Shown: piece after piece, positions 1 through 64,000 of the stretch
Position numbering within the stretch: the first letter of the stretch is position 1
How the letters are laid out: the number at the start of each line of letters is the position of its first letter
From: Octopus sinensis
Lineage: Eukaryota
Reading direction: 5' to 3'
Length of the DNA: 64,000 nt
Assembly: GCF_006345805.1 (NCBI RefSeq)
Contig: NC_043007.1
Span: forward strand, 63,054,001 to 63,118,000
Program-made: the position numbers and the translations under genes
The notes under the pieces: model-generated
What the model was told of the DNA's origin: nothing
The model's input: only the letters and a program-made list of their open reading frames with translations
Databases searched by the model: none

Positions 1-597
1 TCAGACACCAGCTCTTCTACTTAATGATTATTTTTTATACATGCCATTACCTGATCAATTTCTTGTATTTTCTTGTTTTATAGAAAATCAAAAGAATTTT
101 CTCTATTAACCCAGCTGCATTTATTTAAAGACAGTACTAAAATTATTTCTTTTCAATAATTCTTAGTGCATTTAATTCTTGTGTTTTATAGAATAGCAAA
201 TGAGCCATCTTGTCATTCTTGATTACTTATCACTTAAAAAGCTCTCTATATCTTGTTACTGACACTGTACTGTCACCCTGCCAAAGATGTTTTATATTCC
301 ACGAGCCAATCCACATAACTGTGAAAAGAAGTACAGATCACTTTCATAGGTAACAAGTACTTTATTAGTGACATGCTACATTAGCTTTCAATTTGGGGTT
401 CAGATCCTTCCTGGGAGGTAGCTAGTTCTCAATGACTAAACTATGTATAAGCTCCAGAATACTTTGCCTGTCAGTCAGAGTGAGCAATTTTTAGTAGCTA
501 TCAACATTCACAGGAACCTTGTAATAGAAAATCGTGCTGAAATAATATTTGCTCACTCATCCACCATGCACTTGGATTCACTCTCCACATTCACTCC

Positions 598-1400
598 CAG
601 TAGTCACACACTAGCTCTTCCACTCGATCATGCATTAACTCTTCTACTCACTCATGTGCTAGCACTGCACTAGCTCACACAAACTCTTCCACTCTCACAT
701 GCACTAGCTCTTCCACTCTCACATGCACTAGCACTTCCACTCTCACATGCACTAGCTCTTCCACTCTCACATGGACTATCTCTTTCACCCTCATGCACTA
801 GCTCTTCTACTCTCACACACTAGCTCTTCCACTCTCACACACTAGCTCTTCCACTCTCACACGTACTAGCTCTTCCACTCTCACACACACTAGCTCTTCC
901 ACTCTCACACGCAGTAACTTTTCCACTCTTGTGTGAACTAGCTCTTCCACTCTCGCGCACTAGCTCTTTCATTCCCATGTGCACTAGCTCTCCCGCATGC
1001 ACTAGCTCTCCCGCTCCCGCGCGCACTAGCTCTTCCACTCTCACGTGCACTAGCTCTTCCGCTCTCTCGCGTACTAGCCCTTTCATTCCCATGTGCACTA
1101 GCTCTCCCGCGTGCACTAGCTCTCCTGCTCCCGCGTGCACTAGCTCTCCTGCTCCCGCACGCACTAGCTCTCCCACTCCCGCGCGCACTAGCTCTTCCAC
1201 TCTCACGTGCACTAGCTCTTCCGCTCTCTCTCTCACGCACTAGCTCGTTCGCTCCCACACACACTATCTTGTTCGCTCTCACGCACACTAGCTCGTCCGC
1301 TCCCACGCACACTAGCTCTTCTACTCCCGCGCAGACTAGCTCTTCCGCTCCCATGCGGACTAGCTCTCCCGCTCCCACATGCACTAGCTCTTCCACTCGT
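598..1400. repeat. 24-bp minisatellite (unit ~GCACTAGCTCTTCCACTCTCACAT), ~30 copies with higher-order substructure
   Basis: CACTAGCTCT recurs about every 22-24 nt. This explains the repetitive ORFs at 835-1418 on both strands (EELVHVRA / TSSSTLTC). Confidence 0.95.
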
Positions 1401-2433
1401 ACTACCTCCGTTGCTCATCTACTCAAATACAATATGCATCCATCCACAGCCACTCGTAATAGGAAATTTCATTCTTATTCTAATGTTGAATGAGAATTTT
1501 GTATATAACGATATTTTAGATCTTTAAATAATCTATAGTAATATTACATATTGTCTCATTATGGATCTCATATTTACTATATGAACTAGCTTTATTAATT
1601 TGTTCAAAGCCAAAATTAATTTAGTGTTTTGTTTCTTTTTTCTTTTACTCTTTATTTATCATAATGTTCCTACTTGGCTCATCTTCAATTGTCGGTATTC
1701 AGTCCATCATTGTTGAACATTTCACAAGAAGCAAAATCAGCTGTTATCTTGCACTTGAAGTTTATCTTTAACAGCTTCTCTCAACTAGCACTATAAATGG
1801 GCCAAATTCTCCCAGCTGCTTGGCTTCATGCCAGCTTCGCTCTCTACTGGCAAACAATAGCAAGCTGGATGTATTGTGTAGTGAAAGTACATCAACTGAA
1901 TTCTTCAGTAATTTTATATCATAGGAAATTATTCTTCTACTTACACATACTTTTGTCCTAAAATGTCTAATTTTTAAAAAAAAGGTAAATCACTGATATA
2001 AAAGGGTTTTTTTAATATTTTATTGCATATATACTTTAGGTCTTTTTTATTTTAGTTTCATTTTTTGTCATGTGAAAGCAATATCTTATCACAGTATCGA
2101 CGTATATGATTAAGGATATTCTTTTATTTGCCATATATTACTCTTTTTACTTATTTGTTGTTGTTTTATGGACAAAATGAGATACCTTAGATTAATTCTA
2201 ATTTCCAGACATTCTATAAAAATAGCTATTTAATTTTCCAATATTACTAAACAAGTTGGCTCCATGTAGTCTAATTAATGCTGGATAATTTTCATTAGAA
2301 TTTCTAGCTGATAATAGTGATTAAATGGGGTTTTTTTTTATTGTCAAGACATATGTCCCTTTTTATAAAGGAGAATGAATATATAATTGAATGTATTGAC
2401 CTATGTATATAACTGTTGCTTATTCTTAAAATC

Positions 2434-2674
2434 TTAACCCTTTGCCTGTCCAGTGTATCACATGTGACACACAGGACATATTTCCCTGGCATCCATGCAT
2501 CATATGTGATACACATGCTCAATTTGTTTCAACTGTCAGAGTAACTTGGGATGTATGGAAGGAGAGCTTTTTATTACTCAGAACATGTGAAATAAGGGCT
2601 AACTGAAAGTATAAAAACAAGCATGGACATTTCAGAAAATTTTATGAAAATGCTGTGGGCAGGCAAAAGGTTAA
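2434..2674. mobile_element. TTAA-flanked MITE (piggyBac-type ends)
   Basis: TTAA-CCCTTTGCCTGTCCA at the left end and TGGGCAGGCAAAAGG-TTAA at the right: terminal inverted repeats plus TTAA target duplication. Confidence 0.8.
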
Positions 2675-3972
2675 AGGCTGGAAGAAACAACTTAGTTGGC
2701 TACAATCATGTTAGAAATATGGCAAGCTGAAGTAGATACTGCATACTGTTTGGACTGAACTTTTCTCTGTCTTTCCTAGCTATTTTTTTAATAAATGGCA
2801 AGAATTCTTTTATATAACAAAGAAGCTTAACATTTAGAGGAGGCAGAATGAAAAGTTGCATTGCTTATAAATTTGAAAAGGCATGAATACCCTGTGTGAA
2901 GTAGAATGAGCTTGATTATTATAGCAATAAGCATAGTTAATAATAATAGTAATAATTTTTTTAAATAGGTGTACTTTTCAGCAAAATAACTCTCAGATGC
3001 ACAAATAACTGTCTTTATTGAAACTTGACACAGAATCAAGCACAATAATTTGTCAGTCTTCCAATCTGTTGCACAAACTCATTCATGTAGCAGTTAGTAG
3101 TATTAGTTTTTATTAATGCATAGATGGCAGAATATAGTTGATTGAGCTATAATATATAAAACTGATACTTTTATCAAACTTGGAGGGAGCGTTAACAGTG
3201 AAGTCAGTCTCAATGTGAATTGAACTTAGAATAGTTGGGCATCTCCAACTGTACTAATTTCGCTATTTCTGTAGTTGTTAGAATAATAATCTTATTGTAG
3301 TAACCATGTTTTTTAATACAGGTATAGAGCCACAAATTTTTAATAGTGCAGTAACAGTTAATATAATAAATCTCAATATTTGGCTGGTTCTTATTTTATT
3401 TATCATAACCTTGCTGGCATTTGAACTCAGAACTTAAAAGAACATGACTGAATACAGGAAGACATTTAATCCATCATTCTACTATTTCAGCTATCTGCAG
3501 CCCTTAATAATAATAGTAATAATGTTTTGTTTTTTATTGTTTTCTTGTTTTTTTTTAATATAATATTGATTTCCTAAATATGCATAAAGTTTTCATTTTA
3601 TAGAGAAGACTGGAAATAAAAGATAGTTTTCATATTTGTCAATACAAAAGGTTTTAGCAGTGAAATTGCAAACTCACTTCAGACGGAAGGTCATGAACTG
3701 TTATCAGAATACTCATTGCTGATCCCAGTTCTGACCCCTGTGATCTCTGACATTGGTAAAGGGCAACAGATTTGGGAAAAGTTGGGAACAATTTAGTTAA
3801 CTTATCACTTCCAGGTATATGAAAAGCGAAGTTGAATCTAGAAAGATTTGATCTCAGAATGTAAAATGTTGAAACTGTATACCCTGAAGCATTTTGTTTG
3901 GCACTCTATTGTCTGTCACTTTACTATCCTCCAATTATTATATAATAATAATCCTATCATTATATAATAATA

Positions 3973-4310
3973 GAAGGTGCATAGCTCAGTGGTTAGAGCT
4001 TCAGGATCACAACCATGAGGTAGTGAGTTCAGTTCCCAGACCGGGCTGTGTGTTCTTGAGCAAAACACTTAATTTCACATTTTCATGTTGCTCCAATTCA
4101 CTCACCTGTAGAAATGAGTTGCAACATCACTGGTGCCAAGCTGTATCTGCCTTTACCTTTCCCTTGGATAACATCAGTGGTATGGAGAGGGGAGGCTGGT
4201 ATGCACAGGCAACTGTTGGTCTTCCATAAACAACCTTGCCCAGACTTGTGCCTTGGGGGGTAACTCTCTAGGTGCAACCCCATGGTCATTTATGACTGAA
4301 AGGGGTCTTT
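3973..4310 (+). mobile_element. tRNA-derived SINE, family A
   Basis: A-box (TAGCTCAGTGG) and B-box-like (GAGTTCAGTTCC) head. The body is shared with copies at 9497-9842 and 34313-34652. Confidence 0.85.
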
Positions 4311-5527
4311 ATATAATAATAATTTAATAAGTTTGTTGCAAATCTACATGGTGCTAAGGAACTTGTAGCTAAGAAAGCAGTTATATTAAATTATCTTTTG
4401 TGTGTATTTTTTAATTGGCCAAAAGAAGTTGATCTTGGCATAAATTGAACCATTTAAGAGCTCTGATATTACCTCAACTCTAATATTGTTTTAGTACTGA
4501 TTAAATGACTGTTTCAGAAAAAATACTTCTTAAGCCTGAAATCTCTTATCTTCATTGATACACATCTGGATAGAGCTTCCTATAGTGTTTGTTCTGTGAG
4601 GATTATACAGAGCAGTTTCTCCCCACTTGCTCTAAGTTCATATGAAACCTGACTTTTTAAGAAATGCTGAAGTGTTACGTTGACACCTTTCTGATTAGCA
4701 TTAGTAAAGGATGGTAAATAGCTTCAACCCTGTACAGAAACCAGATTGCAATCTTTGTTTATTTGTGACTTACCTTGCTACTCTTCATTAAACCAAGTTA
4801 TTGCTGTCGTTTATCCTAGATCACATTGGCAACCATGATTTTGGTGATAAACAGGTCAATTGATGCACTATCTTCTTGACAACCTCACAGAGTTTGTGTT
4901 TCCTGCTATCTGTGTTAATATCTCATAATCTTATCATCAGTTCTGTGCTGTAGCCAGCCATATGCAAGGAACTTAGCTCTTTCTGGGTTACTTCTTGCTG
5001 TAGTAGTTCTATAATGACAATGTCTTTGTATATCTAGGCATATAAAAAGACCTACTTCTGTGCAAGCAATGGAAAGGAAACTAAAAATTGCTGAAGGAAA
5101 GTTATGCACAGATCATTCCAGAATAATGAGAGCAACTAGCCTAGTTTCTGATACCAAATTGATAACTGTTATTGTGTCCTACAGAAGAGTGCTCCATTCT
5201 TACTGCCTTAGATTTTACTGCTTGATTGATTACCAAAGCAAAAGAGGAATTGCTTTAAATAGTCACATCACTGAATTGAAATTAATTTGCTTGACAATTC
5301 TTAAAAATTTTTAGTATGCTACAGTTAGTTTAGGATTCTGACAGGAAATTCTTTCCCAACATACTATAAGTCTAGAATAATCACCAAATATTCTGAGAGA
5401 AAATTTCCTGTCTTTGAAAAATAATATAAACTTAAGCATTTTTCATATAGACGTTTGCAGATTAACTTTATCATAATTTTGATAAAGTAATATTCAATAA
5501 CGTTTTTGGGTTGTTTTTTTTTTCCCC

Positions 5528-6547
5528 CCACTATAACATGGCTGTTCTATAAAGAACAATGTCACTACATTTTAGCCCTAGGGAAACATCTTTTCTAGCT
5601 GGTTAACGACACACAACCTGTGTCCGATATATTGTGAGTAAGGGAGTGAATCACTCCCCTCCATCTTGGTAAGACCAGTAGACCATGGTTTGTCCATACT
5701 CACAATATATTAAGAGAGAAGTGGCAGACAGCTGCTGATCTCATAAGGAGCAAAGTAGCTAGTTCTAAAATCTCTAAATGAGATGTGAGTAGTAACAATA
5801 CTAGATGGTAACGTTTTTTGGGGGTTTTTTGCCACTATAACATGGCAGTTCTATAAAGAACTATGTGCTGCATTTTAGCCCCAGGAAGATGTCTTTTCCA
5901 ACTGGTTAACAACACTCAACCTGTATCCGATATATTGTAAGGGAGCAAATCACTCCCCTTCCAGCTTGGCAAGATCAGTAGACCATGGTTTCTGGGTCTT
6001 TACCCTTCATTGGTACTGGACACTTGCCTGCTAGAGATGGCAGTCAATCATACCTACTCATAATATATAAACAGAGAAGTGGCAGACAGCCACTGATCTC
6101 ATAACGAGCAAAGTAGCTAGTTCTAAAATTTTTAAACAAGTTACCATCTAGTATTGCTACTACTTATATTTCATTTCAAGATTTTAGAACTAGCTACATT
6201 GCTCCTTACAAGATCAGTGGCTGTCTACCGATTCTGTGTTTATATATTTTGAGTAGGTATGATTGACTGCCATCTCTAACAGGCAGGTGTCCAGTACCAA
6301 TGAAGGGTAAAGACCCAGAAGCCATGGTCTACTGGTCTTGCCAAGCTGGAGGGGAGTGATTCACTCCCTTACTCACAATATATTGGACACAGGTTGTGTG
6401 TCGTTAACCAGCTGGAAAAAAATGTTTTCCTGGGGTTAAAATATAACATAGACCTTTATAGAACAGCCATGTTATAGTGGCAAAAGAAACACTACTGTCT
6501 AGTATTGTTACTACTTTTAGAGATTTTAGAACTAGCTACTTTCCTCC
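5528..6547. repeat. Four-copy repeat block: two direct copies followed by one full and one partial inverted copy
   Basis: CCACTATAACATGGC starts at 5528 and 5832, and its reverse complement GCCATGTTATAGTGG ends at 6480. GTAGCTAGTTCTAAAA and TTTTAGAACTAGCTAC occur in both orientations. Confidence 0.9.
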
Positions 6548-6812
6548 TGAAGTAATATTGTTCGATATTAAGCAACAGTTTATTTTAGTTTGAAATGTTT
6601 GTTTTTGTAAAGTTATATTTTGCTTGTTTGTATAACAAGTATGATAGAATAGATGAATTAGTAGACACTTGAAAATTGTCATTTATTTTAACCATTAATA
6701 AATATATATTTCTTAAATTAACCTGTCAAACTAATCCTTGATTATTTTTCTTTATATATGTATATATAATACTCTACATATTTCATCTCCGTTCTGAATT
6801 TATATATTCCAG

Positions 6813-6989
6813 CCTGATGATGGGGCTGCTTCTGCTGCTGCTGCTGCAGGTGCTGATGGTGCAGGCAATGCTGCCCAGGCAGGGATGAATTCACTGGCTA
6901 GGCCACTAATACCTGGAGCTGAGAACATGATGAGTGAGATGCAGCGGAAACTGGCTGCAAGACGTGCCAAGACTGAGAACTCCTCACAG
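6813..6989 (+). CDS. ena: Ena/VASP-family protein, EVH2 exon containing the F-actin-binding motif
   Basis: ttccag|CCT...CAG|gtaaaa; 177 nt, phase 0/0. Encodes PDDGAASAAAAAGADGAGNAAQAGMNSLARPLIPGAENMMSEMQRKLAARRAKTENSSQ. MMSEMQRKLAARRA matches the Ena/VASP FAB motif. Confidence 0.9.
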
Positions 6990-7401
6990 GTAAAAATCGT
7001 GTCAAGTAGTAGTACATTATAACTCAGTATGATAGAATGTACATTTTAGTTCTGTACAAAAGACTAAATCAAGATATTTCTAGTGAAAAATGATAGATAG
7101 CCAACACACAGAATGGTTTGTGTTGGAAATGTCACAAGTAGATTCATATAGTAAACACTCATAAACCAAGCCTAGAAAGTACACCCTATTCTTAAGCTTA
7201 ACTGTCACTCACTGCAAAGTAAAAGTAAAGTATTTGGGTTTTACCTACATGAGATTTGCTTCTCTGGGAAATCTTTCGTAGAAAAAGAAAATATTTGATT
7301 TGCATATTTTGTAACATTTTTCTTTCCTTTTCCATACCATTATCCTCCATACCACCACTCTACTTGAGTTTAGTTAATTTATGTTGATTAACAATATGAA
7401 C

Positions 7402-7538
7402 CTTCTGCCAAGCCATGTTGAGCCAGTGTGACAGAGAAAGCTTATCAAACCAGTATGATCTGAAGCTCAAACTCATGGAGAGAACATACTGAGGCCTTCA
7501 TCCTACAGTGGACTGAACATAGGCAATCCAATCCAATC
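7402..7538 (+). mobile_element. 5'-truncated non-LTR retroelement fragment with 13-bp TSD
   Basis: TAACAATATGAAC is duplicated at 7389-7401 and 7539-7551, and the insert ends in a (CAATC)n tail. Confidence 0.7.
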
Positions 7539-7989
7539 TAACAATATGAACAGTGATTGTTGTTATCAACAACATTATCATCAACATTTCTGCATGCTGG
7601 CATAAATTGGATTGGGTGTTCTAGGATTTTATCTTCTGCAGTTGTAGATAGCAGAAACCTTTGTTACAGGTCACTACTTTTGTTGCATTGGATGAACTAA
7701 AAAGACAGTTTGTGGTTAGAAATACACTCTATTCCCATTAGTATCCTTTGTTCCTTGGAGCTGGCTGGTCTCATGCCTTCTCCACTCAGGAATTCTTAAC
7801 TAACTCATGTCTCCTTTCTTTATCACCAATATTATGTCCACTATCACCACCTCCTGTAGGTGCTGCACTAACATGTCCAGTCATTCCTAAATATTAACCG
7901 TCAGACATTCCTTCTCTGTACATGTTTTTTCTGCAGCTACTTGAATAAAACATTACTGAAGATGTTGTGGACACAGCTCTTTTCTTAGA

Positions 7990-8295
7990 CAAAATAAATA
8001 ATAAAAAGAAAATTGGAGGGGGGAGTTTAGTCTGCTTCAAGGATTTATGGAACAACTTTCTATCCTACCAAACCATAGTATATTTTAACACATTATAATG
8101 GATGGAACTTCACTTTGGTGGTGCAGAGGATCTTCCAAAGACCAAATAAATAATTTTAAAAAATTGCAGGATGAGTTTAGTTTGCTTCAAGAATTTATGG
8201 AACAACTTTCTAACCTACCAACCTGTAGTATATCTTAACACATTATGACGGCTGGCACTTCAATTTGGTGGTGGAGTGGGTCTTCCCAAAGACAC
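7990..8295. repeat. ~140-bp diverged tandem duplication (2 copies)
   Basis: GAGTTTAGT.TGCTTCAAG.ATTTATGGAACAACTTTCTA occurs at ~8023 and ~8174. Confidence 0.85.
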
Positions 8296-9496
8296 CGACA
8301 GTGATCTAAAAATCTCAACACTGGGGATTGACTTGTTCCAAAATAGTGAAGGATGAGTAATGTAAATAAGATCACATCGGTTTATTTCTTGACATTCAAC
8401 CTTTAAGCATGGGAACAAGGAACAACAAAACTATGCTACTACAGTTGCATGGATTTTATAGTTCTGCAAATTTTACTTATTTACATTGTGATTGTAAATA
8501 AATTTAAGAATCAACTCTAGTTGCAAGTTCATATTCCATTTCAGGTATTTTGTTGTTTCTATTATAGTTGGAAAATAACATACCAGTCCTTGAGTAGCTG
8601 CTTGTAGTAGACTGTTATCTAGACTAAAAGAGGTTTAACCCACCCTGATATAACACAATGTTCTGAGGATGGGTGAGTTAAGAGTGCTGGAGTGGAAATA
8701 GCACAAGACTAGCCATCTTTAAAAAACAGGAATTACTAATGGTAGAAAAGGCTGAGAGAGGGACAGTACATTAATGGACCAGAAGCTGAAGTACGTTGGG
8801 AAGTATTATATCAATCAGTCAAGTGGCTTTTACATATATAAAGCTACATTACCCAGTGTGTGCCTCTCTTTTGAAGATAGTAGGGTGTGACTGCAGGAAA
8901 TAGCAACCAAATCTCCCTCAAATTACAGCTTAACCATCTTCAGAAAGGAGGAATACATTGGGTAATGTAGTTTTAGACAGTATTAAAAAAGAAAAGCAAC
9001 AATAAAAGCTGCTCAATTGATTAAGCATGAAGTCACTCACCAGCACACTCTAACCTCTGGTCAACAGATGTGTTGTCTCCTCTCTTCACCTTTTCTACTA
9101 CTATTACAATAGTCTCTTACCATCTCCACTGAAGCATTCCCATTTCACTTATTACCCACTCTTGGGGTCAGCATTAACCACTAATCTCAGGCCTTCCTCT
9201 GCAGAATGTTGAGCCTCTAGAACATTCTTGTTTATGTCTTTCCTGTGGCCATCAACTTGCAAATGTTCAGAAACTTAGGCTAGATATTATTGTTCCTTGT
9301 GGATTCATGAAAAGATTATTTTATAATATGAATTGTTTAAGCATGTTTCTTCATACCTCACCTCCTTTTTACAGTTTGCCATTGTAGAAATTAACAAATA
9401 TTTTGTTAATTTTATAGAACTAATTAAAAATTTTTTTATTGTTATAGCTTGGAAAGGTATAAACCCTGTTTAGCTAACTAACTTAAAGTGATATAT

Positions 9497-9842
9497 TGTG
9501 CCACATGGCTCGGTGGTTAGAGCATCAGGTTCACAATCATGAGGTAGTGAGTTCAATTCCTGAACTGAGCTGTGTGTTGTGTTCTTGAGAAAGATACTTT
9601 ATTTCATGTTGCTCCAGTTCACTCATCTGTACAAATGAGTTGCAATGTCACTGGTGTCAAGCTGTATTGACCTTTACCTTTCCCTTGTATAACATTGGTT
9701 GCATGGAGAGGGGAGGCTGGCATGCATGGACAACTGTTGGTCTTCCCTAAACAACCTTGCCCAAACTTGTGCCTCAGAGGGTAACTTTCTAGGTGAAATC
9801 CCATGGTCATTCATGACCAAAGAGGTTTTTTACCCTTTTACC
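9497..9842 (+). mobile_element. tRNA-derived SINE, family A
   Basis: TGGCTCGGTGGTTAGAGC...GAGTTCAATTCC head; body matches 3973-4310. Confidence 0.85.
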
Positions 9843-9967
9843 AAATGGGTTTAATATTTCTAGTAGAAGTAACTGCTTTTAAAATGATTTTAGAAAGTAC
9901 TTTGTTTTTATGAATAATACTCCAACTACTGTCATTTCAAACTGTAATGTGTTATTTCCCATTCTAG

Positions 9968-10092
9968 GAAGCAGACAGCAGCTCATCTTCTCCTGAAGTT
10001 AAAAAGAGTAGGGACAAGACTACAACCAATGGTAATGGGAACAAATTTAACCAAGCTCAGAATGGCTCAGAATCACCAAAAGTTACACAAAG
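9968..10092 (+). CDS. ena: Ena/VASP-family protein, EVH2 linker exon
   Basis: attctag|GAA...AG|gtttgt; 125 nt, phase 0/2. Encodes EADSSSSSPEVKKSRDKTTTNGNGNKFNQAQNGSESPKVTQ(R). Phases are compatible with both neighbouring exons. Confidence 0.85.
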
Positions 10093-11271
10093 GTTTGTTG
10101 CTGGATATTGTATTTCATTTTGATTTAAGATTTTTACACTTATACTCACATATTTGCCACAGCAGAATTCACATGGATAATTCAACCTATATAGATAATT
10201 CTATTTATTCTTGGATCCCATTTTTTTTAATAGTTACACTGCTGCCTTTTTTTTTTTAATGATAACCTCTCTGTAACTGAGAAGTTGAAATAAGGTTGTA
10301 TTTGAAGGTAGTCATTTTCTTCTTCCTTGAACTGGAACTAAGCAGAATTTAAGGAATACAAATTGACACTTATAATATTAGATTGCTATTGGCCTAAATT
10401 TTAAGACTACTGGATGTATATTGCACTGAGAACAGCCTTTATCAAAGTGATGTCCTTGTATATTTGTTGTGACTCAGTAGTTGGCTGTTTCAAGTAAACC
10501 TAAGTGGCTTCTTCAGGGCACAAAGATTGAGTAGAGATGTGGAATATTAGTTTTATCATCCAGTGACAAAACAGGAGTTTCCAGAACTGTATTATAGGCA
10601 ACTGTTTTTCAGATGTGGACGTGGGCTTTGCTTGGTCTGCTTTTCAAGTCTTAAACAACATGCATGTGCTTCAATTTGGAAGTAGTTACATAAAAGATAT
10701 TCTTTTTATCACCCCCTCTTCGCTCAAACCAAGATTCTACAAACAAGTGAAGCTTAAAGTCCTGATAGAAGCCTTTATAATAATAAAAATTTAATTTCTT
10801 CTGTGTTCCAAATTTTTTTATATACAAAATGTTATTTTTATTTTTGTTATGAAGGATCAATCCTGTTGTTCCAGTACCGTAAGTTTTGTGAACTCATTTC
10901 CCTCCACTTCATTCCTTTAATGGTTTACTAGAATCTTACCCTTGCTTCATTATCTCATCTAATCTTCCTGTAAAGTAGAGGAGATATAAAACAATAGCAG
11001 AAATAAGTGGTTACAATTGCCCTTAGAAAATTAAGTTATATTGGGAGTTTTGAGTTTATTACTTTTACTTATTAATCTTTTGAGTGTTCATACGAATAAC
11101 TTCATAGACTTTAGAAAGCTGGGTAATGCATGTGAGTTTCACATTCAATTTGAAATGTTGGAAGTTAGTGGTAGAAAGAGAATGCTTCTCTTCTGAACAA
11201 AGTAGTAACTACAAAAGGCTGGAATGTAATGCCACAGAAGGAATTTGTCAGTTGATATTTGAAGGCGGGTA

Positions 11272-11490
11272 AAGGCAGTAAGCTGGCAGAATTGTTAGCA
11301 CACTGGACAATATAGCTAGTGGTATTTTGTCCATCTTTATGTTCTGAGTTCAAATTCCACCGAGGTTGACTTTGCCTTTCATCCTTTCAGTGTTGGTAAA
11401 ATAAGTACTAGTTGAGCACTGGGTTTGATGTAATCAACATACTCCTGTCCCCAAAATTTATGGCTTAGTGCCAAAATTTGAAACTAATAT
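11272..11490 (+). mobile_element. SINE family B
   Basis: GCTGGCAGAATTGTTAGC...TTCTGAGTTCAAATTCCACCGAGGTTGACTTTGCCTTTCATCCTT; more than 10 related copies in the window. Confidence 0.85.
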
Positions 11491-12149
11491 TTCGAGGAGG
11501 TTATAATGCAGATGAGGGAATTTCAAATAAATGCTTTTGGTAAGAGTGTAGTTCATGAGTATCTTTATAATAACACTAATTTCTTCCAATGAAGATTACA
11601 GAAAATAGTTTACTTTCTAGTATCAAAATCTCTTCATCTCTCTTGAATCCCTGAAAATATTCAATCCCACACCTTTCTATTTTATCTCAAGCCTGTTGCC
11701 TAATAATGAATAATCTATATATTTCTTTTCATCCTGCCTCTCTGAAATTCCTGACGACTTAACTACTATTATCATGAACAGCATAATAGCTGGACATGAT
11801 TTCACAGAAAACTGCATACAAATGACACTGCCTATATCACAAAGACACTCATTTTACAACTGTCACACAATATAAAGACAAGGTGATTCAAACATACACA
11901 AGAAATTATGGTATAGCATAATTTCTTGATAAGCCTCAATTGCATACAAAATTTGAAGTTTAGTTTTAATTTCTCATTGAAGCCATTTATCCCTCTTATG
12001 AAACTAATAATTTTACTCCCTTATAGTTTAAACTTAGGCCTATGGGCGGGTTGATAGAGAAAGAAGGCTTTATAGTTAGCAGATGCACCAGAGTAGTCAG
12101 CTGTGGTTAACTTGGAAGGAAATTGTAAAAGTTTAGGGTGCTGTTCTTC

Positions 12150-12575
12150 TACTGTTAACAAATGGATTATCTGACCAAAAGGCAGGTTGTATGATGCTTG
12201 CATACAAAATTCATTGTTGCATGGTAGTGAAACATGAGCATTGAATGTGGATGATATGTGAAGGCTGGAATGAAATGAGGCAACCAAGGTTTGCTGGATG
12301 TGTGCTGTTTAGTGTGTTTGAATGACAGTGCACAAATTGACTGAATATAAGAAGAATCAGATGTAGTGAGAAAGAGAGAAGACTGCACTGGTATGGACAT
12401 GAGATGTGTATGGAAGGTGATATTTGGGTGAAGAAGTGCCAAGCTATGAAAGTAAAAGGAACCTGAAGAAAAGATGGAAAGAATTTGTGAGAGTTGATAC
12501 CGAGATTTTTAATTTCACAAGGGAGATCTCAAGAGGCTACTGCAGCATAGTGTGCTGGAGAAAATTATCATTTAT
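12150..12575 (+). mobile_element. Decayed RTE LINE 3' fragment
   Basis: AAAGGCAGGTTGTATGATGCTTGC...CATGGTAGTGAAACATG (KGRLYDAC...HGSET) is homologous to 49625-50040. Confidence 0.75.
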
Positions 12576-24817: not shown

Positions 24818-27509
24818 CATTCTGTATAGCCTACTTAACGTGGACATGCTGTAAGGAAGTCATAACACAACTGAGAAACATGTCATATAGATCTATATAG
24901 TACTAATAAACATAGGAGCAGCAGGAAATAAAAAGGTGAATATATATAGATACACACATATACCACTATATAATGCCTAGAGATTTTATTAAATCCCTCC
25001 AAAATCTTTATCATCGCAATTAATTGTAACACATAAGCGTTCTATTCATTATAAATATGATCATGAAAGGGTGAACTCTGAGAATTGACAGGTCTTCCAA
25101 ACCAAAACCTGCAGAAATATATTACTGGGCTTTAAAAAAGAAATTATATTATGTGAAAATTGTATTTATTACTCTTAGTTTCATTATAAAGAAATAACAA
25201 AAATAATATATCTAAACTAGACTTTTGTACACTACAGTACAAATTTCATATCCTCTCCCTTGATTTTTGTTATTCTAATGCTACCACTAAAAGAAAGAAT
25301 AGGGTTATCAAAACTAATTTCCTCTTACTGTGATATCTGTCAGCAAAATGTTAAGTAATTGATTCCAACAATAAATATGTATGTATTTGTCTAACCCATG
25401 CTAACATTGAAAAAATGAATCTAAGACAAGAATAATTTACATATACACAAGCATAAATCTTTAATCAAGAAGTAGAAAATTCAATATTGTTCATCTATTG
25501 AAATACAATTTCTTCTTATATTTATCAATAGCATTTCTTAATTTGACATAATAGAATTTGATTTACCTTGAAATAGAATTAACTGGCATTGGTTTGATGT
25601 TTCTTAATAAATCTTTTAGTGATCTAGGTAAAGACTTTCTTCCCTTCTAGTATACAAGCCCTTTGTCTTGAGTTGAAAGAAACTATTAATGGACTTCAGG
25701 GATCAAGTGTGAAATTAAAGCATGTTTAACATTTTTATGTTCTTTGTGTTTACATGTAATATATTCTTTTATTTGTTTCAGTCATTTGACTGCGCCCATG
25801 CTGGAGCACCGTCTTTAGTCAAGCAAATCAACAAAAGACGTGTGTGCATGTGCATATACACAAAATGTATATGTGTAGCTGTGTGTACATCTGTGTGTGT
25901 TTATTCCAAACTAAAATATAAGCTGTAAATATTTGACATTGCTGTTTTGAGTCCTTTGTCAGCTATTTTTTAAGATTTCTTATAAACAATTTCCCAGTAC
26001 ACATACACACATACATATATATATATAACAACAAGAAACTCAAGAGGGCAGCAATGTCAAACTCCCTCCTTCACCAAAAGCATAGGAATAGTCATTGAAA
26101 AGGTGATAACACTGGAGGTACCCCAGGATGGGCACAGCCTATGGGCTGAAATGCATAAAAGAAAAAAGGTATATATATATATAAAGAAAAAATAATAGAA
26201 GTTTATGAAATTATTATCATTTTTCTGATAAAGGACCACATGAAGATGTTTGTAAAATATATGTTGCAAGCTGTAGGTTTTATTTATAATTTTTATTTCA
26301 ATACCCCATTTTTTTTTTCTTGTGTTTGGTTTTCTATTTATTTTAATTAAATAAATAAATGGTTGTTAGTGGCAGAAATGGTGGGGTAATGGATTAAATG
26401 CTTTGTGGTCTTTAGTTATGTTCATTTACATTTGCAATTTGATTCCAACCTAGATTGACTGCCTTCTGTTCTTCCAGGTTCGATTAGATAAGTACTAGTC
26501 ACATATTAGTGTCAGTTAAATTCATTAAACCTGTTCTCTGAATTGTGTGGCATTGTGCCAATGTTAAAGATAATTGCATAAATAAATCTTCAACAATTTG
26601 TTCAAAATTTCACAGTTGATGGTAATTGAACAACTGCGACCTACAATTTCAAGTGAATGTAAAAAAAACTGAGTGATAAAGAAGTTTTGATGAAAAAAAA
26701 TAATAATTAGAATATGCTGAATATTTATTTCCATAGTTTTTAAGATTAATCACACACACACATCCATTTCCCAAAACACACAAACACACTCACTGGTTAA
26801 GCATTCCTGGTTTGTATCTCCCATGGTTTTAAAATTAAATATCTATATTAGTGCTGGGTAGTATGGGAGTCCTACAAACAACAAGCTAAAAAATGTGACT
26901 GAGTGTTATGTAAAAATATATCTGGAGAGTCTCATTATAAAGAGAAATCATTCCATCCATGCTTAATTTACAGAAAAAAAAAATGGCTGGAATTGTGTTT
27001 TTAAAAAAGAAAAACTCATGAACATTTTTTTTTCTTTTTTAACTTACCTAAATGCAAATGTTTTATGCCTGTGTGTATGCTTATGAATGAATATGTGAAT
27101 ATATTTGTGTATTCATGTGAATGTGGGCACATTACTAATGTGTGTATGATATAACTAAATCTCAAGCTGCTTGCACTGTGATATCAAAGCTAATCAGACC
27201 TACAGAAAAAGTGGCATTTTCTTTTTCTTTTTTTTTTATAACTTCTTTCATCTTACTTTCTCTCCCTCTCTCTCTCCTCTCTCTCTCTCAGTAATTTGAA
27301 CTTCTAATTTACAATTTCTCTAATTTATAACTGTTTTTAAAAGAAAGCTTTGAGTGTGTTTGTACATGTATATCAAACCTGTCCATTTGGTGGCATTGAC
27401 AACAACGATAGCACAATGTTATTTCACACACCTTACTTAGTAAGATTTCAATAATTCTTGTAGTTTTTGACACTTTCCTCATGATCTTGATATATTCCAT
27501 GAACTATGA

Positions 27510-30370
27510 TTAGAGGTGGTGAATGGTAGAGCGGTATTCGAAAAAGCCTTGCAGTATTTAGTTAAGCTCTGAGTTTGAATTTAGTCAAGATAAGTTTTTA
27601 CATTTTATTCTTCCAAAATTAATAAAATTGGATTAAGCAAAGGAGAACCATCTGATCCCTCCTTCATAATATATGGTCTTTGAGGTGATGTTACAAATGA
27701 GTTCAATTTAATCCAGATCACTTAGTTTTCCATCCTTCTGAAGTCAATAAAATAAAGTACCAGTTAAGAACTGAGGTTGATGTTATCATCTAACCTCTCC
27801 CCAACACACACACAAACACACAAAATTTCCAGCCTTGTGCCTGTTATAAACAAAGGCAATGGATTGGCAGAATTGTAAGAGCATCAGATAAAAAGCCTTG
27901 CAATATTTATTATGGGTGTTTTATGTTCTGAGTTCAAATCCTATCAAGGTCAACTTTGTCTTTCATCCCTTTGTGGTCTATAAAATACCAATAATCAAGT
28001 AACCCCTCTCTTAGAATTTCAGGCTTTGTGCCTATATTAAGACGACAAGCTAGCAGAATCATTACAGCACCAGACAAAATGCTTGGTAGCATTTTGTCCA
28101 TCTTTATATTCTGAGTTCAATTTCTGCTGAGGTCAGTTTTGCGTTTCATCCTTTCAGAGTTGATAAAATTAGGACCAGTTGAACACTAGGGTCAATGTAA
28201 TCAAGTTACCCCTCCCCCAAAATTGCTGATCTTGTGCCAAAATTTGAAACTGTTATTAGTGCTGTTATTGTGAGGGCAATGGATTGGTAGAAACAGAGTG
28301 TCTCATAGCACTTAGCAACTTTACACATTTTGAGTTCAAATCCCACTGAGGCTAGCTTTGCCTTTCATCTTTCCTAGATCAATACCGAGACCTGCAGTTG
28401 GTTGATTTAACTGAGTGATCCCATCACCTCTCATAATATAGTTTTAACATTGAAATGGTAGTATGTGGCAGAAGCAATAACTAAAGCATTGGACTGAATG
28501 CCTTACTGTATTTAGTCATATCCTTTTGCATATTAAGTTCAAATCTTGCCAAGCTCAACTTTAATTTTTCATTTTTCTGGAATCAACAAAATTTGAGATT
28601 TTGTACCTGTTAGCAGTCCTGATGATGATGCAACTACCAATGCCATCATGATTTCTAACATTGGCACCAAATACCAAGCAGTTGAGCACAATTAAATCTT
28701 TCGTAAAAGATAACCCTTCAACTATGAAATTCAATTTCATGGTTATTCCAGTAACTATGAAATTCAATTTCATGGTTATTCCAGTAATGATGTTAAACAT
28801 CTACCAAAAAATACAGCATTGGTATTTCTGCATGTCATGTTACTTCAATAAACTTGGCATATCCCAATGAAAAAATACTTTCAAACACAACATTCTTCAA
28901 CAAAAGATAGATTGGTATATAAAACTGCTTTCCACTGTTGAGGGTTATGAAATTTTGAGTGGATATAGCTGATTTTTGCAGTAAAAGGGTTAATTAAATT
29001 CCACTTGAGTTAAATCTGCCTATCATCAATTCAGAGGTCAAAAAAAACGTACCAAGTGATAAAATCAGTATTCCCATTTCCTGTAAATTTATGGCTCTTC
29101 ACTAAACTTCAACATCATCATTATTGTTGTTGTTATGGGGGTATTTGCAATATGAATCTAGCAAGTCTACAACCCAGTTTCAGTTGAAAGCATTTCACTT
29201 AACACTACCACTGTTACTCTCTAGAAAGGTATGAGCTTCATAGCTTCCAGTTGGTGAGGGGTGGATCTTTGAGGTGATACCTTTTGACAAAAGACATTTT
29301 GAATACAATGACAAATGGAGTGAAGTAGTAGATGCCAGGCTAAATGCTTTATACTATTCAGTTATATCCATTAGTGAAGACAGGTAACTAGGTAATTAAA
29401 GTATTTGTTTCATGATCATAAAGTTGTGAGTTTGAATCCTGGTGGCACATTGAGTCCTTGAGTAATACACTTTATTTTCACAATGCTCCAGTTCAATCAA
29501 CTGGCTAAATTGAGTTCCACCTGTATTTCAAAGGGACAGCCTGTGTTGCACTGAATCTCCCTGAGAACTATGTTACGGGTGTGCATGTCTGTGGAGTGCT
29601 CAGCCACTTGCACATTTAGTTCGTAAGAAGGCTGTTCCATTGATTGGATCAACTCAGATCCTTGTCAGCATAACCAACAGAGTGCCAATTACCGTTTTAA
29701 GTTCAAATCGTCCCTGCATTGGCTTTGTCTTTCATCCTTGTAAGGTTGTTTAAAATTAAGTAGAAATTATGTCAATTCAATAAACAAGTCTATGGCCTTG
29801 TGCTAATGTAGCAAGTCCTTGCTGATTTGTAGAATGACCAACTATGTAAACTGTTTCAATTATATTTCATTTCCTATCTCACCACTCAGTCTATTCATCA
29901 TTAGACAAAGTGAGAGTCATCTTGATCTTTCATACCCCTAGTTTCAATTGATAAATATAAATTTGGGATTAATTGAATCAGCTCTGCTACATTTATGATA
30001 TTTGTGGAAGGATTAAAACCAGTCAATCCCAGGATATAATTGAATGTGGATAACTATTACATAACATTCAAATTTTGGCACAACATCAGCTAATTTAGGG
30101 GAGGGGTTAAGTTATTTACATTGACCCCCACCATTCAACTGATACTTATAATATCAATCCTGAAAGGATGAAAGGTAAATTCGACCTCAGTGGAATTTGA
30201 ACTCAGAATGTAAAGACAGATGAAATGTCACTAAGCATTTTGGCCAAAGTATTAATGATTCTGCCATCTTATAATGCTGGTTTCTAACACAGGCACAAGA
30301 GTAGGAATCATGGTGAATGCTATAGTCCATTATTAAAGTACTTCATTAATATTTATTTTGTTGACCCAGA
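27510..30370. mobile_element. Dense cluster of SINE family B (and A-like) copies of different ages
   Basis: Repeated GAGTTCAAAT...CTTTCATCC motifs near 27570, 27700, 27930, 28112, 28332, 28536 and 29700; reverse copy at 30064-30270. Confidence 0.75.
28720..28786. repeat. Perfect 33-bp tandem duplication
   Basis: AACTATGAAATTCAATTTCATGGTTATTCCAGT x2. Confidence 0.9.
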
Positions 30371-30837
30371 ATGATAAATGGTCAACCCTTTGCAACTCAG
30401 AGTTGCCAGTTTTTTGTTTACTTGTGGTGGTGGTGCTTTTTGTTTTTTAACTAATATTATTAAATGCAATTATTAATAATAGTTTCATCATATATTTGTT
30501 TCTGAAAGAGAATTGCAATACATTTGTCTATAGTTCACCATGGTTCACTGCAGCTCAGAGATCTTAAATGTTTTAGACACAAATTCAACTAATGCTTCTA
30601 AACTAAAATAAATAAGCCATTGTTATGAGATACATAAATAATAAATTATTTGAAAGTTTATAAAAAAAAAAATCAGAATTTCAATAGACAGAAAATTACA
30701 TATATTTTTTTAAGATATTGACCCTTTTGTCTTTCTATAGAACAACAATGACAAGCCAGCTTATTGGCCTGCTTGTCCTACAAGGGTTAAGCATAAATAA
30801 GATGAACACAGAAATTGAAATCTCTGAAAACACAGAA

Positions 30838-30876
<39 letters not shown>

Positions 30877-30913
30877 CCATTTGGTTTGATCTTAAGGCAA
30901 AAGAAAGAACTAC

Positions 30914-30967
30914 TTGGCAGAGACGAAACAGTCTGCATTGATGAAATCTTTTCCATTCTTCCATCAC
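30914..30967 (-). CDS. Weak candidate exon of an unidentified minus-strand gene
   Basis: attatag|GTG...CAA|gtagtt; encodes VMEEWKRFHQCRLFRLCQ; phase-compatible with 31722-31807. No recognised homology. Confidence 0.2.
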
Positions 30968-31281
30968 CTATAATCTTAGTAAAACATTTAAATTAACATA
31001 AATTAGTGTATGTGTGTGTGTATATATATATATATGTATACACACTTAAACTTTTTAGTTTCTGTTTTTTTAAGGAATTAAACATTTGTGCATTTTAGAT
31101 CTTCTGTCAAGCCTCCACAATGTCATGTGTGTCAGCTTTCGAGCATATTCTGTAAGACTAAAATGGTGCTTCAGTTTAGTTGGTTTTATGGATTGTTCCC
31201 CCTCCCCTTTTTTTTCCACATTCAAATATGTGGGGCAGGATGTACAGAGTTGGGAGTATGATAGATATTTCATGGTGTGTG

Positions 31282-31357
<76 letters not shown>

Positions 31358-31361
31358 TATA

Positions 31362-32392
31362 TATATATATTAGTCAATTGTGATTGAAATTAAATGATGA
31401 CCAGATTTGTTTTGTTTTTTTTTTAATCTGGTCACCAGAAATGATTCAGTGACATGATAATAAATTTGGTGACATCACCATTGCTATTTCTGTCCATGTC
31501 ATATTTTAAAAAAAAAATGTGTCAGTGTTTCATCTGCTACAAAGAAGCAACTTTACATCGATTGGGATAACACCCTGTTTAAAAAAAAAAATTAATAAAA
31601 AATTTTTAAAAACTTTATTTTATTTTAGAAACAGATGAACAGACATAATTTATACTTGAATAATAATAATGTGCTATGTATAAGCTTATTTAAATGTATA
31701 TTCCTTGATATTTCCACTCACCCCTTCCTTAAAATTTTCTTTCTCATATACATATATATAATTTTGTTTCGGTTCAATTATTTCAGAGAATTCTTTAATA
31801 AAAAGGTCTTATTTAAATGAAAATTAAACTGAAAAATAAAGAACAAAATGTAACTCTCTAGACTCCATTGATTTCACCACCACCACCATCACTACCATTA
31901 TATCTGTATCTGGATATTATTAGAATTTAAGCATATAGGATCACTATATATATATATATATAATATATGTATATATATATATATATATGTTGTTTTTTTC
32001 TGCATGCATGTGTGTTTGCACATGTGCATGCATGTGTGTTTGCACATGTGCATGCATGTGTGTATGAGTAGTCATAGCAGTATTAGTAAGAGCTTTATAT
32101 GTCTTAGCACTAAGAAAGAAGAGTGTACTCAATTTCAAGTTTGTAGAATGAAAATATGTATTTGATAGTGTTAGGTCCTATCAAGGAAGCACCCATTTCA
32201 TAGGCCCAGCTGATACCAACTAGGCCCATGAAACAGATGACCTCTCCATGGACCTCTTGCTATCAAAATGAAGTATGTACTCGATATAAATGTGTATTGA
32301 GTCTTCATTTGAACTATGGTCTTCCAGACAAATACTGGATGTATTTCATATATATATAAAAATATATCTATATGTTTGTGTGTGTATATATA

Positions 32393-32423
<31 letters not shown>

Positions 32424-33429
32424 TAGTCAATTGTGATTGAAATTAAATGATGACCAGATTTGTTTTGTTTTTTTTTTAATCTGGTCACCAGAAATGATTC
32501 AGTGACATGATAATAATTTGGTGACATCACCATTGCTATTTCTGTCCATGTCATATTTTAAAAAAAAAATGTGTCAGTGTTTCATCTGCTACAAAGAAGC
32601 AACTTTACATCGATTGGGATAACACCCTGTTTAAAAAAAAAATTAATAAAAAATTTTTAAAAACTTTATTTTATTTTAGAAACAGATGAACAGACATAAT
32701 TTATACTTGAATAATAATAATGTGCTATGTATAAGCTTATTTAAATGTATATTCCTTGATATTTCCACTCACCCCTTCCTTAAAATTTTCTTTCTCATAT
32801 ACATATATATAATTTTGTTTCGGTTCAATTATTTCAGAGAATTCTTTAATAAAAAGGTCTTATTTAAATGAAAATTAAACTGAAAAATAAAGAACAAAAT
32901 GTAACTCTCTAGACTCCATTGATTTCACCACCACCACCATCACTACCATTATATCTGTATCTGGATATTATTAGAATTTAAGCATATAGGATCACTATAT
33001 ATATATATATATATAATATATGTATATATATATATATATATGTTGTTTTTTTCTGCATGCATGTGTGTTTGCACATGTGCATGCATGTGTGTTTGCACAT
33101 GTGCATGCATGTGTGTATGAGTAGTCATAGCAGTATTAGTAAGAGCTTTATATGTCTTAGCACTAAGAAAGAAGAGTGTACTCAATTTCAAGTTTGTAGA
33201 ATGAAAATATGTATTTGATAGTGTTAGGTCCTATCAAGGAAGCACCCATTTCATAGGCCCAGCTGATACCAACTAGGCCCATGAAACAGATGACCTCTCC
33301 ATGGACCTCTTGCTATCAAAATGAAGTATGTACTCGATATAAATGTGTATTGAGTCTTCATTTGAACTATGGTCTTCCAGACAAATACTGGATGTATTTC
33401 ATATATATATAAAAATATATCTATATGTT

Positions 33430-33477
<48 letters not shown>
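31362..33477. repeat. Near-identical tandem duplication, period ~1051 bp, bounded by (TA)n
   Basis: TTAGTCAATTGTGATTG at ~31370 and ~32423; identical ORFs at 31635 and 32686. Confidence 0.95.
31722..31807 (-). CDS. Weak candidate exon (duplicated at 32773-32858)
   Basis: aaataag|AC...GGG|gtgagt; encodes (D)LFIKEFSEIIEPKQNYIYVYEKENFKEG. Strong donor, no recognised homology. Confidence 0.3.
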
Positions 33478-33482
<5 letters not shown>

Positions 33483-33533
33483 CTGACTTTCTCAGCCTAT
33501 ATATATATATATAGGCTGAGAAAGTCAGTCTAA
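33478..33533. repeat. Perfect 56-bp palindrome with (TA)n centre
   Basis: TTAGACTGACTTTCTCAGCC-(TA)n-GGCTGAGAAAGTCAGTCTAA. Confidence 0.95.
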
Positions 33534-33811
33534 CTTAATTTCTACTTCAACTACTTTCTCAAAGTGCTAAGGTACATTTGAATTTCTCAATTTGAAAAAT
33601 ATATATATATAAAATATTTGGTTATTTATTTGTTTTAGTAAGAAAGGTAAATTATTATTATTATCATTATTATTATTAACTGAATTTTCCTGTACATGCC
33701 ATCAAACATAAAAAAAAATGTGATAATCTTTATATCAATGTGGTGTTTTTTGTTAATTTCATTCTCACTGCTCTTCAGTCTTCATTTGCACCAGGTTTTC
33801 ACCATACATAT

Positions 33812-34065
33812 ATCATCATCATCAATCATCTTCATCATTTAACGTCCATTTTCCATGCTGGCATGGGTTGGGTGGTTTCACAAGAGCTAGCCAGCGGAAG
33901 AGCTACCCAGGTGCCATGTCTGTTTTGGCATGGTTTCTACAGCTGGATGTCCTTCCTAAAGCCAACCACTTTACAGAATGTACTGGGTGCTTTTACAAAC
34001 CACCCGTATGGGCACTTTTACATGACACCGGCAATGGTACTTTTTACATGGTACCAGCACCCATG
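33812..34065 (-). mobile_element. SINE family C (RTE-like 3' tail)
   Basis: (ATC)n-TTTAACGTCCATTTTCCATGCTGGCATGGGTTGG...CTACAGCTGGATG, the reverse of the copies at 45 kb, 50 kb and 60 kb. Confidence 0.8.
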
Positions 34066-34312
34066 AGTATGCAAGCTTAGGATCACTCAGCTGAAGAGAT
34101 GTAGTAGATATGCTTGTATGCAAGGACAACCATTCAAATTATCTTGTTAAAATAGGAGGAACACATATTCTAAAATGTATTGTTTGTTTCTTTACTGAGA
34201 AGCATTTGACTTTAAAGTCGACAATTGCTCACCACAACTTAGTAAACCTAATGATAATAAAGGCAAAGAAATTCAGTTTAAACATGGATATATATATATG
34301 GGTGTGTGTGTG

Positions 34313-34652
34313 TGAAGTGCATGGCTCAGTGGTTCGAGTGTCAGGCTTACAATCATCATAAGAAGTGAGTTCAATTCTTGGACCAGACTGTGTGTTGTGT
34401 TCTTGAGCAAGACACTTTATTTCATGTTGCTTCAGTTCACTCATCTGTAGAAATGAGTTGCAGTGTCACTAGTGTCAAGCTGTATTGGACTTTACCTTTC
34501 CCCTGGACAACATCGGTGGCATGGAGAAGGGAGGCTGGTATGTATGGATGACTGCTGATCTTCTATAAACAACTTTGCCCGGACTTGTGCCTCAGAGAGG
34601 AACTTTCTAAGTGCAATCCCATGGTCATTCATGACCAAAGGGGACCTTTTCC
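34313..34652 (+). mobile_element. tRNA-derived SINE, family A
   Basis: TGGCTCAGTGGTTCGAG...GAGTTCAATTC head; body matches 9497-9842. Confidence 0.85.
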
Positions 34653-34674
34653 TTCTGTGTCTGTGTGTGTATGT

Positions 34675-34888
34675 TTAACCCTTTCGTTACTGTATTTATT
34701 TTGAGATGCTCTGTGTTTCTTTCAATTATTTTTAATATAACAAAGAATTTAGTAAAATAACTTAATTATCATTAAGTGTTAGGAACATAAATTGTGACTA
34801 AGGTCTGGTGGAAGATTTTAATTCAAAACTTATGAAAACAAGACATTTGTACTCAGAGCCAGAGCTGGGTTGGTAACGAAAGGGTTAA
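34675..34888. mobile_element. TTAA-flanked MITE with perfect TIRs
   Basis: TTAA-CCCTTTCGTTAC ... GTAACGAAAGGG-TTAA. Confidence 0.9.
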
Positions 34889-35047
34889 ACATGTATGTGT
34901 GTGTAATCAGTACAATATCATGCATGGCATGTCACCAGTAAATTTAGGGCTCAGTATTTATCAATTCTCTACAGTCAACTACAATGTAAATTTGATCATC
35001 ACATCTAAGGATAAGCTAAAAGACAGAGTTTGACCTATATTACATAA

Positions 35048-35226
35048 GTAAAGCAGAAAACGTTTTTATACTTGTATATAAACTTGTTTCAGTGAGTTAA
35101 GTTACCCACTTCTTCAGTTTATTAGTAAAACAAATTTTGCCAATGTACTGAAGAGATATGTAATTATCTCATTAAAACATGTATATAAAATAAGGTATAA
35201 AAATATCAAAATTGCTTCTGCTTTAC
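35048..35226. ncRNA. Diverged inverted pair of hammerhead-like motifs (Penelope-like pLTR remnant)
   Basis: The minus strand at ~35117-35081 reads CTGAAGA-AGTGGGT-aactta-ACTCACT-GAAAC-AA-GTT. The plus arm at 35148 reads CTGAAGA...AAAC-AT-GTA. Outer arms are GTAAAGCAGAA and TTCTGCTTTAC. Confidence 0.55.
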
Positions 35227-35246
35227 TCTCTCACTATATATGTATA

Positions 35247-36518
35247 TTAGGTTGTCTAGAAAGTTCATCCCAATTTTTTAAAGGAAAGAAAAAGGTCAAT
35301 AAATACTTGCCATTACATTTTTAATCAATCAAATATGAACCATTTTGTTGCACAATGTGTTTCCATCTTTCCTTTAGCTTGAAAATATCCCCTTCCCAGA
35401 ATTGAGATGGTTTCATGACAAAGAATTTGTCAAGGTATCTTTTTATGTCATCCAAGGAATTGAAATTTTTACCATTAAGACTATTCTGCAGAGACCTGAA
35501 TAAGTGGAAATCCATCTGGTGAATATGGAGGGGGGGGGGTAACACATCCCAGCCGAGCTGCAGCAATTTTTGTCTGGTTCCCAAAGAAACGTACAGTCTT
35601 GCATTATCATGTTGGAAAACTACATCCTTCCTGTTGGCCAATTCTGGGCATTTCTCTTGAATAGCTGCTTTTAACACGTCCAATTGTGTGCAGTATTTCT
35701 CAGAATTAATTGTCTGGTTACTTGGGAGAAGCTCATAGTACAGAATTCCTTTCCAATCCCACCAGACACAAAGCAAAACATTTTTAGGGTGAAGACCAGC
35801 TTTTGAGGTGGCTAAGGGTGGCTCGTGTCGCTTACTCCAGGATCGCTTTCCCTGAGCATTTCAGTCGATAATCCATTTCTCATCACCTGTCACAATTTGC
35901 TTTAAAAAAGGCGCGTTTTCATTCCGTTTATAAAGGGAATCACAGATGGAAATGCGATCCAAAAGGTTCTTCTCACTCAACTCATGTCGCACCCAAACAT
36001 CGTAGCAATTTGTGTACCCAAGATTTACCAGGTGTGCATGAACGACGGATTTTGATAAATTGAGGCTTTCTACCAATTCTCGGGTTGTGCAATGTGGGTT
36101 ATTCTCAATTAATTACTTCATTTGATCATCATCTGTAGTGGATGGTCTGCCTGATGGCTCTTTATCAATAAGGCTACAATCTCCAGTTCAGAACCTTGCA
36201 AACCACTTCCGTACAGTTCTTTCAGATAAAGAAATATCACTGTAAACTGCGCATATTTATTTGGATGCTTGTGAGGCATTTTTCCCTTTATGGAAAAAGA
36301 AAAGCATCAAGTGCCAAAAATGAACTTTCTTATCTTCCATTTTAAAGGGTTACAGAATTAACACAGGATATAGAAACATAAACATAAACGAAAAGATAGC
36401 TTAAACTGTGCTCTAAATGGAGGTGTAGTCAAATCCTATTTTATGGACTCAACCATGTTCTAAAATAAGTCAAAAGGTAAGCTACTATAAATCAACATGA
36501 ACTTTCCAAACAACCCAA
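35247..36518 (-). mobile_element. Full-length mariner DNA transposon (~1.27 kb), inactive
   Basis: TA-TTAGGTTGTCTAGAAAGTTCAT ... ATGAACTTTCCAAACAACCCAA-TA: TIRs plus TA target duplication. Confidence 0.93.
35321..36340 (-). pseudogene. Mariner transposase pseudogene
   Basis: Starts MEDKKVHF; contains WVRHEL, IVTGDEKWI, LCVWWDWKG, QHDNAR and DFHLFRSLQN, with stops and frameshifts. Confidence 0.9.
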
Positions 36519-36533
36519 TATATATATTTATAC

Positions 36534-36591
<58 letters not shown>

Positions 36592-36770
36592 TATAGTTAC
36601 AAATTGAGATAGGGGTTGTAAATGCAACCCTCCATGGGATAACATATATCCAATATACTGCTAGTGAAGTACCCAACAAAGTTAATACATAAATGTTAAG
36701 AATTGCGATGCAATTAATTCATTTACTGTATTATATGGGCAAAAGTAAAATGTTTTACCACAAATTCATA

Positions 36771-36941
36771 ATACAAAATAAGAAAATGGAGAAATACATC
36801 CAAATCAAATATGAATTACCAGATAATACCCAATCACATACTTTATTAAACCACCACATGGTGGTTTAATAAAGTATGTGATTGGGTATTATCTGGTAAT
36901 TGATATTTGATTTGGATGTATTTCTCCATTTTCTTATTTTG

Positions 36942-36944
<3 letters not shown>
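36771..36944. repeat. Near-perfect palindrome, ~86-bp arms and 2-nt centre
   Basis: ATACAAAATAAGAAAATGGAG...AAACCACCA-ca-TGGTGGTTT...CTCCATTTTCTTATTTTGTAT. Confidence 0.95.
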
Positions 36945-36979
<35 letters not shown>

Positions 36980-37068
36980 GTTCAAATTTACAGAAAGCAA
37001 AAAAAATAAGACACATCAGAGAACAACAAACAAGTGTATTAGTTTGACACTCAGGAAGAATGGAAAAG

Positions 37069-37105
37069 TTTTTGACATTTTGAGCCTATGCTCTTTGACA
37101 GAAAG
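37069..37105 (-). ncRNA. CpG-decayed minimal hammerhead-like motif (same family as 46540-46577)
   Basis: The minus strand reads CTTT-CTGTCAA-A-GAGC-ATAG-GCTC-AAAATGTC-AAAA. Flanks 36985-37068 are homologous to 46445-46540. Confidence 0.5.
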
Positions 37106-37227
37106 GGCTGAGATAAAAAAAAAAATGGAGAGAGAGAGCAAAGAAAAACAAGAGAGGAAAAAAAAAGTAAGGATTAATGGTTCCACATGATAAAATGTAT
37201 ATATATAAATATACGTATATATATATG

Positions 37228-37426
37228 CAGTAGTACCTTGGTTTCGAACAACTCTGATTACGAATAAGTTGTGTTTTTCATATATATAGATATATATAAA
37301 GCATGATTTATTCATGATCAGAGGCATTCCTACACTGAGATAGTGTATTAAATGAATATAAGAAAGACAGGAGATAAAGCACGATTTCTTCGTGATCAGA
37401 CTTGTTCGAAAACTGAGATGCTACTG
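37228..37426. mobile_element. Tc1/pogo-type MITE (related copy at ~61368-61546)
   Basis: CAGTAGTACCTTGGTTTCGAACAA ... TTGTTCGAAAACTGAGATGCTACTG inverted ends in TA-rich context. Confidence 0.7.
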
Positions 37427-37454
37427 AATATATATATATATATACACACACATA

Positions 37455-37646
37455 TATAACAAAGCAGGAAAGTGAAGATTTTTGGTATTATTTATTCTCC
37501 ATTACTTGTGTTTCATTTGCTATTAATAATTACAAAGATTTACATGTGTATCTAACATGTAAATCTTTGTAATTCCTATTAGCAAATGAAATGTTTAATG
37601 GAGAATAAATAATACCAAAAAATTTTCATTTTCTTGTTTTCTTATA
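37455..37646. repeat. Imperfect palindrome (~93-bp arms) containing the 3' half of a hammerhead-like motif
   Basis: TTTTTGGTATTATTTATTCTCCATTA pairs with TAATGGAGAATAAATAATACCAAAAA. The minus arm reads GAAAC-ACAA-GTA. Confidence 0.85.
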
Positions 37647-38140
37647 CAATACCTCTGGTAATAATATTTCCATAATTCTCAGTTTTAATATGCAGTAGCT
37701 ATAGATACTTATTGATTATAATAATGGACTAACCAACATGCTTCAAGAGGAAACAGCTGGGATTTTCTCTACCTATATTATGTGTCTATGTGTGTATATA
37801 TATATATATATATGTATGTATAAATGTATATATATATGTGTCTCTGTATATATGTATGTATATATATATGTGTGTGTGTGTATATATATGAGGGAATATT
37901 ACTCCAAACTTACAGGGAAAAATTTAATTTAGAAATACTAAATCAAATTTCACAAAATATATATATATATATATATAAATTAGAAAAAAAACACCTTTTA
38001 TCAATTCAGCAATAAAAAAAATTAAATTATACTATTTAGAAAAAATTATATCTTATAGAAAAATTAAATATAAGATAAAACGTATACCAATGATTAAGTA
38101 ATGTGCAAAATAATAAATAAAACGTATATATTTGGTAAAA

Positions 38141-38223
38141 TAACTACACATGTTTCGAGGCTATATTTAAGAAATGATAACAGTAAAATCAATTCAATAT
38201 GAATATAGCCACTCTTCAGGTTA
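38141..38223 (-). ncRNA. Type I hammerhead ribozyme motif
   Basis: Minus strand: TAAC-CTGAAGA-GtGGCTATATT...AATATAGCCtC-GAAAC-ATGT-GTA-GTTA. Stem I is TAAC/GTTA, stem II is long, and the cleavage triplet is GUA. Confidence 0.75.
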
Positions 38224-38674
38224 AAGATAAAAACAAAAATAATTAATTAAATAAAATAACAAACATACATATATAATCTTGTAAAATACAAAATATCTTA
38301 AATATATTCTTGTGTAAATATGAAATAGGATAAAGAGGTATAAATATTTATTATTATCTATAAAAATAAAATTTTAACATATATAAGAAAAGAATAATAA
38401 ACTATAATACATCATTACTAGAAAATACAATTAATTAAATTATTTAAAACAGATATATATATATATATATAAAATATAAAATAAACTAAAATACTATAAT
38501 TTAATCTATATACATTAAATTAAATTATTTATTTATTTAATAAACATCTAAATTAAATCTTATTCTCATTAAGTAATGTATACTAAAAAAACTTCATGTT
38601 AAGTAATATACATAATGCTAGTACAAGCTATAAATATTAGAATTAAAAATAGAAAATGGTTCAAATACATACAC

Positions 38675-38755
38675 ACCTGAAGAGTGGCTATATTTATATT
38701 GAATTGGTTTTACTGTTATCATTTCTTAAATATAGCCACGAAACACGTGTAGTTA
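38675..38755 (+). ncRNA. Type I hammerhead ribozyme motif
   Basis: CTGAAGA (38677), GTGGCTATATTTA...TAAATATAGCCAC (13-bp stem II), GAAAC, palindromic ACGT loop, GTA. Predicted cut after 38751; stem I is only 2 bp in this copy. Confidence 0.75.
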
Positions 38756-38929
38756 TTTTACCAAATATATACGTTTTATTTATTATTTTGCACATTACTT
38801 AATCATTGGTATATGTTTTATCTTATATTTAATTTTTCGATAAGATATGATTTTTTCTAAATGGTATAATTTAATTTTTTCATTGTTGAATTGATAAAAG
38901 GTGGGTTTTTTTCTAATTTATATCTGTAT

Positions 38930-39670
38930 ATATATATAAGGCAAGATGTGTGTGTGTGTACATGATTGTAGTTTATGCACATCCACAAATTAGCACGCAT
39001 GTCACTCAAATTTTAGGAGGACATTCGTCAACATCCTATCTGGGTTTTGTCAACATATTTTTCCCAAGGCACCCACAGATAGTGGTAAAATTCTATTTTC
39101 AGCTATAGCTTTTAGTGGTAAAAATCTATTTCAGCCATAGCTTTTTGACGGCATCTAACAAAAGAAAACAACAAGATAAAGAAAAGTGGAAGAGGGGCAG
39201 AGAGTTTCACAGGAAAGACAAAGTGAGAGAGGGAGAGAGAGAGAGAGAAAGTAAGTGACGGCGTTCATAAAAATCTATTTTCAGCCATAGCTTTTTGACA
39301 GCATCTAACAAAAAAAAAATAAGATAAAGAAAACAAAAAAAAAGGGAAAGGCAAAGTGAGAGAAGGAGAGAGAGAAAGTGACGACGTTCATAAAAAATAA
39401 AATGTAAAATGTTTTGTTTTTTCTTAAACACGAAATATAGTGTTCAAATTCAGGATGTTTTTGAAAGACTATATTTTATAATCATAGTATATATACTTTC
39501 TCACACAACAATTACAATATATTTATTTTAGATCGTTCATCTTTCTCCCCCTCTCTCTCTCACACACACACATTACCTTGGGTGCGAAAGAGTTTTGTGC
39601 TAATTGCATGCTAATTTGTGGACGTGCATAAATTACAATCACGCACACACACACATCATGCCTTTTATAG
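38930..39670. mobile_element. Non-autonomous element with ~65-bp inverted ends (Helitron-like 5' end sequence) and an internal tandem duplication
   Basis: TGATTGTAGTTTATGCACATCCACAAATTAGCA (38963) versus TGCTAATTTGTGGACGTGCATAAATTACAATCA (39609). AAAATCTATTTTCAGCCATAGCTTTTTGAC is repeated internally. Confidence 0.6.
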
Positions 39671-39674
39671 ATAT

Positions 39675-39711
39675 GATATATATCTGTATGTGTATATGTA
39701 CATATGTATAT

Positions 39712-39768
<57 letters not shown>

Positions 39769-39914
39769 ATATTTATATATGTAAGTGTATATATATGTGT
39801 GTGTGTATATATATATTATATATATATGTATGTGTATATATATGTGTGTGTATATATATGTATGTATATATATATGTACATGTGTATACATATATATATA
39901 TGTGTGTGTGTGTG

Positions 39915-39993
<79 letters not shown>

Positions 39994-40022
39994 TTCCATG
40001 TATATGCCTGTATATATATATA
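39675..40022. repeat. Compound (TA)n/(TG)n microsatellite
   Basis: Directly visible. Confidence 0.95.
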
Positions 40023-40414
40023 GCCAGAGACTTTGAGATTTCAATGATGTGTTTGTTTACTTTTAAAATGACATTGTAGGGTAGGTGTGAGAGGCTGGAT
40101 CTGACCAGTTTGAACTTGCAACAGGTAGAATATTTGGGCTAGATATGGCCAGGTTGAATGCTAAAGTGTTAGGCATGTAATGTGTATGGTGGATGAGAGT
40201 TGGCTAAAGAAGTACCCAGCAAACCAGGTGGAAAAATCATGAAGAAATGGTGACAGCTCATCTCTAAGAGCTCGAACTTACAAAAAAAATGACGAGGGAC
40301 TGCATTAAATAATGTGACACTATGCTAAAGAAGACCTGTTCCAACTCATGCAAACATAGAAAAACAGACCAAAATAGATGGTCATTCCTGAAAAATGACA
40401 CAATATTTTACTAC

Positions 40415-40532
40415 CCTCATCTCTTTAAGACTTCTCAAAACTGCTTGAAGATGTCTTAGAAATACTGTTATACCATTTACATTCACAGGTATTTTGGTCA
40501 GAGATTCTTTCTTACAGTAAATATTAGATTTT
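40415..40532 (-). CDS. Weak candidate exon of an unidentified minus-strand gene
   Basis: ctgtgatag|A AAA...AGG|gtagta; encodes KSNIYCKKESLTKIPVNVNGITVFLRHLQAVLRSLKEMR. No recognised homology. Confidence 0.2.
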
Positions 40533-41103
40533 CTATCACAGAATGAGGACAATACCAACAAATAAGCAAGTAGTGAATGATTCATTAATAAATAGGAATA
40601 GTAACTAGTTGAGGAAGATTAGCTAGAAAAATTTCAGGTTGTTCAGCATATGTTCAAATAGTGGAACCACAAAATTGTTAGAGAGTCAAAAAATGTCTTC
40701 TGGAATTTGTTCTGAAGTCATTTCTATTGAGTTTAACTTCACATTTTTTTCCCTTCAGAATCAGTAAAATAAAATACCAGTCAAGTACTTGGTTCAGTTT
40801 AATCAACTTCTCCCAGGAAAATATCTGGCCTTGTATCTATGTAAGGAAATGTTGTTGTAAGTGGTGGTGGTGGCAGCAGCAGCGACAGTGGTGGTGGTGG
40901 TGGTGCTACTGTTGTTATGGTATTACTGTAGCAGAAAGATTTGAATGCTGGATTAAACAGTTTGTGTCCATACATATTAAGGCTGACTTTGACTTTTACA
41001 TCTCTGGATTTAATGAAATCAGTACTAGTCAAGTATTGAGAGTGCAGAAGCAATAAATTCAACTCTATTCTTCCCCACAAAATGTGTGACTATGTGCCTT
41101 AGA

Positions 41104-41141
<38 letters not shown>

Positions 41142-41142
41142 T

Positions 41143-41352
41143 AATCCTTTCTACTAAAGGCACAAGGCTTGAAATGTTGTGGGAGGGGGCTAGTCGATTA
41201 CATCAACCTCAGTGCATAACTGGTACTTATTTCATCAACCTCCAAAAGGATGAAAGGCAAAGTTGACCTCAGCAGAATTTGAACACAGAATGTAAGGACG
41301 GACAAAATTCCGCTAAGCATTTTGCCAGGTGTGCTAACAATTCTGTCAGCTC
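41143..41352 (-). mobile_element. SINE family B with (AAT)n tail
   Basis: GGATGAAAGGCAAAGTTGACCTCAGCAGAATTTGAAC, adjacent to the (AAT)n tract at 41104-41140. Confidence 0.85.
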
Positions 41353-41394
41353 AAATAATAATGATGCTGATAATGATAATTGTTGCTGTGCTAC

Positions 41395-42564
41395 TCTGCA
41401 AAACTGAGGTAGTCAGAGTGTGCCATAGGGTCCTTAAGCTTAGACTAGTTTTGCAGAGTAGCACAACAACAATTATCTCTGCCCCCAACTGGGTCGGCCA
41501 AATGAGCAAAAGGATTCTTTTTATGATATTCTTTTGTAGACTACCTCAAAGGAAAATGACCGTATCTTTGTGGCTGGTGATTTCATTGGACATGTTGGGC
41601 AGCACCTGGGTCTTCCACAATGTACATGGGGGCTATGGAATTGGTTCCCAAAATGAGGAAGGAACAAGGCTACTAGAGTTCTGTGATATGAATAACCTAA
41701 TGATCTGCCACACAAACTTCAGGAAACTAGCCAGTCACAGGATAACCTACAAACTCAGTGACCACTCCAACCAGATTGACTACATTCTCACCAGGAAGCA
41801 AGATACATACTCATAAATGTAAAGACCTTTTCTGGTGAAGAGTGTATTCCTTCAGGCTAAGAAGATTCCAAGAAGCAGGGATGCTATTAGTTAAGTGAAA
41901 GTGAAGCAAGGAATTTAATGTACAAGTAGGAGTTCACTGAGGATCAGTACTCAGCTCTGTCTTGTTTATCATAGTCTTCCAATCTATAACAGAGGAATTC
42001 GAGACAGGCTGCCCTTGGAAACTGCTCTACACTGATGATTTGTTCTTATTAATGAATCACTACTAAAACTAGAGAAGAATGTTTCAGATGTGGAAATGAG
42101 GTCTGGAACCAAAGGGCCTTAGAGTTAATTTAGCAAAGACAAAAGTCCTAGTAAGTAGGAAAACAAACAAATCACTGAGTCCTTCAGGGAGGTGGCCTTG
42201 CTCAATATGAAGAAAAGGTGTTAGTAGAAACTCCATATGGTGTGCCCAGTGCAAACTATGGACACATAAGTGCAATGGTATCACAGGAAGGTTAACAGAG
42301 AAAGTAATCTTTATATGTAGTAAATTTGCAGGTACATTAAACACCAGATATGTACAGTGAATAGACTCCCTCAAATGTCCAAGAGGATCCTAAGAAGTGG
42401 AAGACAGTTTTTGTTACTTAGGTGACCAAGTTAGCAGTGGAGGAGGTAGTTCTGAAACCATAGATGCTAGAATAAGAATAGGCTGGACAAAGTTTGGAGA
42501 ACTGCTACCTTTGTTGATAACAAAAGGCCTCTCCCTCAATGTGAAAGGCAGTTTGTATGATGCT
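41395..42564 (+). mobile_element. Decayed RTE LINE (APE endonuclease and RT fragments, internal deletion)
   Basis: RVLKLRLVLQ, HGGYGIGSQNEEGTRLLEFCD, QIDYILT, PWKLLYTDDL, FCYLGD and IRIGWTKFGELLPLL motifs. Confidence 0.9.
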
Positions 42565-44972
42565 TGTTGTAAATTATGACATGACACAGAGCACAGCCAT
42601 TACTATGCGTATTTGTTACATCATACATCACAAACTCATGACATCATACTTTGTGTGCACATCTTAACGGAAAAACACTTTCATTACATCTCTCTTTTTT
42701 ACAAACATTGCAAGAGATATTATTTTAGTCAATATAAACACGAAGTTTAAGTAAGTTATGGCAATATTTGGAACTTAAATAATCAACTTCAAATAAACTC
42801 AATTATATATTCATTATCATTCTGATAAAGCAACTTTCTCCAAAGTCCATGAATATATTTTCTTTAAATTTAACTGTCCATAAATGAATTTGTTTTTTTT
42901 TTGTTTTTTTTGGTGGGGGTGGGGTTATTAAGAAAGTAATTTCTTTAACTTCTTCAAACATGGAAAGAATAATGAAATATGCTTTCTAGCAATTAACACA
43001 GTTCAGCTTGTTTAACTTGAAATACAACATTTGATACAGTTAATGAATCTATGTTTTCACGGATCCCTTCTTGAATTCAGCAGCTCTCAATATCGTTTCT
43101 GCATGTTGATTTTTCGTCCAGATCTCATAGTTTGATTACAGAAAGTGTCTGTAGTCTCAGACCCATCTGTATCACAGTTCGTAGTCTTTTCCCATTCTCC
43201 ATTTGGCTGAGTTATTGGATTCTCAGCAGCTGTCCACAGATGACGGCGATTTCATCAATACTGTCTGGTGGCGTTATATTGTAGGATCTTGGTGTGTTAA
43301 CTGATTTGACAACTCCAGGCTTCTATGACTGCTTTTCTTGAATCTCGACTTACTGTGCAGGAGTCAAGGGAGGTAACTCTCTACCACTGCTGCCATATTA
43401 GTACGTTTGCTGGTCTTGACATACTTTCAGCTTATCAGGTAGCTGCTTCTGGTCATGTACCTGCGGTTTCAGCAAGGCATCGGACATAAGTAAGTGACTC
43501 TTCAAGCACTTGTTCATTTTTTTTAAGCTGGTGATAAACTGACCTTGTCAACGGGTATATTTTTGTACTCAAGTAGAGCTAAGTAGACATCTCAGCCACT
43601 AGCTTCTGTTTTCTTGAGCAGGTTTTTTTTTATTATTGGAACTGTATGCTCAGCTTGTCCGTTTGATTGCGGATATGTCAGACTTGATGTTGTGTTATGG
43701 AACTCTGCACTTGTAAACTACAGTCCATTATCTGTCATGAGCTCATCTGGGATGCCATGTCTGGCAAAGACAGATTTCACTGTTGTGATTGTCACTTTAC
43801 TTGATAGGTCAGACAATTTCACAATTTCAGGGTACTTTGAGAAATAGTCCCCACACACCAGGTAGTCAATGTTCTTGTACACAAACAAGTCGGCTCCGTC
43901 TCTGGCCCACAGTCAGGAAATTCATGGCTCTTCAACAATTGTTTCGGATTACTCTTTCTGTTCTTGTTGCACACAGAACATCGTGATACAAATTCTTCAA
44001 TTTTTACAGTCGTTCCTATCCAGAAGATAACATCTTTGGCTCTGAGTATGCACTTTGTCACTTTGTAATGAGCATCATGTACTCTGTTCTACATTTCTGT
44101 TCATAGTGTTGCAGGAATTACAACTTTGTCAACTTTGAAGATGAGGTCATCAACAACAGTCAATTCATTTCGAATATTCCCGTGGTCTCTCGCACTTGCT
44201 GGAACATCATTTCTGTTTTCTGGTCATCCACATAGAATCACTGACTTCAGCAGTTGCAGTTGGGGATCATTCACTGTGGCAATCCTGAATTCACTCAACT
44301 TTCCTGAGGTCATCGGCAGTTCTGATATTAAGTCCACATCACACTCAGTTTCATCAAACTAATAATTACTGGCTTGAAGATATGCCCTGCTCAAGGCATT
44401 TGCAACAATCAGTTTTTTGCCGGGTCTGAAGGTAACTTGAAGATCATACTTTTGTAGATGCAGCAACATTCTCTGCAACCTCTGAGGAACACTTCACTAG
44501 AGTTTTTCAAATATGATTTCAAGGGGCTTGTGATCACTTTCTACTTGAACTGTTTTCCCATAGATGTACTGATGAAACTTCTCACATCCATGTAGGATAC
44601 CTGTCATCTCTTTCTCAATATGCACATACTGCAGTCTTAGTCTATGGCTAAGAATTCCACAGACAAATCATTCAATGTCCCAAACTCATAAGTTCTAGAT
44701 TTATTCTTTAAATCTGTCACATACTGATCAATTGTCTCACCTGGTTTCTGAGATCGTGTGAAAAATGCATGCCTCTCAATCGTCAGATTTTTCTTAGGTT
44801 CACAGAATTCCTGAAACTTTTGCTTCACTTTGTCGTAAATTCTTGTTATCTGTTTCCTCACTTCACCCAAAAGAGTTATACACTTGACCTATAGCCTCTT
44901 CGACCACATGTAGTAGAGTAGCACACTTCACACTCTGTGATCTAGCTGCAATTCTGCTAGCAAGAACTTACT
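42565..44972 (-). mobile_element. Decayed Ty3/Gypsy LTR retrotransposon (gag, RNase H and integrase remnants) with candidate 3' LTR at 42565-42688
   Basis: FCEPKKNLTIERHAFFTRSQKPGETIDQYVTDL (gag) and C-x2-C zinc finger (RAKDVIFW...CSVC). A TG...CA block is preceded on the minus strand by the purine tract AAAAAAGAGAGA. Confidence 0.85.
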
Positions 44973-44974
44973 GT

Positions 44975-45390
44975 TTAATCACTGGGCAATAAATTGTGCT
45001 TGTGAAAACCTGTTGAGGCAAGTGAAGTCGTTGTCATGGCCAATGACAGTACTGCCTGATTGGTACTCGTGCCAGTGGCACATAAAAAGCACCATTTGAG
45101 CATTGTTGATGCCAGTGCCAGCTGACTGGTCCCATGCTGGTAGCATGTAAAAGGCACCATTCAAGCATGGTCAATGTCAGTACCACCTGACTGGCCCTCA
45201 TGCTGGTGGCACATAAAAAGGACTCCACTACACTCTCAGAGTGGTTGGCATTAGGAAGAGCATCCAGCTGTAGAAACTTTGCCAGATCGGATTGGAGCCT
45301 GGTGCAGCCTTCTGGCTTGCCAGCCCTCAGTCAGACCGTCCAACCCATGCCAGCATGGAAAGCAGATGCTAAACGATGAAGATGATGATG
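44975..45390 (+). mobile_element. SINE family C with internal ~60-bp tandem modules and (GAT)n tail
   Basis: GTGCCAGTGGCACATAAAAAGCACC modules; CATCCAGCTGTAGAAAC; AACCCATGCCAGCATGGAAA...GATGATG. Confidence 0.85.
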
Positions 45391-46272
45391 TATTTTGCCT
45401 GTCACTACATTCTGAGTTCAAATTCTGCAGAGTTTTGGAGTGAATAAATCAAGTACCAGTGAAACACTGGAGTTGATGTAATCGACTAGTCCCCTCTCAC
45501 AAAACTGCTGCTCTTGTGGAAAAATTTGAAACCATTATTATTATCATCATCATCATCATTATTATTATTATTATTATTATCATCATTATTTCATAGACAC
45601 ACAACAGATTAGACTGTTGGAAAGATAAAAATTTCGAACATCCAGCTACAAGTAACCTTAGATGTCAAGAGCCTTCCTATCCTAGCTGTCCTTAATAATA
45701 TTGTTTTCCAGAGCTGCACTAAACTAAGTTTTATGCCTATTTCCTCAATCCATCTATTGTTATTAATATTACTATCAAGTTTCCAACAGTTTCCTGTGAG
45801 GTTCTACTTACTGCACCTCCATGTTCCTGAGGTGTGGCATGCAAAATTGTCTTTTAAGAATGTAGGATTGTGATTGTTTTTGTGTATTAAAGCTATTTTT
45901 ACATTGCTGTGAGGGTTTATTTTCTTAGTTTTGGTGTTATTTTAGTGTTTCTTTAGCTTGTTGTATACAATATCCATTATGTGAATTGTGTAATTTTTGT
46001 TTGGTCGTGATTTGTATTTCGAATGGTCTGTGTGGGTTGTGTTATATGATTTAGTGTTGAGTAGTTATCTGTATAGAGTACTGAACAGTACAACCTTCTG
46101 AAGGACAATGGAAAATTTTATGGCATACTAAGGACAATACTGTGGTAGTGGTGGAGTCATTAGACTGCAGCCATGCTGAGGCACCAGTTATTAATCAGTG
46201 GTTTGGAACAAATACATGCACAAACACACACACACACACACACATACATGCATATATACACATATATGTATG

Positions 46273-46332
<60 letters not shown>

Positions 46333-46389
46333 TATTGTCTAAAAGTTAGAGCAGCAATGTATTTACATATATATATATACATACATATA

Positions 46390-46442
<53 letters not shown>

Positions 46443-46539
46443 CGGGAAGCTTTATGAAAATAAACAAAAGACGAAGGCAGGTGGAAAACAAACGAACAAT
46501 TGTATTAGTATGGCGCTCAGGAAATATAAATAAAACAAG

Positions 46540-46577
46540 TCTTTAACGTTTCGAGCCTACGCTCTTCAACAGAAAGA
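46540..46577 (-). ncRNA. Minimal hammerhead-like motif with variant core, within a ~170-bp element next to (TA)n (46441-46610)
   Basis: Minus strand: TCTTT-CTGTTGA-A-GAGC-GTAG-GCTC-GAAAC-GTT-AAAGA. Stem I is 5 bp (TCTTT/AAAGA), stem II is 4 bp, and stem III is a loopless ACGT palindrome. Confidence 0.65.
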
Positions 46578-47828
46578 TACACAGAGAGAGAAAAACACAG
46601 AAAAACACATGTATAAAAAACATGTCATTATCAACTTACAACCACAATTGGTTCCGACAGACTGGTCTTAAGCCAATTTGGCCATAAGGCCTATAGGCCT
46701 GCATAGCTTTGTTTTAGATTTTTACATTCTTAAAGTATATTCTCAGGTAAAAGTCACACACAGCATTCTGTACTACAACAGTATTATTTGTACTTAAAAA
46801 AGTACCAAAGAATGCAAATACAAGAAATACACAATGTAGTGTTAAGAAACAGTTGCAAAACTTGCATAAAAATTTGTTGTAGATTGGTGTTTGGCTGTAG
46901 ATCTTCAATGTCATATGTTAGCTGATGTCATCTGTAATTGAGTTAATTTCTAAGAAATTAAACCCTTAAGATTTCAACTGGACTATGTATTATTGCCATA
47001 AAGTCGATCAGTTGCAAGTTGGATTAGGTCATAAGATGACGACCTGTATATATACACACACATCAGGCTTCTTTCAGCTTCCATCTACCAAATACTCTCA
47101 CAACGCTTTGGTTGGCCCATGGCTACAGTAGAAGAAGGGTGCCATGCAGTGGGACTGAACCTAGAACCATGTTGTTAAGAAGCAAACTTCTTACCATACA
47201 GCCATGCCATAATTTTCAAAAAATATTATTATTCAATATTTATTGTGTGTGTGTGTGTAATCTAGTTATATTAATGGTTGAAATGTTGATTTTACATTGT
47301 ATGTTATATTGATGAAATGATTTACGTGCAAGTAATCATTTAATAGTGATCAACCTGTTGGCTGTGATTTTTCATGAGATGATTAACTTTGTTAAATAAG
47401 TGGAAGGTTGAAAGTGTATTAGTGTAAGGAAGGGAGCAATAGTTAAAAATAGTTTGGGATGAATTTATGTGGAGTATGGAATGTGAAGGTTCTGTTATAT
47501 TATTGGGTGATAGTTGTGTAAGTTAGTGGTGGTGCGTAGGACAGTACAGTATTAGGAATCAATTATGTAAGAGCATGTCATGTTATTTTATGTAATATGC
47601 CGTGTGAGTTATGTATTTTATTGAATTGTACACATGTAGAACTGTATATGTGAGACAAAGTATATTGTGTGAGTCATGTTATTGAATTAAAAGTGTCTTG
47701 TATAGAATGTGGAATGTGCCTGGCAAGGGTTATGCAGTTACAAGCCCTGGAATTATATTTATGCTTTTGGTCATGTTCTTCTTTATCTTATATAAAGCAT
47801 AAGTTATTATTACAACTGTTTCTAAGAT

Positions 47829-48030
47829 AACAAGCTGACAGAATTGTTAGAATGCCAGACAAAATACTTAGTGCTATTTCATCCATCTTTATGTTCTGAG
47901 TTCAAATTCCACCAAAGTTGACTTTGCCTTTCATCCATTCAGGGTTGATGAAATGAGTACCAGTTGATAATCGGGATCAATGTAATTGACTAGTCCCCTC
48001 CCACTGAATTTCAGAACTTGTGCTTATAGT
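47829..48030 (+). mobile_element. SINE family B
   Basis: Same body as 11272-11490. Confidence 0.85.
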
Positions 48031-48494
48031 TACAACTGTTCTTATTTTTATACTCTACATCCTGTTTAGTTCCATTTCAAGATCCTTTTGATAGCTTTTT
48101 AGCTCCTTTCCTGGAGACATTCTGGTTATAAAGGATCAAGATGCCTGAGAACAAAGGTTCTTGTAGCTGCATCTAACCAGTTTGCCTTGGTCTCCATGTT
48201 AGTCTAGACAAGAATATTCTAGATTATTATACCTATATCATGGTATTATATCACGTTTGATATAGGTTCATACTTCTTCTCAGTTTTCATGTTGAAGAGG
48301 CAGCATATTGCCCAATTGGCATAGCTCTTGACTAAGTCACATCTGTGTACACTGATTCTGTAAAGATTGGACAGCCAGAAATGATGTGATAAATTCATTT
48401 ATTATTGCTGCTGCTGCTGCTGCTGCTGTTGTTGTTGTTGTTATAATTATGCTTTGCCTATGCTTTAATTCATATCTAAATTGCTCCCCTCCTC

Positions 48495-50076
48495 CCCACA
48501 TCTCCTTCCCAGTTTTCAGAGTTGGCACTGTCAATGTTGGTACATTGAAAGGTAGGTCTAGTGAGATTGTAGAGATGCTTGAGAGAAGACGGGTTGATGT
48601 ATGCTGCATACAAGAGGTAAGATGGAGAGGTGCTTCAGCTAGGGTCCTCACAGGCAAGGCACATAGGTACAAAGTCTTCTGGCAAGGTAACATGGATGGT
48701 GTAGGGGGTGTAGGCATTCTCCTTGCGGAGAAATGGGTGGATAAGGTCATAGAGGTTATCAGGATTTGCGATAGAGTGCTCAAGCTCAGGTTGGTCCTAC
48801 AGAGTGGCACAGCTACGATTATCTCCGCCTATGCCCCACAAGCGGGACTACCAAATGATCAGAAGGACCACTTTTATGATACCCTTCTACAGGCTACCTC
48901 AAACACTAGTGGCAAGGACCTCATCTTTGTGGGTGGAGACTTTAATGGGCATATTGGGCGGGAATCGGGTATCTTCACTGGGGTACATGGTGGCCATGGT
49001 ATTGGCACCAGAAATGATGAGGGAACTAGACTACTGGAATTCTGTGATGCATGTAACCTTTTAATCTGCAACACTAAATTCAGGAAGCCTGACTGCCACC
49101 TTATAACCTATCAGTCAGGAGACTCCGCTAGCCAAATAGACTTCATCCTCACCATACAGCGGAAGGCAGGGTCGCTCTTAAATACAAAGACCCTCCCAGG
49201 TGAAGAATGTATCCCTCAGCATAGGCTAATCATCAGTGACTTTAAGCTTGAGGCCAGAAGGACTCCAAGAAACAAACCAATCCAGAAAAGAAGGATTTGG
49301 AAGCTAAAGAACCCTTCACATGGTCAGAGATTTAGGGACATCCTCATCAAGAAATTTGATGAGAGGGAGGAGGAGCTTCGGACGTCGGACATAGAAGGTA
49401 GCTGGGAATTCCTATGGGACAGCTTGCTGAGTGCCACAGACCAAGTCTGTGGATGGTGCAAAGTCCCTTCCAGACCTAGAGTTACATGGTGGTGGAATAG
49501 TGCAGTAGACAAAGCCATTAGTGCAAAGAGACGGGCCTGGAATGCCTGGAGGGATGGGGGTAGCCTGGGCAAAGTTCAGAAAGCTCCTACCCCTACCGGC
49601 GACAAAGGGTCTCTCGCTCAGAGTGAAAGGTAGATTGTATGATATGTGTGCGAACTGCCATGCTTCACGGTAGTGAAACATGGGCTGTGACTGCAGAGGA
49701 CATGCGTAGACTTGAAAGAAATGAAGCTAGCATGATCCGCTGGATGTGTAATGTCAGTGTGCATGCACGACAGAGTGTAAGCACCCTGAGAGAAATGCTG
49801 GACATAAGAAGCATCATATGTGGTGTGCAAGAGTGACGCTTGCGATAGTTTGGTCATGTACTGTGGATGGATGAGGAGAGATGTGTGAAGAAGTGCCACT
49901 CCCAAACAGTTGAAGGCATCAGGGGTAGAGGTAGACCCAGGAAGACATGGGATGAGGTAGTCAAGCATGACCTCAGAGCGTTGAGCCTCACTGAGGCAAT
50001 GGCGAAGGACCGAGATCTCTGGAGATATGCTGTGACTGCAAAGACCCGGGCTGCTTCATGCACCAGTTCCGCATAG
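48495..50076 (+). mobile_element. Young RTE LINE with open APE endonuclease frame and deleted RT core
   Basis: RVGTVNVGTL, CCIQEVRW, SAYAPQ, GGDFNGHIG, SQIDFIL and PQHRLI lie in one open frame. At ~49560 the sequence jumps to WAKFR...RLYDMCVRTAMLHGSETW...RGRPRKTW. Confidence 0.93.
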
Positions 50077-50094
50077 CCCCTGCCCATTCAAAGT

Positions 50095-50650
50095 ACCCTG
50101 GATCCCAGAACGTCCCACTGTGCTTGAGGAGACCTGTTGAGTCAAGTACATGAACATGAACATGAACATCGAAATAAATATCAATGGAAATAGTAGTTGT
50201 GATACTTGTGCCGGTGGCACATAAAAAGCACCATCCGAACGTGGCCGTAGCCAGTGCCGACTCGACTGGCTTCTGTGCCAGTGGGACATAAAAAGCACCA
50301 TCCGAACGTGGCCGATGCCAGCGCCACCCCGACTGGCTTCTGTGCCGGTGGCACATAAAAAGCACCATTCGAATGTGGCCGTTGCCAGCACCGCCTTGGC
50401 TGGCTTCCGTGCCGGTGGCACGTTAAAAGCTCCAACCAATCGTGGCCGATGACGGACCCCCCTGGCACCTGTGCAGGCGGCACGTAAAAAGCACCCACTA
50501 CACTCGCGGAGTGGTTGGCGTTAGGAAGGGCATCCAGCTGTAGAAACTCTGCCAGATCAGACTGGAGCCTGGTGCAGCCCCTGGCTTCCCAAACCCCGGT
50601 TGAACCGTCCAACCCGTGCTAGCGCGGAAAACGGACGTTAAAAAAAAAAA
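50095..50650 (+). mobile_element. Young SINE family C copy with ~5 internal ~61-bp tandem modules
   Basis: GTGCCGGTGGCAC(A/G)TAAAAAGCACC-like units at ~50208, 50274, 50342, 50409 and 50471; tail AACCCGTGCTAGCGCGGAAAACGGACGTTAAA. Confidence 0.88.
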
Positions 50651-50935
50651 CCTGCACTCACATCTGAACCAGAGACATCAAGGGATTACAAGTTTTGGCA
50701 CCAAAAGATACAAACTGGCAAGGGGACATGTACTGAGATCAATGTGTTAAAAAGAAAAAAAATTATTTATAAAATTTATAACAAAAGTAAATGAATAAGA
50801 TTGAATTTATATAGAGAGGGATTTACATAAAATATGTGAGGTACCCATAAGTATGATCTTTCAAAATTCACTTATTTTGGGGTTGCCAGAAATTTGGTCT
50901 ATATTTGTTCCTTTTGATGTCTTTCCAAGTGTTCT

Positions 50936-50953
50936 GGTTGTTGTTGTTATTGT

Positions 50954-50991
<38 letters not shown>

Positions 50992-51037
50992 TAGTAGTAG
51001 CAGCAGCAGCAGCAGTAGCAGCAGTAGTAGCAGCAGC
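50936..51037. repeat. Compound (GTT)n(GCA)n(GTA)n trinucleotide repeat
   Basis: Directly visible. Confidence 0.95.
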
Positions 51038-51146
51038 CTTCTTCAAATTCAAATCTGGAATGTGTAAGTTTGAAAATCAAAACCACTAGTGAATAATGAC
51101 TATATTTGGTATTGGTGGCCAGAGTTAATTTTAGTTTTATCTGTTA

Positions 51147-51663
51147 CTAGCAGTATCGCCCGGCGTTGCTCGGGTTTGTAAGGGAAATAACTATATAAGC
51201 ATTTTTAGAGAGTTACTTCCCTTATAGATGCCAATTCGGGCTTTCTTAGCCATTTCTGTTTTGGTGTCTTCAAGCCATGAAGTCGTTGTTCTAAAAGAAC
51301 GCTGGTCTCCTTGACAATGCTTTACGACGTTGATTTCCTTACACTCCCTTCCCCACAGCTTCATGAGGGAGGGAAGAAGGGGGAGAAGCAAACACAGGTG
51401 CAGGTGTTTGAGCATGGACGCCAACTCCGCCGCCATCGACACACGAAAAATTATGCATTAAAATGGAATAAAAAATGATGTTAAATTATTTTTAAAATCG
51501 TAGACTCATCGTAGACGCGCGCTAATAGCCAGATGGGCTCGATATTAATCACGACTATAAGATACCCGAATTTGGTTAAACTGCACCGCAAAATGTGGGA
51601 GGAGTTAGGAATCTAAATCGAAGGGGACAGACACTCACACAACTACAGTTTTATATATATAGA
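51147..51663 (-). mobile_element. Non-autonomous Helitron
   Basis: Minus strand: A|TCTATATATATAAAA ... CCCGAGCAACGCCGGG hairpin-CGATACTG-CTAG|T. Canonical TC...CTAG ends at an A|T site; CpG-rich, so probably young. Confidence 0.88.
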
Positions 51664-52164
51664 TATTCATCTGTTAGCTGGACTCTTTCATGACATCCAC
51701 AGACATTTTTACACTCAATCATCTTTGACATCAGTTTATGATAGGCATTAACCAACAAAAAGGAAAGCTTAATTTCCATGTCTAAAGGTCTTATGGAATA
51801 TTCAAGAAATTTTTGGTGAGCTTATAAAAACCTTGAAATTTTGATATCACTAGGGATTTTTTCGTAATAAACATGTGTCTAAAGACAGATATTTAATATA
51901 TATCTCATCCATTAACTTATACTCTTAAAAGAGTATCCTTGTTATAAGTGTCCAACATTTATACAAGATCTCTCAGCTCTCATCTTTTAGCAATTTCATT
52001 GTTTCTTAATTCACACACTTAACAAACATATAATAAATTCTAAATTATGCATATAAAAGTGTTTGTTTATTACTGTTCACGAATATGATTTCTTTCTTTA
52101 CTTTCTTTATTAGTTTCACCTCAAGAGCTTGGCCAGCTGGGGCACTGTTGTTAGCTTTGTTACA

Positions 52165-53045
52165 CTTTCAACACTTGAAACCTCCTCTGATATGTGCCAT
52201 TTGGCAAATGAGGGAGTTTGATGTTAATGCCCTCATCTGCATTTTTTGCCAGAAGGTAGGTTCCTCTGGAATTCTTGACAGGAGGAGATCCAGTTTTGTT
52301 TTGAAGATGCCTACATCTATGTGGGCCTCTCAAGCTTTTTGGGAGGATATTGAAGAGCTGTTGGTCCTGTTTCCTGATGGCAATGTTGGGATTTTTGGTA
52401 CTATGCAGTGGCACCCCATTATGCTGTTTGTGTAATTTTCAATGCCAAAGTTTGGTACAAGTTCTTCTAGGAGTTTCCAGATGTATATCACTTCATATCT
52501 TTTCCACCTTCTTTCTAGGGAGTAGAGTCTTAACTTTTATAGTCTCTCCAAGTAGATGACATGTTGCATTGAGATGATCTTCTGTGTTTAGCTTTGCTGG
52601 ATTGCTTTGAGTTCCATCATTAATTTTACACTGTGTGATGACCATAGTTGAAAGCAATAATTTAAATGGCAGAAGACAAATGTCCCCCAGAGGACCATCA
52701 TTGTTTCCTGTTCTCTTATTCTGAAAGTTCTAAGGATCCATCTGGTCAATTGTCTACATTTTATTGCCAGTCTAGTAATATGCACCTGGAAACAGGCATC
52801 ATTACTCATGTCAATAAGTAATGATTTGATTCGGGGATTGCAATCCCTCCTGGGCCAGTGTATCCTGTTTACTTTTCATTCAGTTCCATGTGTTGGTAAT
52901 GCAGGGCTTGGAATTTTCCAGTATTAAACTGCATGTCATTGTCCTCAGTCCACCAGTATATTGTGTCCAACCCCTGTTGCAGGTGTGCAATATCTCTAGG
53001 GTTCTGTATCCTCTGAGAGACTTTTGTATCATCTGCAAGGGCAGT
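52165..53045 (-). mobile_element. Decayed CR1/L2-like LINE, 3' RT fragment
   Basis: ADDTKV...LQQGLDTIYWWTEDNDMQFNTGKFQALHY and WILRTF...HLNYCFQLWS motifs. Confidence 0.85.
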
Positions 53046-53299
53046 CAAAGATATTTGTTTCACTTAAAGTTTATTCTACATATCAAAACCACTATGTAAA
53101 TTACCAGTCCTTCTTCGTCTGTAGAATGTCAGTATCATGGAACTACCCTCTCTGCTTATGTCTTTCTTATGATTGTCAGCTCACAACATTTTAATCAGAA
53201 TATCAAAATATTGATTTCACCAGTTTTGGAAGACTTGCAAAGGACATGAGCACCATTCCTTCCTCTAGTACACAGCAAAGGAAAAAACAAATTTAACTT

Positions 53300-53515
53300 T
53301 TGCATCCATTCTTCCATCCTTCTTCTCTTCAGACTATTCCTGAGATGCTCATGATGGTAGAGTCCTCAGGCTCCTCCTTCATAGGATCATATCAGAAACA
53401 ACCATCATTAGATTTTTTTATATGGAACCCCAAGCATAACCAACTGAGACCATGGATATTATCCCCCCCCCCACTTCATTTTTGGTCTACCCCTACGACT
53501 CCTGCCTGTTGATTC
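53300..53515 (-). mobile_element. RTE-type LINE C-terminal remnant
   Basis: The minus strand encodes RSRRGRPKMKW. Confidence 0.5.
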
Positions 53516-53884
53516 AGCTTGAAAAATCGATCTTGTATTAATTTCGAAATCTCTGTTGCTAAAATCTATGTTTGATTGTGAGACAACTCTTCAGTTATTT
53601 ATATCTGCCAGTGTGAGTTACTTTTTTTATTTCTAACACTGTTAAGTTTTTCCAGCTCTTTCTTTCTGTCTTTGCACATACACACACATGCATGCATACA
53701 CACATACACATATACATGTATGTATTATATGTGTATGAATATATGTTCATAGGAATGTTTGTATGTATGTATGTATGTATGTATGTATGTACGTACGTAC
53801 ATATGTATGTTTGCATGTATGTATGTGTGTATGCATGTCTGCATGTATGTATGTGATTAGGGATTTATGTGAAAAAAACATTAA

Positions 53885-54310
53885 GGCGTTCAATATACAA
53901 TTGCAGGGAAGTGAGTAGTAGAGCCTGATATAAATGTATTTATTTTTTCAAAGTAAGTCATGTAGGGAGGAGTAGAGCTCATGATATGTTCAGCCCTTCC
54001 CAAACTGGTGATATTGCTGCAGAGATCAGTTTCAGAGGGTTGCAGTTCTGCAGAAGAATGAATGCATTTAAGATAAGGTCTTAGAGATAAGATACAGTGT
54101 GTCAGATAGACTGAAGTGGAGAGAGTATGCTGCAAGTTGGTTCAGGAAAGCAGAAGCTGTTGTGTTAGTGTTAGATGAAGCAAATATAAAACACCACATG
54201 TCAGTTTGCTAATGTCTGTAGTGTGTTAGCAAATAAGTCTTTACTAATCTGTGTAATAGCCTTTTGTTGGGTCTGGTCTAATTGATACCATTAACCTCAG
54301 TATTGATGGA
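53885..54310 (-). mobile_element. Highly decayed LINE RT 3' remnant
   Basis: LDQTQQKAITQI-like segment in degenerate frames. Confidence 0.4.
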
Positions 54311-54738
54311 TCTAAGGTATTTCTGTGTGTGTGTATGAATGTGTGTGTGTGTGTGCATGTGCAGCAACCCGTAGTTGCAAGCTATAATCCAAAGTCAATC
54401 TAAAAGTAACTACATCATTTAGTAACTGTCATGTTGTTTCACATAAAAATTGATATAAATTTTGGCAAAATCTCAATGGACAAAATAAAGATAAGTGAAA
54501 TCCACAACATAACGCATAAACACCCCCTGACATTCTGCATCATATGCCACTATGCTATAGAACCATCTTCACTTCAGCAGAACTGAACTGATACTGGCAT
54601 GGAACCAATGTATGGATCTAATGGTATAGTTACTGAAATATAAATAATATTCATACATACAGCACCATTATCTGGAGGAGGAAAAGAAGGGAAGAGAAGC
54701 AATATATATATGTGAAAAGCTCTCTCTCTCTCTCTATC

Positions 54739-54773
<35 letters not shown>

Positions 54774-54924
54774 TGAGTGAGAGATGTGATATATATATAC
54801 TCACATGTGTGTATGTGAATGTGTACATATATATGTATATGTATGTGTGTGTATATCTCATGTATCTCCCCCCTCTCTCTCTATATATATATATGTATAT
54901 GTATATGTATATATATATATATGT

Positions 54925-55677
54925 GTATTAATCTTCATCGAGATTTTCAATGGGTTTTTGTCATTGCTGATATACCGCATCCTATTCTCGATGCTGATTG
55001 CTTGGATCATTTTAATCTATTGGTAGATGTCAGGCATTGGAGGCTTCTCGACGGTACTACATCGCTCTCCACGCCAACAAGAGGTTCTACCAATGCGGTT
55101 CTTAGCCCGACATTTTTTGTTGCCAACCATGGAGATGCCTTTCATTCTCTTTTGGCTTTATTTCCAGAGCTAGTGGACATTACTTTTCAGTCGGCAAAGC
55201 CTGCCCACTCGACCCTTCATTTTATCACCACCACTGGCCCGCCTGTTTTTTCGAGCCCACAGCATCTTGCGCTTGACTATCTCAAAATGGCTAGGGCCGA
55301 GTTTGAGCACATGCTCCAACTTGGCCTGATACACCCCTCCACCAGTCCATGGGCGTCTCCCCTTCACTTGGTGCGAAAAGGGGAGTCTGATTTTCGCCCA
55401 GTAGGAGATTATCGATGCCCCAATGCAGTAACGATACCAGATCACTACCCAATAAGAATTCTTCAGGTTTTTCGGCGAATCTTCATGGCTGTACCATTTT
55501 TTCAAAAGTTGATCTTATACGTACTTATCACCAAATATCATCAACCCAGCTGATGTTCCGAAAACCGCTATTACTACCCCTTTTGGGTGCTTTGAGTTTT
55601 TATACATGAGTTTCGGTTTGAGGAATGCTACCAGCATGTTCCAACATTTCATTGATGAAGTTGTCCACGGTCTTGAT
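54925..55677 (+). mobile_element. Ty3/Gypsy pol fragment (protease end plus RT N-half), frameshifted
   Basis: FVIADIPHPILDAD, ARAEFEHMLQLGLIHPSTSPWASPLHLV, RPVGDYR, FSKVDL, KTAITTPFG and FGLRNA motifs. Confidence 0.92.
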
Positions 55678-55764
55678 TGAATTCTGGTTGAATTCCAGTC
55701 TTTATTGCTTTATTTTTAAAAAATGCATAGAGAGACATATACTAACAACTCTTCAGCTAACAGG

Positions 55765-56150
55765 CTATCATCATCATTATCATCATTTAACATCTGTTTT
55801 CCATGTTGGCATAGGCTGGACGGTTTGACAGGAGCTGGTAAGGGTGGGGATCATACCAGGCTCCATTGCCTGTTCTGGCATGGTTTCTATAGCTGGATAC
55901 CCTTCCTCGTGTCAACAACTTTACAGAGTGTACTGGGTCCTTTTTATGCGACACCAGCACCAGTGCTTTTTATGTGGCATCAGCACCAGTACTTTTTATG
56001 TGGCACCAGCACTAGTATCAATTCTACTGTGGTGGGTCTTCTTGAGAACAGCAAGATGCCAGACATCTTGGCCCTTTGTCATCTCCTTTGTAAGGCTCAA
56101 TGTCTTGAGATTGGCCTTCAATACTTCATTCCATCTCATCTTCTATGCTT
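55765..56150 (-). mobile_element. SINE family C
   Basis: (ATC)n-TTTAACATCTGTTTTCCATG...CTATAGCTGGATA...GTGCTTTTTATGTGGCA. Confidence 0.75.
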
Positions 56151-56626
56151 CAATACTACAAAACACTCTACTTCAAGCACAATTAAACTTTAATTTGAAT
56201 AAAACATCTTGCCATCAATAAGGACAGGAGTCATCTAGTCCCTATCAACCCTCCTGACACACCATCATTAATTCTACCCTCAGCAACAATTGGTTTGTCT
56301 ATCTAACAAAACATATTACTCATACTCACCTCTAGTAAATATAGCAGCAATCTATGACTTTCAAAATAGAATTATTTATTCTACCATTATTGATTTACTT
56401 GTCAGACTAGATGTTATTTGGAAATTTTAGATATATTTACATAAATTATTAAAACTCCCAGCAGACTGATTTCTATACTTGGCAGAAATAACTTAAAAAG
56501 TGAATGGCTCACAGAGATCTAAAATAGGTACCATGTAGAGGTAAAGCAAGTGTACAATGTGATGTGCAAGTGTTTAACTCACTCACTTGAAATATTTTTA
56601 TGAATAGAATTTGTTTTCCATGTGAA

Positions 56627-57082
56627 TGCAGACATAACTGCGTAGTTAAAAAGTTTGCTTCTCAACTATGTGATTTTAGATTCAGTCCCACTTCATGGCG
56701 CATTAGGCAAGTATCTTATACTTTAACCCTGAGTCAACCAAAGCCTTGTGAATGAATATGGCCAATGGAAGCTGAAAGAAGCCCATCATATATGTAGGTA
56801 TGTATGTGTGCATGCATATATCTATGTATAAGTAAAAGCTTATGTGTGTTTGTATCTCCTTGTCTTGACATCATGTGATAGTCGTGAGCATCACTGCCAT
56901 ACAGGTGGTGTCATTAATTTCCAGTCTTCCATGAAAACATGTCCAGTCAAGAGAATATATTAGCATACTTGGAAACAGGTGGTGATTGGTGACAGGAAGG
57001 GAGTCTAACTGTAGAAAATCTGCCTAGATGAATTCCATCTGACTCCTGCAAGTATGGGCCAGATGTTAAACAATGATGATGA
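56627..57082 (+). mobile_element. tRNA-headed SINE ending in the family C / RTE-like tail
   Basis: Degenerate A/B boxes (GTAGTTAA...GATTCAGTCCCAC) and a 3' GATGTTAAACAATGATGATG tail. Confidence 0.65.
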
Positions 57083-58224
57083 CATTTCAGTGCAATTTTC
57101 TAACCATTTAATTTTTCTACATCAATTAGTGTACAGTTTTGTGTACATATTTAGTGAGTCTTCCATCATTATTTATGCATATACATAAAGTCTATAGTTC
57201 AGTGAAGGTGGTCACAAAAAGAGTGACACATGTCTGAAGTTGTCTCCTGTACTTCTCAAAACAATCCAAATACTATTAGCTCATGACTAATTATTATAAT
57301 TATTTTCAGTAAGCTTTTTAATACTCCCTTTACTAAATATGTTAAAACTAACTTAATTAAATCAGGAGATAGCTTGGCAATATATCAAGAAAAAGAAGGA
57401 TGGTCTTTCAAACATATAACTGTGATGCTTACCAATAATTAATAATCATGATTGATCACATGGAAAGAAACTATGAATTATAACATACATCACTTCTTCA
57501 TGTGTCACCCTATAGATGATAGCAATTATGGACCAACCCTACCTGTCCTACACACCTAAGTTAGCAAGTTATTGGGTTGGTCCTTCTGCAGTCAGTTAGT
57601 AAGGTGAAGAATCTCTCTTTTTCCCATTTTCTTTCCATCAATTTCTCAGTTGTTACTAAGTGCTCATGGCTTTGTCTTCTCATATGCTAGCATTAATTTG
57701 ACAGTGTGACAAAACTTAACAGGTCCAAAGATTGCATTGTGCTCCAATGCGATGCTCTTCCTAATGCCAACCACTTTACAGAGTGTACTGGGCAGTTTTC
57801 TTGTGGCACAGCACTATTGAAGTTGAGATGCAGCTTTCAAGACTATGATACTGGCGTTCAAGACTAATTTACTGGTGTTACAGCAGAAAGGGTGGTTTTA
57901 TGTCTGGAAATGAGTAGTTAAAGTGTGAGGCTTCACCAGTCACTGCATTCGCCACCCTCACACACTCTTTGCATTCATGTGAAGTCTCTACTCCCTACTC
58001 ATGCACCTTTGGCAATACCCTACCATTTATATTCTGACCCTCATATCTTGAGAGTATGCCCTGGTACTTAGCCACCATGTATCTTTTGCTCTACTTCACC
58101 ATCCCATTTATATTCTGATCCCCATTCCTTGTGAGTATCCACTGGCACTTCACCACCATCTATCTCTCCTTCCTACTCTCTCTTACACCCTCCCTCTGAC
58201 TGGTTAACTATGTATCTCTTTTAC

Positions 58225-58590
58225 AGCAAAAACACTTGTTCTGTCACTCTGTCACACTCTAAACTTTCATCATCTGGTACAAGATCACCTCCTCAAATAC
58301 CACCTCCTCTCTCAAAGAATCTTCGTCTTGCAAGTTGCTTGGTAACCCTACTAATGAAGGTGTCACGTAAAAAGTATCCAGTCCACACTGTAAAGTGGTT
58401 GGTGTTTGGAAGGGCATCCAGCTGTAAAAACCATGCCAAAACCAACCTCGCCTGTGCTGGTGTCACATAAAAAGCACTCAGTCCACTCTGGAGGGTGGTT
58501 GGTGTTAAGAAGGTTATCCAGCCATAAAAAGCATGCCACAACAGATGCAGACGCCTGGTGAAGATGTACGAGGATGATGATGACAACAAT
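58225..58590 (+). mobile_element. SINE family C, decayed
   Basis: GTGTCACGTAAAAAG...GTGGTTGG...AGGGCATCCAGCTGTA occurs twice; GATGATG tail. Confidence 0.7.
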
Positions 58591-59088
58591 GTTTCTGCTC
58601 ATGTAAGGGTATCAACATTTACTACTCCATTTGTACAGGGTATTTTCAGCTTTCATTTAAGAAACCACCTCTCTACAGTTAAATTTTTTCCAGTTCCATG
58701 AACCAGCTATATTACCTTGTTCTGTCAACAAGGGAGCATCAGCAGGGTTGTTTGAATTGCTAGAAATAGCAACTAAATCTTCCTCCAATTACACATTACC
58801 TTGAAAGAGGAGATGCACAATGGATAATGTAGTCTTGGGTGCACTGTGTTAAGGAAAACATCTAGTCACAAATGGAATGTCTTTGATTGATTGTAGATCA
58901 CTTAGTCAGGGGTAAATTGAAGTTAATCAATAACCTCGGTGATGTGTCCTTCACATTACACAATGCAAAACCAATGGCCAGGGTTTCAAATTTTACCTAT
59001 AGATCAGTACTGCTTGGTAACTAAAGATATTTGATAAGATTGGTTTATCATATTTAAAACAAAAATTAAATATAATCACATTATTTTT

Positions 59089-59550
59089 TTAACCCATTTG
59101 ACACCCACCTGAGACAGTCCCTGAACTATAAACTTCCTGTTTTTAAAGAGTATGAATTAAAACCTTCTATCAAAATTTCATGTTCCAAATGCCAGCTTAA
59201 TAATTCTTTCTACTAAAGGCACAAGGCTAGAAACTGGGGGCGGGGACTAATCAATTATATCAACCCCAGTGTTTGACTGATACTTAATTTATCAACTCCA
59301 AAAGGATGAAAGGAAAAGTCGACCTTGGCAGAATTTGAACTCAGAATGTAAACACAGATGAAATGCTGGTACGCATTTTCCCTGGTATGATTCTGGTGTG
59401 ATTCCCTGGCATGATTCTGCCACCGTGCACTGCCTTAAAATGCCAACTTAATAATGACAACATTATTTTACAAAATTAATTTTAATTTCAAATTTAATTA
59501 AAAGAAAGGCAGTGTTTTTCAATAGAAATTTGGAAGCAAAAGAGCTAAAG
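59089..59550. mobile_element. TTAA MITE with a SINE family B copy (-, ~59203-59437) nested inside
   Basis: Starts TTAACCC. AAATGCCA(G/A)CTTAATAAT is repeated on both sides of the SINE, like a TSD. Confidence 0.65.
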
Positions 59551-60231
59551 GAATGTTTAAAAAGGAAATAAGGAGAACAAACAATGTAAAAAATATTAGT
59601 AAATCTTATTTCCAAGAGACAGTGAAAGCATTCATGTATTCAACATCCAAAAATTAAAAAAAAAAAAACAACAACAAAACAAAACAATAATCAATTAACT
59701 GAAACAGCAGCAGTTACAATTTATATTGCAATTCTTTTTTTCCATCTTTCTTCTTCATTTCTTTTAGAACCAAAATTTACATATAAAGTGACAGTCAAGA
59801 GTCTCCCTACAAATGCGAAAGAATTCTTTCTCTTATATTATTTACACAAAAAAAACCAAAGAAATAAAAAAATAGAAGGTAAAGATAAGAATATCATTTA
59901 AGTTTCAACAAATAACATTTGAAATGAAAAGTAAATTTTTTATAATTTTGCAAATGCTAGTTTAATCATTATTTTGAGCATATCTATATTTATGAATATT
60001 TGCATATCTATATATAAGCATATATATATATATATATATATGGATATATATATATATATATAATTATAAATGAGGGTGAAAAATCGATATTAATTTAATA
60101 ATACCATTAATTTAACACCAAGTGGCTTAATATATATATATATATATATATGCATATATATAAATATATATATACATATATAAATATATAGATACATATG
60201 AATATATATATGCATACATCTCTCTCTCTCT

Positions 60232-60413
60232 GTAAAAAGCACCCACTACACTCACGGAGTGGTTGGCGTTAGGAAGGGCATCCAGCTGTAGAAACATTGC
60301 CAAATTAGACTGGAGCCTGGTGCAGCCTTCTGGCTTCCCAGAACCCCGGTCGAACCGTCCAACCCATGCTAGCATGGAGAACGGACGTTAAACGACGATG
60401 ATGATGATGATGA
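60232..60413 (+). mobile_element. SINE family C 3' part (second copy at 60937-61089)
   Basis: GTTGGCGTTAGGAAGGGCATCCAGCTGTAGAAAC...AACGGACGTTAAACGACGATGATG. Confidence 0.88.
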
Positions 60414-60429
60414 TATATATATATATATA

Positions 60430-60793
60430 TATATATATACAGCAAAATGTCTGTCTGTGTGTGTGTGTCCTTTATACAAATCCACAATTTTTCAGCTAGA
60501 GGGCTTGCATTTTCTATGGTCATTCAAAACCGTCCAAGGGTGGTCGTGCACATCTTTACATTTCCACAGTCACCCCGCAAAGCCATCAAAAAATCAATAG
60601 AAGTGACTTTTTTGTGAATTTTCTATCCAAAACCCAATCAAAATGCCCGAAACTTGATACGCCAATTGAATGCCACCTAGCTGTATGTGATTGGTCAGAG
60701 ATTTGGGCAGTACTTGTGTGTATGTGCACAAGTACACAGCTGTATATGCATGCAATAGCACTATGACCTGGCGTTGCCGGGTCATAGTGCTAG
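60430..60793 (+). mobile_element. Non-autonomous Helitron-like element in (TA)n
   Basis: 3' hairpin CACTATGACCTGGC-gtt-GCCGGGTCATAGTG immediately followed by CTAG|T; the 5' end merges into the TA repeat. Confidence 0.75.
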
Positions 60794-60811
60794 TATATAC
60801 ATATATATATG

Positions 60812-60853
<42 letters not shown>

Positions 60854-61244
60854 TAAATACATATGTATATATATTATATATATATATATATATACATATA
60901 TAAGTATATATGCATATATATAAATATATATATATAGTTGGCGTTAGGAAGGGCATCCAGCTGTAGAAACACTGCCAGATCTGACTGGCCTGGTGCAGCC
61001 TTCGGGCTCCCCAGACCCCAGTTGAACCGTCCAACCCATGCTAGCATGGAAAACGGACGCTAAATGATGATGATGATGATGATGATGATACATGCATATA
61101 TATATATATACATATATACATGCATATACATACACATATATATATGCATGTATATTCATATATATATATGCATATATGTTTATATGCATATATATATGTA
61201 TATATGCATATACGTATGTATATATGCATATATATATATATGGA

Positions 61245-61300
<56 letters not shown>

Positions 61301-61612
61301 TATATATTATATACATATATATATATATATAATATGGAATTTATATATTATGGAATATATATATATATCGGTTTTCGAACAACACATTGAATAACTCATG
61401 CTTTATATATATATATAAAGCGCGATTTATTTGTGATCAGAGGCATTCATAAGCTGATGTACTCCTCTCTTAGATAAACTTGAGAAAGACGGGAGATAAA
61501 GCACAATTCATTCGTGATCAGAGTTGTTTCTAAGCCAAGGTACTACTCTGTGTGTATATATATATATATATGTGTGTCTATATATGCATATATATGTGCA
61601 TATATATTATAA

Positions 61613-61745
61613 TATTTCTTTACTACCCGCAAGGGGCTAACACAGATGGGACAAATAAGGACAGACAAACGAATTAAGTCGATTATATCGACCCCAGTGT
61701 GTAACTGGTACTTAATTTTCGACCCCGAAAGGATGAAAGGCAAAG

Positions 61746-61748
<3 letters not shown>
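61613..61748 (-). mobile_element. Young SINE family B fragment
   Basis: GTCGATTATATCGACCCCAGTGTGTAACTGGTACTTAATTTTCGACCCCGAAAGGATGAAAGGCAAAGTC. Confidence 0.8.
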
Positions 61749-61797
<49 letters not shown>

Positions 61798-61883
61798 TAT
61801 ATGTGACAAGAAACAGGTGTATGCATATACATATATATGCATATATATATGCATATATTTATATATATATATATATATATATA

Positions 61884-63152
61884 CAGTGGGGGGAAATAAA
61901 TATTCGTACATGTCAAAATTCTTTAGTTAATATCTAATGAACAATGAACATAAATGGGATATACCAATACTATATATGCATACACCTGCATAAACTAAGA
62001 ATATGCAAAAGAAACTAATAAATTATAGTAACTAAGGAATTTATATACAGTTATAAATATTTAGGTGTGAAAAAAGTATTTGTACAGAATAAATTTATGA
62101 TTTTCTATGCCACAAAATACTGTTAAAATATTTTTTTTACTAGAACTTTCTCGTTTGTTCAAATAATCTTATGTCATTTTTAAGTGTCAAAACTCTAGCT
62201 TCTTCATTCAGCATTGAGACAACATAAAGTTGTATCGTAATAAAGGCAAAAAGTAAAGAACTCACAAATTCAGTGAAAAACTTAATTATTGAACAGTGGA
62301 AAGCAGATAAAAGTTACAGGAAAATATCAGAGACCCTTTGTATTCTATTTTCTACCATATCTTCATATATTCAAAGTTATAAAATAATCGGGAACTGTTG
62401 AAAACAGAATGAGATCCGGTGCACCACGCAAGATTTCCCCTAGATCTTTAAGAAGAATGAAGCGAAGAATTGGAAAAAATGCAATGATCACCAGAAAGGA
62501 GTTGTAAGAAGATTTGTTAGCTTCAGGGACTAGTGTTACACTATGAACAATCAGCAATGAACTTCATAGGAATGAACTGAAATCACGCTCTCCTAGAAAA
62601 ACTTCGCTGTTGACTAAAAGGCATAGAGATGCCCATTTAAAATTTGTTTATGAACATAAAGATAAATCTGAAACATTCTGAGAAAATGTTCTATGGACAG
62701 ACGAGTCGAAAATTGAATTGTTTAGACAAAATTCGCGTAGCCATGTTTGGAGGAAAGATGGTACAGCCTATTTGCCGCAAAACACAATTCCTACTGTAAA
62801 GTTTGGAGGTGGCAACATCATGGTGTGGGAGTGTTTCTCTGCAAATGGTACTGGCAATTTACATGTGATAGATGGTAGAATGAATGCAGAGATGTACCAA
62901 AATATTTTGAACAATGATTTATGGGACTCTGTAGAAAAGCCCCAGCTTTGTGAAGGGTGGGTTTTACAACAGGATAACGATCCTAAGCAAACGGCAAAAT
63001 CTACCAAAAAATGGATTGTCAATCACAATATAAAATTATTAGAATGGCCAAGCCAGTCACCTGACTTGAACCCCATTGAAAATTTGTGGCAATATTTGAA
63101 AATTAAAATTCATTCAAGAGCCCCCCACCATGCATTGCAGATTTGAAGAAAA
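61884..63152 (+). mobile_element. Tc1-like transposon with pseudogenised transposase, truncated by the assembly gap
   Basis: TA-CAGTGGGGGGAAATAAATATTCG end; [31 protein letters not shown] and [15 protein letters not shown] motifs; in-frame stops upstream. Confidence 0.92.
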
Positions 63153-63252
63153 NNNNNNNNNNNNNNNNNNNNNNNNNNNNNNNNNNNNNNNNNNNNNNNN
63201 NNNNNNNNNNNNNNNNNNNNNNNNNNNNNNNNNNNNNNNNNNNNNNNNNNNN
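63153..63252. other. Assembly gap (100 N)
   Basis: Run of N. Confidence 1.
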
Positions 63253-63330
63253 TTATCCTACATTAGATATATATATATATATATATACACATACATATTA
63301 TATATATACATATATATATATCCACATACA

Positions 63331-64000
63331 CACGGGCTGGACAAAATAATCGAAACACCTTAAAATTTCAAACAAATTTATTTTAATATGGGGTAGAACC
63401 GCCTTTGGCAGTAATTACAGCTTGAATTCTATGAGGTGTGGAGTTGTGCAAACTTTGAATTGTTTCCAAAGGAATTTTTGTCCATTCTTCAGCTAAAACA
63501 GTCTCCAGTTCTTGTAGTGACAATGGTGGAGGTTATCGACACCTTGTTTTTCTAAAATGCACCATAAATGTTCAATAATATTGAAATCTGGGGACTGTGG
63601 TGGCCAGATAAGATATTCAACTTCACTAGAATGTTCCTCATGCCATTCAGTAACAACTTTAGCCATGTGCATTGGTGCATTATCATCCTGAAAGATTGCG
63701 TTTCCCTCCAGAAACAGTTCGCAACCATAGGATGAATTTGATCAGAAAAAATGTTTAAATAGTCTTGACTATTAATTCTGCCTATTAATTTCCAAGACAT
63801 AGCCCCCCACTCCGATCATCACAGATCCTTCTCTATGTTTAACAGTTGGAAGAAGGCTGTCTTAGTCAAATGCTTCTTTTGGCTGTCTCCATACGTATAC
63901 TCGGCCAGTGGTTGGAAATAAGGTAAAGGATGATTTGTCCAAGAAAATAACATTCTTCCACTGCTCAAGGGACCGATTCTGTAGGCTTTTACTCCACTCT
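63331..64000 (-). mobile_element. Second Tc1-like transposon, 3' part, runs off the window
   Basis: End sequence CACGGGCTGGACAAAATAATCGAAACACC; minus-strand FQDDNAPMH and WPPQSPDFNIIEHLW motifs. Confidence 0.88.

What the first reader, a model, noticed from the sequence alone, without database searches (positions are those of the whole stretch)
37975..38924. Outward-facing inverted pair of complete hammerhead ribozyme motifs in a non-coding fold-back element
Seen: two ~245-bp inverted arms, each starting with a full type I hammerhead core. The core is CUGAAGA, a long stem II (13 bp in the + copy) around an AT-rich loop, GAAAC, a 4-nt loop (palindromic ACGU in the + copy, AUGU in the - copy) and a GUA cleavage triplet. 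Stem I is TAAC/GTTA in the - copy. Both arms end in (TA)n and no ORF is present. Established: minimal type I hammerheads with a weak palindromic stem III mark the pLTRs of Penelope-like elements and retrozymes and are thought to cleave as dimers; Penelope-like insertions often carry an inverted pLTR. Inference: this is a non-autonomous Penelope-like or retrozyme-like element that would look like a plain MITE to repeat finders. A transcript from either strand would carry one self-cleaving motif and could fold back into long dsRNA.
Basis: partly seen in the sequence, partly recalled or inferred. Interest (0 to 1): 0.8.

Follow-up and report, generated by a model that had tools for sequence, protein, structure and literature searches.

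The report
Truncated Penelope retrotransposon with inverted arm
This is an ordinary broken copy of a Penelope-like jumping gene inserted head-to-head with a second copy of its own end, but most copies of its family stop right at the predicted ribozyme cut site, likely a fossil record that the ribozyme cut the RNA in living germ cells.

Summary
Both hammerhead cores and the 95% inverted repeat are real, but this is not a separate non-coding fold-back element. The whole stretch 38678-37888 (minus strand), the 'spacer' included, is one 5'-truncated copy of an RT + GIY-YIG Penelope-like element (PLE) with Hydra-clade motifs; 38675-38924 is an inverted copy of its 3' end. This layout is published for PLEs and common here (18 pairs among 100 unselected matches). 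The plus ribozyme lacks most of stem I, and fold-back would bury both ribozymes, so the locus is likely inert. Stem I covaries among copies (A-U 35, G-C 24 of 63). The new result is family-wide: in two samples picked without regard to 5' ends, 63 of 99 and 70 of 80 copies end at or 3' of the predicted cut, with a roughly sixfold to tenfold drop in end rate just beyond it. A sister family shows a weaker gap plus intron-less (spliced) genomic copies; an unrelated hammerhead family shows no such drop. I read this as reverse transcription of ribozyme-cleaved RNA (about 0.65). The scan noted a similar but mild effect on another genome.

The parts
37888..38678 (-). Long arm: 5'-truncated PLE copy (3' part of the pLTR, beginning inside an intron-like region, through ribozyme, internal (TA)n and tail)
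   Evidence: Matches other copies end to end at 83-88%; maps to L064 6853-7692, downstream of that copy's RT and GIY-YIG pieces
38141..38223 (-). Type I hammerhead of the long arm: stem I 4 bp, core 38219-38213, stem II with one U-U mismatch, predicted cut after 38145
   Evidence: Sequence; covariation in family; cleavage not tested
37958..37977 (.). Internal (TA)n, the first of two 3' end points of the family
   Evidence: 26 of 47 single copies end here, 21 run on through the tail
37888..37957 (-). Optional 3' 'tail', about 65 nt; in tandem copies it is the start of the 5' UTR leading to the ORF
   Evidence: tail followed by ATG and ORF start in L241 and in sister copy L090
38675..38924 (+). 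Short inverted arm: second copy of the 3' end, without tail, ending in (TA)n (38925-38937)
   Evidence: 95% identical to the long arm; no tail
38675..38755 (+). Hammerhead of the short arm: intact core 38677-38683, 13-bp stem II, palindromic stem III, only 2 bp of stem I; predicted cut after 38751
38675..38678 (.). Head-to-head junction with 4-nt microhomology
   Evidence: Overlap of the two hits; 11 of 18 junctions overlap by 1-13 nt

Best explanation
The locus is a 5'-truncated insertion of a Penelope-like retrotransposon with Hydra-clade protein motifs, joined head-to-head to a second copy of its own 3' end, likely in one integration event into a (TA)n tract, and is likely inert today. Shown: family membership, link to RT and GIY-YIG coding sequence, microhomology junction, tail on one arm only. 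Inferred mechanism: the element protein nicks both strands of a TA-rich target, each 3' end primes cDNA at one of two start points 3' of the ribozyme, and the two cDNAs meet through microhomology. The ribozyme belongs to the parent's pLTR, where palindromic stem III would let two copies cut as a dimer. In this family it likely did cut: most copies stop at or just 3' of the predicted cut, as expected if RT ran off a cleaved 5' end and the cDNA was trimmed back to a microhomology. The window's two arms belong to the minority that read through the site, from uncut or re-joined RNA.
For: Coding link: GIY-YIG and RT pieces upstream of the same sequence in L061, L064, L081, L088, L089, L099; L064 has the same layout as the window with RT-EN between the two ribozymes. 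Motifs CxCx5C, CxxC, CxH in the family, DKT in the 748-aa sister frame, as Craig 2021 (PMC8557442, section 11) defines for Hydra. Layout: 18 head-to-head pairs among the first 100 of 3,750 matches (counted from coordinates); tail on exactly one arm in 12 of 13 hand-resolved pairs (expected 49%, p=0.0015) and 21 of 26 script-found pairs; 3 of the 12 carry the tail on the shorter arm. Ribozyme: pair 2.3/1.3 A-U 35, G-C 24, G-U 3, A-C 1 of 63; 0 of 500 shuffles reach the covariation score; core variants 3.8% vs 8.4% in flanks. Cut-site drop: 63 of 99 and 70 of 80 end at or 3' of cut+2; pooled end rate per nt 0.010, 0.035, 0.054 approaching the cut, then 0.009, 0.006, 0.004; best step at +2, 11 log-likelihood units better than at the base of stem II (+12) with AT content as covariate; ends exactly at the site occur in at least four sequence subfamilies and the drop holds for flank-joined copies alone (41 of 49).
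Against: No cleavage or RNA-end data: nothing was assayed. The densest positions are 7-14 nt 3' of the cut at TA microhomologies, not the cut itself. An unrelated hammerhead family shows no drop (28 of 30 read through), a 535-nt tandem family shows none clearly, and in the sister family the gap (28 of 78 end at -25..-5, 2 in -4..+40, 48 beyond) can also be explained by the GC-richer ribozyme. The stem I covariation is one or a few lineage events, and stem II shows almost none; the core figure is inflated for the 3' half by the selection pattern. No tree with published Hydra sequences was built. No intact ORF of this family was seen (longest open frame 236 aa among the closest hits, 150 of 13,066 candidates scored). 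About four of the 80 set-B 'ends' are internal rearrangements.
Confidence: 0.9

Rival explanations
1. One reading: a distinct non-autonomous Penelope- or retrozyme-like fold-back element that moves as a unit and uses its two ribozymes.
For: No ORF in the interval; 5 of 86 sites hold two whole outward-facing ribozymes; a 535-nt tandem hammerhead repeat of retrozyme type does exist in this genome.
Against: The spacer is parent-element sequence; junctions differ among all 18 pairs; no tandem ribozyme units in this family at 86 sites; fold-back buries the ribozyme; the sequence is unrelated to the tandem family.
Confidence: 0.04
2. The inverted arm arose by fold-back self-priming of one cDNA (or on an antisense template, as Arkhipova 2013 proposed), not by two primings.
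For: Short microhomologies at most junctions; arms of a pair belong to the same subfamily (9 of 10 pairs above the median similarity, two ranking first); PMC3846280 argues for self-priming from junction palindromes.
Against: The tail sits on the shorter arm only in 3 of 12 pairs (L038, L087, L088), which a copy of the primary cDNA cannot easily give; spliced genomic copies in the sister family show a sense, spliced RNA was the template; the lizard PLE protein cuts and extends both strands in vitro (PMC11167929).
Confidence: 0.3
3. The pile-up of 5' ends is caused by RT stalling at the folded ribozyme, or by TA microhomology just downstream, not by cleavage.
For: Stem II is the most stable predicted structure, 12-24 nt upstream of the cut (pairing 0.78-0.99 in five family copies); peaks fall at TA motifs; the 10 nt between cut and stem II are poorer in TA steps.
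Against: Best step is at +2, not +12; 15 ends within 2 nt of the cut against 4 in +3..+12; several start exactly at the first base after the cut with no TA before it; upstream regions are as TA-rich as -42..-21 yet lose ends at about half the rate, and at a sixth to a tenth of the rate just 3' of the cut; a family with an equally folded ribozyme shows no drop.
Confidence: 0.25
4. The pile-up marks a second transcription start or a short master copy that happens to begin at the cut site.
For: Any fixed RNA 5' end gives the same shape; starts do leave such clusters here (9 long copies begin at L064 6445-6457).
Against: It recurs in at least four subfamilies, excluding one master; coincidence with the scissile bond would be chance; the apparent start lies about 900 nt upstream.
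Confidence: 0.1

Closest known systems
Hydra clade of C-terminal EN+ PLEs (Craig et al. 2021, PMC8557442), e.g. Hydra-1_Obim, Penelope-13_HM
   Same: RT then GIY-YIG, DKT, CxCx5C linker, CxxC and CxH around conserved E and N, (TA)n targets, 3' type I hammerhead; Penelope-13_HM is listed with an inverted 5'-truncated copy carrying the ribozyme on both strands (supplement).
   Different: Not Hydra-1_Obim: its listed ribozyme has a 7-bp stem II and other sequence. Here the stem II region is 52-93 nt, the region from EN stop to ribozyme about 1.5 kb, the sister ORF has an Asn-rich insert, and the unit exceeds the usual 3 kb.
Minimal hammerheads of metazoan PLEs (Cervera and de la Pena 2014, PMC4209133)
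   Same: Short stem I, long stem II, palindromic stem III; that paper already reports dual motifs 100-700 bp apart on opposite strands.
   Different: Stem II (13 bp plus a long AT-rich extension) is longer than the 7-8 bp described; no statement on truncation at the cut site in the parts read.
Inverted pLTR with optional tail (PMC3846280; PMC8557442 Fig. 2 legend; PMC11167929)
   Same: Head-to-head arms, tail on one arm, tail = sequence between two RT start points.
   Different: Tail about 65 nt rather than 30-40; asymmetry is counted here.
R2 HDV-like ribozyme setting the 5' junction (Eickbush 2013, PMC3774820, abstract only)
   Same: [quoted passage not shown]
   Different: In R2 the cut makes the full-length 5' end; here it would yield short promoter-less copies.
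Animal non-LTR retrozymes (bioRxiv 10.64898/2026.07.22.740005)
   Same: Type I hammerhead related to PLE pLTRs, non-coding.
   Different: Defined by tandem units each with a ribozyme; this locus has none.

Membership tests
EN+ Penelope-like element | Single ORF with RT followed by GIY-YIG endonuclease | tested here: met
   Broken RT and EN pieces in order upstream of this sequence in family copies; 748-aa open frame in sister copy L090. Assigned by motifs and alignment; Pfam and PDB searches gave no relevant hit. Absent from the window copy itself.
EN+ Penelope-like element | pLTR in partial tandem, inverted 5'-truncated copy, optional tail | tested here: met
Hydra clade | CxCx5C linker; CxxC and CxH flanking conserved E and N; no CCHH | tested here: met
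   Family copies L078, L079 and alignment A2; absence of CCHH judged by eye
Hydra clade | DKT in place of DKG; RWK motif | tested here: inconclusive
   DKT in sister L090; KWK at the matching place upstream of a stop (read by eye); no family copy fetched covers this part
Hydra clade | Insertion into (TA)n | tested here: met
Hydra clade | Generally under 3 kb | tested here: not met
   EN stop to ribozyme alone about 1.5 kb; described as a tendency, not a rule
Hydra clade | Placement in the RT tree | not tested
   Published sequences were seen only in the paper's supplement and were not available to the tree tools
Type I hammerhead ribozyme | Conserved core and three stems with covariation | tested here: met
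   41 of 63 copies keep all 11 core bases; stem I covaries; other stem I pairs and stem III palindromes in other families
Type I hammerhead ribozyme | Self-cleavage | not testable with these tools
   Only the indirect 5'-end footprint
Non-LTR retrozyme | Tandem units each with a ribozyme, no coding parent in cis | tested here: not met
   No direct tandem of whole ribozymes at 86 sites; family carries RT-EN
MITE | Fixed terminal inverted repeats moving as a unit | tested here: not met
   Arm lengths and junctions differ at every site

The most novel reading that the evidence does not exclude
Thousands of insertions of this family record in vivo cleavage by a PLE hammerhead: RT used the ribozyme's 3' product as template and ran off at the cut, so the ribozyme turns most insertions into short promoter-less fragments and only uncut or re-ligated RNA gives long copies. 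With the spliced genomic copies of the sister family, this shows that sense, processed RNA is the PLE template, and makes the height of the 5'-end drop a genome-only read-out of ribozyme activity per family.
Probability: 0.65. Interest if true: 0.65.

Novelty: new member of a known kind. Interest (0 to 1): 0.45.

Why it matters
The locus itself is textbook PLE debris. Its family bears on an open question: Craig 2021 calls hammerhead function in EN+ PLEs 'still unclear', and Frangieh 2024 found cleavage dispensable in vitro and no RNA reads ending at the site. A sharp loss of copies beyond the predicted cut is the footprint expected if the ribozyme cuts in the germ line, can be measured in any assembly, and predicts which families should cleave in vitro. 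Spliced genomic copies in the sister family bear on why PLEs keep introns and argue against an antisense template.

Tried and rejected
Rfam scan of 36000-41000: 73 matches at E<=10, none a hammerhead, none at its gathering score. Pfam on 7 family fragments, the 748-aa sister frame and 3 homologues: nothing above cut-off; profile search of solved structures: only weak ribosomal-protein hits; homologue search gave 6 unnamed proteins at 33-44%. One search used a structure string shifted by one column and is void; one search replaces it. The first covariation count mis-parsed truncated copies and is replaced. Expression: no RNA holder listed; contigs of two possibly-RNA and two other runs hold family sequence but none spans this junction and contigs cannot show ends or strand; no conclusion drawn. 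Spliced copies of the window's own family: none found among 28 distinct leader hits; its donor site is GT in only one of the copies shown. Sister-family end mapping was distorted by references that were themselves inverted; one search used other references but collapsed identical copies (62 left), so only the counts near the cut are used. The idea that inverted sister pairs move as a unit was dropped: their junctions differ. Two further hammerhead families tested for the drop: none in one, unclear in the other. Host gene context was not resolved. Lunse et al. (RNA Biol, PLE hammerhead dimers) could not be read and may bear on novelty; Arkhipova 2003, 2006 and 2017 were not read; bioRxiv supplements are closed.

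Full report
Observation. The inverted repeat is real: 38016-38221 pairs with 38675-38880 at 96%, about 250 nt at 95% by BLAST. The plus copy starts 2 nt before the core and keeps 2 of 4 stem I pairs; the minus copy has a whole stem I but a mismatch in stem II and a changed palindrome. Rfam did not detect either.

What it is. The arm is a dispersed repeat in a 2.7-Gb animal genome (probably an octopus, a guess from size and repeats, not tested). An 18-mer near its 3' end has 3,750 exact matches and its reversed control none. The 'spacer' is the same repeat continuing upstream on the minus strand, and the minus copy runs about 65 nt past its (TA)n. Walking upstream in other copies reaches a GIY-YIG endonuclease and RT motifs; L064 has an inverted ribozyme piece, truncated RT, EN, a 3' region and a second ribozyme, the window's layout with coding sequence left in. 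L241 shows pLTR, tail and ORF start in tandem. The family EN has CxCx5C, CxxC and CxH, and a sister copy has a 748-aa open frame with DKT. Craig 2021 (PMC8557442; sections 11 and 15, passages, and supplement parts read) gives these as marks of the Hydra clade, which targets (TA)n, and lists Penelope-13_HM with an inverted copy carrying the ribozyme on both strands. Pfam and PDB searches did not confirm the domains, and no tree was built, so clade placement rests on motifs.

The inverted layout. Among 86 sites, 18 have a head-to-head junction, each at a different point, 11 with 1-13 nt overlap; 5 keep two whole ribozymes. Among the first 100 unselected matches, 18 pairs lie head-to-head (counted from coordinates). 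The tail is on exactly one arm in 12 of 13 hand-resolved pairs and on both in one, and in 21 of 26 script-found pairs, with 4 on neither and 1 on both (one row is a non-adjacent pairing), against 49% expected from single copies (21 of 47 with tail). PMC3846280 (passages) already describes the head-to-head arm and a tail on one arm; PMC11167929 (parts 1-2 of 4) shows two RT start points bounding the tail and extension of both target strands. Two primings fit best because 3 of 12 pairs carry the tail on the shorter arm; fold-back remains possible.

The ribozyme. In 63 copies (66 found; two near-duplicates and one truncated copy dropped) stem I pair 2.3/1.3 is A-U in 35, G-C in 24, G-U in 3 and unpaired in 1; core columns vary 3.8% against 8.4% in flanks and 8.6% in the loop. 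On 52 of these, 91% of cells pair and no shuffle of 500 reaches the covariation score, though the signal comes almost wholly from stem I and reflects few events. Other families in the genome use other stem I pairs and other palindromes in stem III. The palindrome pairs between two copies at -10.3 kcal/mol while the monomer hairpin costs +2.4, in line with the dimer model of PMC4209133 (parts 1-2 of 4), which also reports motif pairs on opposite strands 100-700 bp apart. At this locus any read-through RNA makes the antisense arm first and is predicted to bury 72-73 of 75 ribozyme bases, so the pair is likely inert.

The new result. I picked copies by a 20-mer starting 42 nt 3' of the predicted cut (first 100 listed of 186) and mapped where each stops: 63 of 99 distinct copies end at or 3' of cut+2. 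A second set picked by an 18-mer 134 nt 3' of the cut (80 scored of the first 83 listed) gave 70 of 80, about four of them internal rearrangements. Pooled end rates per base are 0.010, 0.035 and 0.054 in -42..-21, -20..-3 and -2..+2, then 0.009, 0.006 and 0.004 in +3..+12, +13..+68 and +69..+150; a step model with AT content as covariate puts the step at +2, 11 log-likelihood units better than +12 and 36 better than a no-step model. Ends at the exact base occur in at least four subfamilies. Against generality: the sister family (5,615 matches) has 28 of 78 ends at -25..-5, none at the cut, 2 in -4..+40 and 48 beyond (three tandem repeats of one pair counted once); another hammerhead family has 28 of 30 copies reading through, and a 535-nt tandem family shows no clear drop. 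I read the drop as run-off from cleaved RNA followed by trimming to a microhomology, as in R2 (PMC3774820, abstract), at about 0.65; RT stalling and a hidden start site are the rivals. RNA data were uninformative.

A second by-product. In the sister family a GT-AG intron of 1.15-1.8 kb lies between a short first exon and the ribozyme in four long copies (one with a changed donor), and 13 loci hold the exact spliced junction, starting near the apparent transcription start. PMC2377424 (passages) describes such an intron in Penelope and its retention; intron-less genomic copies imply a sense, spliced template.

Novelty. The element is a new family of a known clade, and the inverted ribozyme pair is published. 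I found no paper reporting PLE 5' ends piling at the hammerhead cut or intron-less PLE copies in searches or in passages of the retrozyme preprint and a review; the library lacks most subscription papers and one key paper was not held. Verdict: the finding as stated is ordinary; the family-level footprint is worth a genome-wide and bench test. Interest 0.45.

Noticed in passing
L091, L093, L096, L295 (unspliced); L024, L293, L316, L318, L321, L324, L326, L341, L344, L345, L352, L353, L355 (spliced): Sister PLE family has a GT-AG intron between a short first exon and the hammerhead; 13 loci are intron-less genomic copies. Three that reach the start carry G where the genome has C, possibly a copied cap (weak).
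   Followed up: partly
L064 6445-6457 (reference for L007, L025, L037, L045, L046, L063, L104, L113, L117): Nine long copies of the window's family begin within 13 nt, next to an initiator-like motif and a mostly mutated splice donor: likely the pLTR transcription start, about 900 nt upstream of the ribozyme.
   Followed up: partly
L362-L391; G000:C1:95539413-95548663: A 535-nt tandem repeat with a type I hammerhead in each unit (1,849 pattern matches), often head-to-head like a PLE insertion: a retrozyme-like family.
   Followed up: partly
L090 4548-6791 (-): Sister family copy with a 748-aa open RT-EN frame and a long Asn-rich insert between RT and EN; this family looks younger and has many outward-facing pairs of whole ribozymes.
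   Followed up: partly
position 38751; L088, L089, L271, L273: The commonest subfamily in the laid contigs has a GUC cut triplet and a longer stem II region, not the window's GUA.
   Followed up: partly
L392-L421; L012:2214, L088:3181, L113:524, L226:346: Several further hammerhead families with other stem I pairs and stem III palindromes; their parent elements were not identified.
   Followed up: partly
window 36771-36944 and 37482-37618: Two short near-perfect hairpins (86-nt arms, 99%; and about 65-nt arms) close to the element; possibly other fold-back insertions.
   Followed up: no
window 14851-15231 (+): Exon with a VASP tetramerisation domain (Ena/VASP gene end), 23 kb from the element.
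   Followed up: no
window 35321-35860 (-), 48356-49633 (+), 62682-63146 (+): Mariner-type transposase, LINE endonuclease and DDE transposase remnants.
   Followed up: no
G000:C20:32864022-32958164 (L070-L072, L074): Four near-identical RT-EN copies of the family within 110 kb of the contig end.
   Followed up: no

What the first reader, a model, noticed from the sequence alone, without database searches (positions are those of the whole stretch)
46441..46610. Ultra-minimal hammerhead-like family with a non-canonical core (CUGUYGA plus extra A, loopless stem III)
Seen: a 38-nt minus-strand motif, UCUUU-CUGUUGA-A-GAGC(GUAG)GCUC-GAAAC-GUU-AAAGA. Stems I and II are perfect. Stem III is just ACGU, which can pair only with a second copy. 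A second, diverged copy at 37069-37105 also has U at core position 6, implying a family consensus near CUGUCGA-A-GAGC-GUAG-GCUC-GAAAC-GUC. Established: A6 is normally invariant in hammerheads, while an extra A after A9 is a known natural variant. Inference: U6 is a family trait rather than decay, so this is either an obligate-dimer variant ribozyme or a structure kept for a non-catalytic role such as RT recognition. An alternative register (UUGAAGA) gives a poorer stem II.
Basis: partly seen in the sequence, partly recalled or inferred. Interest (0 to 1): 0.75.

Follow-up and report, generated by a model that had tools for sequence, protein, structure and literature searches.

The report
Retrotransposon hammerhead with altered catalytic core
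This is the cut-off end of a Penelope-like jumping gene whose hammerhead-shaped RNA motif has U where hammerhead ribozymes almost always have A, in over 13,000 genomic copies; the motif is otherwise unchanged across six subfamilies, so it likely still folds as a hammerhead and likely cuts slowly, which is untested.

Summary
The motif is real (46540-46577, minus strand). It lies in a 163-nt 5'-truncated copy of a Penelope-like element (PLE) with reverse transcriptase, Neptune-type zinc linker and GIY-YIG nuclease; full-length copies carry the motif in both terminal repeats. The loopless stem III and the extra A are the published norm for PLE minimal hammerheads, so neither is new. U6 is the unusual part, and it is a family trait: of 13,792 copies with an otherwise exact core, 13,318 have U6 and 140 have A6. 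A homologous sister family in the same genome, and 6 of 6 motifs beside related RT genes from other organisms, keep A6, so U6 is derived. Across six subfamilies, 34 motif columns never change, while positions 7 and 17, the two that hammerhead chemistry leaves free, change 7 times. Best reading (0.5): a weakened, dimer- and probably protein-dependent hammerhead. Main rival (0.3): a catalytically dead fold kept for recognition. Genomic 5' junctions show no clear excess at the cut site. Cleavage is untested, and one key paper could not be read. New variant of a known kind.

The parts
46441..46603 (-). 5'-truncated copy of the 3' terminal repeat (pLTR) of a Neptune-like Penelope-like element, youngest subfamily
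   Evidence: 99.4% over 168 nt (46437-46603) to the 3' pLTR of full-length L212; 99.5% over 187 nt, running into the TA array, to L051
46540..46577 (-). minimal type I hammerhead-like motif with U at core position 6
   Evidence: sequence; family counts
46573..46577 (-). 5' strand of stem I (pairs with 46540-46544)
   Evidence: sequence; predicted pairing; four of five pairs unchanged in six subfamily consensuses
46565..46572 (-). core C3 U4 G5 U6 U7 G8 A9 plus the extra A; U6 at 46569, variable position 7 at 46568
46553..46564 (-). stem II (4 bp, G10.1-C11.1 closing pair) with GUAG loop
   Evidence: predicted pair probability about 1.0 with 8-nt flanks; same stem in the A6 sister family
46545..46552 (-). 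G12 A13 A14, the ACGU palindrome (stem III only between two copies) and U17; predicted cut between 46545 and 46544
   Evidence: sequence; numbering by comparison with PMC4209133 Fig. S3; cleavage inferred, not tested
46441..46539 (-). 3' tail of the element, where reverse transcription probably started
   Evidence: shared by all subfamilies and followed by (TA)n; a 19-nt tail word has 17,835 copies; role inferred from PMC11167929
46252..46440 (.). (AT)n microsatellite at the element's 3' end, the likely insertion target
   Evidence: copies mostly end in (TA)n
36980..37149 (-). older truncated copy of the same family (oldest subfamily), motif at 37070-37105 with U6 and four CpG-type changes
   Evidence: 74% over 170 nt to L031; placed in the oldest group of the tree

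Best explanation
The motif is the terminal-repeat hammerhead of a Neptune-like Penelope retroelement whose lineage replaced core A6 by U, and it likely still folds as a two-copy (dimeric) hammerhead that likely cuts slowly, probably with help from the element's own protein. Shown: the element, its two motif-bearing terminal repeats about 4.3-4.5 kb apart, U6 as the family state, A6 in relatives, and stasis of the motif except at positions 7 and 17. Inferred: a transcript holding two repeats pairs their ACGU palindromes to make stem III; U6 lowers the rate; cutting trims or regulates the RNA but is not what defines the ends of most insertions, which are ordinary 5'-truncated reverse transcripts primed at (TA)n.
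For: Element: RVT_1 at E 1e-7 and a weak GIY-YIG hit in one frame of 835-1009 codons; 6 of 12 regions fetched have the motif on both sides of a long frame; repeats 92-99% alike in 7 elements. Constraint: along six subfamily consensuses, 0 substitutions in 34 motif columns, 7 at positions 7 and 17, and 27 in 81 downstream flank columns; expected 11.3, Poisson P = 1.2e-5; for the ten core columns alone P = 0.036. Assigning copies by flank alone (121 of 126) recovers the same 7 and 17 states. Position 17 is A or U and never G in the consensuses. C3 and U16.1 are unchanged although they are unpaired in the rival rod fold. Precedent: a natural A6C hammerhead still cleaves at under 0.1 per min (PMC3088659, passages; PMC7151607, part 1 of 4), and an Anolis PLE hammerhead cleaves only with the element's protein (PMC11167929).
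Against: A6 is a defining core base. Single and double changes in the CUGA turn gave low activity, with no rescue except the C3-G8 swap (PMC9901934, passages); I found no number for A6U itself. Even A6 minimal hammerheads cleave poorly in vitro. In the youngest subfamilies U6 and U7 are predicted to pair with A15.1 and A14 and hide the palindrome (p 0.98 with short flanks, 0.53-0.72 with 60-nt flanks). 5' junctions do not clearly pile up at the cut site. No compensatory change was found in stem II (3 of 82 listed G-to-A copies; no second U6 family among 100 listed of 467), so the structure rests on homology and stasis, not covariation. The stasis of U6 by itself is not significant (P = 0.72).
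Confidence: 0.5

Rival explanations
1. The ribozyme is catalytically dead; its fold (hammerhead-like, or a rod in which U4 G5 U6 pair with A15.1 C15.2 G16.2) is kept because the element's RT-endonuclease protein recognises it.
For: A6 lost; predicted U6-A15.1 pairing of 0.39-0.98 in six U6 representatives against 0.0 in five natural A6 copies and two sister copies with short flanks; no clear junction excess at the cut site; hammerhead mutants did not affect insertion of an Anolis PLE in vitro; Naiad PLEs spread without hammerheads (PMC8557442, passages).
Against: The rod is lost in three of six U6 representatives with 60-nt flanks, and A6 versions have their own core-hiding helices. Position 7 went through all four bases although U7 extends the rod. 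C3 and U16.1 are unchanged although unpaired in the rod.
Confidence: 0.3
2. The sequence is conserved for a DNA-level or splicing role in the terminal repeat (internal promoter or splice acceptor), and the hammerhead shape is inherited baggage.
For: PLE terminal repeats hold promoters (PMC6765202, section 11 part 2) and in Drosophila an intron ends at helix I; a pyrimidine tract precedes the motif; no compensatory changes.
Against: It does not predict freedom at exactly positions 7 and 17. Only the A7 subfamily has an AG directly behind the tract. No GT..AG joint in contigs of four runs (weak, contigs only).
Confidence: 0.12
3. The motif is a neutral relic that has not yet decayed in the master elements.
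For: Single insertions decay freely; the lineage is short, with about 0.33 substitutions per flank column.
Against: 0 changes in 34 columns against 11.3 expected, P = 1.2e-5.
Confidence: 0.08

Closest known systems
Minimal type I hammerheads (min-HHR) of metazoan Penelope-like elements (Cervera and De la Pena 2014, PMC4209133)
   Same: Position in both terminal repeats, short stem I, G10.1-C11.1, extra base after A9, no loop 3, palindromic 15.1-16.1, thousands of solo copies. The Acropora Neptune motif in Fig. S3 has the same 4-bp stem II plus tetraloop layout.
   Different: All 56 motifs in Fig. S3 have A6 (their search required it); here 96.6% of 13,792 counted copies have U6.
A6 sister family in the same genome (L182-L211)
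   Same: Homologous terminal repeat (about 70% identity), same stem II, same 3' core, (TA)n ends.
   Different: A6, a 3-nt loop 2 and a different tail; only one decayed GIY-YIG remnant seen in 30 loci (L188); it makes up most of the 100 listed of 6,358 matches.
Bcep176 phage hammerhead, natural A6C variant (PMC3088659, PMC7151607)
   Same: Natural change at position 6 with the rest of the core kept.
   Different: A single phage motif with C and a full stem III; slow in Mg2+, better in Mn2+. Here the base is U, in an animal retroelement family, and activity is unknown.
Neptune-clade PLEs (defined in PMC8557442, passages)
   Same: RT with DKG motif, C-x4-C-xx-C linker, C-terminal GIY-YIG with CCHH, microsatellite targeting.
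   Different: No tree with named Neptune and Nematis references could be built, so the clade label rests on motifs.
Dimeric small hammerhead variants of Lunse, Weinberg and Breaker 2017 (PMC5785218)
   Same: Reduced stem III, PLE association, cleavage as dimers (known to me from citing text, and recall).
   Different: Not readable here; whether its alignments hold position-6 variants is unknown.

Membership tests
Hammerhead ribozyme, PLE minimal type I | C3 U4 G5, G8 A9, G12 A13 A14, A15.1-U16.1 | tested here: met
Hammerhead ribozyme, PLE minimal type I | A at position 6 | tested here: not met
   U in 13,318, A in 140, C or G in 334 copies; 27 of 28 and 22 of 23 in samples not chosen by the core
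Hammerhead ribozyme, PLE minimal type I | Position 7 free; position 17 is A, C or U | tested here: met
   position 7 U10 G5 C4 A4, position 17 A13 U10 in 23 tail-anchored copies
Hammerhead ribozyme, PLE minimal type I | Stem I of 3 or more pairs, stem II closed by G10.1-C11.1, extra base after A9, palindromic remnant of stem III | tested here: met
   sequence, folding, comparison with Fig. S3
Hammerhead ribozyme, PLE minimal type I | Covariation in the stems within the family | tested here: inconclusive
   stems unchanged among subfamilies; no excess of compensated copies
Hammerhead ribozyme, PLE minimal type I | Self-cleavage after position 17 | not testable with these tools
   only contigs, no raw RNA reads; genomic junctions uninformative
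Hammerhead ribozyme (Rfam models) | Match to an Rfam hammerhead model | tested here: not met
   none among the 150 listed of 224 matches at E<=5 in the window; 74 weaker rows not shown
Penelope-like element, EN+ | One frame with RT followed by GIY-YIG endonuclease | tested here: met
   RVT_1 above cut-off (E 1e-7); GIY-YIG E 0.006-0.008, below Pfam's cut-off but with the motif visible; 1,185 relatives at E<=1e-30 among 8,000 scored
Penelope-like element, EN+ | Direct terminal repeats (pLTRs) that hold the hammerhead motif | tested here: met
   6 of 12 regions plus L060; repeats 92-99% alike
Penelope-like element, EN+ | DKG motif and CCHH finger in the endonuclease | tested here: met
   read by eye in the translations; definitions
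Neptune clade | CX2-5CxxC linker between RT and endonuclease | tested here: met
   C-x4-C-xx-C; shared with Nematis, where it is described as reduced
Neptune clade | RT tree placement with named references | not tested
   no named references were available as tool sequences; indirect: L258 (58% identity in the best segment) carries a motif with the same stem II and loop as the Acropora element listed as Neptune

The most novel reading that the evidence does not exclude
A recently active Penelope-like lineage has turned its hammerhead into a non-cutting RNA element: U6 kills catalysis and locks the monomer as a rod, yet the fold has been kept intact through six subfamilies because the element's protein uses it. 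PLE hammerheads would then be kept for recognition as much as for cleavage.
Probability: 0.3. Interest if true: 0.75.

Novelty: new variant of a known kind. Interest (0 to 1): 0.55.

Why it matters
What PLE hammerheads do in vivo is called a mystery in a 2020 review (PMC7761336, passages), and a 2024 in vitro study found cleavage dispensable for insertion. This family is a natural experiment: a young, abundant element with a fixed change at a core base, a sister family with the canonical base in the same genome, and 140 natural A6 copies. Either result is informative. Cleavage would show that A6 is dispensable in a dimeric or protein-assisted hammerhead; no cleavage would show a hammerhead fold conserved without catalysis. 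Searches that require CUGANGA miss such families, so PLEs said to lack hammerheads may deserve a second look.

Tried and rejected
Cleavage-defined 5' ends. Among 52 distinct places counted by eye in the 100 rows, about 10 joined (TA)n to the cut site against 4 at the other TA in the motif; a script on the 22 distinct places among the 30 loci fetched gave 5 at -1 and 3 at -16. The control removed the signal: among 33 distinct places in the 100 rows, 4 were at the cut site, 4 at a downstream TATAT and 5 at +7/+8. Only 46 copies genome-wide fit a pattern for junctions at -2 to 0. TA microhomology explains it. L053's upstream repeat starts 2 nt behind the site, a single case.

Compensatory subfamily in stem II: not found. 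A6 subfamily: not found; the 20 A6 loci fetched scatter over the tree. Dimer energies: multiloop penalties made them uninformative, so they are not used.

Sequencing runs: no RNA holder listed. In contigs of X1, X11, X16 and X19 the only core row was position 7 and none was at position 6, but the table also lacks the known position 17 variation, so I give it little weight. No splice joint in X1, X11, X13 or X15.

Rfam: the best rows were microsatellite-driven miRNA hits. Earlier scan notes: nothing in three look-ups. Papers not held: PMC5785218 and PMC5850863. The first script timed out.

Full report
Observation. The motif is on the minus strand at 46540-46577, with C3 at 46572, U6 at 46569 and the predicted cut between 46545 and 46544. 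A second copy at 37070-37105 has U6 and four changes, all at CpG dinucleotides. The window is G000:C11:63054001-63118000 in a 2.72-Gb genome. It looks like an octopus genome to me, but that is recall and comes from no call. Rfam lists no hammerhead among the 150 shown of 224 matches, and the isolated motif folds no better than shuffles, so the case rests on the family.

The family. The 22-nt word from G8 to U16.1 occurs 15,175 times exactly, and the reversed control 0 times. With C3 U4 G5 fixed in front, position 6 is U in 13,318 copies, A in 140 and C or G in 334 (88 C and 12 G in the 100 listed, by eye): 96.6% U and 1.0% A of 13,792. Two samples not chosen by the core agree. Of 30 loci found with the endonuclease protein, 28 had the motif and 27 of these had U6; the other has a one-base deletion. 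Of 30 loci found with a tail word, 23 had the motif and 22 of these had U6; the other is truncated there. The 20 A6 loci fetched fall into different subfamilies, so they are best read as single changes after insertion.

The element. The window copy (46441-46603) is 99.4% identical over 168 nt to the 3' repeat of L212. Upstream of the motif, longer copies encode a reverse transcriptase (RVT_1, E 1e-7) and a GIY-YIG domain (E 0.006-0.008, below Pfam's cut-off) in one frame, with DKG, YIDD, a C-x4-C-xx-C linker and the CCHH pattern visible in the translations. Of 12 regions picked for long open frames, 6 have the motif on both sides, 4.3-4.5 kb apart; 11 of those 12 motif copies have U6 and one has C6. 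The repeats are 92-99% alike in 7 elements. Copies mostly end in (TA)n. This is an endonuclease-bearing Penelope-like element, Neptune-like by motifs (definitions from PMC8557442, passages). The frames read here lack a clean start; contigs from three runs show inserted bases at two places in L212's 5' part, so some breaks may be assembly errors.

What is already known. Cervera and De la Pena (PMC4209133; parts 1-2 of 4 and supplement parts 1-2 of 3) describe this architecture in PLE repeats: no loop 3, an extra base after A9, palindromic 15.2-16.2, weak cleavage as dimers. All 56 motifs of their Fig. S3 have A6, though their descriptor required it. A natural A6C variant cleaves slowly and prefers Mn2+ (PMC3088659, passages; PMC7151607, part 1 of 4). 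Pairwise mutagenesis found low activity for changes in the CUGA turn (PMC9901934, passages; supplement listed, not read). An Anolis PLE hammerhead cleaves only with protein and is not needed for insertion in vitro (PMC11167929, passages and section 3 part 2). Eight paper searches (listings seen) showed no report of a U6 family, and a 12-letter motif word was absent from the one supplement file of PMC8557442. The two papers most likely to hold one, PMC5785218 and PMC5850863, were not available, and bioRxiv supplements were closed, so absence from print is not established. I also saw part 1 of 5 of 10.64898/2026.07.22.740005, passages of PMC11014351 (not used), passages and section 11 part 2 of PMC6765202 and passages of PMC7761336.

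U6 is derived. A pattern for canonical minimal hammerheads has 6,358 matches in G000 (control 9), and most of the 100 listed belong to one family with A6, the same stem II and a 3-nt loop. Its repeat is about 70% identical to ours and shares the tail layout. In 80 metagenome loci encoding relatives of the RT, a scan with position 6 left free found 6 motifs in 6 loci, all A6, and none in ten shuffles. No second U6 family appeared among the 100 listed of 467 matches that exclude the common stem II base.

The motif is constrained like a hammerhead. A tree of 126 family copies and 29 sister copies, rooted on one sister copy, is a ladder; I cut it by eye into six groups, whose median divergence from their own consensus falls from 0.149 to 0.015, though not strictly in order. 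Between successive consensuses there are 0 substitutions in 34 motif columns, 4 at position 7 (U, G, A, C, U), 3 at position 17 (A and U only), and 27 in 81 downstream columns. The upstream flank is low-complexity and was left out of the final test. Expected 11.3, P = 1.2e-5; ten core columns alone P = 0.036; loop 2 alone (0.26) and position 6 alone (0.72) are not significant. Caveats: many copies were fetched through motif patterns, and the groups came from a tree that included the motif. Against these, flank-only assignment of 121 of 126 copies recovers the same states, and the tail-anchored sample shows the same pattern. There is no covariation.

How it may work. Freedom at 7 and 17 with fixed C3, G8, G12 and U16.1 is what the hammerhead fold predicts, so I infer the fold is still used. 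Two copies on one transcript, or on two, would pair their ACGU palindromes. U6 would slow the chemistry, and protein help is plausible by analogy. Against this, folding predicts a monomer rod in which U6 pairs with A15.1: strong in the U7 subfamilies, weak or lost in the others once 60-nt flanks are added, and A6 versions have other core-hiding helices. Genomic junctions give no sign that cleavage sets insertion ends. I give 0.5 to a slow dimeric ribozyme, 0.3 to a dead fold kept for recognition, 0.12 to a promoter or splicing role and 0.08 to a relic.

Verdict. It works like a PLE minimal hammerhead and descends from one, but it fails the A6 test and cleavage is unshown, so I do not file it as a canonical hammerhead. 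The element is a new member of a known kind; the motif is a new variant of a known kind. Interest 0.55.

Noticed in passing
L057:1200-2200 (G000:C22, about 20,120,200-20,121,200): Four tandem units of about 312 bp, each holding the motif; three have A6 and one has U6. It resembles a retrozyme-like array made from a pLTR piece, or a local duplication.
   Followed up: partly
L182-L211: An abundant sister PLE repeat family with a canonical A6 minimal hammerhead and a 3-nt loop 2; no intact frame seen in 30 loci.
   Followed up: partly
G000:C2:131812448 and C5:60782195: Two truncated copies repeat the first 10-11 bases behind the predicted cut site at their 5' junction, as if reverse transcription restarted there.
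   Followed up: no
L212:1100-6370: The sense strand of the element is very poor in G (617 of 5,270 bases) and rich in C and U, with AC-rich repeats before the motif.
   Followed up: no
window 14851-15228 (+): Frame with a VASP tetramerisation domain (E 9e-12), probably a last exon of an Ena/VASP-family gene.
   Followed up: partly
window 48356-49630 (+), 35324-35860 (-), 62682-63143 (+): Remnants of a LINE endonuclease, a mariner-type transposase and a DDE_3 transposase.
   Followed up: partly
window 31933-32423 and 32984-33478: Matching tandem-repeat rows about 1,053 bp apart suggest a local direct duplication.
   Followed up: no
window 45035-45220, 50207-50495, 55940-56017, 58359-58542; 609-1398: Tandem 26-100 bp units that share a short GC-flanked A-run word, probably parts of a common SINE-like repeat, and a 24-bp minisatellite.
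   Followed up: no
L297:327: A related-RT locus carries a minimal hammerhead with the U3-A8 swap and a 7-bp stem II.
   Followed up: no
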